Assembly: GCF_963921235.1 (NCBI RefSeq)
Contig: NC_086108.1
Coordinates: 67,892,001-67,956,000, forward strand
Direction: 5' to 3'
Length of the DNA: 64,000 bases
Source of the DNA: Mobula hypostoma
Lineage: Eukaryota
The position numbers were made by a program, and so were the translations under genes. Shown here piece by piece: positions 1 through 64,000 of the stretch (positions are counted from its first letter, which is position 1; every line of letters begins with the position of its first letter). The notes below the pieces were generated by a model. It searched no databases. It was given only the letters and a program-made list of their open reading frames with translations, and was not told where the DNA came from.

Positions 1-1360
1 TTGTTGGAATCGATGGTTAGGGATGAGATTATGGAGTAGCTGGGGGCACATAACAAGATCGGCCAAAGCCTGCATGGTTTCCTGAAAGGAAAATCCTGCC
101 TGACAAACTTACTGCAATTCTTTGAGGAAATTACAAGCAGAGTCGACAAAGGAGATGCAGTAGGGGTGGTGTACTTGGATTTTCAGAAGGCCGTTGACAA
201 GGTGTCGCACGTGAGGCTGCTTAGCAAGATAAGAGCCCATGGAATTACAGGGGAGTTATTAGCATGGGAGGAGCATTGGCTGGTCAGCAGAAAACAGAGA
301 ATGGGTATACTGTAAATGGATCCTATTCTGGCTGGCTGCCGGTTACCAGTGGAGTTCCATGGGGTCAGTTTTGGGACCACTGCTTTTTACGAAGTATGTC
401 AATGATTTGGACTACAGTATTAATGGATCTGTGTCTAAATTTTGTGTCTAAGATAGGTGGAGGAGCGGGTAGTGTTGAGGAAACAGAGAGCCTGCAGAGA
501 GACTTAGGTAGTTCAGGGGAACGGGCAAAGAAGTGGCAAATGAAATACAATGTTGGAAAGTGTATGGTCATGCACTTCGGTGGAAGAAATAAACAGGCAG
601 TCTATTATTTAGATGGGGAGAGAATTCAAAATGCAGAGATGCAAAGGGATTTGGGAGTCCCTGTGCAAGATACCCTAAAGGTTAAACTCCAGGTTGAGTC
701 GGTTGCAAAGAAGGCGAATGCAATATTGGCATTCATTTCTAGAGATATAGAACATAAGAGCAGCGATTTGATGTTGAGGCTCTATAAGGCACATACGGAG
801 TATTAGGACCACACTTGGAATATTGTGTGCAGTTTTGCAGTTTTGGGCTCCTTATTCTAGAGAGGATATACTGACATTGGAGAGCGTTCAGAGAAGATTC
901 ACGAGAATGATTCCAGGAATGAAAGGGTTACCGTATGAGGAACGTCTGGCAGCTCTTGGGCTGTATTCCCTGGAGTTCAGGAGAATAAGGGGGGATCTCC
1001 TAGAAACATTCAGAAGGTTAAAAGGCCTGGACAGATTAGATTTCCCATGGTAGGGATTCTAGGAGAAGAGGGCACGTCTTCAGGATTGAACGATATCCTT
1101 TTGGAACTGAGATGTGGAGAAATTACTTTAGTCAGAGGGTGGTAAATCTATGGAATTTGTTGCCACAAGAGGCTGTGGAGGCAAAGTCATTGGGTGTATT
1201 TATTTAAGGCCGAGATAGGTAGGTTCTTGATTAGCCAGGGCATCAAAGGATATTGGATGAAAGTAGGGGAATGGGGATGAACTGGATCAGCCCATGATTG
1301 AATGGGAAGCAGACTCGATGGGCTGAATGGCCTACTTCTGCTCCTATATCTTATGGTCTT
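1..1360 (+). mobile_element. CR1-clade LINE, RT region plus 3' end, frameshifted
   Basis: ORFs 264-806 and 823-1053 give CR1 motifs (W.PVTSGVP.G, KKWQMKYNVGKC.VMHFG, VQRRFTRMIPGMKGL.YEERL..LGLYSLE). The 3' end CCTACTTCTGCTCCTATATCTTATGGTCTT is shared with other copies in the window. Confidence 0.95.
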
Positions 1361-2039
1361 AATAGACTGAGTAGTCCTGGCTCAGTTGAAGTTTTCTTGG
1401 AAAACTCAAAAGTTGGGAAGATGTTGTCAGTTCTTCTCAGTCAGGCCAAATCCTTAACAAAATAAAAGGGGAAGTCCTGAAATCTCGGTAGATGGTATGG
1501 TTGGTCTCACAATGTTAAGTTACAGCAACCAATGGGTGTTCACTCCCATTGTTGGGATATACCCACCCCAATATTCTGACAGCTTTTTTTGGGAGCCTAG
1601 ATTTAAAGGTATAGGCAGAAACCCCAACAAAGGAGCTGTATTCTTCCTTACTTTTGTAAACATTTCACCTTTTATGTATATCATTATATTGTGACATCAT
1701 GTAATTTTCTATAACTAAAACATGAGATTACTAATCCTTAGGCAAAAGAGGGCAGCAATACACAATCAATAACTTGTTTACAATACTCATTTTCAGGAAA
1801 CATGAGTAAAGTTGAAAGCAATGTGAACATCCTCTGAAAGAGATGAACCATCTTCAGCTTACTGAAAGACACTGCCAGCTGACCTGATGAACTAACCATG
1901 ACAGACGCAGTTATTCAAACTTCCATGAAGGAAATTGCAAGAACTGCTTGTGGAAGAAGATTTTAAAGATGGACTGATATGGACTTATAAGATGGACAAA
2001 GATGTGTCGTTGTCACACGTTTATGGAAAGTGGGCAGAG

Positions 2040-2790
2040 TTTTTTCCTCTTTTCCCTTTTCAAGGTGGTTGGGGTTCTATTGAGGTCCTTATTTGGAAGT
2101 GGCACTCAAACTGCGTTTTTTTATGGTGGATGACTTCCCGTTCATTGAGCTCAACGGCTGACCATTTTCCAGCATTCTCCAGGCAGCACTGTGGATGACC
2201 GATTCCAGGCCGGTGATGCCGACCAATGTACCATGGGAGATGGAATATCAGGATTTCACTGCAGCGGATGTATGGATGGAGATCTCTGTAGTCGAGCGGT
2301 CACACTCTCTCACTTTCTGTCAAAGAAGGGAGAGTTTGCTGCCGAGTCTTGAGTCGGAGAGTCTCAGATTAAAAAGCAACGTGGCAGGCTGTAATATCAT
2401 AATAACGACACAGTCTCCTCTTTCGCTGTGAAAATGGGTGATAACTCTTTGACCCTTGTTAGTGAGAGAGTGAGCCTGTGGTATGTTGAACTGTCAGGTA
2501 AACAGCAGTTTTTGTTGGCTGCAGATCATAGTCACTTTTTGGGTGCTTTGCTATTGTTTGGTGGGTGGTCAGCACTGATGCTTTTACTGATATGGGTGGA
2601 GGGAGGTTGATGCATTGATGCTTGCGTAGGGGAGGGGGGAGAGGGGGCTTTGGAGTTCTAAAGTTTTTCTGTCATTCAGTGTTTTGGGTTCTTGGGTTTT
2701 TCGTGGATGTCTGCGAGGACAAGTTTTTCGGGTTGTATACTGTATACATTCTCTGATAATAAACAAAACCACCACTTTGAACCCTTCAAA
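2040..2790 (+). mobile_element. Unclassified non-coding repeat ending in a Rex1-like 3' tail (SINE-like)
   Basis: Ends GGTTGTATACTGTATACATTCTCTGATAATAAA...CTTTGAACC, resembling the tail of the Rex1 copy at 43400-43465. No RT remnant. 5' boundary uncertain. Confidence 0.45.
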
Positions 2791-3099
2791 TTATAATGGT
2801 GAAATTCCTTTAAGATTTTGGAAATGTGTGCATCTGAGATTGAGGAAGTGAATATTCTAAAGAGAAAATTACACGGAAACCCCAACATCTGAAAGTACTC
2901 GATGGGTTCTTTGAGCATCAGATTTGAGGGAGTTTTTCTATCAATGGTTTTTCTTCCTTGGAATCTTTTCCTCCTTGTTCATCTGTTGTAAATACTTTGG
3001 CTAAGGCTAAGGTCTCCTGATGGTAAGATTTTGGCCATTTCTGTCAAGTATTGTGGTGTATCTCCTTTGTGAAGCAAACATTGGCATCTAAAAGTGAAA

Positions 3100-6000
3100 T
3101 GAAACTAGATTAACTGATTTGAACTAGACCACCTTGGAGAAGTCTCTGAACAACTGCCACCAAAATATCGCCCATGGAATCAGAGGAGTCAACGCACTTG
3201 ATCACTGTTTACCATCATCAAGATTTATTGTACCATCCCATGCCCACACTTTCAGAAGACCAGGCACCTGGCTGTACATCTACTACCGGCATAAGACCAC
3301 AGCACTAGTGGTGAGGGCCAAGAAGGTATGGTCAAAGGAAGTGGAGGAGCACTTACAAGACTATTTTGAGTTGGTGGACTGGACAATATTCAGTGATGCA
3401 TCTTCGAATCTGAATGAGTTTGCCACAGTTTTCACCAACTTCATCAATACCTGTGTAGGTAAGTGTGTGCCTTCAAGAACATACTGGGCAAACCCAAACC
3501 AAAAGCCATGCATGAAACATGGATTTGTAGTCTACTGAGGACTATATCTATGGCATTCAAGACCAGTGATACAGAACTATACAAAAAGTCCAGGTACGAC
3601 CTATAAAAGGCTATTATAAAAGTGAGAAAACAATTCCGAGGGAAGGCAGAGATAGAATCAAATGCACATCACCTCTGGCAAGGTTTGCAGGCCATTAATT
3701 TCTACAAGGCAAAAGCTAACATCATGAATGTCTATGATGCTTCACTCCCAGATGAGCTCAATGCCTTTTATACATGCTTTGAAAGGGAGAATAAGACTAC
3801 ATCTGTCTTGGAGGCCGATGTCAGAATATCTTTTATGAGGGTGAACCCTCACAAGGTGTCAGGCCTTGATGTTGTACCTGGCAGGGCTCTGAAAACCTAT
3901 GCCAACCAACTGGGGGAAGTGTTCAAGGACATCTTCAATCTTTCATTGCTGCAGTTGGAGGTTCCCACTTGCTTAAAAAGGGCAACAATCATGCCAGTGC
4001 TCAGGACGAGCGGGAAGAGCTGTCTCAATGGCTATTACCCAGTGGCCCTCACATCTACTCTGATAAAGTGCTTTGAGGGGTTGGTCAGGGCCAGAATCAA
4101 ACTCCTGCCTAAGCAAGGAACTGGTCCTGCTGCAATTTGCCTATCACCACAATAGGTCTACAGTGGAGGCATTCTCACTGGCTCTCCACTTGACCTTGGA
4201 TCATTTGGGCAATAGTAATACCAGGCAGCTGTTTATTAACTTCAGCTCAGCATTCAACAGAATCATACACTCAATTCCAATCAACAAGCTCCAAGACCTG
4301 GGCTTCTGTATCTCCCTCTGCAACTGGATCGATTTCCTCAATGGGAGACTACAGTTTGTGTGGATTGGAAATAACATCTCCTCCTTGCTGACAATCAACT
4401 CTTGTGCACCTCAAGAATGTGCGCTTAATTCAATGCTCGGCTCTGGCTTCTCCCACAATTGTGCGGCTAGGCACAGCTCAAACAACATCCATAATTTTGC
4501 TGATGACAGAACTATTGTTGGCAGAATTTCAGATGGTGATAAGGAGACGTACAGGAGCTAGATAGATCAGCTGGTTGAGTAGTGTTGCAACAACAACATT
4601 ACACTTGTTATGTACCCCGTAATGAGTTAAAGAACCAGCAGAAATGGAAAACAGCTGGAGTCTGGTATTGCTATTTACTAAAGCTAGTTTATTAGTAACT
4701 ACACAAAACAGTAATATAATATCAGGTAAATCAAACAGGTTAACAGTGTTACGTGTATATATGTGTGTAAATATAACTCCCAAACTATTGAGCTTGGGGG
4801 AAACAAGGCTTAGAGTCTTGAGATGGTAAAGTATGAAAGTTCAGTTCATCCACAGAATAGGTGATAAGAGAGAGAGATTTGTAATCCAGGGTAAATGTCG
4901 AGAGAAGGCAATTACGTCAATATTCCACATATTCCACAACAGCAATACAAAATAACAATAGTAGTGGGTTTTATCTCCGAAGTTGTTCCACTCCACACAC
5001 AACTATCACCGACAGTGATCTTCAACGAATATCCTTTCAACACAAGTGGTGCCACACCCAAATTCAGCTACGGGTCATCCCAAAGTGGTGGCCACAGGAT
5101 ACTCCAACAGAATCCACGTATGGATTATCACCAGCAGTAGTCTGTCACTGAGGTACTGTCTTCAAGTGGTAAAACTGCCAACCCAGGCAAGGATTATCAC
5201 ACACAGGTAGTTTCCACACAAGGTTACCCCAAACACACAGCTGTGATAGCCACTTATCCAGTTCCACGACATACGAAATAATTCCAACAGTGATTTGCCA
5301 CAGGGGTGCCTTTCTTCAGTGAACTACTACACCCAAACAAGGGTAACACACAAGTGGTATTCACAAAGGTTTTACCCTCACCAGAGAACCCACTTCTGTG
5401 GATTAACTACGTGACAGTCACACCTTCATATTCGAATGGAACTCACACTCACCCTCACGAGAGAGTCCAAACAGTGACCTCTTTGTCACTAGGTTTCTTC
5501 TGTTTCAAACCTATCTCTCCTCTCTTCTCTTCCTGCAAACTGCAAACTTGTTCTAGCTGCAGACAACTTGTGAGAGTCATTTATCATACTCAGGATCGAT
5601 CTCAACTCACCCCTTTCCGGGCTACTGGAAGTTTAAACCAGGACCTCACTCACTGGTGTCTTTCATTGATCGAATCCATCTTGACTCTGAGTATGTGTTT
5701 CTCTGTGTCTGTAACTGTCCTTGTAAAAAGTAAACATGCTGCAGAGAAACCATAACATCGATTGTCCATCAAATAATGCCACCTCTCTCTCTCTCTCTGT
5801 AGGAACTCACAAACAGGTGGCATCCTTGTATAAGTGTAAACACGCTTTAGAGTTTGTATAAGCACCATCTGGAAGGCAGGCTTCATCCCTCTCTCTCTCT
5901 GAAGCAGCTCAAACAGTGTCCAGAAGTCAGTCTCATTCTCGCGACATTTAAAGTGACAGTCCACAGAAAATATGAACCCTAGGGGCACATAACACACTCA

Positions 6001-6765
6001 ATGCCAGTAACACCAGGAAATTGATTGTGGACTTTAGGAAGAGGAAGTTGAAGGAACAAACACCAGTCCTCAGCAGTGGAAAAGGTGAGCAGTTTCAAGT
6101 TCCTGGGTGTCAACATCTCTGAAGGTCTACCCCTGACCCACCATATTGATACCGTTACAAAGAAAGCACAATAGTGACTATATTTCATTAGGAGTTTGAA
6201 GAGACTTGGTATGTCGCGAAAGACGCTCGCAAGATTCAACAGATGTACAGTGGAGAACATTCAAAATGTTTGCATTATCATCTAGTATGGAGGGGCCACT
6301 GCACAGGATCAGAAAGAGCTATAAAAATTTACAGGCTCAGTTAGCTTCATTATGGCACTTTTGCTCCCCATAACTAACCTCATTACTCCTCCCCAGCAGT
6401 GAGGTCACCTTACAAAGCTGATGCCTCAAAAAAGGCAGCATCCATCATTAAGGACCTCCTTCACTGAGGACAAGCCCTCTTCTCCTTGCCGTCATCAGGA
6501 GTCTAAAGACACACAGTCAACATTTGAGAAGCAGCTTCTTCCCCTCTGCCAATAAGCTTCTGAATGGACAATAAACCTATCTACACTGCCTCACTATTTT
6601 TTTTCTTTTGTTGTTGCTCTCTTTTTGCACCACTTACTTAATTTAATCTTTTTAATATATATTTCTTATTTTAATTAATTGTTTATTATTATTACGTATG
6701 CAAGTACTGCTGCAAAAAAAAACAAATTTCACAACATATGTCAATGATATTAAACCCAATCCTGA
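3100..6765 (+). mobile_element. Rex1/Babar-clade LINE, degenerate, split by a solo LTR
   Basis: ORFs 3134-3538, 3622-4155 and 4073-4561 give Rex1 motifs (LQDYFE.VDW, SLPDELNAFY..F, PVALTS..KCFE.L, LQFAY..NRST, FADD). The sequence resumes at 5995 (FKFLGVNISE.L) and ends GATATTAAACCCAATCCTGA. Confidence 0.9.
4606..5994 (-). mobile_element. Solo LTR (1389 bp), Gypsy-type
   Basis: Termini TGTTATGTACCCC...GGGGCACATAACA form a 12/13 inverted match with TG...CA ends. 4-bp TSD CACT at 4602-4605 and 5995-5998. Host Rex1 is contiguous when it is removed. Strand inferred from minus-strand AATAAA near 4690. Confidence 0.85.
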
Positions 6766-6879
6766 AACACAAAACACTCCCTGGTGGCTTCAGGGCATTC
6801 CTGAGGACCATGAGTTAAAGTGGTTTTGCTGCACGAGCACAGACACACAAAGAGAAGTCAAGGAAGTACAATATTGCCC

Positions 6880-7950
6880 TCATTATCCAACATGGTATCA
6901 CATGACTTGGCCATTTGGATTTAGAATTGGCTTGCACATGGATGACAGATTAATGGGTCTCACTCTGGCTGTAATTCCGTGACTAGTATATTCCGCAGTG
7001 ATCTTTACTGGGGCCTCTGTTGTTTGTGATGATATATATAAATAACTTAGTTGAAAACTTGGTTGGGGGTTCAAACTTTTGCTAGTGGCATTGTGGATCA
7101 TGTAGAAGAATGCCAAAGGCAATACTAGGATTAAGAAATGGGCAGAGAAATGGCAGGTGGAATTTTAATCCAGCCTAGTGTAAGGTTTTGCACTTTGGGA
7201 GCTCATTGTAAAGGGATAGTACACAGTTAATGGTAGAACCCTCAACATTTTTAATGCAGACAATGATCTTGGAGTACATTGCCCTCTGAAAGTGGCTGCA
7301 CAGATTGATAGGAGGGTAAAGGCATATGGCAAATCTGCCTTATCAGTTGAGGCATTGAGTTCATGAATCAGAAAGTTATGTTGCAGCTTTATAAAAATTC
7401 AGGTTAGGGGGTATCTGGAATATTGCATTCAATTTTGATCACCCCATTACAGGAAGGAAGGGGGGGGCTTTGAAATGGGTGTAGAAAAGGTTTGCCAGAA
7501 TGTTGCCTGAATTAGAGGGCATGTGTTATATAAGGAAGAGGTTGAACAAATTTTAGTTGCTTTCTCTGGGTTGGTAGAGGCTAAGAGAAAACCTGATAAA
7601 AGGTTATAAAATTCCAAGGCATGGAAGAGTAGACTGCTACAATACTCTTCCTAGGGTCAAAATGTCTAAAATTAGATGACATGTATTTAAGGTGAGGGGA
7701 AAAGTTCAAAGGAAATTTGTTTTTTTACAGAGTGGCTGGTGTCTGGAATGTGCTGCCAGGGAAGCAAGTGGGGGCAACTATGACTGGGGCATTTAAGAGG
7801 CTCTTAGATAGGCACATGGATGTTCAACGAATGGAGGGATACGGACTTTGTGTCCCCAAAGGGATTAGTTTAATTAAGTGTTTAATTTATAACATAACAA
7901 TTTTGTGAGTTAAGGAGTCTGTTGCCTCTGATATACTATTCTGTATTCTA
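6880..7950 (+). mobile_element. Old CR1 LINE 3' fragment
   Basis: Decayed CR1 RT and 3' motifs (GGGCAGAGAAATGGCAGGTGGAATTT, CCCCATTACAGGAAGGA, TTTTTACAGAGTGGCTGGTGTCTGGAATG). Confidence 0.85.
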
Positions 7951-8051
7951 TAGATTATTTTTTTCTAAATGCTCCAGAAACATTTGAATATTTCATTAAT
8001 TAAAAATATGATTTATCCAGACACTGGAACTTTTTTCCTTTTTTTGGACAG

Positions 8052-8095
8052 GTTCTGCTTTGCCTGCTGTACGACATGGAGTACTATGTCAGAAG
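8052..8095 (+). other. Candidate 44-nt exon of an unidentified host gene
   Basis: Long polypyrimidine tract ending ...TTTTTGGACAG, then 44 nt open in all three frames (e.g. VLLCLLYDMEYYVR), then AG|GTGATT donor. Lies in unique sequence. Protein not recognised. Confidence 0.3.
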
Positions 8096-9944
8096 GTGAT
8101 TCAGCCAACTATTCTAGAAATCTTAAGAAGATTACCCAAGTTAAATGTGATTTTTTTCACTACACCTAAACCATTATATCATGTAAAATAGTGATAATAC
8201 ATTAAGACAAACTTTTGTTTCAACAATATAATGACTTCGGTTAATTATGTTTGTTTAAGAGAATTGTGATTGATGTGAGATGATTAAAACTATTCAGATG
8301 CATAGTACTTGTCTTTCCCCTGACAAATCAATGGAAATTTAATTCTGAAGCTATATCATCAATAAGAAACATATTGTTAAGATAAGCTTCAACGATTCTG
8401 CAGAAGTAAATACACAATCAAGAACATATGCCAGGAAATTTATTCGATCAGTCATTTGGGGCATTGACTGTTTGAATGTTAAAGCACAGTGTTATTCATC
8501 TCAGTGCATTAGGAATGTAGTTTTAAATCAGAGGATTTCAATACTTCCTGCTTAATTTACAAAGAGCTGCCAGATCATAGCATGCATCAAACACAGCAGG
8601 GCTCCACCCATTAAAGGGATCCCCTCTGTTGACAAGCCACTGCAGAAATGGATTTAGATGCTGCTGTGCAAGGCAGAAAGAGACAGGAAGAAGGAGGTTG
8701 CACGTACCCATTTTACAAACATCAATTTAGAGAACTTAGTGAATAAAATCTACATTCAGAAAGACATACTTGTGCATCAAGGACCATAATCCAGAAAGTC
8801 AAGAGATTGTTGGCAAAGAGTATATTTTCCATTTCTGATAAAAGGATGACAACCTCACATGTTCTGATACATCCCTAAATAATCATTCATCTGCAACATG
8901 TGTGGGCAGAGACCTACACACCCTTCATAGGTACAATAAGCCAAAAATATCCCTGATGAACTCGTAAAAAAATACACCACCATTTGCCTTCAAGCCAAGT
9001 TTACTCCTAAGAAAATTGCTTTTCTGAAAGCATCCTTCCATGCCCACTGCTGTACTCTAGGTATGCAGAGTTGTCACACAAGGATATTCTTCTTCTTCAT
9101 TATTCTTCTTCTTCATGAGCAAACAGGATTTTGTTGAAAGCAAGTCGCTGTTCTGCCAACACAGCAATCTGACAGCCCACGTCACTGCAGGTGCATATCC
9201 ATTTGATCTACCTTAGTAAAACAACAGGATGACAGCAGCTACAGGAGGAATAGGGGGACTCCATCAGAAAGAGCGGTCAGCCAAATCCAACTGAAAGGAT
9301 TCACAAATACATCTCTTTACTTTATGTCAAATCACTTTGAATAATTTGACTCTATGATGATACAAACATACATATTCATGTCTGTGGACCACGTGGGAGT
9401 AGAGTACTCTGCCCAATGAGTCTGGCATTTAATAATACCCTCATTAGACTGTCACCTCAATTCTGCATGCTTATCTACCTGAGGTAATCTTTCAGTCTCT
9501 TCCTTTTTAATAATCTCTAAATATTCAAATTGTATTCTTCCACTGCCTTTAAAGAATGGAGCTCCAAAGACAATGTCTTATGGTCGTATGGACTCAAGAT
9601 CATCTGCAAGAATGAATTTTACCTTATTGCTCTTTAAAAGGACATCACCTTATTTATTAAATATTGGACCCTAACAGTATTTTTTCCAACAAGTGGCACT
9701 ACCCTTTCCAAAACCATGCCAAGGCCCCCAGGATTATGTACATTTCAAGCCATCCTGATTAAGTCTTTTAAACTCGAGTAGATACAAACTGAGCCTGTCT
9801 AATCTTTGCTTATCTGATAACCTACTCCTTTCAGGTACTAAAAAATCTTCTTGTTTCTATATCCAATGCAATTATAGCTTGTCTTGAATAAATAGATCAA
9901 TACTGCAGGAAGTATTCTGTAAGTGGATTCATCTTTATGAGAGG

Positions 9945-12780
9945 AACCATAAGGCCATGAGGCATAGGAGAAGAATTAGACCACTAGGCCCATTGAGTCT
10001 GCTCCACCATTTCATCATGGATGATCCATTTCCCTCGCAACTCCATTCTCCTCCCTTCTCCCTGTAACCTTTCATAACCTGACTAATCAATAACCTATCT
10101 ACCTCTGCCTTAAATACACTCAAAGACCTAGCCTCCACAGCCTCCTGTGGCAACAAATTCCACCAATTCACAAACCTCTAGCTAAAGAAATTACTCCTCA
10201 TCACTGTTCTAAATGGATACCCTTCTATTCTGAGGCTGTGCCCTCTGATCATAGTCTCCACAACCACTCTATCTATGCTTTTAACATTCAATAGGTTTCC
10301 ATGAGATAACCACTCATTCTTCTAAATTCCACCATGTAAAGGCCAGAGTATCAATTGTTCCTCATTATGATAAGCCTTTCATTCCCAGAATCATACTCGT
10401 GAACTTGCTTTGAACCCTCTCCATTATCAGCACATCCTTTCTTAAATAACGGGCCAAAAACTGCTCACAAGATTCCAAATGAGGCCTCACCATTGCCCTA
10501 TGAAATCTCAGCAACACATCCTTGCTTTTATATTCTAGTCCTCTCAAAATGAATGCTAACATTGCATTTGCCCTCCTCACCACTGAAACAACATGCAAAT
10601 TAATCTTTCGGGAATCTTGTATGAGGATTCCCAAGTCCCTTTGCACTTCGGAGTTTTGAATTCTCTCCTCGTTTAGAAAATAATCTATGCTTTTATTCCT
10701 TCTACCAAAGCGCATGACCATACACTTCTCAACTGTATATTCCATTTGGCACTTCTTCGCCCATTCTCCAAATCTGTCAAGTCCCTCTGCAGTCTCCTGC
10801 CTCATCAGCACCTCCACTTGTATCGTCCGCAAACTTAGTCACAAAGTCACCAATTCTTTCATCCAAATCATTGACATACAACGTAAAAAGAAGGGGTCCC
10901 AACACTGACCCCTGCAGAACACTGGGTCAGCTTACGATGACACCACTAGTCACCGGAAACCAATCAGAAACAGTTCCCTTTATTCCCATTTTTTTGCCAA
11001 ACAGCTTATCTGTTATGCTTGCTAGTATTTTTCCTGCAATATTAAGCAGCCTCATGTGTGGCACCTTGTCAAAGGCCCTCGGAAAATTCAAGTACACAAT
11101 AGTCACTGATGCCCCTTTGTCTATCCTGCTTGTTATTTCCTCAAAGAATTCTAACAGATTTGTCAGGCAAGATTTTCCCTTAAGGAAACCGTGCTGACTT
11201 TGGCCTATTTACCATATACCTCCGAGTACCCTGAAACTACATCCTTAACAATCAACTGCATCACTTTCCCAACCAATGAGGTCAGACTAATTGGCCTATA
11301 ATTTCTTTTCTTCAGCCTTCCTCCCTTCTTGAAGAGTAGAGTGACATTTGCAATTTTCCAGTCCCTCGGAACCATTCCAGAATCAATTGACTCTTGAAGA
11401 TCATTCCTAATGCTTCCAAAATCTCTTCAGCTACTCTTTCAGAGCCCTGTGGTGTAGTCTGTCTGGTTGAGGTGACTCATCTACTTTCAGGCCTTTTCGT
11501 CTTCCCAGTAATGGCAACTGCACTCACTTCTGCCCTTTGACCCTCTCGACTTCCGTCATACTGCTAGTGTCTTCCACTGTGAAGACTAATGCAAAATACT
11601 TATTCAGTTCATCTACCATTTCCTTGTCCCCCATTACTACCCCTCTAGTATCATTTTCCAATAATCCAATACATACTCTCACGCTCCTTTACTCTTTATA
11701 TAGCTGAAACAACTTTTGGTATGCTATTCAATATTGTTGGCTAGCTTACCTCCATAGTTCATCTTTTCACATGTGGCTTTTTAGTTGCCTTCTGTTGTTT
11801 TTTTTTAATTCCCAATCCTCTAACTTCCCACTAATTTTTGCTCAATTATATGCTCTCTCTTTGGCTTTTACGTTGGCTTTGACTCCCTTGTCAGTCATGG
11901 TTGCGTCATCCTGCCTTTAGAATACTTTTTTCTTTTTTGGCATCTATCAATCCTGCACCTTCCAAGTAGCCCCTAGAAACTCCAGCCGTTGCTGCTCTGC
12001 CATCATTTCTGCTAGTGTCTCATTCCAATCAATGTTGGCCAATTCCTCTCTCATTCCTCTGTAATACCCTTTACTCTACTGTAATAATGATACATCTGAT
12101 TTTAGCTTCTCCCTCTCAAGTTGCAAGGTGAATTCTATATTATTATGATCACTGCCTCCTAAGGGTTCCTTTATCTAAAGTTCTCTAATCAGATCTGGTT
12201 CATTACACAACACCCAATCCAGAATAGCTGATCACCTAGTGGGATCAACCACAAGCTGCTCTAGAGACTTTCTTACTCTGGCTCCTCATCTTTTGTTCCA
12301 GTCCTGATGAAGGGTCTCAGCCCAAAACTTTAGCTGTACTCTTATCCATAGATGGGGCCTGGCCTGCTGAATTCCTCCAGCATTTTGAGTGTGCTGCTTG
12401 GATTTCCAGCATCTGCAGGTTTTCTTTTGAGCTGCTCTAAAAAACAATCTCATGGGCACTCTACGATCTCCCTGTCTTGGGATCCAACATTAACCTGATT
12501 TTCCCAATCGACCAGCATATTGAAATCCCCAGTGACTAACCTAACATTGCCTTTTTGACAAGCCTTTTCCATCTCCCATTGTAATTTGCGGCCCACATCC
12601 TGGCTGTTGGTCGGAGGTCTGTTTATGCCTCCCATCAAGGTCTTTTTACCCTTGCAGTTGCTTAACTCTACCCACAAGGGTTCTACATCTTCCAATCCTA
12701 TGTCACCCCTTTCCAAGGTTTTGATTCAGTTTTTTTTTTACCAGCAGAGCCACATCACCAACTCTGCCTACCTGCCTGAC
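9945..12780 (-). mobile_element. CR1 LINE, ORF2 endonuclease to 3' end, degenerate
   Basis: Minus ORFs 12450-12716 (LWVEL.NCKGKKTLMG...GDFNM..DW), 10365-10832 and 9935-10171 carry CR1 EN/RT motifs. 3' end near 9950. Confidence 0.95.
12264..12429 (+). mobile_element. Penelope-derived short element with hammerhead-like motif, inserted in CR1
   Basis: CAGTCCTGATGAAGGGTCTCAGCCCAAAAC (GAAA mutated) followed by CCTGGCCTGCTGAATTCCTCCAGC. 10-bp TSD AGCTGCTCTA at 12254-12263 and 12430-12439. Confidence 0.8.
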
Positions 12781-13889
12781 TTGCATCCCTTCCTTAAGAC
12801 TTTAAAGTACCCAAGAGAGATTTTTGACATTATGGTTGTAATTATCCAAAATTCCAAAGGGTCAGTTAAATTTTCATTGAACTGGAAGGTGCAGATGGAG
12901 CTGCTTTATTCAAGAATAGTACTATTGAACCCATTCTCCCAAAGTGAATGTAAAATTCCAAATATCATCGTGGTTATTTTTAGGGGCACCTTCACAATTA
13001 TTAATCCTGTCTCAATGTACAATATCTTGTTTTGTTTAGCCTGTTCTCTGCTGGGTCCAGAATGTGCTATTCTAAGAATCAATGCTGAAAACAGACTTTA
13101 TTCAGGCTACCTTTGGCAATCTAATTTTTCATGGTCATATATAGATTAAAATCCTCCATGATTATCACCATATTAATGATAAATTTCAATTATTTCTTCC
13201 TTTGTACTCCATCTTACCACCTGTTTATTATTATGAGTGCAGAATACTCCCACAGGGCTTTGTTTTATATTTTATTTTGCCATTTTTTGTTTTGTACCTT
13301 CTCCCAAATCAGTTCTACTTGTCATCCCTCTGTATTGTGCCAAGATTATCCTCAACTATTAATTATCTGAATAATTTGATTAGATCTCAACTTGCCTGAT
13401 GGTACTCCTCATTATTACATTAATCCTTCATTCACATTTTTATGCTCAATGAAAAATTTGACAGCACAACAGATCTTTTGAAATAATTGAGATAGATCAA
13501 CTAATATAATACAGTGCTGAAAAAAGTTATATGCAATTAGTATCCAGAATGTCCACTTACTGTAAGTAAGGGTGCACTATGATATTCTTTACCACACAAT
13601 TAGATAATTGCATGACATTTTCCAAATAGAAAAACTATGTTTAAGTCATGTTGGCCCTGGCCTGTTGTTACACAATGAGGCCAAATGTTATTTATTCAGT
13701 GATGATCTATCATTGCATGTATATTTATGGGAAAATCATTGTAAGTGGTCTCGGGAACGAAGCAACCCGTGACTTGATGACCAAAGTGTTAATTCTAATG
13801 GGACTTCCAATTTCAAACAGTTACCTTGGCTAGAAACACGTCCTGTTCAAGTTCCTGCAATGCCTGCATAATGATGTCTGGAATCTAAA

Positions 13890-14385
13890 GTCAAATTGGT
13901 AAATTGATTTATTATTGTCACACATACCAAGGTACATGACTTGAATGCTATCTATATAGATCAATTAATTACAACTACAAGATAAAACTATAACAGAGTG
14001 CAGAATAAATGATTATAGTACAGGGAAAGTCCAGTGCAGATAGAAAGGTGTAAGGTCATGATGAGATAGAGTGAGGTCATAAGTCCATCATATCATGTTA
14101 AGGAAACATCCAGTAGTCTTATAACAGCAGAATAGAAGCTGTCCTTAAACCTGCTGGTACATGCTACCAGGATTTTTTATCTTCTGCCCAATGGGAGATG
14201 GGAGGAGAGAGAGTTTTTGAGGTGGATGGGATCTTTGATTATGATGGCTGCTTTACTGAGGCAGTGAGAAGTGTAGATAGAATCAATGGACAGGAAGCTG
14301 GTTTCTGTGATGTGTTGACCTCTATCCACAACCCCCTGTGGTTTCTTGTGGTCACAGGCACAGCAGTTACCACACCAAGCCATGA
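13890..14385 (-). mobile_element. Rex1 LINE 3' fragment
   Basis: ORF 14177-14383 (AW.GNC...D.K..Q.VV...Q.IT, KA..IIKDP.H, LP.GRR) followed by 3' UTR. Confidence 0.85.
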
Positions 14386-14914
14386 AGTGATGTTCAAATC
14401 ATTGCAACGTGGACGTATAGGCATGCCATGTGCAGAGATGATCACATGGATTGATAATGATAAGGTTTTTGCTGGTGAATTGCATGAGTTAGGGCTCAAA
14501 AGCTCCAAGTTGTAAACATAGGGAACACCAGTACAAGAAGAGCAAACCTCAGGAAGCATCTGTTTGCCAAAACTCATTGCACACTCAGTGTTCCACCTGA
14601 TTGATTTAAATATGTATTCAACTCTGTGACTGGGTGTTTAACTGAATCGTCAGTTGCCTTTAGGCTTAAAGCTGGCATTACAATTACTTCAAAGGAATCT
14701 CACAATCCATTCTGTGGCAATAAGCTGTAATGGCAACTTACAGCACAGATATCTATCAAGGAAGGCAGCTCCAGAGCAGATATTTTAGCATACTGGTTGG
14801 GAATGATGGAGAATGTTTGATGATATTTTAATTGATTGAGGCCATGTTCCTTTCCTACTGAATGGTACTAATAAACACAAGTGACATGGGACAATGATAA
14901 AAAGGATATGATTT

Positions 14915-16182
14915 TGTTCTTGGCCTTGGATCACCTGGACAATAGAAATACCCATGTCAGGATGGCTATTGATTGTTGCTCATCATTTAACACCATCATT
15001 CCCACAGTCCTGATCAAAAAGCTACAGAACCTGGGCCTCTGTACCTTCCTCTGCAACTGGATCCTCGACTTCCTAACTGGAAGACCACAATCTGTGCGGA
15101 TTGGTAATAACATCTCCATCTCGCTGACGATCAACATGTGTGCTTAGCCCACTGCTCTACTCTCTTTACACCCATGACTGTGTGGCTAGGCATAGTTCAA
15201 ATGGCATCTATAAATTTACTGATGATACAACATTATTGGCAAAATCTTAGATGGCGACAAGAGGGCATACAGGAGTGAAATATACCAGCTGGCTGAGTGG
15301 TGTCACAGCAACAACCTTGCACTCAACGTCAGTAAGAACAAAGATCTGATTGTGGACTTCAGGAAGGGTAAGATGAGGGAGCACAAAGTAATTCTCATAG
15401 GGGGATCAGAAGTGGAGAGGGTGAGCAGTTTCAAGTTTCTAAGTGTTAATATCTCTGATGACTTCACCTGGTCTCAACATACTGATGCAGCTATAAAGAA
15501 GGCAAGACAGCGACTATATTTCATTAGGAGTTTGAGGAGATTTGGAATGACACCTAAAACACTCAAAGGTTTCTACAGATGTACATTGGACAGCATTCTC
15601 ACTGGTTGCATCATCATGTGGTATAGTGGGTGGGGGGGGGGCTACTGCACAGGATCATAATAAGCTGCAGACAGTTGTAAGATTAGTGATCTCCATCATG
15701 GGCACTAGCTCCCTTGGTATCCAAGACATCTTCAAGGAACGGTGCCTCACAGAGGTGGCATCCATCATTAAGGACCCCCACTACCCAGGACATGCCCGCT
15801 TCTCATTAATACCATCAGGAAGGAGGTACAGAAGCCTGAAGGTGTGCACTCAGCAATTCAGGAACAACTTTCCCTTTACTAGATCAGATAGTGGTCATAG
15901 TCATAGTCACACTTTATTGACCAATTTCCCCCGGGATCAATAAAGTATGACTATGACTATGACTACTATCTGATTTCTGAATGGACATTGAAACCATGAA
16001 CACTATCTCACTACATTTTTGTTTCTCTTTTTGCACTACATATATAATTTAACTATTTGATGTACATATGATCACTGTAATTTGTTTTTTCTATGTTATC
16101 ATGTATTGCGTTGTACTGCTGCCACAAAGCTAACACATTTCACAACATATGCCAGTGATATTAAACCTGATTCTGATTCTTA
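14915..16182 (+). mobile_element. Rex1 LINE, 5'-truncated
   Basis: ORFs 14881-15147, 15352-15660 and 15626-15943 ([40 protein letters not shown]). Tail GATATTAAACCTGATTCTGATTCT. Confidence 0.92.
15883..15974. repeat. 38-bp inverted repeat (36/38 match, 16-bp spacer) containing AATAAAG(TATGAC)n
   Basis: Arms 15883-15920 and 15937-15974 are reverse complements with two mismatches. Confidence 0.9.
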
Positions 16183-16759
16183 ATGTAACCCTTTCCATCA
16201 AAGCACTTGCAACATGGACCTCTTTCGAGAGTAATGCTTATTTTTCTGCTGCCATATTTCACAATTATTTGAGCATCAGAGACACAACATTGCTTTGTGA
16301 AAGAATGAGATCTCTGGGCTGGTCATTGCAGCCATGAATGATATTTTCAATATTTGAATTCTTACAAAAAGCTTTATTTTCTTTTGGCTAGTATAGTGAT
16401 TCTACTGGAGCGATAATAGTGGACATTACTTGATCACATTTTGCTCTATTCTTTGCCACTGAGAATAAATGCAGTGTAGTACATATGGAACAGTGAATGT
16501 GCTAGGATTTGTGGTGGAACTTTGGAGTGGGATGCTCATGAAAACTGCCAGTCAAAGTAATTGTCTCAAATTGTTTCTTAAGAGAATGTCTCCTGCCTAT
16601 GGCATATCACTTTATTTTCACACAGTGGCACTGAGACGGACTACAATTTTAACTCCTTGGGAATGAAGCAATCATGTGGGCTTCCAAGAAATGTAGCAAA
16701 ATTCTTCTTGTGGACTACAAAATGTCTCATGTCTAGGTGAAAACAGCTTTAAAATTGGA

Positions 16760-16923
16760 ATCAGGCAGCACCACTGGAGGGGAATAAGTAGTCGACGTTA
16801 AGGCAGAGACCCTTCATCCTAGATAACCATAAGATCAAGTAATGAAGGGTCTCAGCCCAAAATGTCATTTCTTATTGCCCTCCATAGATGCTGTCCTGCT
16901 TTCTGAATTCCTCCAGCATTGTT

Positions 16924-16927
<4 letters not shown>
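16760..16927. mobile_element. Inverted pair of Penelope-derived short elements
   Basis: Minus copy (GTCGACGTTAAGGCAGAGACCCTTCATC) followed by plus copy (ATGAAGGGTCTCAGCCCAAAATGTC...TTCCTCCAGCATT). Confidence 0.7.

Positions 16928-16963
<36 letters not shown>
16928..16963. repeat. (TG)n microsatellite
   Basis: Uninterrupted TG run at the end of the Penelope-derived element. Confidence 0.95.
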
Positions 16964-16965
<2 letters not shown>

Positions 16966-18854
16966 CGCGCACGCGCCTTTGCTTCTCATGCCAGAGAGTT
17001 TAGTTGAAGTTTTGGTGTGCCACAACCATGGGTGCAGTCATTGTAAAAAGCAATTTTTAAAGAAATGATCACAAGTAGCTATTCAGCTTTTCAGGTTATA
17101 CTATACATTCTAGAAATTCTTCTTTTACATTGTTAATTTGATTTTCCCAGTCTTTTTCCAGATTAAGAACCCCCAGGACTATTGTATTACCCTTACTACT
17201 AAATGCACCATAAATTTCTATATATTGTCTATATTCCTATAAACAACTCGCACCGATGCACTTCTTCTTCCTCCACCGAAAGAAACTCTAATACTATCAT
17301 CTGGATTTTCTGAGCCAAGAACCTTCTTACAAACTACAGTAACATCAGCCCTTATTAACAATTGCAGTTTAGTTCTTTTACCTTTTTGCCTGTTCTTCTT
17401 GAATTAATGTGGAATTTATCAATTTATGGGCCCTACCTTCAGTAGAAAAAGTCCTAGAAAACTAAAAGCTTTCTGCTCTCTCCTTTCAGCCACATCATTC
17501 AAATCATTTTGAAGTGACAGGGTGGAGAATCAGAAGATGTGGAGTGGAAAAAATGTGACAGTGGAGAAGTGTGTATGGAACCAGAGGAGGTAGCGGAGGT
17601 ACTTAATGAATACTTTGCTTCAGTATTCAGATGGAAAAGGATCTTGGTGATTGTACGGATGACTTACAGTGGATTGAAAAGCTTGATCATATAGACATTA
17701 AGAAAGTGGATGCGCTGGAGCTTTTGTAGAGCATCAATTTGGATAAGTCTCTGGGACCGATCAAGATGTACCCTAATCTACTGTCGGAAACGAGGGAGGA
17801 GATTGCTGAGCCTCTGGCAATAATCTTTGCATCATCAATGGGGACAGGAGAGGTTCCAGAGGATTAGAGGGTTGCAGATGCTGTTCCCTTATTCAAGAAA
17901 GTGAGTAGAGATAGCCCAGGAAATTATAGACCAGTGAGTCTTACTTCAGTGGTTGGTAAGTTGATGGAGAAGATCCTGAGAGACAGGATTTATGAACATT
18001 TGGAGAGGCATAATATGATTAGGAATAGTCAGCATGGCTTTGTCAAAGGCAGGTTGTACCTTACGAGCCTGATTGAATTTTTTGAGGATGTGACTAAACA
18101 CATTGAGGAAGGTAGAGCCGTAGATGTAGCATATATAGATTTCAGCAAGGAATTTGATAAGGTACCCCATGCAAGGCTTTTTGAGAAAGTAAGGAGGCAT
18201 GGGATCCAAGGGAACCTTGCTTTGTGGATCCAGAATTGGCTTGCCCACAGAAGTTAAACAGTGGTTGTAGAAGGGTCATATTCTGCATGGAGGTCGGTGA
18301 CCAGTGGTGTGCCTCTGGGATCTGTTCTGAGACCCCTTGTCTTTGTGATTTTTATAAGTGACCTGGATGAGGAAGTGGAGGGATGGTTAGTAAATTTGCT
18401 GATGGCACAAAGGTTCGGGGCGCTGCATTTAGTGTGGAGGGCTGTCAGAGGTTACAGTGGGACATCGATAGGATGCAAAACTGGGCTGAGAAGTGGCAGG
18501 TGGAGTTCAACCCAGATAAGTGTGAGGCGTTCATTTTGGTAGGTCAAATATGATGTCAGACTATAGTATTAATGGTAAGAATCTTGGCAGTGTGGAGGAT
18601 CAGAGGGATCTTGGGGTCCGAGTCCATATGACACTCAAAGCTGCTGCGCAGGTTGACTGTGTGGTTAAAAAGGCATATGGTGATTGGGTTTCAAGATGGT
18701 AGCACAGTGAAAAGTCTGCTTTGCTGAGCTCAGCATCGCAACACTGATAATTTTGCATATAAACCTATCCGTTTCAACTTTTTTTTTAATGCTCAAGTGT
18801 CAGATTTAATGACGTGAACGTTGATGAGTATTTTTTTTGAGCTGCTTCAACACC

Positions 18855-19701
18855 ATGCCATCAAAGGGTACTAAAAAGGCGGCCAAGATGGACCACACAG
18901 AGCACTCGCCCGGGGCTGAGGAGCTAGCTACTGCCAGCTATGCTAACACGTTGGACCCTGCTTTTCGTCAAGTAATTCAGGAAGTTACGGAGAACATATC
19001 CAAAATGATGGACGAGAAGCTGGCTCCACTCTCTCTGACACTCCAAAACCACACGTTGTAGCTTAAAAATCTTGATTCAAGGACGACCAATGCCAAGGGC
19101 CAAGTCTCCGCGGTAGAAACTGTAGCTGATCAGGCCCAAAGCCGCATCCGGGCACTAGAAAAGCAAGTTCAAAGCCTGTCTGACTATATCAATGATCTTG
19201 AGAACAGAGGTAGAAGGAAGAATATATGAATCATCAGTCTACCTGAAGGTACAGAAGGCAGCCAACCAGCAAAGCTATTTGAGGGCTGGCTGCCAAATTT
19301 CCTTGATTTGGAAACCAAGGCTGGACGCAGAAAAGTGGAAAGAGCTCACCATACGCTGGCACCAAAATTGGGTCCAGGCCAACGCCCTCAACCTGTCCTC
19401 GTGCGGTTCCATAATTTCGGCGATAAGCAAAGAGTGATGGCGGCTTCAAGGCACCATGGAACTGATGCCCAGGCTTTAATACATGAGGGTTGCAGGCTTA
19501 TGCTTTTTCAAGATTTTTCGGCAGCCATTATTCAGAAGCGCAAGGATTCGACCAGGTAAAGAAACGGCTGAGAGTATCCGGAATCCAGTTCCAGATTCAA
19601 TGCTGCTATAGCCAGTGGCATTGAAAATCACCTACAACGGGACTACCAAGATATTTGATTCTACTGGCAAAGCTAAAACTTTTGTGGACAAGTTGGGCTA
19701 A
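18855..19701 (+). pseudogene. L1 ORF1 (RNA-binding/chaperone protein) remnant
   Basis: Starts MPSKGTKK. Coiled coil, then DLENRGRRKNI, ERAH.TL, PQPVLVRFHNF.DKQRV and LFQDFS motifs of L1 ORF1p. Several stops and frameshifts. Confidence 0.85.
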
Positions 19702-20144
19702 AGAATGTATACAGTATATTGAGTAGCCATGGTTATAGATGATAACGTGCTCCATGGTCGTTTTATTACTTTTCGTTACTCGACGGCAAGAAATCTTATA
19801 GGATGGGTAACTTGTTTGTTTTTATTAATACAGTTCCATTATTTGTTTATATTAGCGGTGCTGCTCCAGCCTGAAAAAGTTTAAACATGACGATAACAAA
19901 TCGGTGGATTGATAAATGATGCCCTGTTTTCATTTTTGACTATGTTAAATGCCATATTGGCAGTGAGGCAGAATATGGGGTGCTAGAAGGTTCAGATATC
20001 CCCTTTAAGTGTGGGGTAAGTCCTCTTGTTCAGCGCTGTTGGCGGTTTGGTTTTTTTGTGGGTTTTTTTTATTTACTTATTGCTGCTCAGCTGATCTTAA
20101 GTTAGGTTTCTTCTCTTCCGGAGTCACGATTGTTATAAAGGGTT

Positions 20145-23100
20145 ATGACCAGTAATATATTAAAATTGTGCACTTGGAACATTCAGGGGAGTCGTTCACC
20201 AAACAAGAGAAAGAAAATCCTACTAAACCTGAAAAAGGAAAGGGTGGATATAGCCTTATTGCAGGAGACACATTTAAATGATAAAGAACATCCAAAACTG
20301 CAACAGAGTGGATTTGATCAAGTCCATTTTTCATCTTTTAAAACCAGGAGTAGGAGGGTGGCCATTTTAATTAGGAACAACTTACCTTTTTAAGTTATTA
20401 GACTGTATTAAGGATAAGTATGGGAGATTTGTGATTGTTAAGGCTTCAATATATGGAGAGGAATATGGTATTACCAATGTTTACTGCCCTCCAGCTCATC
20501 CTCTCAAATTCCTAACAGATGTTTTTTCCAAACTTACAAGCTTTTCAATACAAAACATTATTGTAGGTGGGGATTTTAATTGTCTCATGGACCCATTTAT
20601 GGACAGAGTGCCTAGTGGTCCCCTATTGCTCTCCTCACAGTCCAAACAAATCATGGGCTTATGTGGAGAACTAGGATGTGTGGATGTCTGGAGGTTGTTA
20701 CATCCCTCAGACAAAGACTTCACATTTTTTTCTAATCCACACAAGTATTACACCAGAATAGACTTTTTTCTAACCCTCAAAACACTCCTAGATTTAGTTG
20801 TATTCTGCACAATTGGAAATATTGCTATTTCTGACCATGCAGCAGTATATTTAAATATTAAGCCCAAAGATAATTCAGCATCATCTAAACATTGGAGGCT
20901 GAATCCTTTCATTCTAAAAGATAATAAATTTATAGACTACTTTATTTCCGAACTCAAAACTTTCCTATCTATTAATTCCAAAACAGCTAGTAGTCCATCA
21001 GCGCTCTGGGAAACCATTAAGTCCCATGCAAGGGGATTAATTATCTCCTACTCTGCTAGTAAGAAATGACAAGCTGCGGAACAGCAGCGCCTAGTGGAAG
21101 CAAGGCTTGCAGCAGCTAAAAAGGATTTTATTAATAAGCCTTCTGCAGCCAAGTTACAGAATATCACAGCCCTACACTGTACACTAAACTCGTCACTTAC
21201 ACAAGCAGCCAAAAGAAAATTAACATTTGCTAAACAATGATTGTTTGAACATGGTGAGAAACCAGGTAGGTATTTGGCTTATTTAGCTAGAAAGAAAAAT
21301 GCCTTTCAGACTATTGCTTCAATTAGGGATGGGACAGGAGCCCTCACTAATAATTCTAAAATGATTAATTTTGTGTTTAAGAATTTTTATTCTAAACTGT
21401 ATCAATCTGAGCAAAGTAATGATGGACGATCTAGGATGGAGTCCTTTTTCAGGAATTTAGATCTTCGAGGCATTTCTTCTGAACAAGAGTCCCTCCTCAA
21501 TGCTCTGTTATCTATACATGAGATACAGGAAGTTGTGAGACAGCTCCAAAGTGGGAAGGCCCCTGGTTCTATTGGACTCACTAGTGAATTCTAGAAAGAG
21601 TTCACAGGGTTATTATCAGAGCCTATGCTAAACATGTTCAATCATGCATTTAATTGTGGTCTCCTCCCACCATCATTGAGAGAAGCTAATATCTCCCTAA
21701 CTCTTAAGAAAGGAAAGAGCCCTGAAGATTGTGCCTCCTACAGGCCCATTTCATTGTTAAATGTTGATTTTAAACTCTTATCTAAAACCTTAGCATTGCG
21801 ATTAGAAACTGTGTTACCTTTTATCATAAAAGAGGCTCAAATGGGTTTTGTAAAAGGCCGTAGATCACCTAACAATATCAGAAGATTACTTAATGTGATT
21901 CAGGCATGTCAGCAACAGGCAGTGGATGACTTGGTGGTTTCCTTAGATGCAGAAAAGGCCTTTGATCATGTTGAATGGCCGTATCTTGTTTTCACTTTAG
22001 AACGATTTGGTTTGGGCAATAATTTTATTAAGCAGTTGAAGGTTCTTTATAATGACCCTTTGGCTATGATTCTCATTCTCACTAATGGTATTAGGTCAGA
22101 TAATTTTAGTATTCTGAGGGGCAACCAGCAGGGCTGCCCTTTAACACCATTACTTTTCACACTAGTGATCTATTGGCTGAGACTATTCGGCGAGACCCCA
22201 AAATATCTGCTGCAGACATAGGACTAAAGTCACATAAAATTACATTGTATGCGGATGACATTCTAACTTCCTCATCAAACCCTGCTATATCATACCTTAT
22301 ACAATGCATCAATTCACTTAGTGCCTTTTCAAATGTTAAAATCAACTTTACTAAATCAGAGGCTATGCCTCTGGAGAATCTGCAGCAAGTACCTGACACT
22401 CAGGGTGTTTTCCCCTTTAAATGGTTGCAGACATGTTTTGTTTACTTAGGCATATTTATCACACCTACGTTTGATCAATTGTTCAAAGCCAGCTTTACAC
22501 AGTTATTTGACAAAATCAAACAGGATCCTGAACGACGGAGCACTCTTCCCATTCCTTGGCTTGGCCGAATATCCTTGCTGAAAATGAACATTCTTCCTTG
22601 TCTGCTCTACCCAATAAGAATGATTCCAGTCATTTTTACCCAACAAATACTTAAACAAATAAATGGCTGGTTTGTTTCTTTCTTCTGGAACAAAAAAAAG
22701 ACCCTGTATTAAAATGTGTAAGTTACAGCTTCCCAGTAGTCTAGGGGGTCTGGATTTTCCAGACATCAAAAAATATCAATTAAGTTCCTTTTTACCTTAT
22801 ATGGTTGACTGGGTTTGCAAGGACCCCTCCTCAATTTGCCTAGACATTGAAGCTTCACAAGCAAAATGTCCTCTTATTAATTTGCTTTTCCTCAATAAGA
22901 TGAAATTAGTTAAGGAATATTGTCACAATCCAATAACAGTTAATACAGTCAGAGCTTGGAGGGCGGTGCGACAAATTGAGGGCAACGCAGCAAAAATATC
23001 ACCCTTCACTCCAATAACCGGCAGTCCGGATTTTCAGCCTGGCATAATGGATTCCGGATTTAAACTTTGGATTTCTAAGGGTATTTTCCATCTAGGAGAT

Positions 23101-23931
23101 TTGTTTGATGAAGGAACGATGATGTCTTTAATTCAAATAGTACAGAAATTTAACATGCCCAATAAGGATCTTTTTCGTTTCTTTCAGATAAGAGATCATA
23201 TACAGAAAAAAACGTCATTGTTAACTGATTTCTATAGTTCTGACATAGAAAAGAGGGTGTTTTGTTCTAAGGGTGAAGTCTCTATTAGTACTTTTTACAG
23301 CATCCTGAGGGAATGTTCTTGTGGAGAAGCTGAGCAGCTGGAATGGGTCTGGGAGTAGAAATTACAGCTGAAACTTGGGAAGACATCTGCGACAATGCAA
23401 AGAAGATTTCAGTTTGTAACAGAACTAAAGCATTGCAACTCAAAATCCTGCATAGAGCCCATCTGACTCCAGATCGTCTTTCGAAATTTAAGACAGGGGT
23501 TTCTCCGATGTGTTCTAAATGTAAAGTAAATACTGGAACTTCCACCCACTGTTTTTGGACTTGTCCCAAACTTCAGGCATATTGGAGTGATATCTTGGGT
23601 GAAATGGAAAAGATTCTGAAGATGGAGCTTGAACTGGACCCAGTGTCTTTTCTCTTAGGCTTACTCAGCAGTTGTATTATTAATGCACATCAGAAAAAAA
23701 CTTTTTAACATCCTGACTTTTTGTGTGAGGAAGAACATTTTACTTTGTTGGATATCCGATAAGGCCCCCGGACTTTTTGGTTGGCGTAAATTAATCATGG
23801 AATACATTGCTTTGGACTTTTTGACATGTATGGTACACCCAAAAACAAATAGTTTTCATAAAACATGGCAACCTTTTCTGCAGTATATAGATGTAAACCT
23901 GTCTGCTATACTAATAAGGGCTTTTGTATAG
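20145..23931 (+). pseudogene. L1 ORF2 (APE endonuclease, RT, CCHC) remnant
   Basis: TWNIQG, LQETHL, GGDFN, YTRIDFF, SDH, YRPISLLNVD.KLLSK.LA.RL, SLDAEKAFD.VEW, QGCPL.PLLF, LYADD, GGL.FP and C..C.......HCFW.C occur in order across fragmented ORFs. Confidence 0.95.
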
Positions 23932-26019
23932 GATGTTGTGGTGATGTCTATATTTTGATGGAAGTGTTCTGATTCTTGATATCTGTGGGGGGAAGAAATA
24001 TAAATGTAAGTGTATCTGGAAATTGAAAGTCTTGTTATGCTGAGCAAAAAAAAATTAAAAGTTATATATTAAAAAAAGAAGACATATGGTGCATTGCATT
24101 CATCAACCGTGGGATTGAGTTTAAGAGCAGGAAGGTAATGTTGCAGCTTTATAGGACCCTGGTCAGACCCCTCTTGGAGTATTGCTCAGTTCTGGTCACC
24201 TCACCACAGGAAGGATGTGGAAACTATAGAAATGGTGCAGAGGAGATTTACAAGAATGTTACCTAGATTGGGGAGCATGCCTTATGAGAATAGGTTGAGT
24301 AAACTTGGCCTTATCTCCTTGGAGTGATGGAGGATGAGAGGTGACCTGATAGAGGTGTATAAGATGATGAGAGGCATTGACCGTGTGGATAGTCAGAGGC
24401 TTCTTCCCAGGGCTGAAATGGCTAGTATGAGAGAGCGCAGTTTTAAGATGCTTGGAAGTAGGAACAGAGGAGATGTCAGGGGTAAGTTTTTTTATGCAGA
24501 GAGTGGTGAGTGTGTGGAATGGTGGTGGAGGTGGATACGATAAGGTCTTTTAACAGACTCCTGAATAAGTACATGGTGCTTAGAAAAATAGAGGGCTATG
24601 GGTAACCCTAGATAATTTCTGAAGTAAGTACTTGTTCAGCACAGCATTGTGGGCTGAAGGGCCTATATTGTGCTGTAGGTTTTCTATGTGGTCAACTTTA
24701 GTACCAATGACATAAATAGAAAGAGGGACGAGGTCCTGTAAGCAGAGTTAAGGAAACCAGAAATAAGTTAAAAAGCAAGACCCCAAAGAAGGCACTCTTA
24801 AAAATGTTGCTGGTGTCATGAAATTCCCAAATATGTAAATTGTTTTTGTCATCTGACCATAATATCCCATACTGAATCTCACAAATACTATTTAAAGACT
24901 GCCATGGCTATTTGATATGAGCCAGTACCAGAAAATACTTAAATGCAACACTTGTCAGAGAAAGAGTATTGTTGACATCACAAAGTTCTTGGTGTTATGT
25001 TCAGAATCATAGAGATGTCAAATACAGACTCGGGCTTTTTGGCACACAGTACCTATGCTGACTGTCGCAGTCTATATTAAGCCCATTTAGACAGATCAGG
25101 TCCACAGCCTTCTAAAATGTCCTCAGTTAAGTCTTCATATAATATTTGATTTTTACAAATTTAACTCAGTGAAGTACCTACCATCTGATGTTTATTAAAT
25201 ATTATTTTAGTATCTTTTTCACCTTCTCCACAATAATAGCTCAGAAACAGATGTAGGTACTTGTGGAATTCTACACCTTTTCTTCAGAATCCTCTTGATG
25301 GAATGAGTGAGAAAGGATAGGTGAAAGCCTGGTGGTGGCCTGAGCCTTCCGGAAGTGACCCTTCATTCTATGAAGAGTAGTGATTTTATGTAGCTTTTGC
25401 TTTAAAATTATCACCCAGTCAATCAATGTAACTGTGAATCCAGATAGAAACAGCCAAAGGTTCTGTTTTCTGCTGCTTATGCATCCCGTAGAGTTTAAAG
25501 TGACATTCTCACTCTGTGCCATATTTCAAGGTTCCTCCTTAGAGATCCAAGCAGAGAGTCTTTGCATAAAACCGCAGATACCTGTCCTATTATTGTGAGA
25601 CAAGTGGCATTGTCTGAATTTATACATGCTCTGGTCTGGAGCATAAGCTTGCTCTGGATGATGAGTGGGTATCTTTGCTCTGCAAGTTGCCACATTATGG
25701 TTTGACATGGTGGTACAAAAAGTAGTCACAATACAATTATGTGAGGAGGGAGATTCACCTGTCCCCTGGGCATTAACGTCGGCCATCATTATATCCTTCC
25801 GGCCACAGTCATAGTTGACTGCCCACTGAGGATATGGTAACCCTCTTGGTTGATCAACATTATAGGGTTCTGGTGGGTTTTGCATGTGCAATATGAATAC
25901 ATTCAAAAACGACTACCCTGGTAGACCATCACTCTGTCTGATAGCTGAGGCAGAAATGAACTTGTTTTCCTACAGTCTCCATAACCTCCACAACGCAGTG
26001 ACATATTGCGTGGGGTCAG

Positions 26020-26130
26020 GATATGAAGGGATATGGAGACAAGGCAGGAGATTGGGCTGAGAGGAAAATGGTGGAGCAGACTTGATGGGCCAAATGGCCT
26101 CATTCTGCTCCTATATCTTATGGCCTCATG
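26020..26130 (+). mobile_element. CR1 3'-end fragment
   Basis: GATGGGCCAAATGGCCTCATTCTGCTCCTATATCTTATGG matches the CR1 3' ends elsewhere in the window. Confidence 0.8.
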
Positions 26131-26134
26131 TGGT

Positions 26135-26395
26135 AAAAAGCAAATAGAACTGCAGTCACTGGAGTCTGAAACAAAAAACAGGAATGCTCGAATAACTCAG
26201 CCAGTCAAGCAGCGTCTATGGAAAGGGAGAACAGTCAAATGTTTCAGATCACAAACAAGAGAAAATCTGCAGATGCTGGAAATCCAGGCAACACACACAG
26301 TCCCGATGAAAGGTCTCGGGCTGAAATGTCGACTGTACTCTTTTCCATACAGACTGCCTGGCCTGCTGAGTTCCTCCAGCATTTTGTGTGTTGTA
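26135..26395. mobile_element. Cluster of Penelope-derived short elements (old minus copy plus younger inverted pair)
   Basis: ACAAGAGAAAATCTGCAGATGCTGGAAATCC (minus copy end), then CAGTCCCGATGAAAGGTCTCGGGCTGAAATGTCGACTG...CCTGCTGAGTTCCTCCAGC (plus copy). Confidence 0.75.
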
Positions 26396-26519
26396 AATGT
26401 TTCGGATTTGCAGCTCTGCAAATACTACCAGATTGTTATATGCTGCACATCTACAAAACCAGAAATGAGCTGAGTTTTAATTCAGCCCTTTGGCTGTTTA
26501 TGTAACTGTGTTTCTGAAT

Positions 26520-28870
26520 TTCGTGAGAACAGTCTTGGAGAAAATGCATCCGCTTAAGCACCGGTGATGTGTGTGTCTTCTCCGTTTATGGTGGCCTCCT
26601 CAAACATCTGCCATTCAGAACAGTCCTGAGGCACACAGATTGCTTCAGTAGGCCATACAGTAATAGTCCTCTTGACTGGTTTCTCCTTTTTCAGCAGTGG
26701 TCAGTATGCTGGGAATAACATTATCAAGATCTTTTAAAATTGAATTGACTTCATTTCTTACATCCTTCACATACATGAGGAGTAAAAATCTTTACGTTAC
26801 ATCTCTGTCTAAATGTGCAATCATAGTAATTTATAATAAATAGAACAGTCAATGTAACATAGAAATACACTCAAATCAGTGTAAGTTAATCAGTCTGATG
26901 ACCTGGTGGAAGAAGCTGTCCTGGAGCCTGTTGGTCCCGGCTTTTATGCTACGGTACCATTTCCCAGATCGTAGCAACTGGAATAGATTGTGGTTGGGGT
27001 GACTCAGTCCCCAATGATCCTTCGGGCCCTTTTTACACACCTGTCTTCGTAAATGTCCTGACTCATGGGAAGTTCACAACTACAAATGCGCTGGGCCGTC
27101 CACACCACTCTCTGCAGAATCTTGCAACTGAGTGATTGAGAGAAGTACAGTTCCCACACCAGGCAGTGATGCATCCAGTCAAGATGCTCTCAATTGTGCC
27201 CCTGTAGAAAGTTATTATGATTTGGAGGCCCATACCAAACTTCTTCAACTGTCTGAGGCGAAAGAGGTGCCATTGTGTCTTTTTCACCACACTGCAGGTG
27301 TGTACAGACTACGTGAGGTCCTCAGTAATGTGGATGCCGAGGAACTTAAAGCTGTTTAACCTCTCTACCTCAGATCCATTGATGTCAACAGGGGTTAGCC
27401 CATTTCCAGTCCTCCTATAATCCAGCTCCTTTGTTTTTACGACATTGAGGGAGATTGTTTTCTTGACGCCACTGTGTCAGAGAGATGACTTGTTCCCTGT
27501 AGGCCCGTCCTTATTGTTTGATATTAGGCCAATCAATGTAGTGTCATCAGCAAATTTATTTAGCAGTTTAGAGCTGTGGGTGGCAACACAGTCATGGGAA
27601 TACAAGGAGTAAAGGAGGAGACTTAGTACACAGCCCTGAGGGGCTCCTGTGTTGAGAGTCAGAGGGGTGGAGGTGAGGGAGCCCACTCTTACCACCTGCC
27701 AACGATCTGACAGGAAGTCCAGGATCCAGCTACACAAGGCAGGGTCAAGGCCGAGGTCTCTGAGCTTCTGGTCAAGCCTGGATGGAATTATGGTGTTGAA
27801 TGCTGAACTGTAGTCCAAGAACAGCAAACTCACATAAGCATCCTTCATTTCCAGATGTGTAAGGATGGTATGTAGAGCAGTGGCCATTGTATCATCTGCT
27901 GATCGATTGTGTCGGTAGGTGAATTGCAGGGGTCTAGTTTGGGTGGTAGCAAGCTGCAGATGTAGTCCTTGACCCAGTCTCTCAAAGCATTGAGGTGAGT
28001 GCGACAGGATGCCAGTCGTTTAGGCAGGTTACCTTGGTCTTTTTTTGTACAGGGACAATGGTGGATAATTTGAAGCAGGAGGGCTCTCTACACTAGGAGA
28101 GGGAGAGATTAAAAATGTCTGTAAACACACCTGCCAGCTATGCTGCGCACATCCTGAGTACCCACCCTGGGATGCCACCAGAGAGGCCAAGATGAAGGTG
28201 TAGGATGGCTTTGAAAATACCGCATCAGTTTGCAGTGTGTATAAACATGGTCGAGTCTGTTTGCTCCCCTGGTTGCCATGGTGACGTGCTAGTGGAATTT
28301 GGGTAAAAAGCCCTGCAGGTCAACATGATTTAAGTCTCCTGCATTTATGAAGAGATCCATCCAAATATTTGTTTTGTAGAGAGTTGATGATACTGTAAAG
28401 ATCTTGCAGTGTGTCCTTGATATTTCTGCTCAATGAGTGGGGAGTGGGGGCAGTGTAGATTGTGATGACGAACACAGCAGAAAACCTCCTAGGCAGGTAA
28501 TGTGATCAGTATTTAATTATGAGATGCCCCAGAACAGTAAATACTAACTAGAGATGAGTTTGTGCACCAACCTTTGTTAATGTACACACAGATCCCATGT
28601 CATTTGGATTTCCCCGATGGTTTCTGCCTATGCAGAACAGTCATCCTGTCAAGTTGGAACTTTGAGTTGGGCATTTTGTTGTTTAACCCCATTTTGGTGA
28701 AAATCAGAAAGTAGCAGTTTCTCATCTCTCCCTGTGTGTTCTTTCTCAGTCTTAGCGAATCCATTTTATTTTCTAGTGAGCAGATTTTGACCAAGAAAAA
28801 TGATGGTACTGCTGGTCTGGTTGGGTTAGCTCTCAGCCTAGCTAGTGCCCTGGCACTCTTGCTGCACTTC
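26520..28870 (-). mobile_element. Old Rex1 endonuclease-region copy (26520-26731 plus 28180-28870) split by a younger Rex1
   Basis: Minus ORF 28600-28794 (SLENKMD.LRL, RNC..LIFT) and ...HLGLS at about 28180 continue past the insert into ..MLIPAY-like and QDC..WQMF-like sequence at 26730-26590. Confidence 0.65.
26732..28179 (-). mobile_element. Younger Rex1 LINE, 5'-truncated
   Basis: ORF 27477-27887 (LF.DYSSAFNTIIP, GAPQGCVLS.LLYSLY, KFADDTT) and 27063-27290. Tail ends ...AAGTCAATTCAATT on the minus strand. Confidence 0.92.
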
Positions 28871-30054
28871 CACCTCCTCTCGCATCTGCCACTTCCTCAT
28901 TCTTATTATGAAAATGCTCAAACAATCTCAAACTAGAAAATTTTATTCTGTCTCTATATTTACAGATGCTGACAGACCTGCTGAAAGTTTCCAATTCCTT
29001 CATTTTTGTTTCATATTTCCAGAATGAGCTGCTTTTTCAATTTTTATTATTGGTTGCAGTAAATTGCATCAACAACGTGCAGATCAGCAGCCAATGCACA
29101 AAAATACCTCCTTACCAATATGTTTACGAAGTGTAGTAGTTTTCAGAGAGTTCTGATAATCACTGGCAGTGTAAATGATTGCCTGAGGATGTGCTTTTGA
29201 CACTTTACTAAGCCATGAACCTTAATGGATGACATTGAAATTGTTCACCGTCATTTGCATACTGAGCTGGGAATGTGCATTAAATTTCCTTCTTTATGAC
29301 AGCTGCTTAGTTTTTGTATTTAGTGATGCAATTTCACATTTTATTTCAACTAATTATGGTTGCTGTTGTATCTCCACATTTTTAACCATTTGTTACTTGT
29401 ATTCATTTAAAGAAAGGTCAACTGCATCAGATCTGTTATTCTCTGTCACTTTCTCTCTTTCTTCCATAGACAGTAATTTCATGCATTTTTATTCTTCTCA
29501 TCCTTATGGAAACAAATGTTATAAAAGAACTTGTAAAACTCACGTTTGTATAGCACAATTTCTTCCAATCTCACCGCACTCTGTAAATCATATTTGACAT
29601 CTCCAAATATCAGGAAAAACACATCTATAGCACACATTCAAACACATCTGCAATTAAAAAGATGGCCATAGAGCCCTGTAAGAGTTTTGAAACAGAACAA
29701 CAGGATGCTACTTTATTTTACAGCCAGTTTAAGTTTATACATAAAACTAATTGTCCCTGGTGGTAAAATTGCAATCGAGTGTACAGCTCCAATAACTTTA
29801 TTAACAATACTTGCTGAAATAAACATGGTAGAAGAAATATGTTGCTTTTATACTGATGCATCTAATTATGGTGGAAGTGGGATGAGATATGCTTGAGGCA
29901 AAATAAACATAAAAGCAAATCATCCAGAAATTTTAAAAATTAGTGTTAATTCATTCAAAATGCAAAATAAAAGAGTTCCGTCAGAGAATAACATTTGGGC
30001 TACAGTGAGTAAATAACTTGAGATAAGAAATAAATGGCCAATTGTATAAATGAA

Positions 30055-30200
30055 AGCAAGATATTCTACAAATGCAGGAAATCCAGAGTAACATTTCAGG
30101 CTGAATGCCGTTGAAGGGCCTCAGCTCAATACGTCAGCTGGTTATTCTTCTCCACAGATGCTGCCTGACCTGCTGAGCTCTTCCAGCATCTTGTGTGTGT
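30055..30200. mobile_element. Degenerate Penelope-derived short element(s)
   Basis: TGAAGGGCCTCAGCTCAATACGTCAGCTG...GATGCTGCCTGACCTGCTGAGCTCTTCCAGCATC. Confidence 0.65.
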
Positions 30201-31689
30201 AAAACTCCCCATATATAAAGGAACAGACCCCAATATTTCCCAAAGTACTCCATGACTGGAATTTCATCCTGCCATTTTTTTTATTTGTTTAGAGATATAG
30301 CATGGTAGCCAGCCCTTCCAACTCCAGCGAGCCTATGCCACCCAATTGCACCCATGTGACCTATTAGCCTACAAGCCTGCACATTTTTCAATGTGGGAGG
30401 AAATCAGAGCACATGGAAGAAATCCACTCTGTCACTGTCAAGCTTGGATCTTTTGTAAACTAATTTATGATGTGGATTTTTATGACAGGCCAATTTCATT
30501 TTATCATGAAAAGGTGAACTTAATTGGTCTGGATCACACTGCCATATTCCTGTTTTTTTTTTCCTGATGTAGTCTCTTGGATGACTACTCGCAAATAGGA
30601 TAATTAAATGGAAGCTTTTGTGCTTCTTTGTGCATGGGTTTTGGAGCATGGGAGTAATGTGTGAAGGATGAGCCCAACAGAAGAAACTTCTAACCTGCTG
30701 ATAATATATTTTGACAATTATACTCCATGTGAACCTTCAAGAAAGATGAGTTGTCAGCTAAATAAAGTTTGATTGTTGAATAAGCACAATATTTAAATAT
30801 ATGAACTAATTGTGGAATTCCAGGGGTTTCTCAGTCTTCCATTGAAAGCAAGGTGCAAGTACACTTATAATTAAGGAACTTGAATCAGAATGAAGAATGT
30901 GCAATTTATATACTTGGTGTTCATTGCCAACTTCTTACTTGCTAATGAGAAATACTTTGTACACAGAATTTATTAGTGAACTAATTTTCTGTACTTGACG
31001 TGTTCTCATGTGCCAAATATTATTATCAATAGCCCGTGAAGAGACCAATAAATGTACAGCATAGAAAGGAGATCAAGTGAGTGCTGTAGCATTGATTTCT
31101 GTGAAACGTGAAATGGACCATATTTTCCCAGGATCTCCTCATTAGCCTTTATTGTTGCAGGGTAATGTGTAGAAAGGTGGCAAATATATAGAGGACTTGA
31201 AACCAACTTCTAACGCAACACAAATACAAGCATTAACACAACACTGTTATTTTTTGATTCTGGACTATCGTCACTGCAAGTTAAAATCTTCAAAGTGTTC
31301 AGGTGATTAGCTCCATTCCTGCAGGAAATTTATTGGAGGTGAGGTGCAATATTGTAGTGAGATAGACTGAAACTATGAATCTCATTGCTGTCTTGGAACA
31401 AAGAAAACATCACCAAGGTTGCTTTCAACTTCCCTTTGCAGTAGCTGAAGAGCTGCTCAGTATATCATTGTGGTTATTCTGTCTACAGTGGACACAATCT
31501 TCATCATAGGTTAACTCTAAGGAAAATGCAGGGGGAACAGCATTGGTCAATACAGCATACATGGCCATTCTCAGATTTAAAGTCTTCACCTCATTAGCAG
31601 GGTGGAGATTGAAACACATCTTCTCAAATTCAGCTTGCCAAAGAAATTTATTTTCATATTAAATTTGATGTATGAGGTTAGAACCAGGA

Positions 31690-34600
31690 AGATTATACAG
31701 TTTAATATGTGGCTAGGGAGCTAGTACAGGAGGGAGGGCATAATATTTTTAGATTATTGGGCTCTCTTCCAGGGAAGATGGGACCTGTACAAAAAGAGAT
31801 GATTTGCACCTGAACTGGAGGGGGACTAATACCCTGGTGGGAAGGTTTATTAATGTAGCACGGTGGGGTTTAAAGAAGAGTTGCAGGGTGATGGGAACCA
31901 GAGTGCCAGAACAGTTAGTAGAGAGGTTGTGGAAGCAGATGTTGGTAAGACGGCAGACAAAGTTAGGAATCAAAAGGTTGAGCTTGGTGCAAAAATCAAT
32001 AAGGGTAGATACAGGACTGAAGGTGCTGTATCTGAATGTGCACAGTATACAGAATAAGGTAGATGAAGGCAGCACAGTTGCAGATTGACAGGTATGATAT
32101 TGCAGGCATCACAGATTCATGGCTGAAAGATTATAGCTGGGAGCTTAATGGCCAAGGATTCACATTGTATCGAAAGGATAGGGAGAAAGGCAGAGGGGGT
32201 GGCGTTGCTCTGTTGGTAAAAAAAATGAAATCATATCATTAGAAAGAATTGACATAGGGTTGGAAGGTGTTGAATCATTGTGGATTGAGCTAAGGAACTG
32301 CAAGGGTAAAAAGACCCAGATAGGAGTTGTATATAGACCCACAACAATAGTAAGGATGTGGTCGACAAATTACAACATAAGATCGAAAATGCATGCCAAA
32401 AGGGCAATGTTCCAATAGTCATGGGGGATTTCAATATGCAAATAGATTGGGTAAATCAGTATGGTGCTGGATTCCAAGAGGGGGAATTTCTAAAATGCCT
32501 ACTAGATGGCTTTTTAGAACAACTCGTGGTTGAGACCACGAGAGGATCAGCTATTCTGGATTGGGTGTTGTGTAATGAACTGGATTTGATTAGTGAGCAT
32601 AAAAACACCATTAGGGGCAAGTGATCATAATATGTTCAAATTCACCCTGAAATTTGAGAAGTTAAAATCAGATGTATTGGCATGAAAGTGGAGTAAAGGG
32701 AATTACAGAGACATGAAAGAGGAGCAGGCCAGAATTGATTCAAAAAGAACTCTGGCAGGGATGATGGCAGAGCAGCAATGGCTGGAACTTCTAGAGGCAA
32801 TTCAGAAGGCACAGGATATATACATCCCAAAGAGGAACAAGTATTCTAAAGGTAAGATGACACAATCATGTCTAACAAGAGAGATCAAAGCCAACATAAA
32901 AGCCAAAGGGAGGGCATATAATAGAGCAAGTATTAGTGGGAAGTTAGAGGATTTGGAAGCTTTTAAAAAACAACAGAAGGTAACTAAAAAAAGTCATTAA
33001 GGTTAAGATGGAATAGAAAAATAAGCTAACCAATAATGTTAAGAGGCTACCAAAAGTTTCTTCAGATTCATAAAGTGTAAAAGAGAGGCAAGAGTGCATA
33101 CTGGACCGCTGAAAAACAATACTGGAGAGGTTGTAATGGGGGACAACGAAAATAGCGGATATAAATATTTTGCAGTATTAGCACTGTAGAAGACATTAGC
33201 AGTATGGTGGAAGTTCCAGGTGTCAAGGGGGCATGAAACACAACTAGAGAGCAGATTCTTGGGAAACTGAAAGATCTGAAGGTAGATAAAGTCACATGGG
33301 CTAGATGGTATACATCCCCGAATTCTGAAAAACAGATAGCTGAAGGGATCATGGAGGCATTAGTAATGATCTTTCAAGAATCACTAGATTCTGGAATGGT
33401 TCCAGAAGACTGAAATATTGCAAATGACACTCCAATCCTCAAGAAGGGAGAGAGGTAGAAGAAAGGAAACTGTAGGCCAGTTAGCCTGACTTCAGTGACA
33501 GGGAAAACATTGGATGAGGTCTCAGGGTACTTAGACGCACATGATAAAACAGACCGCAGTCATCACGGTTTCCATTAGGGAAAATCTTGCCTGAAAAACA
33601 TATTTCTTCAAAAAACTCCAGTACGCAGGATAGTCAAAGGAGAATCAGTTCATGTTGTGTACTTGGACTTTCAGAAGGCCTTTGATAAGGTACCACGCAC
33701 GAGGCTGCTTAACAAGCTACAAGCCCGTGGTATTACAGGAAAGATTCTAGCATGGATAAAGCAGTGGCTGAACGGCAGGAGATAAAGAGTGGGAATAAAG
33801 GGAACCTTCTCTGACTGGCTGCCGGTGACTAGTGGTGTTCCACAGGGGTCTGTATTGGGATAGATTCCTTTTATGTTGTTATATGTCAATGATTTGGATA
33901 ATGGAATTGATGGCTTTGTTGCAAAGTTTGCAGATGATATGAAGATCGGTGGAGGGTGCAGGTAGTTTTGAAGAAGTAGAGAGGCTACAGAAGGACTTAG
34001 AGTAGGAGAATGAGCAAAGAAACAGCAGATGGAATAGTGTCTGGAAATGTATGGTATGCATTTTGGTAGATGAAATGAAAGGGTTGACTATCTTCTAAAT
34101 AGAAAGTACAAAAAAAAAACTGGGGTGCAATGGTGCTTGGGAGTCCTTGTGCAGGATTCCCTAAAGGTTAATTTGCAGGCTGAGTCTGTGGTAAAGGCAG
34201 CAAATACAATGCTAGCATTAATTTAAGACCGTAAGATATAGGAGCAGAAGTAGGCCATTGAGTCTGGTCCGCCATTCAATCATGGGCTGATCCAATTATT
34301 CCAGTCATCCCCACTCCCCTGCTTTCTCCCCATACCCTTCGAAGCCCTGGCTAATCAAGAACCCATCTATCTCTGCCTTAAATGCACCCAATGACTTGGC
34401 CTTGACAGTCACTCAGAGCAACAAATTCCACAGATTTACCACCCTCTGACTAAAGTAATTTCTCTACATCTCAGTTCTAAATGAACGTCCTTCAGTCCTG
34501 AAGTCCTGTCCTCTTGCCCTTGACTCCCCTACCATGGGAAATAATTTTGCCATATCTAATCTGTTCAGGCCTTTTAACATTTGAGATGTTTCTATGAGAT

Positions 34601-35720
34601 CCCCCCCCTCATTCTCCTGAACTCCAGGGAGTAGAGCCCAAGAGCTGCCAGACGTATCTCATACGGTAACCATTTCATTCTTGGAATCATTCTCGTGAAT
34701 CTTCTCTGAACCCTCTCCAATGTCAGTATATCCTTTCTAAAATAAGGAGCCTAAAACTGCAAAACTGCACACAATATTCCAAGTGTGGTCTCACGGGTGC
34801 CTTATGGAGCCTCAACATCACATCTCTGCTCTTATATTCTATACCGCTAGAAATGGATGCCAACATTGCATTCATTGTCTTCACCATCTTCACCACCGAC
34901 TCAACCCGGAAGTCAACTTCTAGGGTATCCTGCACAACGACTCCCAAATCCCTTTGCATCTCTGAATTTTGAATTCTCTCCCCATCTAAATAATAGTCTG
35001 CCCATTTATTTCTTCCACCAAAATGCATGAGCATACACTTTCCAACATTTGCAACTTCTTTGCCCTAAACTATCTAAGTCTCTCTGCAGGCTCTGTTCCC
35101 TCAATACCACCCGAGGACCAGAATATAAATGCAAGAATATAATGCTGAAACTTTACAAAGGACTGGTGAGGCCTCACTCGCAGTATTGTGAGCAAGTCTG
35201 GGTGCCTCATCTTAAAAGGATGTGCTAAAACTGGACAGAGTTCAAAGGAGGTTCATGAGAGTGATCCAGGATTGAACGGTTTGACATATGAAGAGTGTCT
35301 ATGGCTCTCACCCTGTATTCTCTGGAATTCAGAACTATGAGGGGTGACCACATTGAAACCTATCGAAGGGCGAGAGGCCTTGGAAGAGTGGATGTGGAGA
35401 GGATGTTTCCTCTGGTGGGAGAGTCTAAGACCAGAGAACACAACCGCAGAATAGAGGGGCTTCCTTGTTGAACAGAGATGAGGAAGAATTTCTTTAGCCA
35501 GAGGGTGGTGAATCTGAATTCTATGCCACAGGCAGGTGTGGAGACCACATCTTTATGTATATTTAAGGCAGAGGTTGACAGATTCTTGATTGGTCAGGGC
35601 TTGAAGAGATACAGAGAGATGGCAGAAGATTGGGGCCAAGAGGAAAAATGGATCAGCCATGATGAAATGGTGGAGTAGACTCGAATTAAGCCATTTGGTC
35701 CATTTTCTATATCTTTTGGT
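31690..35720 (+). mobile_element. Near full-length CR1 LINE (ORF1 3' part, ORF2, 3' end), degenerate, with nested CR1
   Basis: DDLHLNWRGTN.L (ORF1 esterase-like), LYLNV.SI.NK, MGDFNM.IDW, RGSAILDWVL.NE, KFADD near 33925 and NFFSQRVVNL. Confidence 0.93.
34226..35112 (-). mobile_element. Younger CR1 3' portion inserted antisense into CR1
   Basis: Minus ORF 34723-35034 (MHFGGRNK.ADYYLDGERIQN, RPHLEYCVQF). Host CR1 reads through ...GCATTAATTTAA|GAGGACCAGAATATAAA when the insert is removed. Confidence 0.9.
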
Positions 35721-36114
35721 CTAAAACCAGCATTTATTGTCCATCCTTTGAAAAGGTAATGGTTGAACTCTGCAACCTTTCTGCTGAAGTTACAGCCACA
35801 GTGCCTTTGAGTACAGAGTTTAGTTAAAATCCAGTGATGAAGGAACAGCAATACATGTCTAATGTTGGGCATCTTGAAGAGGCATCCACAGCATAACAGC
35901 ACTTCCCATAATAATCACAATACTGTTTAGATCCAGTATTCTGGGTCCATCTTTCAATTGCAAGCACATGTGAGGACGTTGTTACATGTATGTTGAGCAA
36001 CCACTAGATCGGTTCAGTGTTACACACTGAAAAGCTACAAAATCAACTAGCATTAATACAGTTATTCCTCTCAAATTAATAACAGAAAATAGAAAGATAG
36101 GAACAGGACTAGGT

Positions 36115-36255
36115 CAACAACACAAAATGCCAGAGGAACTCAGCAGGCCAGGCAACATCTATGGAGGGAAGTGAACAGTCAATGTTTTGGCAGAGACCTT
36201 TCATCGGGACTTCAAGTATTGTGTGTGTGTTGATCCAGATTTCCAACATCTGCAA
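36115..36255. mobile_element. Penelope-derived short element with inverted terminal piece
   Basis: CAAAATGCCAGAGGAACTCAGCAGGCCAGGC...GAGACCTTTCATCGGGACT (minus), then TGTGTTGATCCAGATTTCCAACATCTGCA (plus). Confidence 0.7.
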
Positions 36256-36876
36256 CTGCCATGTGACAGCAGGAGTAGGCCAGTTGGTCATCTGAGTCTG
36301 CTCTTCCATTGTTGAGCAACTGCTGCACCTGTGTTGCATTTCTGCTTTTAATTAAGTATTTAATTAGTATAATGAATTATTACAAGATGTAGAAAATAGA
36401 AGTTGGTCAGATTAGATTTACAATAGGCAAGAAGCTTTTAAAAGAAATGCCAGGTTCTGCCTTTCAGGCAGACCTTCACAAATTGTCACCTACTAGGCAA
36501 GGACATATTTCACCATCTTTCCTCTAACACTTCTGACAAGAATTTTAAATGTCTGTCCCATGTTTATTTTGAGTTCTTTGCAAAGTGAAATATATCCTTC
36601 TAGTCCATCCCACCTATCACTCTGCTGTGATGGCTAAAATTCTGAAGTTGAAGTAACATCTTTCAACCTTTTCTGTATCGTCCTTTGTGTCACTTGCAGC
36701 TCCAGAACCACAAGCAGTGCCCTAACTGTAGCTCAACTTGTATTTCATTATGGTGGTCCGGTTTGACCTTGTTAATCTAATATTATGTCTGGACAGATAT
36801 CCTATCTGCTCCTTCACCAGGTTATCTTCTATCTGTTCCACTGCAACTGGATCCAAAGATATGCACATCTATAGTC

Positions 36877-37275
36877 ATACACACAAAATGCTGGAGGAAC
36901 TCAGCAGGACAGGCAACATCTCTGGATATACCTGAACAGTCGACGTTTCAGACCGAAACCCTTCTTCAGGACTGAAGAGGAAGGGGAAAATGCAAGAATA
37001 AAAAGGTGGGGGAAAACAAAGGAGGCTATTTAGAAGGTGATGTGAAACGAGGTGAATGGGAAAGGTCACAGACTGGAGAAGAATGAATCTGATAGGGCCA
37101 TAGGAGAAAGAGGAGGAGGGAGGTGACACAGGATGAAGTGATAGGCAGAAGACCAGAGTGGAGAAATGAAGATAGGAGGAGGAGGGTGAAAAAATATATT
37201 TACCAAGAGGAATTGATATTCATGCCATCAGTTTGGAGGTTACCAAGACAGAATACAAGGTGTTGCTCCTCATCT
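36877..37275 (-). mobile_element. Penelope-like element 3' fragment (ORF C-terminus plus pLTR with hammerhead motif)
   Basis: Minus strand 37271-37206 translates EEQHLVFCLGNLQTDGMNINSS, like the end of PLE GIY-YIG domains (EQ..I..L.TL.P.G.N). A pyrimidine-rich tract and the hammerhead motif follow. Confidence 0.8.
36937..36974 (-). ncRNA. Minimal type I hammerhead ribozyme motif
   Basis: CAGUC-CUGAAGA-A-GGGU(UUCG)GUCU-GAAA-CGUC-GACUG: both core boxes, 5-bp stem I, weak stem II, palindromic ACGU stem III, GUC cleavage triplet. Confidence 0.65.
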
Positions 37276-37319
37276 TGTTTGTCCTGCTTTTCCAAACAAC
37301 TCGTCCCATTAAAAATAAG

Positions 37320-37430
37320 CAACATACATCAAAGTTGCTGGTGAACGCAGCAGGCCAAGCAGCATCTGTAGGAAGAGGTGCAGTCGACGTTTCAGGCCGA
37401 GACCCTTCGTCAGGACTAACTGAAGGAAAA
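37320..37430 (-). mobile_element. Young Penelope-derived short element
   Basis: Nearly identical to 42174-42264 (CATCAAAGTTGCTGGTGAACGCAGCAGGCCA...TTTCAGGCCGAGACCCTTCGTCA). Confidence 0.8.
37381..37417 (-). ncRNA. Minimal type I hammerhead ribozyme motif
   Basis: AGUC-CUGACGA-A-GGGU(CUCG)GCCU-GAAA-CGUC-GACUG, with intact core. Confidence 0.7.
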
Positions 37431-38555
37431 TAATTTGGTTTATATTTTTAAAATATAAGTAACAAGATGCATCAGTAAATGGCAACTCTAAATGAATCAA
37501 TAAATTTATGAAGATGAAAACTTAAATAGGTATACATTGAAATATCTAAGCATTGCAATGTCATTTGGCTCTGTGTACCTTAAAAGCAGATGGTCAATTA
37601 TTTCAGGCAAACAATTGTTTCAGCTGTTTTTCCCAAGAGTGCGAGTTTATACAAGTCTTTGACTTTGTCCAGACATGCAAGCATCATTACAGTCATTTTG
37701 CATCTTGTCAGAGGTACACTTGAGCACATAATTATCTCCTCATGAAGACCTAATGTGTTTAGCTCTTCCTGGCAAGGTTTTTTGAGAAATAACAAAAGTA
37801 CTACCCAGACTTAGTTCTCCTTAATGAGAAGATTTGTTTGTTTTCACCTTCCTGACCCATGGCACATTTTTAAATAGCCTTTGTGTACACCACTTCTCAT
37901 CAAATTAGTTTAATTAGTACGGCAATTAATCTTCTCAGCTGTGGAATTAATTTACAGCTTGTAGCAAGTAGATTTATTTCCAGAGGTAACATTATGATAG
38001 TCTTATTTATACAGCACCGAAATAGGTTATAAAACTGCTGCCAGTGACTGGTCAATTAATGAAACTATAAGGACATCTGATTAATAATGATAACAGTTAG
38101 CCTTTTGCTTTCTGTTCAGCGGGGATATTTGTGCATCTGCATTTCTGGAACAACCTTGAAGATCTTGGTTAAATCATGACTGCCAATGGACAGATATACC
38201 CCAGCTAGGTTTTTATTGTGCTCTTCATGCTGTAGCAATATTATTTAAATGGACATTCACTTTAAACATCGTAACTTGCAGTTTTCTAGCAAAGCATTTT
38301 AGAGATTAACTGCTTATTTTAAAAACTGCTTCAATTTACCAGAGAAGTCTACAGTCCCCTGCATTAGAGTATTTGGAGAGTGAGTGCATTTTCCTTGGGG
38401 TGCACCATTATCGAGAACACACGGGTACAGGTTATTTTCAAGTTTATTAGCTAAATCTAGTTCACTTTAAGGCAACATTACCCTTTCTTGTTCTAGTATA
38501 GGTGTAGTCTAGATCTTAGTTTTCTAGTTCTAGATGTAGTCTTCAAGTGATTCAT

Positions 38556-39140
38556 AAATGATGCAGCTATAAAGAAGGCAAGACAGCAGCTATATTTCAT
38601 TGGGAGTTTGAGGACATTTGGTTTGTCACCTAGGACTCTCGAAAACTTCTACAGGTGTACCAAGGAGAGCATTCTGACAGGCTGCATCACTGTCTGGTGT
38701 GGTGCGGGGGGGTGGGGGGTGGTACTGGACAGGATCGAGAGAAGGTACAGAAAGTTGTAAAAATTAGTCAGCTCCATCTTGGGTACTAGCCTCTGTAGTG
38801 TCCAAGACACCTTCAAGAAGTGGCATCTCAGAAAGGTTGCGTCTATCATTAAGGGCACCCATCACCCTGGACATACCCTTTTCTCATTGTTACCAGCAGG
38901 AAGGGGGTACAGAAGCCTGAAGGCACACACTCAACAATTCAGGAATAGCTTCTGCCCCTCTGCCATCCAATTACTTCACTTTTATTATTTCTATTTTTGC
39001 ACTAGTTTTAATTTAACTGTTTAATACACAGATATATACCTACTGTATTTGATTTACCTGTATTATCACATTGTATTGTACTCCTGCTGCTAAGATAATA
39101 AATTTCATGACATAGGCCAGTGATATAATCCTGATTCGAT
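38556..39140 (+). mobile_element. Rex1 LINE 3' fragment
   Basis: Similar to 15480-16180. ORF 38779-39024 (ASIIK..HHPGH.LFSLLP.GR.YRSLK). Confidence 0.9.
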
Positions 39141-39530
39141 AAACAATACATCTTTCAGGCAGTGGGAGGGAGAGAATGAAATTCAAGTCAGGTGACTTAA
39201 CTACTAGTATTTAAAAATACACTTGCCAAGGTTATAGTGTGGTTTAGGCACAGTGATCTTGTGGTGTATAATCCTCAGTGAATGGGCCTCAGTAAGGTGA
39301 CAAAGGGATAATAGCAGGGTCAGTAGGGGAAGTTCAATACTGGGATCAGTTTGAAAGTACAAAGCCAAAATTCAGAAGTGAGGTAGGTGCAAGTCAGGTA
39401 TTTGGTTGGTGAGTATTTTCTAACACAGCTTACTGCAAAAGTTGAAGTATGGCAAGGCAGTATACCAAGAGTGAGGTCACGTACATTCTTAGGGAAGCAT
39501 GCAGGAAGTGTCTCCTGCTGTAGCGGTTTG

Positions 39531-40135
39531 AACAAGGGCAAAGAGGTCCTTCTGCAGCTGTACAGGGCCCTGGTGAGACCACACCTGGAGTACTGTGTGC
39601 AGTTTTGGTCTCCAAATTTGAGGAAGAACATCCTTGCTATTGAGGGAGTGCAGTGTAGGTTCACAAGGTTAATTCATGGGATGGCGGGACTGTCATATGT
39701 CGAAAGATTGGAGCGACTGGGCTTGTATACTCTGGAATTTAGAAGGCTGAGAGGTGATCTTATTGAAACATAAGATTATTACAGGATTGGACACGCTGGA
39801 GGCAGGAAGCATGTTCCCGCTGATGGGTGAGTCCAGAACCAGAGGCCACAGTTTAAAAATAAGGGGTAGGCCATTTAGAACGGAGTTGAGGAAAAACTTT
39901 TTCACCCAGAGAGTGGTGGATATATGGAATGCTCTGCCCCAGAAGGCTGTGGAGGCCAAGTCTCTGGATGCTTTCAAGAAAGAGATGGATAGAGCTCTTA
40001 AAGATAGCGGAATCAAAGGTTATGGGGATAAGGCAGGAACTGGATACTGATTGTGGATGATCAGCCATGATCACAGTGAATGGCGGTGCTGGCTCAAAGG
40101 GCCGAATGGCCTACTCCTGCACTTATTGTCTATTG
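39531..40135 (+). mobile_element. Young CR1 3' portion within older CR1 5'/ORF1-like debris
   Basis: LLQLYRALVRPHLEYCVQFWSP, TRGHSLKIRG.PFRTE.RKNFFTQRVV.IWNALP. Tail TATTGTCTATTG. CpGs are retained. Confidence 0.93.
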
Positions 40136-40599
40136 AACTCCTGGTTTCAGTGCTGGGGCAGCCACTGAAGTCAATGTGAAGCACTTGTGAGGCTGAAGAC
40201 ATTGCAGATATCATGTCTGAGGTGTTTATGAGTGTGAAACAGCAAAATAGTGTGTCGTCAGGAAGTCCCCTCAGTCATTTAACTCATTCATTCAGGGTTA
40301 GGAGCACAAATTCACAAAAGGCTCAGAGGCAAAAGAGTGGAAGAGGAAGTGTGATAGAAATTCAACAGAGATACAGGATGGCATTTTGCCTCCAAGGTCA
40401 ACAATGTCACCTAATGACTATCATTTTGAAGCAAGATGGTAAAGAATCAGAAGACATGGTCCATTTTGGTACCAATGACAGAAATGAAAAGAAAGATGAA
40501 GTCCTGCAAGCAGAGAGTTTAGGGAAACAAAGAGGATAAAATGCAAGTCCCAAAGAAAGCACTCTCAGAAATGCTGCTGGTGCCATGTGCAGACCCAAG

Positions 40600-41045
40600 A
40601 ACTGTGTGATTTCTGCCTGATAGCACCTTAATCAGTCCTAAGCACTGGGCAGAATTGCAAAGGTCGGGTACAGGCTGAAATGAGGTGGCAGAGTCCAGAC
40701 CCCAGAGCATATCGAAGCGACCGAACCCAATGTTTGGATGGTGATTTAGGCGCAAGGCCAGATTGAAAAGGTCAGGGTGTCGTGGCCTGAGGCGAGGATC
40801 GGGCTGGTTCAGTTTGCTGATCCGCTCTGCACTGAACTGAGGGTCTATGGACAGAACTGTCTTTGTAGATTTTAGTTCAGAATGATAATTGATTGTTTTT
40901 ATTGTTCACCTGATTTATTTTTTTTCTCTGCACATTGGGTGTTTATGGTCTTTTTTTTAAATGGGATCTTTTTTGGGCTTCTTTGTTTTGTGGCTGCCTG
41001 TTATGAGATGAATCTTAAGGTTGTATAATGTATATACACATTGAA
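40600..41045 (+). mobile_element. Unclassified non-coding repeat with Rex1-like tail
   Basis: Ends GTGGCTGCCTG...GATGAATCTTAAGGTTGTATAATGTATATACA, resembling 43395-43445. Confidence 0.45.
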
Positions 41046-41630
41046 TACTCTCCTATACTGTCTACTTGGCCACAAAGTCATCAATTCCATCATCCAGATC
41101 ATTAGCATATAACGTGAGAAGTAGTGGACCCAACTCCAACCCCCAACGAACACAACTAGTCACCAGACGCCAAACAGAGGTTCTTCATTCCCACTGCATT
41201 CTGCCAATCAGCCAATTTCTATACATGCTACCTTTCCTGTAATACCGTGGACTTCCATCTTGTTTAGTAGACTCACGTGCAACACTTGTCAAAGGCCTTC
41301 TGAAAATCCAAAATAAACACCAAATCACTGACCCTCCATTGTTCATCCTGCTTGTTACTTCAAGGAATTCCAACAGGTTTATCAGGAAAGATCTTCCCTT
41401 ACAGAAACCATGCTGGCTTCCTTCCAGCTATTTTATCATATGCTTCCAAGAACACTATAACCTCATCCTTAATAATGGGCTCTAAAATCTTACAAACCAC
41501 TGGAGTCAGGCTAACCAGCTTATAATTTTCTGACTTTTGTCTCATTCCCTTCTTAAAGAGTGGAGTGACTCCTGCAATTTTCCAGTCATCTGGAACTATA
41601 CCCGACTATGATGATCCTTGAAAGATCACT

Positions 41631-43466
41631 GGGGTCCCAAGGTATTTCAAATCAGTGAGAGACTTCAACCAGGCTCAACTGAAGAAATCCCTGTGCAATT
41701 TCCATCAGCATACAATGTGCAGCAACACACAAGACCACGTTTATATTAAGATAAGAGATTCCATGTCCAGACTGCATTTCAGTAAATCTAATCACTTGGC
41801 TGTTCTTCTCCTACCGGCATAAAGGCAGAGGCTAAAGAACAAAGGTCCAGAGATTAGGACAACAAAGAGCTGGTCACCAGAGCCAGAGGAGAGGCAAAGG
41901 GATTGCTTCAAGTCAGAGGACTTGAAGTGAAGTCTTATACCAGTGCCTAAGAAGAACGTGGTAACCTGTCTCAATGATCATCATCCAGTAGCACTTACAT
42001 CTATAGCAATGACGTGTTTTGAGAGGTTGGTGATGAAGCACAACTTCTGCCCGAGAAGTAATTTGGACCCACTCCAATATGCTAATCTGCACAACAGGTC
42101 CACACCTGATGCCATCTCTTTGGCTCTTCACTCAACCCTGGAACACAAGGAAAGTAAATATGCATATACAAGTAACACACATCAAAGTTGCTGGTGAACG
42201 CAGCAGGCCAGGCAGCATCTATAGGAAGAGGCGCAGTTGACGTTTCAGGCCGAGACCCTTCGTCAAATATGCATATACAAGTGCCCTTCATTGACTACAG
42301 CTTGGCATTCAATACTACCATCCCTTCAAAACTAATCAATAAGCTTCAAGACTGAGGACTTAATACCTCCTCATGCAACTGGATCCTCGATTTCCTCACT
42401 TGCAGACCACAGTTGGTTCACATTGGCAACACCTCCTCCACAATCTCCATCAGCACAGGTACACAAGACTGTGTTCTTAGCCCCCTGCTCTACTCACTTT
42501 ACACTTACGACCATGTGGCTAAGCACTGCTGCAATACCATATTCAAGTTTGCTAAACCACTGTCGTAGGCAGAATCAAAATGGTGACAAATCAGCATATA
42601 GGAGGGAGATTGAAAATCTAGCTGTGGTGCCATAACAACAACCTCTTACTCAATGTCTGCAAGACCAAGGCTATTTAGCCTCAGCCAAAATTATTAACTT
42701 CAGGAGGAAACAGAGGACTAGGAGCCAGAACTGAGGGGATCAGAGGAGGAGAGGGTCAGCAACTTTACATTCCTCTGTGTTATCACTTTGGAGGACCTGT
42801 CCTGGGCCCAGCACACAAGTACAATTACAAAGAAAGCACGGCAGCACATCTATTTCCTTAGGAGTTAGCAAAGATTTGGCACGACAACTAAAACTTTGGC
42901 AAACTTGTAAGGATGAGTGGTGAAGATGCACCACTGCCTAGAATTGAACAGAAAATCCTACAGAGTGAATGTGGCTCAGTCCATTATGAGTAAAGCCCTC
43001 CCCACTATTGAGCACATCTGCACAAAGAGATGTCACAGGAAAACAGCATCCGTTATCAGGGACCTCCACCACCCAAGGTCATGCTCCCTTCTCCAGAAGA
43101 AGGTACAGGAGCCTCAGGACTTAAACCACCAGGTTCAAGAATAGCTACTGCCCCTCAACCATCAGGCTCTCAAACCAAATGGGATAACTACACTCAACTC
43201 CACTTGCCCCATCTTTGAAATGTTTCTAAAACCTATGGATTCACTTTCAAGAACTCTCTCTCATTGTTAAAATTTACTGCTTATTTATTTATTATTTCTT
43301 TTTGTATTTGTAGTTTGCTGTCTTTTGTACACTGGTTGAACACTCAAGTTGATGTGGTTTTTCTTTGATTCTATTATGGATTTATTCAGTATGCCTACAT
43401 GAAAATGAATCTCAGGGCTGTATTTGGTGACATATATGTACTTGGATAACAAGTTTACTTTGTACT
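41631..43466 (+). mobile_element. Rex1 LINE with internal deletion
   Basis: ORF 41943-42197 ([31 protein letters not shown]...NRST.DAI). Sequence jumps from the EN end to the RT start near 41925. Tail ATAACAAGTTTACTTTG. Confidence 0.88.
42174..42264 (-). mobile_element. Penelope-derived short element with 18-bp TSD
   Basis: Flanked by AAATATGCATATACAAGT at 42156-42173 and 42265-42282. 5'-truncated within the CUGACGA box. Confidence 0.88.
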
Positions 43467-45419
43467 CTACCAATGCATCCACTATCTCAAGTTACTTTTT
43501 TCAGAATCCTGAGCTGCGATCTTTCCAGTCAGGATGACTGGTCCACCTCTGAGACCATTCAGCTTCACAAGTACCTTCTCCTTAGTAATAGCAACTGCAT
43601 TCAACTCTGCCCCCTGATACCCCAGAAATCCTGGCACGTTGCTGCTGTCTTCCATAGTGAATACTGATATAAAATACTTAATCAGTTCCTCTATCATTTA
43701 GTTGCTCCCTGTTACTACTTCTCCAGTGTCATTTTCTAGAATCACAATATTCACTCTTGCCTTTATTTACTCTTCTATATCTGAGAATCTTTTCATTGCC
43801 TCTTTATATATTGACTAGCTAACCTTTATATTTCATCTTTTCTCTCCTTATTGCTTTCTCAGTTATCTTCCATTGTCTGCCCTCTTTTGTTTCTATACTC
43901 TATGACTTCCCTCGACATTCAAGGATGCCTCACCCTCCTATTAGAATGCTTCTTCTTGGAGATAAAATGATTCTATGCCTTCCAAATTACTCAGAAGCTC
44001 CTGCCATTGCTAATCTACCGTCACCTCTGCTCGGGTCCCAGAGCACCAGCAAAGATGCAGTGGGCTAGGCTGTGATGCATCCATGATCCATCAGAAAGAT
44101 TACAGATGTCTAATTGTCACTTGCGGCTACTGGCACTTATGGAATCAGTAGCAGAGAAAGCAGACATTTTAAAATATCATAAACAAAAACATTAATTTTT
44201 TCATGTCTATTTTCGGTCTTCTAATTAAACCTGCAGGCATCTTTTTTCCCCTCAAATTAAATTTGCTGAAGTATTCTTATTAGAATTTTTTATATATCCT
44301 ATGGTTCATAAAATTATTGGTTGAGGGGAGTTATGGAGATTATCAATTGAAAACAGGCCTCGGGAGAAATCTCTGCTAAAGTTCTAAATCTTGGCAGAGC
44401 TTTAGACATAGATTCACAAACCCTTTTCATGAGTCTGGGAAAGGAAGAAAGCTCTCTGTTCATCAACTGCAAAAGAAACGGAGAAACCATTTTAAGCCTT
44501 TGACCATCAGTCACAGAGGACTGAGCAGCATTCTTCTCAAGTGTGAACGGCAGTGGATGTTTGTCTTCTATTTATGATATGTTACAGCATTCAATGGATC
44601 AAAGTATGGACAAACTCAGTGCAAACTGGTATCAAGTTATCTCAACACATTCCTCAATCTTTCTCTCACCTCACTTCAGTAAACTTCCTGCTGGAGTGGA
44701 AAGGCGAGTCTACAGGGCAAATCGAGATCTGTTCCATTTATTTTGCCTCCACTCCAGAATCAAGGCTATTGGCACTTCAGTCATTCAGCTGCAGTACGCA
44801 TAGGATTTACTTGTTTGCAGGATGAGCAACAGATTAATATCAACTCATTCACAAATGCTTATATCTTACAATTAAGCACTGTAGAACAATATTCACTACG
44901 ACCAGACTACAGTGTAAAATTATGCCTTCCAATAAGTCTCTAGAAAACATGGACGTTTCTGGCTTTTTTAGAACTACCCCTCAACAAAGCTAGGCATCAA
45001 TAATAAAACTCATCACCACTTTCAATCGACAAACACTTCTGGTCATCTGAAGAAAACAATATTTAAAAGATCAAGACCTTGAGCCCAGAACAAAGTTCGT
45101 GGTCTACTGGTAAGCAGTGATATACCTGCTTTCCTGCATGCTTTGAGATATTGGCCATCTATAGCAGACACCACAGATCACAGGAGGGGAAACCACAAAG
45201 CCTTGGCAAAAGCTGCCAAGTACAGCTTTTGCCAAGGCTTTGAAATAATTAATCTCCTCTGTTGGGCAGGCTTTGTTGCTCATATGCCTGACTTCTACTC
45301 CACATTGCCTCACGATAAGGGATTAATTGTCAGTGGGATGAGGTGAAGTGTAACATGGGGGGGAAAAAAAAATAAAAAAGGCTGATGAACTCCAGACTGA
45401 ATATTTGAATGCATGCAGT

Positions 45420-45675
45420 AAATGGAAAAACATAGATGATCACTGTTTGAGAATAGTTGGGAGCATAACATCCAAGGATACACCTTGTATTGAAAGGACA
45501 GACAGGTAGACTGAGGGAATGGGGTGGCTCTGTCAGTAAAACATGAAATCAAATCCCTAGAAAGGATGACATTGGATGAGAAGATGTAGATCCTATGTAG
45601 ATATAGATGTACAAGTACCCTTCTGGGAGGTAGAGTTAAGAAAATGCAAAGGTAAAAAGACCCTAATGGGAATGA
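45420..45675 (+). mobile_element. CR1 endonuclease fragment
   Basis: GAGCATAACATCCAAGGATACACCTTGTAT and GAGTTAAGAAAATGCAAAGGTAAAAAGACCCTAATGGG resemble the CR1 at 32140-32330. Confidence 0.8.
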
Positions 45676-47145
45676 CAGTGTCTTGAAAAAGTATTTAGCC
45701 CCCACAACTACTTCCACATTTTACCATCTCATTTTCTAGATTTAAACTACTTTGTATATTGAATTAGGATTTTTGAGCTAATCTGCATCGTAAAATCAAA
45801 AGAAAAATTCTCAAGCCTGTCAACAATTTACTAATAAAGAAAACCAAAATTGTGGGTCTGAAGAAATCTTTATCCCCTTAGTAATAACTATAGTAACTTT
45901 CCACAGGTGCAATGTACAATATCTTACCATTTCACACAATTTGTTGATATACTGTAGAAAATTTGAGGATCACCTGTTTTCAATGAATTTGTAAGAATAA
46001 ATACCCCTCTCTCTGTAAGGTCCAACAGTACGGCAGATTTTCAATAGATAAACCAAAACAAAGAGAAGTCAGGGAAATGTTAATAGAAGCAGAAATCAAG
46101 ACCACCTTAAAGGACCTGAACATACCTTGGATCTCAGTGCAGTCCATCATGGAAAAAGTGGAAAAATGGAACTGTGGACACACTACCTAGGTCAGGCCAC
46201 TTCTCTAAATTTAGTCACTGGAAAAGGATGACACTTGTAAGAGAGGCTACTGTGATGCCAGCAGTCACTCTGAGTGAGCTGTAGGAGACAGTGGCTGCAG
46301 CTGGAGATGAACTTCATGGCTCAACAATCTCTAAGGCCTTATACGAAAAGGTTACTTATAGAAGAGTAGCAAAGAAGAAGCCTTGATTAAAAAATAAAAG
46401 CACATCCTTGCTCACAGGACTTTGCGAAAAGTCACTTAGAAGATTCTGTACAGATGTAGAAGAAAGTCTTCTGGTCAGATGAGACTAAAGTGGAATTTTT
46501 AGGCCTCAACATTAAGCAGTACATGCACAGTATTAAATACATGGGCATCAGCCAGGTAACACCATCCCTACTGTAAAGAACGATAGTGGTAGCATGTTAT
46601 GGGGATGCATTTCAGCAGCAGGGATGGGAAATCTGTCCAGGAATGATGGGAAGATGAATGCTGCTAAATACAGAGAGATGCTGAATAAAAACGTGTTATT
46701 TCTGCCAGGAGGATCGTCTGGGGAGAAAATTTATCTTTCAGTAGGTCAACAACTCAAAGCACGCTGCCAGAGCAAGCATGGAGTGGCTTCAAATGAAGTA
46801 AATGTTCTTGAGTGGCCCAGTCAGAATCCTGATCTTAACCCAATTAAGCATCTTTAGCAAGGCGTTAACGTTGCTGTCCACCATCGTTGCCCAACTAACC
46901 TGACACAGCCTGAGCAATTTTGCAAGGAGGAACAGACAAATCTTGCTTTATCACGTTGTACAAAGCCAATAGAGATTTATCCAAAAGATTACTGGCTGTA
47001 ATTGCTGCAAGAAGTGGCTCAACTAAGTACTAAGGAAAGGGGGATGAATACTTTTGAACTACTGACATTTCAGTTTCTGAATTTATAGTTTTTATGCTTT
47101 ATAATTTACTGTTTTTTGGGCCTTATAGTGAAAAGAGGAGCATGT
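45676..47145 (+). mobile_element. Tc1-family DNA transposon, decayed transposase, right end probably truncated
   Basis: Left end CAGTGTCTTGAAAAAGTATTTAGCCCC. Transposase motifs WSDETK (about 46472), MLWGC and EWPSQNPDLNPI.HL. Inverted repeat GGGGATGAATACTTTTGAACTACTG at 47040-47064. Confidence 0.9.
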
Positions 47146-47214
47146 TTATTTGGGAATCACATTCTCAGTCAAACTAGTAAAAACCCTGGCTGTAATACTC
47201 ATTTGTGAACAAAG

Positions 47215-47680
47215 GGAGATATGAGGCAAGCTAGCCAATAATAAAAAAGTGGATACCAAAAGTTTTTTAAGATATATAAAAAAAGTAAAAGAGAAGCAAA
47301 AGTGGATATTGTCCATTGGAGAATGACACTGGAGAAGTAGTAATGGGTGACAAAAATGGTGCACGTTCTCCAAGTGTGGTCTGATCAATGGAGACATTTC
47401 CCATAGTGAGTGAGTCTAGAGGGCACAGCCTCAGAATAGAGAGCCGTCCATTTAGAACAGAGATGAGGTAGAATTTCTTTAGTCAGAAAGTGATGAATCT
47501 GTGAAATTCATTGCCACAGATGGCTGTGGAGGCCAAGTCATTCAAAGTAGAGGTTTATAATTTCTTGATCTGTCATGGAGTCAAAGGAGAGAAGGTGGGA
47601 GAATGGGGTTGAGAGGGATAATACACCAGCCAGACTCCAGGAGGTGAATGGTTTAATTCTGCTATGTCTTATGGTTGAAT
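47215..47680 (+). mobile_element. CR1 fragments with internal deletion and a short inverted piece
   Basis: Linker region (GAGGCAAGCTAGCCAATAAT) jumps through a short antisense CR1 piece (CCAAGTGTGGTCTGATCAATG) to the CR1 3' end. Confidence 0.75.
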
Positions 47681-48119
47681 GGGTTTTACAGAGGCTGCGA
47701 TTTAAGAAAGTTTGCAAGCCCTCTTAGAAATAGAGTAACATCTCCATCAACTTGTGAGAATGTCTGGGCCAAATGGTGAAGAAGCATTAGAACCTTCAGT
47801 GTTTTCATCCAAAATACTCGGAAGTCCTGTGGAAATGGAACTACATACCAAAATACATACCTTCCGATCACATCAAGCAACTCCTGCCCCATCAGCTACC
47901 TCAGAACACAAGAAGTTGTGTGGAAATAAGTCTTCCTTAACTATGAGGAAGAAGTTTAATTATAACCGCAGAAATTTTACTCAGCACTACACTCAGAATT
48001 TCTCAAATGTTTCAATTTCCATAAAGAAAGCTGTAGATTTCATGAGTGATTATACATTCAATATCATAACAATAACATTGTGTTTGAAACTTGAATATTT
48101 CCCCTACAGTATTAGAGCC

Positions 48120-48440
48120 TGAGGGTTAGTGACCTGATAGAAGTGTATAGAATTATGAGAGGTATAAATAGGGTAGATCATCAGAGACTTTTCCACAAGG
48201 TGGAAATCTCAGCTACCAGAAGCAGAGTGAGAGAGGTTAGGCTTCTAGGGGATTGCAAAGCAATTTTTTTTTAAAACCACTGAATATTAGGTGCTTGGAA
48301 AATGTTGTCAGTGGAGGTGGTGGAAGCAGATTCAATAGCAAAATTTAGGCAGACACATGATAAGATCAAGTTAATTTGACATCCTAGTTGGCATAGACAT
48401 CATGGGCCAAAGAGTCTGTTCCTACATTGTACAGTTCTGC
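48120..48440 (+). mobile_element. Old CR1 3' fragment
   Basis: GTGACCTGATAGAAGTGTATAGAATTATGAGAGG...GACATCATGGGCCAAAG. Confidence 0.7.
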
Positions 48441-50760
48441 TGATAAAGTAATAATAGAATCAAGGACAATACTAAGGAAATCATTCTTCCAATTTAGCTC
48501 AAATGGGTTTTTATACACTGGCTCAGTTCATCCAATACCTCACCTATTCCTTCATTCTTCCACAATTAGTGTCCTCTCAAGCATTTATCCAATTCTTTTT
48601 GAAGGCCCTGATGCCAGATAAAGTGTCACTGGCAAGAATAGCACTTAAAACTTATTGCCAAAAGCATTCAAGAAGGTGGGAGTAAGTCTGCGGTCCTTCT
48701 TGTGATAGTACATTGACAATGATGTTCCACAATATGATCTATCACTAGAACTATGAAAAATGAGAAATCCAACACATTTTAAATCCTAGAAGTGGTTTGG
48801 TGAAGAGAACAACAAAAATGTCTGCAATAGAGTAGAGGCAAAGAGAGACTAATTAAATGATAACAGACTCAAATGGGAGAGAGTGGTAAAGACTTCTTAT
48901 AACTGATCTTTCTGGAGGAGGAGGAGTCAATAGAACTGTAGAATTGTGGAATAGTTACAACAGAGAAGTGGCCCAAAGGTCCATATTGTCTATGCTGACT
49001 CTCTATGGGAACAAATTATTAGTTACAACTCCATCAGCGATTTCTCTGTAGCATTACACATTTTTATTTAATATATATTAGTACAAGTCTCTTAAAGTCC
49101 ACAGAAGAACTTGCCTCCACCATATCCAGAAGTAGATGCATTTGGATTTTCATCATGTGCTGCACAAAGAAATTTTTCTTCTATGCCACAATGATACACT
49201 TTACAACTTACTTAATCCTTGACCTCTCCAAAGGGAATAGCTTCCCATTATCCACTCATCTTTTCATCAGATCTCCCCTCAGCTTTTCCTCTTAAAAATA
49301 ACCCACCCTTAAATCTTGTGCCTGTTGTTCATATCCCAGGAACCAATCCCATAACGAGAAGGCAATAGATAAGCAAGAGAAAAAGCAAAAACAAAAAGCA
49401 ATGTAGCAACAGTGGAATACAAACTCCTGTGCTCATAAGAAATACTCAAACAGATCATGCAATATCTCTGGAGAAGAAAACCTGCTGGTTTTTGAAAGGA
49501 AATGCACATATCTTTTAGGTGAAGTAACTTAACTTCATTTTAATTATGTTTTAGGTGATTATTAGAGTCTGCATCCCAACTTTCTCCCTTCTTCTTGTCC
49601 AGACTCTTGGTTCACAGGCAGTATTCTTTGTCTCAAACATTTGGGGAAATTCACATACAACTCAAAACAGAGAAAGACAAAGCAAATTAGATCTCTATTC
49701 TTTTCCTTACTATTTACTGCTGTAATCTGTAGAGCTCACTACACACAATGAAGAACTAGCCTATTTATTTCTTCAGGACTCTTTGTTTAACACTAAGTGC
49801 ATCAGTATGGTAAATAATTGAAGCACACTTCAATTCCCAAATATACTCCAGTCATATTGTTTGGTTCTAGGCATATAGATATAAATCTACTCCATAAAAT
49901 GTATAATCCAAATTAATGAAATTTCACAGTATCATAGTTTTCACCATGAAAATAAAATGTACTGGATTAAAACAAAACCAATGTAAAATAGGTACATTGA
50001 TGTTCATACCCCAGCAAAATCAAGCTTCTTGAATCTTCTAATGCTAAGTAAAGTCTGACACTCAAAGTGTTTGATCTGGAGGCAGCATTTTAACCTTGTT
50101 GTTGTACTACTAATGTGATATAATAAACACCTGCCCTTGGAAAGGCCACAAAGCAATTGCAATTTCCTTCAATTTGCCTTATGAGACGAAAGGGCAATTT
50201 CAATTAAATCAAGCCAGGAAGCTGTGGTGTCTGAGTGCTTAATTAGTTCTGAAGGGAAATTATAGCACTGAAAAGATGCTGTCACAACCTTTCATCTGCA
50301 CATTTACCTGTCACTCCTCATTATTAGCCCTATTAGGAGAGAATTTGTAGGTATTGCATTTATTTTTTTTATCCCGTATTGTTCAAAAAAGTGTTTGGTA
50401 ACTGACAGTTCCAGAATCTTTGTTGCTCTCTCGCTCTCTCTCTCCTTTGTACTCATCTACTTACATCTCCTCCACATAAATCAGCTGAGATTAACAAGCC
50501 TTCAGCATCCTCTCTCAGTTGGCTCCACTGTTATCACCCCATGTGTCATTCAGTCTCTCTTGGTCTCCAGCCTATCACAGACATCCCCTTTATTCACCCC
50601 ACTTCTCTCCTTCTCTCCTCTCAAGTCTTCAACTTGAACTTTTGGATTTTTTTCCTCATTCTGATGAAAGGGCATCGACCTGAACTGTTTATTCTGCTTT
50701 TCCTTCTAACGAAGGAGAAACATTGAGTGTTTTCAACATTCTCACTGTCTGAAAAAGAAA

Positions 50761-51442
50761 TGTAGCCCCCTGGTAAGCCTCAGGCTCGCTCAACTCGCTT
50801 TCATCTAGGGGGAGCAGCCTTCGGCCCTGACAAACTGGGTAATCAAGTTTGTGTGCCTGCTGTGTGATGTACCCCACCATGCCAAATAACAGACAATACA
50901 CCATATGCGATTAAATGATTACACTTTATAGATCTTACTGGAACTATGTAATTAATAGATTAAATATAAAAGGAAAATAAAAGGCGCCAAGTTCAACCAC
51001 TTCATGCAAAACAGTTGGAGCTCAATTAACGAGTCTTCTTTCCACCATTCGATCCCCTCGACCCCGGTGGTCAACCAGACAGGCCACATGAGTTTGTCTT
51101 TGTCTCCTCTCCTGGCCGAAGACCCTGGGCCTCGGACTCCCGCTCAGGGACGGTCCTGCCGCCCAGGGTCACAGCATCGCGTCTCCTCTCTTTGTCCCCA
51201 TCGCACCTTCTGCCCCAAAGCCCACAAACAATAGTTTACCGACACACAAGAAAGAATAACATCTATCCCAATTGGTTAACAAATGAATACAATGCTCTTA
51301 TCAGTAATATAACCCAAACAAGCAGAGAGAGAAAACTCCTTACATCGCAGTTATTATTACAGAAAAGCCATTTTAATTATAACATAACAAAGAAGTCATT
51401 TTGTTAGCCTTCGCAGTAACATAAAAGAAGAAGCCCCTTACA
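50761..51442 (-). repeat. 3' LTR
   Basis: TGTAGCCCCCTGG...CCCCTTACA, a direct repeat of 53934-54656 with several short deletions. Adjacent to the PPT. Confidence 0.95.
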
Positions 51443-51455
51443 TTCTCCCCCCACC
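51443..51455 (-). promoter_or_regulatory. Polypurine tract
   Basis: GGTGGGGGGAGAA immediately before the 3' LTR on the minus strand. Confidence 0.85.
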
Positions 51456-51947
51456 AAATAAAGTCATGTCCTCATGACTTTTAAATAACTCGCCAACCAT
51501 TCCTGCAGACAGTAAAACCCAATCCAGGTACAAACAGTCACATTGCTCCCCAAACAGTAGACCTTACGCCCTGTTCCACGGGCGCTACATAGGCCAACCT
51601 ATCTGGGAGTTTCGTAATCTTCCAAGACCTCCGTACCCCTCACCTAAACCCTTCAGGCTCGTACACTACTGGGGATACCTCGGGTCTGCTTGCCAACTCC
51701 TCTCTCAATCTCTCACTCATGCCCCCACTGCAACTCGGAGCCCCCTGTCCCGTGTCTAGGGCCCTGCTTCTTTTCCTTCCGGGTCCTGCTGTAACCCAGG
51801 CTTCCCACAGCTAGCCCTCCCCACTACACCTGACTCAGTGGGAGAAGGGCCAAAGGTCTCTTCCTCAATCAAGGGGAAGTTATCGAAAGGCAGCATGTAC
51901 CACACATCCCTCACATCATCCTTTGAATCCGTATTCTTCCTCATTTC

Positions 51948-52304
51948 CTCAATCAGTAGCTGCTGTTTGATTTTCTCCAAACTGAAGCACTTATCCTGGG
52001 CTGCCTCTGCAGCCTCTGCAGCCTCCTGCAGTCAAGACGTCAGCTTCTTCTCTGACTCCTCCAACTCCCGCCCCAGTCTCAGCAGTTCTGACTCAAGCTT
52101 CGTGGCCATCTCCATCTGGGACACAATTACACCACCAGCTTCTTCCAATCTATTCTGGATCGATTTCTTGAGTTTCTGCTGATCCTTTCGAAGGTTGGTC
52201 ATTGTTTCGTCTCTCTGGATTAATTCATCAGTAAATGACCGCAGTTTCGGATCGGAATTACGTTTCCCCGTCTCCACTTTGATGAGCATGAACCCCAATT
52301 CTTC
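51948..52304 (-). pseudogene. Captured sarcomeric myosin heavy-chain rod fragments (three segments, one frame, one internal TGA)
   Basis: EELGFMLIKVETGKRNSDPKLRSFTDEL..RDETMTNLRKDQ / RLEEAGG...SQMEM..KLESELLRL.RELEES / [36 protein letters not shown] resemble the class II myosin rod motifs [42 protein letters not shown] and [34 protein letters not shown] (recalled, not searched). Confidence 0.8.
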
Positions 52305-52324
52305 AGTGGTTGTCCAGGGCTCCG

Positions 52325-52630
52325 GCGAATCCAAACCCTAGGCGATCATCCCACATACGCCAAAACTCCAAACATCTCCACATCCCCCATGGTCTTCCCC
52401 ACGCCCCGCGAGAAGGTTGCAGGGACTCGAGATATGCCCTGTGGCATCTTTTCGGATCAGAAGAATCCTAGGAGACCTATAACGGCTGTCTTCTCCTTGT
52501 CGGCCTCACTCATCGGGATCTGGCAACATCCACTCCTCAGATCCAGCACATTAAACCACGTCACACCATACAAACAGACCATCGCATCTTCAGCCCTCAG
52601 GGCCGTATTCTGGTCAATTCTGTTCAGAGT
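52325..52630 (-). pseudogene. Gypsy reverse transcriptase N-terminal remnant
   Basis: Manual translation: [59 protein letters not shown]...VLAYV(frameshift)DDRLGFG. Confidence 0.85.
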
Positions 52631-52802
52631 CCTACAATCTCACACCCACACCGCCTACGTCTTCCACGGCTACAGGGTCCAGTCGCCGCGACCTCTCTCT
52701 CACCGAGGTGTCTTCAGTGGTTAACTCCCCTCCCTTGTGGTATTTTGGAGTGTCTACTAAGAGGGTCTCAGCCTCAGATACATCCCCTAGGCTGCACCAC
52801 AA

Positions 52803-53130
52803 TCAGCTCTCGTTTAAATTCAGTACCGGCCCAAGGCTGCTACACACGTCCTCACAAGCAGCTCGAAACATTAGGTGCACAGACAATGCCCCGATGAACT
52901 CCAGTGTCACTGACCAATAATCGTCTTCTGGATAATCACCGGCACTGGTACCCCAAATCTCCAGTGCCCTTAATGTTGTCAAGGGTAAATGCTTCAGAAA
53001 CCAGTTGTAAAACGAACTGTACAACAACTTGACCTGCACCCCAATGTCGAGGATGGCTTTAGCATAGCTTCCATCTATCCGTAATGACACACAGGGGCGT
53101 GGTCCCTCTAAGCCTTCAGGAATAGGGTCT
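52803..53130 (-). pseudogene. Gypsy aspartic protease remnant
   Basis: IPEGLEGP....[22 protein letters not shown]...LKHLPL, with the active-site LD(T/S)G altered to LDIG. Confidence 0.8.
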
Positions 53131-53199
53131 ATTCCTTTCGGCAGTTCCCTGGTACCTTGCTGGGAACGTGCTCCCCCAGAAACCCCAAGCTGTTCCCCC

Positions 53200-53900
53200 A
53201 ATGGGCCTCCACTAAGTTTCCCGACACCTCTCTGATCAGCTGAACAACTGAGGGAGGGGCTGATCCCCTTAAATTATCCCCCTGGCACTGCAAGCAATTT
53301 AGCTGTCCTCCTAGCCAAAGAAGATACACTGAAAGCTTTTCCCCCAATCTCCTGACACAGGTATGGAAAGTCCCCCAGGTGCTGCATTTTACTTCCAGTC
53401 GAACCAGTCGCTTTCAGATAACTGGCAGCTGTCACTACCGGGTAATTGACCCTGACAGTTCTGACAATGTCAACAGCCCGCCTACTCAAACTTTCAACCA
53501 ATCCCTGTCGCTCTCCCTCAACTGAGCACTGCCACTCATCTAACAACTGAGAGATCACCTCCACCCACGTCTCATACTCCTCCGCCCTTTTAGGGGTGGA
53601 CAATATCCCAAAAGCTAGGCGGAGCCTGCCATAGCTGTAACATTTATTCACAGACACTACATCTGAATCAGACCACTCTTTCCTCTCTCTCCCAACAGTA
53701 TGGACAGCCCATGGTTCTGCCTCACCTGGGGCACCAATAGACACTGACAGTCCCACCACCAGCTCGTCAGAGCTAGTCTGAACTCGAACAAAGACCTCCG
53801 AGGCACCAACAGCCACCCCACCCAACACGCATGCAGGAATAACCAGCAATCCTACAGAGACACAGCAGCACTGATTTAAACAGGGCAATCACACAGCACC
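53200..53900 (-). pseudogene. PNMA/Ma-like Gypsy gag remnant
   Basis: Y.RLR..FG...TP...EEYETW......L.EWQCS...RQ.LVESL...A.DIVR is characteristic of PNMA-type capsids. Confidence 0.8.
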
Positions 53901-53912
53901 CCACTGAATCAA

Positions 53913-53931
53913 ATCTCGGACAAAGCCCCGA
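53913..53931 (-). promoter_or_regulatory. Degenerate primer-binding site, tRNA-Pro-like
   Basis: TCGGGGCTTTGTCCGAGAT two bases after the 5' LTR, versus canonical PBS-Pro TGGGGGCTCGTCCGGGAT. Confidence 0.75.
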
Positions 53932-53933
53932 AA

Positions 53934-54656
53934 TGTAGCCCCCTGGTAAGCCTCAGGCTCGCTCAACTCGCTTTCATCTAGGGGGAGCAGCCTTCGGCCC
54001 TGACAAACTGGGTAATCAAGTTTGTGTGCCTGCTGTGTGATGTACCCCACCATGCCAAATAACAGACAATACACCATATGCGATTAAATGATTACACTTT
54101 ATAGATCTTACTGGAACTATGTAATTAATAGAGATAAAATATAAAAGGAAAATAAAAGGCACCAAACTTATCAAAGTTCAACCACTCTGTGCACAACAGT
54201 TGGAGCTCAATTAATGGAGTCTTCTTTCCACCATTCGATCCCCTCTGATCCCCTCGACCCGCTGCCTGGGACCAACCATGGTGGTCAGCCAGACACTCCA
54301 CACTAGTCTGTCTTCGTCTCCTCTCCTCGCCGAAGACCCTGGGCCTTGAACTCCCACTCAGGGTCGGTCCCGCCGCCCAGGGTCACAGCATTACATCTCC
54401 TCTCTTTGTCCCCATCGAGCCTTATGCCCCAAAGCCTGCGAACAATAGCTTACAGACACACAAGAAAGAATACCATCTATCCCAATTGGTTAACAAATGA
54501 ATACAATGCTCTTATCAGTAATATAACCCAAACAAGCAGAGAGAGAAAACTCCTTACATCGCAGTTATTATTACAGAAAAGCCATTTTAATTATAACATA
54601 ACAAAGAAGCCATTTTGTTAGCCTTCACAGTAACATAAAAGAAGAAACCCCTTACA
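53934..54656 (-). repeat. 5' LTR
   Basis: Direct repeat of 50761-51442. Adjacent to the PBS. Confidence 0.95.
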
Positions 54657-55384
54657 GAAACTTCTTTGACAAAAACATTCAAATTCTTTGGTGTAGTTGA
54701 TGAAAGTTTGCCAAATAATCAACAGTTTGATCTCTTATGCATAATACTTCTCTGAATCCTTTGCATTTTCTTCATTTCTAAATGCTTAATTCTTTTTAAA
54801 CATTCAATAAGTTACAACCCCACCCCTCAACTGTGCAGGAAGACCAAAGCAAGAAAAAATATAAATATTCTGGAGTATTCAATAGCACCATAATTTTTTA
54901 TTCAAGTATTGTGTTTTGGAAAAGCATACATTTTGTGTAAATCAACATGCTATGTTAGCATATGTTAACTGAATGTTTTAAAACGGATCATTAATAAAAC
55001 TCTTCTGAGAGTTACCTATGCAAAAAAATATCAGCACTTTATTCAGAACCTACATTTGCACAATCAACCTGGAACTCAATGCCCCCTTTGCAACTGGATT
55101 CTTGACTTCCTGAAAAGAGACGACAATCAGTAAGGATGAGCAGCAATACCTCCACTGTGATTATTCTCAACACTGGTGTACCACACAGCTGCATCTTCAG
55201 CCACCAGCTCCACTCCCAATGCACTTACCAATGGATCTCAAGGGAGACATATATGTACTTTGATAATAAATTTACTTTGACTTTAACTGCATGATGAGAT
55301 TCTACTCGAACTCCATCTACAAGTTTGCAGTTGCTACCACTGTAGTGGGCCGTATCTCAAATAATGATGAGTCAGAGTGCAGGA

Positions 55385-55580
55385 TAAGCCAGCCAAGGGT
55401 GTTGTGGCATCTGCACCAGACTGAGGGGTGAGTGGTCCCCGGTTCAAATCTGGTTGGCTCCTTGCACACTTTTATTCTATGTCGGGTTGAGCATTGAGCT
55501 ACCAACTCGGCCTCGTAATGGACAAACACTAACGAAATGGCAAGGTTGCCACCCGATGCAGCAATGAGGCATGGGAGAAT
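55385..55580 (+). mobile_element. Probable tRNA-derived SINE
   Basis: B-box-like GGTTCAAATC at 55441 with an A-box-like GTTGTGGCATC upstream. Interrupts the Rex1 between GAGTGCAGGA and GAGTACAGGA (possible TSD). Confidence 0.55.
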
Positions 55581-55707
55581 AATTGATTAGAGTACAGGAA
55601 GGAAATAGAGCCTATGACATGGTGTCATGACAACAACATTTCTCTCAACGTCAGCAACACAAAAGAGCTGGTCATTGATTCGGGAAGGGAGCAATGCATA
55701 TGCTAAA

Positions 55708-56035
55708 GATCTGAGACCAGAACTAGGAGACATTGCCTCAAGATTCAGGGGAGAAGATTTAGGATGGAGATGAGGAGAAAATGTTTTTCCCAGAGAGTGG
55801 TGAATCTGTGGAAGTCTCTGCCCAGGAAAGCAGTTGAGGCTTCTTCACTAAATATATTTAAGATACAGTTAGATAGATTTTTACATAGTAGGGGAATTAA
55901 GGGTTATGGGGAAAAGGCAGGTAGATGGAGCTGAGTTTACAGACAGATCAGCCATGATTTTATTGAATGGCGGGGCAGGCTCGATGGGCCGGATGGCCTA
56001 CTCCTGCTCCTATTTCTTATGCTTTTATGTTCTTA
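55708..56035 (+). mobile_element. Young CR1 3' fragment
   Basis: TTTTTCCCAGAGAGTGGTGAATCTGTGG...GGCCTACTCCTGCTCCTATTTCTTATG. Confidence 0.9.
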
Positions 56036-58529
56036 AAAGATATTGCAAAGATTAGCTTTATTTGTCACAGGTACATCAAAACATATAGTGAAATGTTTTG
56101 TTCAACTGTAACTAATTCAGTTTGGACTAAAAAGCCACATGACTTATTCTATATTCAATGGGAAAAAATTATTTCAATCAGAGAAGACAGTTTCCAGACA
56201 AAAAAAAAATTTACTTTCTGATAAAAATAGTCCACTCCTCACCAGAAATAATCTGCTAGCTTTTTTGCTGTGGAGAGTCACATACCTCCTATATACGTCA
56301 ACAATGCTAAGGTAGAGAGAGATGAGAGCTCCAAGTTTCTCGGAGTGAACGACAATAACAGCCTATCCTGGTCCAACCAATTGACACCAAAGACAAGAAA
56401 GCTCACCAACGCCTTTACTTCTTCAGGAGGCTAAAGAAATTTGACATGTCCCCTTTGAATCTTACCAATCTTTATCGACGCACCATAGGAAGTATCCAAT
56501 CTGGATGCATCACAGTCTGGTATGAAAACTGCTCTGCCTGTGACCACAAGAAACTGTAGAGATTTTTAGACACAGCTCAGCACATCACAGAAACCAGCTG
56601 CCGCTCCTGTCCACATTTTTTGCAGCCTTGGTAAAGCAGTCAACATAATCAGAGACCCCACTTCCTATGCAAATGAAAATCAGTGTTTTTATTCTGCAGT
56701 GAAAGCTGATAACAACTACTTTCATGTTATTTTATGTCATTCGGGAAATGTGGTGTGTGTGTTTTTCCATGTGTCTGTTCCATGTGTTCTGTTTGCAGGT
56801 ATAAAGCAAGCCCAGGTCTATACGAAATGAGATAATTCTTGTGTATTGTCTCCTTTCATCAATGCATTTCTACACCTGTGTGATTCAATTGGCTATTTAC
56901 TCTCGTTGCAACTTCTATACTCTGCTGCAAAACACTAAAGACTTTACTAATTCATTCCAAAACTAATTCTAAGCAAGACCTCTACTAAACCATCTCAGCA
57001 CTTAAAACACCTTGAGCAGTGCATATCTAGTCTTCCACAAGTTTTGATAGAAGAATTAGAACTTGAATTAGGTATTGAAGTTTTTACAGCTAGGCATGAG
57101 AACAAAGAAACAAGGAATAGAAGGGTCTGCTACATATATATCTTCTCTCCAAGATCTGTAAGGATCCTGAAACCTTCTCAAACTCTGAGGAGCAATTTAC
57201 AGAAACAGAGGTTTACCAAGATAATTCATAGCAGAGATCAGGAACCTTCTGCAGCCTAAACAGCAGGCTTGTACTCTCGACTTGATTATGCCATTCAAAG
57301 AGAATTTCACTGTCCCACTTAATGTACTGGCCTCAGGATTGTCCTTGGTACTTGAAGCTAGTCTGAAATGACTTCCTTTATTTTTCAATATGTGCTGAAG
57401 ATGAGCAGACCAGATACAGTATGTAGGTATAACAGCAAAGTGGACTTCCCTAAAATTCTGTCCCTCACGACAGTACATGTCCCATCTGGGTTACCCTCAG
57501 AACATGAAACTCCTTATGACTCTCAATGGCTTTTTTCTCTCACACACACAGTTCAGCTTTTAATCAGACAATCCTACTCATGGTCAGTGCACAGTGTTCA
57601 GGAAGATTACATAACTCCTTCCAAGATATCACAGTTACATAAAATACAAAAAGGAGAGTAAGAAAAGATGTCTTAAAATAATTAAGTCAATCATTTATGG
57701 ATCCACTGTGATGGCTGTGCAAAACAAACCTAGATAGATTAACATCAGCTGGGTTATTCAAATCTCAAGGTTAAATGTCCTATAAACAACTCCTTCCATT
57801 AAACATCCTTGCAGATTTTATTCAGCTGTGATAATTAAAGAACCTTGGAATCAAATGACTCAAAGATGTATGGTCAATGCCAACTCTACAGCTAATAGTG
57901 ATCTATTAAAACTTGTCTCTAAGTTCTCTGCTAGAAGTGATACTTTTGCTGAGTATTTATGGCGAAATGTTAATACTGTCAATATGAAACTGCATATCAT
58001 CTATGTCTTCAGAGGATTGGTTAATTAAAGCAGCTTATTCTAAGACTGGCCTGTCTTTGTAGACTTTTTTACCCTCTTGCATCTCAGTGTAAGACACAGA
58101 AAATATCGTCCTCCAAGATATCAGATCCTTGTGCTCAAAAATTTTGGATTTTAGGGGGATCTATTAATCAATCTGCTAAGAGTAGAGACATGACTGTCTC
58201 TTACATCACAGTGCCAGAAAATTCTCTAAACAGAAGGATTAGAAAGTCATTCAGCAGTGGAAGAGAAGCTGTTAGAAGATGCATGGACCAATGGTTTTGA
58301 AGGTTTGATATCTATCTGTCAATGTAGAAAATATGCACCTTAGCATTTTGGGAAATAATTGTGCCCGCCTCCCCTCCATGGCATGCATCGTGGCATCACA
58401 AACTACAGAGCTACATTCGAAGATGTGACCATCTTATCTTTTCTCATGATGAATACAAATGCTTTGATATTTATGTTTCCAAGCAATTTGATTCTTCTTT
58501 ATGCTGAAAGTACAATAACCACATATACT

Positions 58530-58665
58530 GAGACACAAGAGATTCTGCAGAAGCTGAAAACCTTGATCAACACATCCATCAGGACTCAGCCTGAAAGTTG
58601 ACTGTTTATTTCTCTCCGTAGTTGTTGCCTGATCTGCTGAGTTCTCCAGCATCTTGTGTGTTTTG
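58530..58665. mobile_element. Degenerate inverted pair of Penelope-derived elements
   Basis: ACAAGAGATTCTGCAGAAGCTG (minus) and CTCAGCCTGAAAGTTGACTG...CTGCTGAGTTCTCCAGCATC (plus). Confidence 0.65.
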
Positions 58666-59719
58666 AGCCACTTATACTGAGCATGGCTACTCATTGCAAT
58701 GCACAACTTCCCAGTCTGATAAGGAAATTCAAGCTTAATCAAGTGATTTTTTTCCAGTATGAAATGAAATAAAACTTACAAAGATCTCCACATAAATCCT
58801 ATTTTCCTTTGACCCAAATCAATAAGCTGCTACCAGCTAAGACATATTATGTAGCAGACCCCATTGTGTGCACCCACAACATGGTCTTCAATATTCAACT
58901 ACAATGTCAAAGGCTGTGCAAGGGCTTCTTTCTCTCCAAAGCAGGGGAAACAAAAGTGCATTCTGGATGTCCACAATGAGTTATTGCTCGGAAAGTGTAG
59001 GCTTCTGACTACTGCCTTCCAGGAGGAACGGCTGCAGTCATGGACACCTGGCAGATCTGAGAGCATTGCCAAAGAACATGAAATCAGAAGCCATCCAGAA
59101 AGTAATTGGAAGATAGGGATAGCTAGCTATGGGCTAAGGATTGGTAAATGGCTTTCAATTCAGATAAATGTGAGGCATTGCATTTTGAGAGATCAAATCA
59201 AGTTAGGACATACACAGTGAATGGTAGGGCCCTAATAAGTATTATGGAATAGGTGGTCCTAAGAGTGCAAGTGCATCATTCACTCGAAGTAGCATCACAG
59301 GTTACAAACATGGTGAAGGAAGCGCTTGGCATGCTGCATTCATCAGGGTACTGAGTAATATTGCAGTACAAATGTTGATCATCTTTTATGCCACAATATT
59401 ACGTATCAAATCACTAGAAAGAGGTGACAAAGGGTCAGAAGGTGTTGAATCATTGTGGATAGAGTTAAGGAACTACAACAATAGAAAGACCTTGATGGGA
59501 GTTGTACAGGTTTCCCCCGCCATCCGAAGGTACAACGTTCCTATGAAATGGTTCATAAGCCAGAATGTTGTAAAGCGAAAAAGCAATTACCATTTATTTA
59601 TATGGGAAAAGTTTGTGAGCATTCGCAGACCCAAAAGATAACCTACCAAATCATACCAAATAACACATAAAACCTAAAATAACAGTAACATATAGTAAAA
59701 GCAGGAATAATATGATAAA

Positions 59720-60035
59720 TACACAGCCTATATAAAGTAATCATTGCCGCACTGTTCTTGGTAGCGAAAATCTCACAGAAGCTCTCTCGGCAGAAACATT
59801 CTCTCCAGTAACCTTTAAGCTATGAAGCTGCCAAATCATACCAAATAACATGTAAAAATACACAGCCTATATAAAGTAGAAATACTTACCTACAATCATT
59901 GCCGCACTGTTCTCAGTAGCGAAAATCTCACAGAAGCGCTCTCGGCAGAAACACTCTCTCCAGTAACCTTTAACCTATGAAGCTGCCAAATCATACCAAA
60001 TAACACATAAAAATACACAGCCTACATAAAGTAGA
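59720..60035. repeat. Tandem duplication (unit about 140-155 bp, two copies plus partial) inside the Tigger element
   Basis: ACACAGCCTATATAAAGTA...ATCATTGCCGCACTGTT...CCAAATCATACCAAATAACA is repeated. Confidence 0.9.
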
Positions 60036-60139
60036 AATAATGTATGTACAGTGTAGTATCACTTACTGGAATTGGGAAGACAGTGCCGAGCACACTAATG
60101 ATGGTGTGTTAAGCTGAGTCGTCGGAGGTTGGGGTGGTG

Positions 60140-60465
60140 CAGTGGTCCCCAACCTCCAGGCCGCCGACTGATACCGATCCGCGAAGAATGCAGCGGTAGC
60201 CGGGAGGCACACAGCACATCTTTAAGAAAACAGTCGAAATAAACAAGCTAATTAATTAGGTGCCGCCCGGCACGTAAATGTTGGCCTAGATCAGAGGCGA
60301 CGCAATTGGCAATCGCCTCTGATCTGGGCCGACATTTATGTGCTGGCGGCACCTAATTAATTAGCTTGTTTGTTGCGTTTTTTTTCTTAAAGATGTGTTG
60401 GGTGCACCCCGGCTACCGCTGCATTCTCCGCGGCAATGTATCAGTCCGCAGCCCGGGGGTTAGGG
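60140..60465. mobile_element. Foldback hAT/Charlie-like MITE inside the Tigger element
   Basis: Starts CAGTGGTCCCCAACC. Arms of about 150 bp (60147-60300 vs 60313-60465) are imperfect reverse complements. Confidence 0.7.
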
Positions 60466-62050
60466 TGGTGCAGATATCCCACCCTGCAAAAACTCATTTC
60501 AGGCAGGTAGCACCATCAATTTGCGGGAGACTCCCAGTACTTCTGGGAGAGGTGGGATGCCTGCATTCGTTCATTAGCATAGATAACGTTATTTAAACTA
60601 GTTGGCTAGCTGCTAAGGAGCTACTCTATTAGTGGGACACTGGGGTGTCATCCCATCGTCGTCTGTTTCCATCAGGGCAGGGAGGTCATCTTCTTCTATG
60701 TCTGCCTGCCTCGATGTTGAAGGTCAAGGTTCGTCGTCCGCTGTGGCTGATGTGGAAGGATTGAAAAACAACAGTATGCTTAACTGCTTATCCTCGCGCA
60801 TTTTTCTATCATCTCACGCGGTTGCTTCATGTTCAGTTCCTGGACGACTTCACTTTCGGTCCGTTCGCTACTGCATTCAGTTTCGATTGTTATCCTTTCC
60901 TCTTCCAACTGCATCAGCTCTTCATCTATCAGTTCTTGGTCATGGGAAGCCAAAACCTCTTCAATATCATCTTCGTCAACTTCCACAAGCCAAACTCACT
61001 TTGTCCTTACTTCGTTCACCATGATCAAAACGCTTAATTATGTCTAGTTTTATGCTAAGTGTAACACCCTTACAAGATCTTTTAGGCTTTTCCGATACCT
61101 TAGAACTCATCTTGCTAACGGATGCTCAAAATAAATCAACATAAAGCACAGATGCTCACAGGCACGTGTTTATGCAATGCCGGCTAGAATGCAGTTCCGG
61201 GGGAGGAACTTGGCTGCTCAGGGCACGCGACGCACTGCCTTTTATCACGCGCTGCTTTTTTCGCACGCTGCCTTTTCTCGTAACGGTGGAAACACCTTCT
61301 GTTAGCGAAAGTAGGTAACTAATGTAGGTCTTTCATAACTGCAAGGTTTCGTAAAGCGAACGTTCGAAAAGCGGGGGACACCTATATACAGATTTCCAAG
61401 CAGTAGTAAGGACGAAGTCTACAAATTACAATGTGATATAGAAAATGCATGCCTAAAGGGCAATGTTACAACAGTCATGGGGGATTTCAATATGCTGGTA
61501 GATTGGTAAAATCAGGTTGGTACTGGATTCGAGGAGGGGGAGTTTCTAGAGTGCTTGCAAGTTGGCTTTTTAAAGCAACTCGTGCTTGAGCCCAGTAAGG
61601 GATGAGCTATTCTGGACTGGGTGTTGTGTACTGAAACGGAATTGATTAGAGAGCTTAAGGTAAAAGAACCCTAAGTGGCAAGTGATCATAATATGACAGA
61701 ATTCACCTTGAAATTTGAGAAGGAGAAGCTGATGTCTGATATATCAATATTACAGAGGATTAAAGGGAATTACACAGGCATGAGAAAGGAGTTGACCAGA
61801 ATTGATTGGAAAAGAACACTGGCAGGGATGACGGCAGAGCAACAATGACTGGAATTTTTGGAAGCAATTCAGAAGGTACAGGATATATACATCTCAAAGA
61901 AGAAGAAGGAAAGATGACACAACCGTGGCTAACAAGAGAAGTCAAAGCCAACATAAAAGTCAAATATATATTAGATCAAAAATTAGTGAGAAGTTAGAGG
62001 ATTGGGAAGCTTTTAAAAACTAACAGAAAGCAATTAAAAAGGTCATTCGA

Positions 62051-62183
62051 TCACAAACAAGAGAAAATCTGCAGTTGCTGGAAATCCAAACAATACCCAC
62101 AAAAAGCTGGAGGAATTCAGCAGGCCAGGCAGCATCTATGGAAAAGGGTGTAGTTAAGGTTTCGGGCCGAGACCCTTCAGCAG
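62051..62183 (-). mobile_element. Penelope-derived short element
   Basis: Minus strand CTGCTGAAGGGTCTCGGCCCGAAACC...CCTGGCCTGCTGAATTCCTCCAGC...GCAGATTTTCTCTTGTTTGT. Confidence 0.8.
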
Positions 62184-62874
62184 CATTCATTTCAAGAGGA
62201 CTAGAATATAAGAACAAAGATGTAATACTGAAGCTTTATAATGCATTGGTCAGACCACACTTTGAATATTATGAGCAGTTTTGGCCCCTTCTCTCAGAAA
62301 AGATGTGGAGGTCCAGAGGAGGTTTACGAGAATGATTTTGGGAATGAAAGGAGCTCTGGTCCTGTACTTGATGGAGTTTATAAGAATGAGGAAGGATCTC
62401 ATTGAAACACATTGAATATTGAAAGGCTCTGATAAAGTGGATGCAGAAAGTATGTTTCCTATAGAGGGGGAGTCTCGGATCAGAGGGCACAATGTCAGAA
62501 TAGAGGGACATCCATTTCGAATAGAGATGAGAAAGAATTACTTTAGCCAGAGGGTAGTAAATCTGTGGAATTCGTTCCCATAGATGGCTGTGGAGGCCAA
62601 GTCATTGGGTATATTTCAAGCAGAAGTTGATAGGTTCTTGATTAGTCGAGGTATTAAAGGTTATGGGGAGAAGGCAAAAGAGGGGTTGAGAGGGATAATA
62701 AATAAGCCATGATGGAATGATGGAGCAGGCTTAATAGGTCAAATGGCCTAAATCTGCATCTTTGTCTTATGGTCTAAATCAGATGCATTACAGTATATGC
62801 ACGCACATTCCCAAATTACATATTCATTAGGTGCATAATGCATCAACAGCGCAGTACTGAAAATCACTCGGACA

Positions 62875-63012
62875 CATAAACTCAAGAGATTCTGCAGATA
62901 ATAGAAATCCTGAGCAACATACATAAAATAGGGGAGGAACTCAGCAAGTCAGGCAGCATCTAAGGAGGAAATAAAGAGTGAATATTTGGGCTGAGACCCT
63001 TCATCATGACAC
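62875..63012 (-). mobile_element. Degenerate Penelope-derived short element
   Basis: GGAGGAACTCAGCAAGTCAGGCAGCATC...TTTGGGCTGAGACCCTTCATCA. Confidence 0.7.
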
Positions 63013-63750
63013 TGAGTGTCTTACTACCAGTTACTAAATAACACACACATTTTAAAACATTTGTATTTGTATTCTCCAGTACCATTTTATGGCACTAAGT
63101 TTGACCTAATGCTGTCAAAAGCAGTGCAATCTTTACCAATTCTGAAGGCTCTAGAAATGATATTTAAACGGTCAGTGATACCACTATCCAGACTGCTGCA
63201 TACCGCTCTACAAACTCAGCTTAAGCTGCACACTGTTCTTACTGAAAGCTCATCTTTCTCAACATGATCAAACTCTTTGGTACAAATAAAATTGCCCTAT
63301 TCACCTTATTTCCAACCCTCCACTTCAAAGATGACATGTCAGAAACATTATCCAGAAACATACGTGGACAATGATGCATTTAAATGCTCAGCTCTCAACA
63401 CTTCATCTAGTCAGTCTTCACAAGGTGTGTTACCATCCTTGCAAAGCAATGTCCTTGCAGCCTATGCTGCTGGAAAGTAGTTCTCATTCATACCTTCAAC
63501 TTAATAAATTCTCAAATACAGTTTTATCCACATGTCTGCAGTTTGCACATGATTAAATTCAAGGTCATCCTCAATAACAACTTCCATGCCTGCACTCATT
63601 ACAACGTAGCTGCTCGCTGCTACATCAGGGAGATCATTGAAGTTCTTCAAGACAAAACTTGATCGACTTCATTGTCCCCATAGGAGCAGACAGAAAGACC
63701 AAGGGTATTTGTGTAGCCAGTCATAGATTACACTCTTGTAGCCAACATCA

Positions 63751-63790
63751 ATTACATTACTTACTTACATTACTTACATTACTTACATTA
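63751..63790. repeat. Short (TTAC/ATTAC)n tandem repeat
   Basis: ATTACATTACTTACTTACATTACTTACATTACTTACATTA. Confidence 0.85.
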
Positions 63791-64000
63791 GAACATATTC
63801 AGTAATTGAAAAGAATTACACTGTCTCAATTTGTACTTGGTGCTGAAGCAACTAAGGACCATTGCACAACATAGTTCTGCAAAAGCTGGTAGCTCACATT
63901 ATTCATCATTCTTGCTTAGCCAGGTGCAGCTGCTTCACTAAAAATTAGATCTCAGTGTCTACACCGCTCTGCCAATGCTCTCCAGTATTCAGCAGCAAGA

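Follow-up and report, generated by a model that had tools for sequence, protein, structure and literature searches.

The window analysed here, a 64,000-nt stretch of the 3.48-Gb genome of Mobula hypostoma (G000:C50:67.89-67.96 Mb), holds one decayed member of an abundant non-autonomous ray element, an LTR family that carries pieces of a spliced host myosin mRNA. The amplifying lineages of this family were shown statistically to have kept their reading frame open while their amino acids drifted at a neutral ratio. From the sequences, we consider it probable that the family's history was one of integrase loss, mRNA capture and spread in trans, with selection on translatability in cis and the myosin as a passenger.

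The element in the window

The element is ~3.9 kb long, of the Ty3/Gypsy type, and lies on the minus strand. An initial annotation of the window had described a Gypsy element with LTRs, TSD, PBS and polypurine tract here, and all were found on that strand, the PBS as a PBS-like stretch. In the element's own 5' to 3' order, the parts are as follows:

54657..54660, strand not assigned: TSD GAAA on the 5' side
53934..54656, minus: 5' LTR, 723 nt, TG...CA
53912..53933, minus: PBS-like stretch, directly abutting the 5' LTR and similar in sister copies
53277..53888, minus: gag remnant, PNMA family (PF14893, E=1.4e-10)
53216..53222, minus: G_GGA_AAC heptamer, candidate ribosomal frameshift site, read in the gag frame where gag and pol natively overlap (-1)
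52896..53195, minus: protease-region remnant (tblastn with pol protein P0137, aa 3-102)
52352..52718, minus: reverse-transcriptase (RT) remnant (P0137 aa 352-372 and 422-509)
52141..52315, minus: myosin piece 1, 88.6% identical to spliced host exons (G000:C68:14.52-14.58 Mb), crossing two exon-exon junctions
52056..52153, minus: myosin piece 2 (RLEEAGG), 87.8% identical to host exons, crossing one exon-exon junction
51947..52067, minus: myosin piece 3 (LQEA...CFSLEK), 84.3% identical to host exons, crossing one exon-exon junction
51458..51946, minus: final codons of the linker, junction left by the integrase deletion, and C-terminal tail of pol
51443..51457, minus: polypurine tract, preceding the 3' LTR
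50761..51442, minus: 3' LTR, 682 nt
50757..50760, strand not assigned: TSD GAAA on the 3' side

Paired LTRs with TG...CA ends, a short TSD and a polypurine tract identify the element as Ty3/Gypsy, as does the domain order gag-PR-RT-RNase H-integrase present in close integrase-bearing relatives; the window copy keeps its gag, PR and RT remnants in Gypsy order. It does not qualify as autonomous, the chimeric copies that were mapped having no integrase and a truncated RT. The LTR pair is 94.7% identical (K2P 0.055). A search of the window for tRNA genes found none.

The gag remnant has an internal deletion and lacks both the zinc knuckle and a start codon, and the RT remnant is truncated on both sides. 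Private frame-breaking indels of this copy lie at ~52335-52355, where most sister copies have RT and myosin in a single frame, and the myosin contains a stop codon at 52032-52034. With no start codon in gag, a stop in the myosin, and frame breaks of its own both in gag and where RT meets myosin, the window copy is a dead insertion. The RT remnant does adjoin the myosin, as annotated, but this junction is a later deletion, with the copy broken at the YxDD region.

Identity and donor of the myosin insert

The insert spans 51947-52315 on the minus strand and contains both peptides quoted in the initial annotation, where it was read as a myosin rod of ~120 codons. The myosin assignment held, but the rod is not contiguous: it consists of three pieces of spliced mRNA from a single host myosin gene, with 84-89% identity to its exons and four introns missing, at approximately aa 945-1002, 1142-1174 and 1380-1419 in myosin-16 numbering. 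Pieces 1 and 2 are joined through an in-frame deletion at a short repeat. A PDB search with the insert returned myosins in 8/8 matches (best E=9e-8). Aligned to the host donor protein, it scored 213 against a maximum of 89 in 500 shuffles, and this test, together with the DNA identity to host exons, rules out generic coiled-coil similarity. The Pfam Myosin_tail_1 model did not detect the insert, and no myosin domain was found in the element proteins either. The insert is also not a native pol region, since all eight non-chimeric relatives checked are without a myosin match.

When the longest copy of the family was compared with G000:C68:14.52-14.71 Mb, it was found to join nine consecutive host exons at 80-96% identity, with canonical splice sites at the exon borders. 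A host genomic span of 182 kb is represented by ~980 nt and introns are absent, in line with the annotated capture of a spliced cellular mRNA. Other host myosins reached only 68-80% identity over short stretches, and they and the fast cluster were rejected as donors on identity. A tree built on the captured region places the elements with the gene at C68:14.5-14.7 Mb. Another host gene (C36:112.7 Mb) clusters with shark, coelacanth and marsupial MYH16 (support 100) and the donor falls outside this clade, in a tree with an arbitrary root, two rows with a misaligned second segment, and no named MYH15 included. Identity of the donor is ~60% with MYH16 proteins and ~55% with fast myosins; in it, as in the C36 gene, one large rod exon is split. 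It thus appears to be a divergent MYH16-like paralogue; its placement in the tree rules out the MYH16 orthologue. The ancient MYH16/MYH15/MYH7B-like donor suggested earlier is therefore retained as MYH16-like, but not as MYH16 itself, and the gene looks like a separate paralogue that deserves its own name.

This donor is a long-intron gene at G000:C68:14.52-14.74 Mb (L122-L126, L137-L157), ~0.6 Mb from the fast myosin cluster, and has a 71% match in Narcine. Beside the fast cluster, at G000:C68:16.025 Mb (L073), lies a decayed fast-myosin-like exon with two stops.

Family size and species range

A DNA search of the genome returned 837 candidates, and the other 39 of the 40 copies scored were 91-95% identical; the longer form returned 1,324 candidates, of which 141 were scored. 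Pattern counts with up to three mismatches (controls 0) found the window-type internal myosin junction (piece 1/2) at no fewer than 166 loci and the 3' end of the insert at at least 277. The 4-bp TSDs of 11 copies (7 exact, 3 with one mismatch, 1 unreadable) are all different. The genome-wide junction counts and differing TSDs confirm the amplified family that had been proposed. LTR pairs of the checked copies diverge by 0.055-0.11.

Comparison of copies shows long, medium and short subfamilies that arose via later deletions at short repeats, in which pol and the myosin each lost the greater part of their sequence. The best protein matches are predicted Mobula proteins, and element copies carry the public labels myosin heavy chain or MYH16 in Mobula and Hypanus (P0001, P0126, P0129, P0133, P0134). 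Among the sequencing runs listed, none is recorded as RNA; three that are presumed to be RNA contain element sequence as contigs, which speaks neither for nor against expression or co-transcription from the LTR.

Predicted proteins from Hypanus sabinus and Hemitrygon akajei share with the Mobula copies both the myosin/tail junction and the junction inside the myosin. Because these junctions are identical in stingrays, the capture is older than the stingray/devil-ray split. Matches in Narcine are not flanked by pol and resemble the host gene.

Order of integrase loss and capture

Compared with distant intact relatives (70-75% identity), the insert seems to occupy the place of ~1.58 kb of integrase, and the initial annotation had placed the myosin in lieu of most of pol. 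A closer family (82-84%) contradicts this. Its members L166 and L167 have neither myosin nor integrase, and their RNase H linker is directly joined to the pol tail; L169, which is 89.6% identical to L167, retains integrase. The chimera holds the last linker codons and the same integrase-deletion junction downstream of its myosin. Together with the integrase-less sister family, this indicates that the myosin replaced ~55 nt in a parent already without integrase, where the nearest relatives (80-88% identical) stand in for the true parent. Among 40 listed matches of the myosin-free family, 33 stop at the capture junction, and integrase is absent in three of the four that were inspected. This Gypsy family (L166, L167, L168) has many copies, and L167 appears to have a further internal gag deletion.

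At the 5' switch, parent and host agree in 10/11 nt (random pairs 3e-5), and at the 3' switch in 10/12 nt (random pairs 9e-5). A template-switch model of LTR-mediated retrocopies, as set out in the consulted part of Tan et al. 2016 (PMC5131818), predicts such microsimilarity. An alternative that we regard as largely refuted, and the least probable of those considered, is capture by an intact element with replacement of the integrase, or by splicing from an element inside a myosin intron. The place taken by the insert in comparison with the distant relatives would fit the former, and the 5' junction, which falls on a host splice acceptor, the latter. However, a GT donor is missing from the relatives at the junction, where they show the 10/11 similarity to the exon start. 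The 12 nt past the myosin match the pre-integrase linker in 12/12 positions and the host in 10/12, and are followed by the post-integrase tail as in the integrase-less family.

In the history that we favour, a Gypsy element with a PNMA-type gag would first have undergone an in-frame deletion of the entire integrase and multiplied with integrase presumably supplied by intact relatives. During reverse transcription, a template switch onto a co-packaged spliced MYH16-like mRNA and back, which would account for the structure observed, then probably swapped the ~55 nt of RNase H-integrase linker for myosin rod, sense and in frame. Many further rounds of retrotransposition in trans followed, and short-repeat deletions generated the long, medium and short subfamilies, as the copies show. 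Mobilisation in trans had been put forward in the initial annotation and is supported, with integrase absent from the mapped chimeras and intact integrase-bearing relatives present in the genome.

Reading-frame conservation without amino-acid constraint

Every one of the 21 modal junctions found in at least two copies keeps the frame (70 copies: 68 chimeric, 2 parental), in a count that omitted composites and one small parental indel. After dropping two that are possibly natural length differences from the reference and three open to bias from how the medium copies were picked, 16/16 remained in frame. Single-copy large events were in frame in 25/63 cases, and the repeat-pair null for an in-frame deletion was 0.39-0.71. 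The resulting excess has p values from 4e-7 to 0.003 (at most 0.003 for the 16-junction set), with the chimeric sample drawn from several hundred copies and 30 medium copies picked via an annotated open protein.

The six main shared gag deletions are multiples of three, and gag is in frame up to the G_GGA_AAC heptamer at the native -1 overlap, which 33 of the 42 anchor-containing copies retain. This heptamer is ranked among the most shifty in the portion of PMC5009743 consulted. In a complete relative, pol begins separately just past the heptamer, and what seemed to be a break between gag and pol is the native -1 offset. Single-copy deletions at the gag/pol overlap of L158 and L161 fuse gag into the pol frame and bypass the -1 site. 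Read by eye, 7/7 short copies have a Met in frame ahead of the gag remnant. L018 has, just past the PBS and ahead of the gag remnant, about six repeats of a 30-nt unit that contains a Met codon in frame; the window copy is without that Met. The pol-myosin frame closes ~270 nt before the 3' LTR in short and long copies alike.

No codon has a majority stop in either group across 174 shared changes, with 8.0 expected (P=0.0002), or across an unbiased subset of 103, with 5.6 expected (P=0.003). Two apparent shared stops vanished once whole codons were read. Nonsense depletion within any single region alone was not significant.

Shared net frameshifts in the short copies, scored against two reference copies, numbered 0 in 1,775 coding nt. 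The control had 14 in 1,066 nt, of which 3 lay in the distal tail (384 nt) and 11 in the LTR (682 nt); it is possibly inflated, as LTRs may change faster or be swapped. Private 1-2 nt indels were 22 in coding sequence and 21 in tail/LTR, giving p=0.00035 for shared versus private (Fisher; p=0.014 with the tail alone). An adjacent -4/-2 pair at ~53265 was scored as one net -6 event. A gag frameshift is common to 5/20 short copies (2/8 in another set), and 17 minor off-frame rows with 2-4 copies each are read as private indels atop modal events.

Amino-acid-level selection was looked for through shared versus singleton substitution ratios, and none was found in either part. Synonymous to non-synonymous counts in the myosin were 32:70 for shared changes and 75:174 for singletons (p=0.90), and in gag/pol 28:100 and 103:318 (p=0.64).

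Fully neutral cargo is the first rival to selection on the frame. Capture and spread would then have occurred as described, with codon-phased repeats yielding in-frame junctions and fixed stops missing by chance. Repeat pairs are in frame up to 71% of the time in myosin sequence, some off-frame sublineages did spread, and the lack of amino-acid constraint is what such a reading expects. Private deletions of more than 2 nt in the same coding regions, however, are in frame in only 9/25 cases, and the shared-versus-private frameshift contrast and the missing stops (in the unbiased subset) are independent of repeat phase, so we find neutral cargo unlikely.

The opposite possibility is that the fusion protein matters, its coiled coil aiding oligomerisation of the truncated Gag-Pol or co-assembly with helper particles, or that the host uses some copy. 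All chimeric subfamilies examined retain part of the rod in frame, devil rays and stingrays both still carry the chimera, and a coiled coil may tolerate many substitutions. Against this, shared substitutions have no synonymous excess, different subfamilies retain different myosin pieces, gag and pol remnants follow the same frame-only pattern, and the myosin-free parent family spread too. We consider a role of the fusion protein improbable. A more specific and comparably doubtful version is that the myosin coiled coil would function within a Gag-Pol-myosin protein made by frameshifting, which brings the element's own RNA into helper particles. If true, a selfish element would have co-opted a host structural fragment and outspread its parent across ray lineages.

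The amplifying lineages kept gag open to the native -1 site and pol-myosin open to ~270 nt before the 3' LTR, as the statistics show, and the reading we prefer is selection on translatability with the myosin as passenger. The most likely cause of this frame keeping is a need for the RNA to be translatable in cis if it is to be copied; the frame would matter and the myosin sequence would not. Early stops might expose the element RNA to nonsense-mediated decay, or a Gag or Gag-Pol remnant made in cis might escort the RNA into helper particles, a route with a reported precedent in mouse IAP 1-delta-1. We weigh the decay route slightly above the escort route since the amino acids appear unconstrained, and relaxed constraint near the 3' end would suit it as well. 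Readthrough can suppress NMD, according to the part of PMC5360307 consulted.

Relation to known LTR gene captures

A literature search within the main texts of mostly open-access papers found no myosin-carrying LTR family. The initial annotation had raised novelty for a myosin-carrying vertebrate Gypsy family; the process is one that Tan et al. had already described. The ray family is a variant of LTR-mediated retrocopying; the frame conservation is new here.

The zebrafish, chicken, mouse and human retrocopies treated in the consulted part of PMC5131818 likewise have partial spliced mRNA between the halves of an LTR element, microsimilarity at both switches, sense and in-frame orientation, and secondary non-autonomous retrotransposition. 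The ray family has an intron-free piece of host mRNA in LTR-element flanks with microsimilarity at both switches, and secondary retrotransposition is seen in its shared switch points at different insertion sites. In contrast to those retrocopies, as far as that text covers them, it occupies hundreds of loci rather than a few, occurs in two ray families, was captured into an integrase-less parent, and went through a long series of deletions in which only the frame was conserved. Maize Bs1, in the same text, is also an LTR element with host exonic sequence and copies with common switch points, but has 1-5 copies and three parental genes, against at least 277 loci and one parental gene here.

The crocodilian CrocERV29 (KIT-ligand) and CrocERV31 (nectin3) are, in the consulted part of PMC4299795, vertebrate LTR lineages that captured a host mRNA and multiplied, and that are older than a species split. 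Both belong to the endogenous retroviruses, number 6-9 copies and have a captured protein under purifying selection, whereas the ray element is a Gypsy with a structural rod fragment and unconstrained amino acids. Mouse IAP 1-delta-1, as presented in the consulted part of PMC6466679, is a non-autonomous deletion derivative with an open gag-pol frame and reported cis action, and the ray element is similarly non-autonomous and has retained an open frame through its deletions. IAP 1-delta-1 differs in having one deletion, no host cargo and a tested function; in the ray element, cis action is suggested by the sequence.

The family is a large vertebrate case of LTR gene capture whose history can be read from its copies, from integrase loss through capture to a deletion series. 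Its host-derived insert has a known ancestor and no enzymatic role, which allows selection on the frame to be told apart from selection on the protein. Should the frame-only signal hold across the genome, it would be evidence from nature that non-autonomous LTR elements can spread only while translatable, and would explain why LTR-borne retrocopies, though no functional genes, tend to lie in frame.

Other sequences

Decayed fragments of a myosin tail, likewise without introns, form another dispersed set (L021-L025, L028, L032, L033, L036, L046), on G000 contigs C18, C50, C184, C157, C21, C22, C12 and C9. They are 74-83% alike mutually and 82-87% identical to exons of a myosin gene at C45:100.2 Mb, which we take from its sequence to be of the non-muscle type. 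These are either processed pseudogenes or another mobile family, and are unrelated to the Gypsy-myosin element. Within the window, four consecutive long frames at 20371-23358 on the plus strand resemble a LINE endonuclease and RT, and other long frames resemble CR1/L2-type RT.

Follow-up and report, generated by a model that had tools for sequence, protein, structure and literature searches.

The closest described systems are long terminal repeat (LTR) elements that carry pieces of host genes. In LTR-mediated retroposition, as set out for metazoans in the portions of Tan et al. 2016 drawn on here (PMC5131818), part of a spliced mRNA replaces part of the internal open reading frames (ORFs) between two LTRs. 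In that account the switch points between LTR element and mRNA show a median of 6 bp of similarity, and the retrocopies, with zebrafish among the hosts, go through further rounds of copying as non-autonomous elements (PMC5131818). A second case is maize Bs1, an LTR element whose transduced host gene segments have been rearranged into a chimeric frame. The segments come from three different genes, and the portions of the source used here describe the product as a new chimeric gene (PMC13317346).

The locus reported here lies in a 64,000-nt window (the whole stretch of DNA that was analysed) of the ray Mobula hypostoma. It is a decayed Gypsy-type LTR element on the minus strand (54656-50761) that houses a mosaic of three myosin rod pieces. 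Like the retrocopies in the cited portions of Tan et al., it holds intron-less host sequence that crosses exon borders and replaces part of an internal ORF. It differs from them, as far as that account goes, in having joins inside the cargo that form a dated deletion series, and in belonging to an abundant family found across manta rays and stingrays. Bs1, on the part of its description used here, is also an LTR element with rearranged host segments, whereas the ray pieces all fit one myosin rod and have no evident function. The order of PNMA-type gag, protease and reverse transcriptase (RT) is shared with PNMA-gag Ty3/Gypsy elements (P0016, P0020, P0028), but the ray element lacks RNase H and integrase, has pol replaced by myosin rod and is non-autonomous. 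Among sarcomeric myosin rods (MYH7, MYH4, teleost fast MYH, MYH16), the comparison with the teleost rod gives 31-58% identity, by piece; unlike native myosin, the insert has no motor, amounts to about 125 of roughly 1100 rod residues and breaks the heptad register. We found no report of the element family in the literature, and the main text of the manta genome preprint (10.64898/2026.10.27.761883) contains neither 'myosin' nor 'MYH'.

We consider it probable that the insert came from one spliced mRNA, likely that of MYH16, and was shortened stepwise at short repeats, with the reading frame kept as a by-product. The element would then be a case of a known process, LTR-mediated retroposition, followed by serial microhomology deletions, and it gives no sign of function.

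The host element and its myosin insert

The element shows the Ty3/Gypsy hallmarks of paired LTRs, a target-site duplication and a polypurine tract. All of its parts read on the minus strand. The 5' LTR (53934-54656, 723 nt) and the 3' LTR (50761-51442, 682 nt) both have TG...CA ends and are flanked by the same four letters, TTTC, at 54657-54660 and 50757-50760, with the polypurine tract, as read from the sequence, at 51443-51452. Directly after the 5' LTR lies a primer-binding-site-like stretch (53913-53931), which we take to resemble an internal tRNA-iMet primer site. The interior has gag, protease and RT homology to Gypsy proteins: a PNMA-type gag (capsid) remnant at 53397-53633 (PF14893, E 1.4e-10; tblastn with P0020, E 2e-08), an aspartyl protease remnant at 52830-53195 (tblastn with the Gypsy pol proteins P0016, P0019 and P0028, the first of which carries Asp_protease_2) and an N-terminal RT remnant at 52352-52718 (matching P0016 residues 344-363 and 402-500; RVT_1 in family models). 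The RT remnant is 52-62% identical to Gypsy pol proteins and contains internal deletions, a frameshift and a stop. Pol is thus a deletion series too, with P0016 residues 114 to 344 and 363 to 402 collapsed. No match to RNase H or integrase was found in the element interior and the RT is truncated and broken, which sets the element apart from autonomous Ty3/Gypsy elements. Most of pol is replaced by the myosin rod insert, that is, by host sequence. The insert is followed by an in-frame tail at 51756-51935, likely the 3' end of pol, which is common to P0007, P0024 and P0031; its motif was found in none of the long proteins retrieved.

Several observations concern the history of this copy and its surroundings. 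Of the 36 substitutions that separate the LTR pair in 682 aligned letters, 31 are confined to positions 201-500 of the 5' LTR, as are 39 of 41 gap columns (four substitutions lie before this block and one after). Such a mosaic suggests conversion or recombination with another copy, and the block pattern rules out LTR divergence as a clock, a use that we discarded. Relative to P0007, a small deletion near 52330 puts RT and myosin out of frame in the window copy. In the stretch 52351-52315, contig 14 of run X19 carries 216 letters against 35 in the window and fits the type of P0006, in which both RT and 5' myosin are longer. The element is also entered at 51909 from other upstream sequence by 28 contigs of run X2. 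Elsewhere in the window there are dispersed repeats of 65-82% identity and up to 1.8 kb (466-1362, 9950-12263, 32345-35682 and 61401-62779), probably LINE copies, an open stretch at 46537-46857 on the plus strand that is presumably a Tc1/mariner transposase fragment, and two tandem copies of a 155-nt unit at 59739-60039 that are 94% alike.

The three myosin rod pieces follow one another in a single minus-strand frame, 52337-51756, as the original prediction had claimed. A PDB search placed them on MYH7 at 955 to about 1002, 1133-1181 and 1349/1386-1422 (best match E 5.7e-08, to an MYH7 1361-1425 chimera), and chain mapping on four teleost rods gave 955-1002, 1146-1181 and 1390-1420. In MYH7-equivalent numbering, piece 1 (52141-52304) covers 955-1009, piece 2 (52053-52147) covers 1149/1150-1181 and piece 3 (51954-52067) covers 1385-1422. 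Join 1 skips 143 rod residues and join 2 skips 208 on MYH7 numbering, in agreement with the predicted spacings of roughly 140 and 200. The predicted overlap on ELEE at join 2 is found at 52067-52056, with S extending it to 52053; the whole ELEES overlap zone spans 52051-52067. The order of the pieces stands, but their predicted limits needed correction, since piece 1 reaches 52141 and not 52155, and piece 3 ends near 51954. Two features had been missed: an in-frame stop at 52034-52032 and a 7-nt overlap at join 1 (52147-52141, window letters TGGAAGA), which is shared by both ends of a longer form of the insert. A Pfam scan of seven family proteins at E 0.01 gave no myosin-tail match.

The ray family and the deletion at join 1

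The element family is abundant in rays and spans manta rays and stingrays. In two presumed-DNA runs from two organisms, 2118 and 3179 contigs were placed on 1 kb of the element. Close relatives in protein searches were ray records only (3 of 75 and 3 of 2102 candidates, plus cluster mates), and nine further members were found among the best 150 of 283 matches of the representative search. Of the resulting 18 family models, 17 are named, and these come from Mobula hypostoma, M. birostris, Hypanus sabinus and Hemitrygon akajei; P0009 was discarded as an unrelated member of its cluster. All short 'myosin-like' records proved to be element copies with RT or tail sequence. A metagenome search with P0007 gave 38 pattern matches, none of them confirmed, and an ESM Atlas search with P0022 gave no usable match. 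Three RefSeq models (P0031, P0026 and P0011) fuse host sequence to the element's myosin piece; the names of the fused models are SDHAF3 isoform X1 (Hypanus), GSTT2 isoform X1 (Mobula) and uncharacterized (Hemitrygon). In P0031 and P0026 the entry point lies close to the beginning of piece 2, which would fit use of an acceptor-like site in the long form, and the fusions possibly reflect exonisation or annotation error.

Family members differ at join 1. The window-type join is present in 4 of 18 models (P0003, P0004, P0006, P0007). Another ten (P0002, P0005, P0008, P0010, P0011, P0012, P0014, P0015, P0022, P0024) keep rod lost at this join, which maps to 1009-1105 with small gaps; they are RefSeq protein models that may hide predicted introns, and their DNA support is confined to 30 letters on either side of join 1. 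The remaining four are uninformative or otherwise deleted at this place. Longer, less deleted copies of this kind were what the original prediction had proposed to look for. Their retention of the lost rod marks join 1 as a later loss within the element and gives no support to a jump on the host mRNA at this place. An insert that had been captured in longer form lost 92-101 codons there, the window copy being short of 92 codons relative to P0005 and of 101 relative to the form without a 9-residue gap.

Contigs from four runs, two of which (X17 and X19) are presumed RNA by guess, show the same two states. The short join is bridged by contig records in X2, X5 and X19 (bridging records 18, 19, 26). 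Loose ends leave the window at 52141 in all four runs (3, 7, 5 and 6 contigs, with X2 = 3 and X5 = 7) and enter it at 52147 in X17 and X19 (three contigs in X19). Both forms of the join therefore occur in the presumed-DNA runs X2 and X5, from two organisms. In X17, loose ends at 52147 and 52153 are mixed (agreement 0.59-0.60).

Two properties of the join itself bear on its origin. The microhomology, which the original prediction had suggested measuring, is an exact overlap of 7 nt common to both ends, and an overlap of at least 7 nt is expected at 0.05-0.25% of random deletions. No cut within it leaves a GT, so join 1 is not a splice. The long forms carry a further join, from 1105 to 1148 (42 residues), which keeps the heptad register and is common to manta and stingray models. 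Lineage-specific in-frame deletions of 3, 4, 9 and about 24 residues, and larger ones, also occur in the insert, and a wider deletion series is seen in P0012, P0013, P0014, P0022, P0024 and P0005, all of them protein models.

Retroviruses delete at short sequence repeats. For the ray element, a stepwise history can be proposed. One spliced MYH mRNA would have been captured through a template switch of the kind described in Tan et al. 2016. Two joins, join 2 and 1105/1148, may have formed at or soon after capture, before the manta and stingray copies split, judging by their sharing, and join 1 would have followed inside the element, where longer copies survive. The deletions were likely made by RT switching templates as helper-driven copying went through successive rounds. 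After insertion at the window site, the copy would have decayed neutrally, acquiring its stop and frameshifts.

The same microhomology deletions could instead have arisen in the integrated DNA of a few master copies, by end joining or illegitimate recombination, and then been amplified. On general grounds, microhomology-mediated end joining would account for the 7-nt overlap just as well, and the window copy does have its own small deletion near 52330. Yet the losses recur across lineages and along both pol and the insert, in an element that has been copied many times, and the cited portions of PMC5131818 document RT switches at short stretches of similarity in LTR elements. The observations themselves are compatible with both routes; we regard deletion in integrated DNA as unlikely and template switching by RT as the more probable.

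The reading frame across the joins

Joins 1, 2 and 1105/1148 and the smaller deletions in the models are all in frame, which raises the question of selection. Founder elements might have been selected, through every deletion, to hold one open RT-myosin-tail frame, with the coiled coil or the open frame aiding packaging or RNA stability and so explaining the spread of the family. In P0007, RT, myosin and tail form one continuous 297-aa frame, and the indels listed (12 of 56) are all in the RT part and none in the myosin part. On the other hand, the protein search favours copies with open frames and finds only these, and the repeat content of rod-coding DNA accounts for the frame.

In particular, we collected exact repeats of at least 7 nt, lying 60-900 nt apart, in codons 920-1430 of four teleost rod coding sequences. 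Between 73 and 85% of them are in frame, compared with 30-36% after the bases are shuffled and 75-86% after the codons are shuffled. Since the bias survives codon shuffling, it stems from codon make-up and not from heptads. Given this repeat phase, the chance of two in-frame joins is about 0.5-0.7, not 0.11, and two in-frame joins therefore need no selection. Because the repeats lie mostly in codon phase, frame retention would be a by-product of repeat-guided deletion. The heptad register, by comparison, is kept by 32-41% of in-frame repeats, and both joins of the window copy break it (1007 e runs onto 1150 a at join 1; 1181 d is followed by 1390 a at join 2). Jumps guided by the heptad register were accordingly discarded; the joins followed codon-level similarity instead.

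The state of the copies also speaks to the matter. The stop at 52034-52032 is private to the window copy, in that the family models are open at this place and, in 4 of 4 runs, nearly all contig depth disagrees with the window at 52034. Among the 40 variant rows listed (of 393), 16 fall in the myosin part, with 3, 7 and 6 at codon positions 1, 2 and 3. Invariant columns number 25 of 65 among eight copies versus 57 of 65 among seven teleost genes. P0002, P0005 and P0011 have built up four prolines in 62 residues, against none in 550 native residues. The a/d columns are not more conserved than others in the eight copies (0.75 vs 0.93 extra states, p 0.31), a comparison of low power in which the native control shows little contrast. 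With its stop, frameshifts and broken register, the window copy does not look like a functional coiled-coil fusion, and selection at the level of the family is weakly tested by these data. Of the two causes of frame retention in the original prediction, homology-guided jumps are sufficient, and selection on a fusion protein gained no support from this weak test. We think it quite improbable that the frame was selected, and infer that the insert is neutral cargo.

Join 2 and the probable donor mRNA

The donor was approached through stand-ins: metagenomes supplied 82 myosin loci, and spliced alignments were made for 10 teleost and 22 invertebrate loci among them. The overlap at join 2, the identity of the donor and its intron map rest on these teleost and invertebrate genes. 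Teleost rod introns lie at codons 894, 975, 1034, 1082, 1113, 1243, 1285, 1325, 1390 (phase 2) and 1452. Piece 1 runs across the codon-975 position (between 52245 and 52244), where an intron is present in 7 of 7 covering teleost loci, and the long-form copies also span positions 1034 and 1082, with teleost gene structure as the reference. As piece 1 crosses a conserved intron position, the insert likely derives from a spliced mRNA, judged on teleost gene structure. The original prediction of RT jumps on a spliced mRNA therefore holds for the spliced origin and for the homology at the joins, but not for the placing of both jumps on the host mRNA.

The donor is probably MYH16. P0005 and P0024 bear this name in RefSeq (other models are named cardiac, skeletal, striated or 7B), and the motifs of the insert presumably resemble those of MYH16. 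According to the part of PMC6402096 used here, MYH16 carries five extra introns. A search for the ray donor gene with P0005 19-205 among longer proteins gave 0 of 1444 candidates. In the 32 loci analysed there are no introns at 1006-1009, 1148-1152 or 1177-1182, and the nearest one is an invertebrate intron at codon 1012 (10 of 22 loci). Intron calls at 1106 and 1113 in one locus (L078) were taken as artefacts of a poorly aligned end, though 1106 adjoins the 1105/1148 join.

Join 2 is found in 14 of 14 models that have both of its sides, in manta and stingray alike; of the others, two stop before it and in two the second piece has gone through other deletions. None of the 18 family models keeps rod 1182-1384, and no loose end or joint at join 2 appears among the 24 loose ends (of 494) and 15 joints (of 20) listed. 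The right end of the join is at most five codons away from the phase-2 intron at 1390 (between 52051 and 52050 in the window), if it does not coincide with it; this intron is present in 7 of 7 covering teleost loci and 3 invertebrate loci. Such a position would suit mis-splicing or exon skipping before capture, in which a cryptic donor within the 1113-1242 exon was joined to the codon-1390 acceptor. The left end, however, is mid-exon: none of the 32 loci has an intron there and the equivalent site lacks a GT in 7 of 7 teleost genes. Exon skipping, which the original prediction named as an outcome that would overturn it, places both ends of a join on splice sites, and on the stand-in genes join 1 has neither end on such a site and join 2 its right end only.

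When exon positions were ranked by their likeness to the 17 nt that precede the natural donor, the left site of join 2 also came within the first 1-6 of 374. Homology-guided joining explains this likeness, and splicing would not predict such a coincidence. Similarly, the 15-nt windows at 1177-1181 and 1385-1389 have 10-13 of 15 letters alike in the teleost stand-ins, a pair that ranks in the top 0.001-0.4% of 204,750 pairs in four teleost genes. The overlap at join 2 may have lain in the donor itself, and we hold mis-splicing to be very unlikely. Finally, although join 2 and the 1105/1148 join, which no model lacks, could date from capture, it is extremely improbable that all jumps took place in one capture event on the host mRNA or that the pieces adjoin natively in some host gene, since the longer copies keep the rod lost at join 1 (which already refutes a single event for that join, unless short and long forms are independent captures) and all short 'myosin-like' records are element copies.

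Stepwise shortening at short repeats thus remains the preferred reading, and the family offers a natural example of a captured vertebrate gene being shortened by successive deletions. On the practical side, copies are annotated as myosin genes or fused to host genes in ray RefSeq models. The repeat-phase result also provides a simple null for coiled-coil coding DNA, where short exact repeats lie in frame in about four cases out of five; it follows that in-frame retroelement mosaics alone are no evidence of selection. If the open frame were nevertheless selected, the ray element would stand beside Bs1 as its vertebrate counterpart, and its cargo would have a role in the spread of the element.
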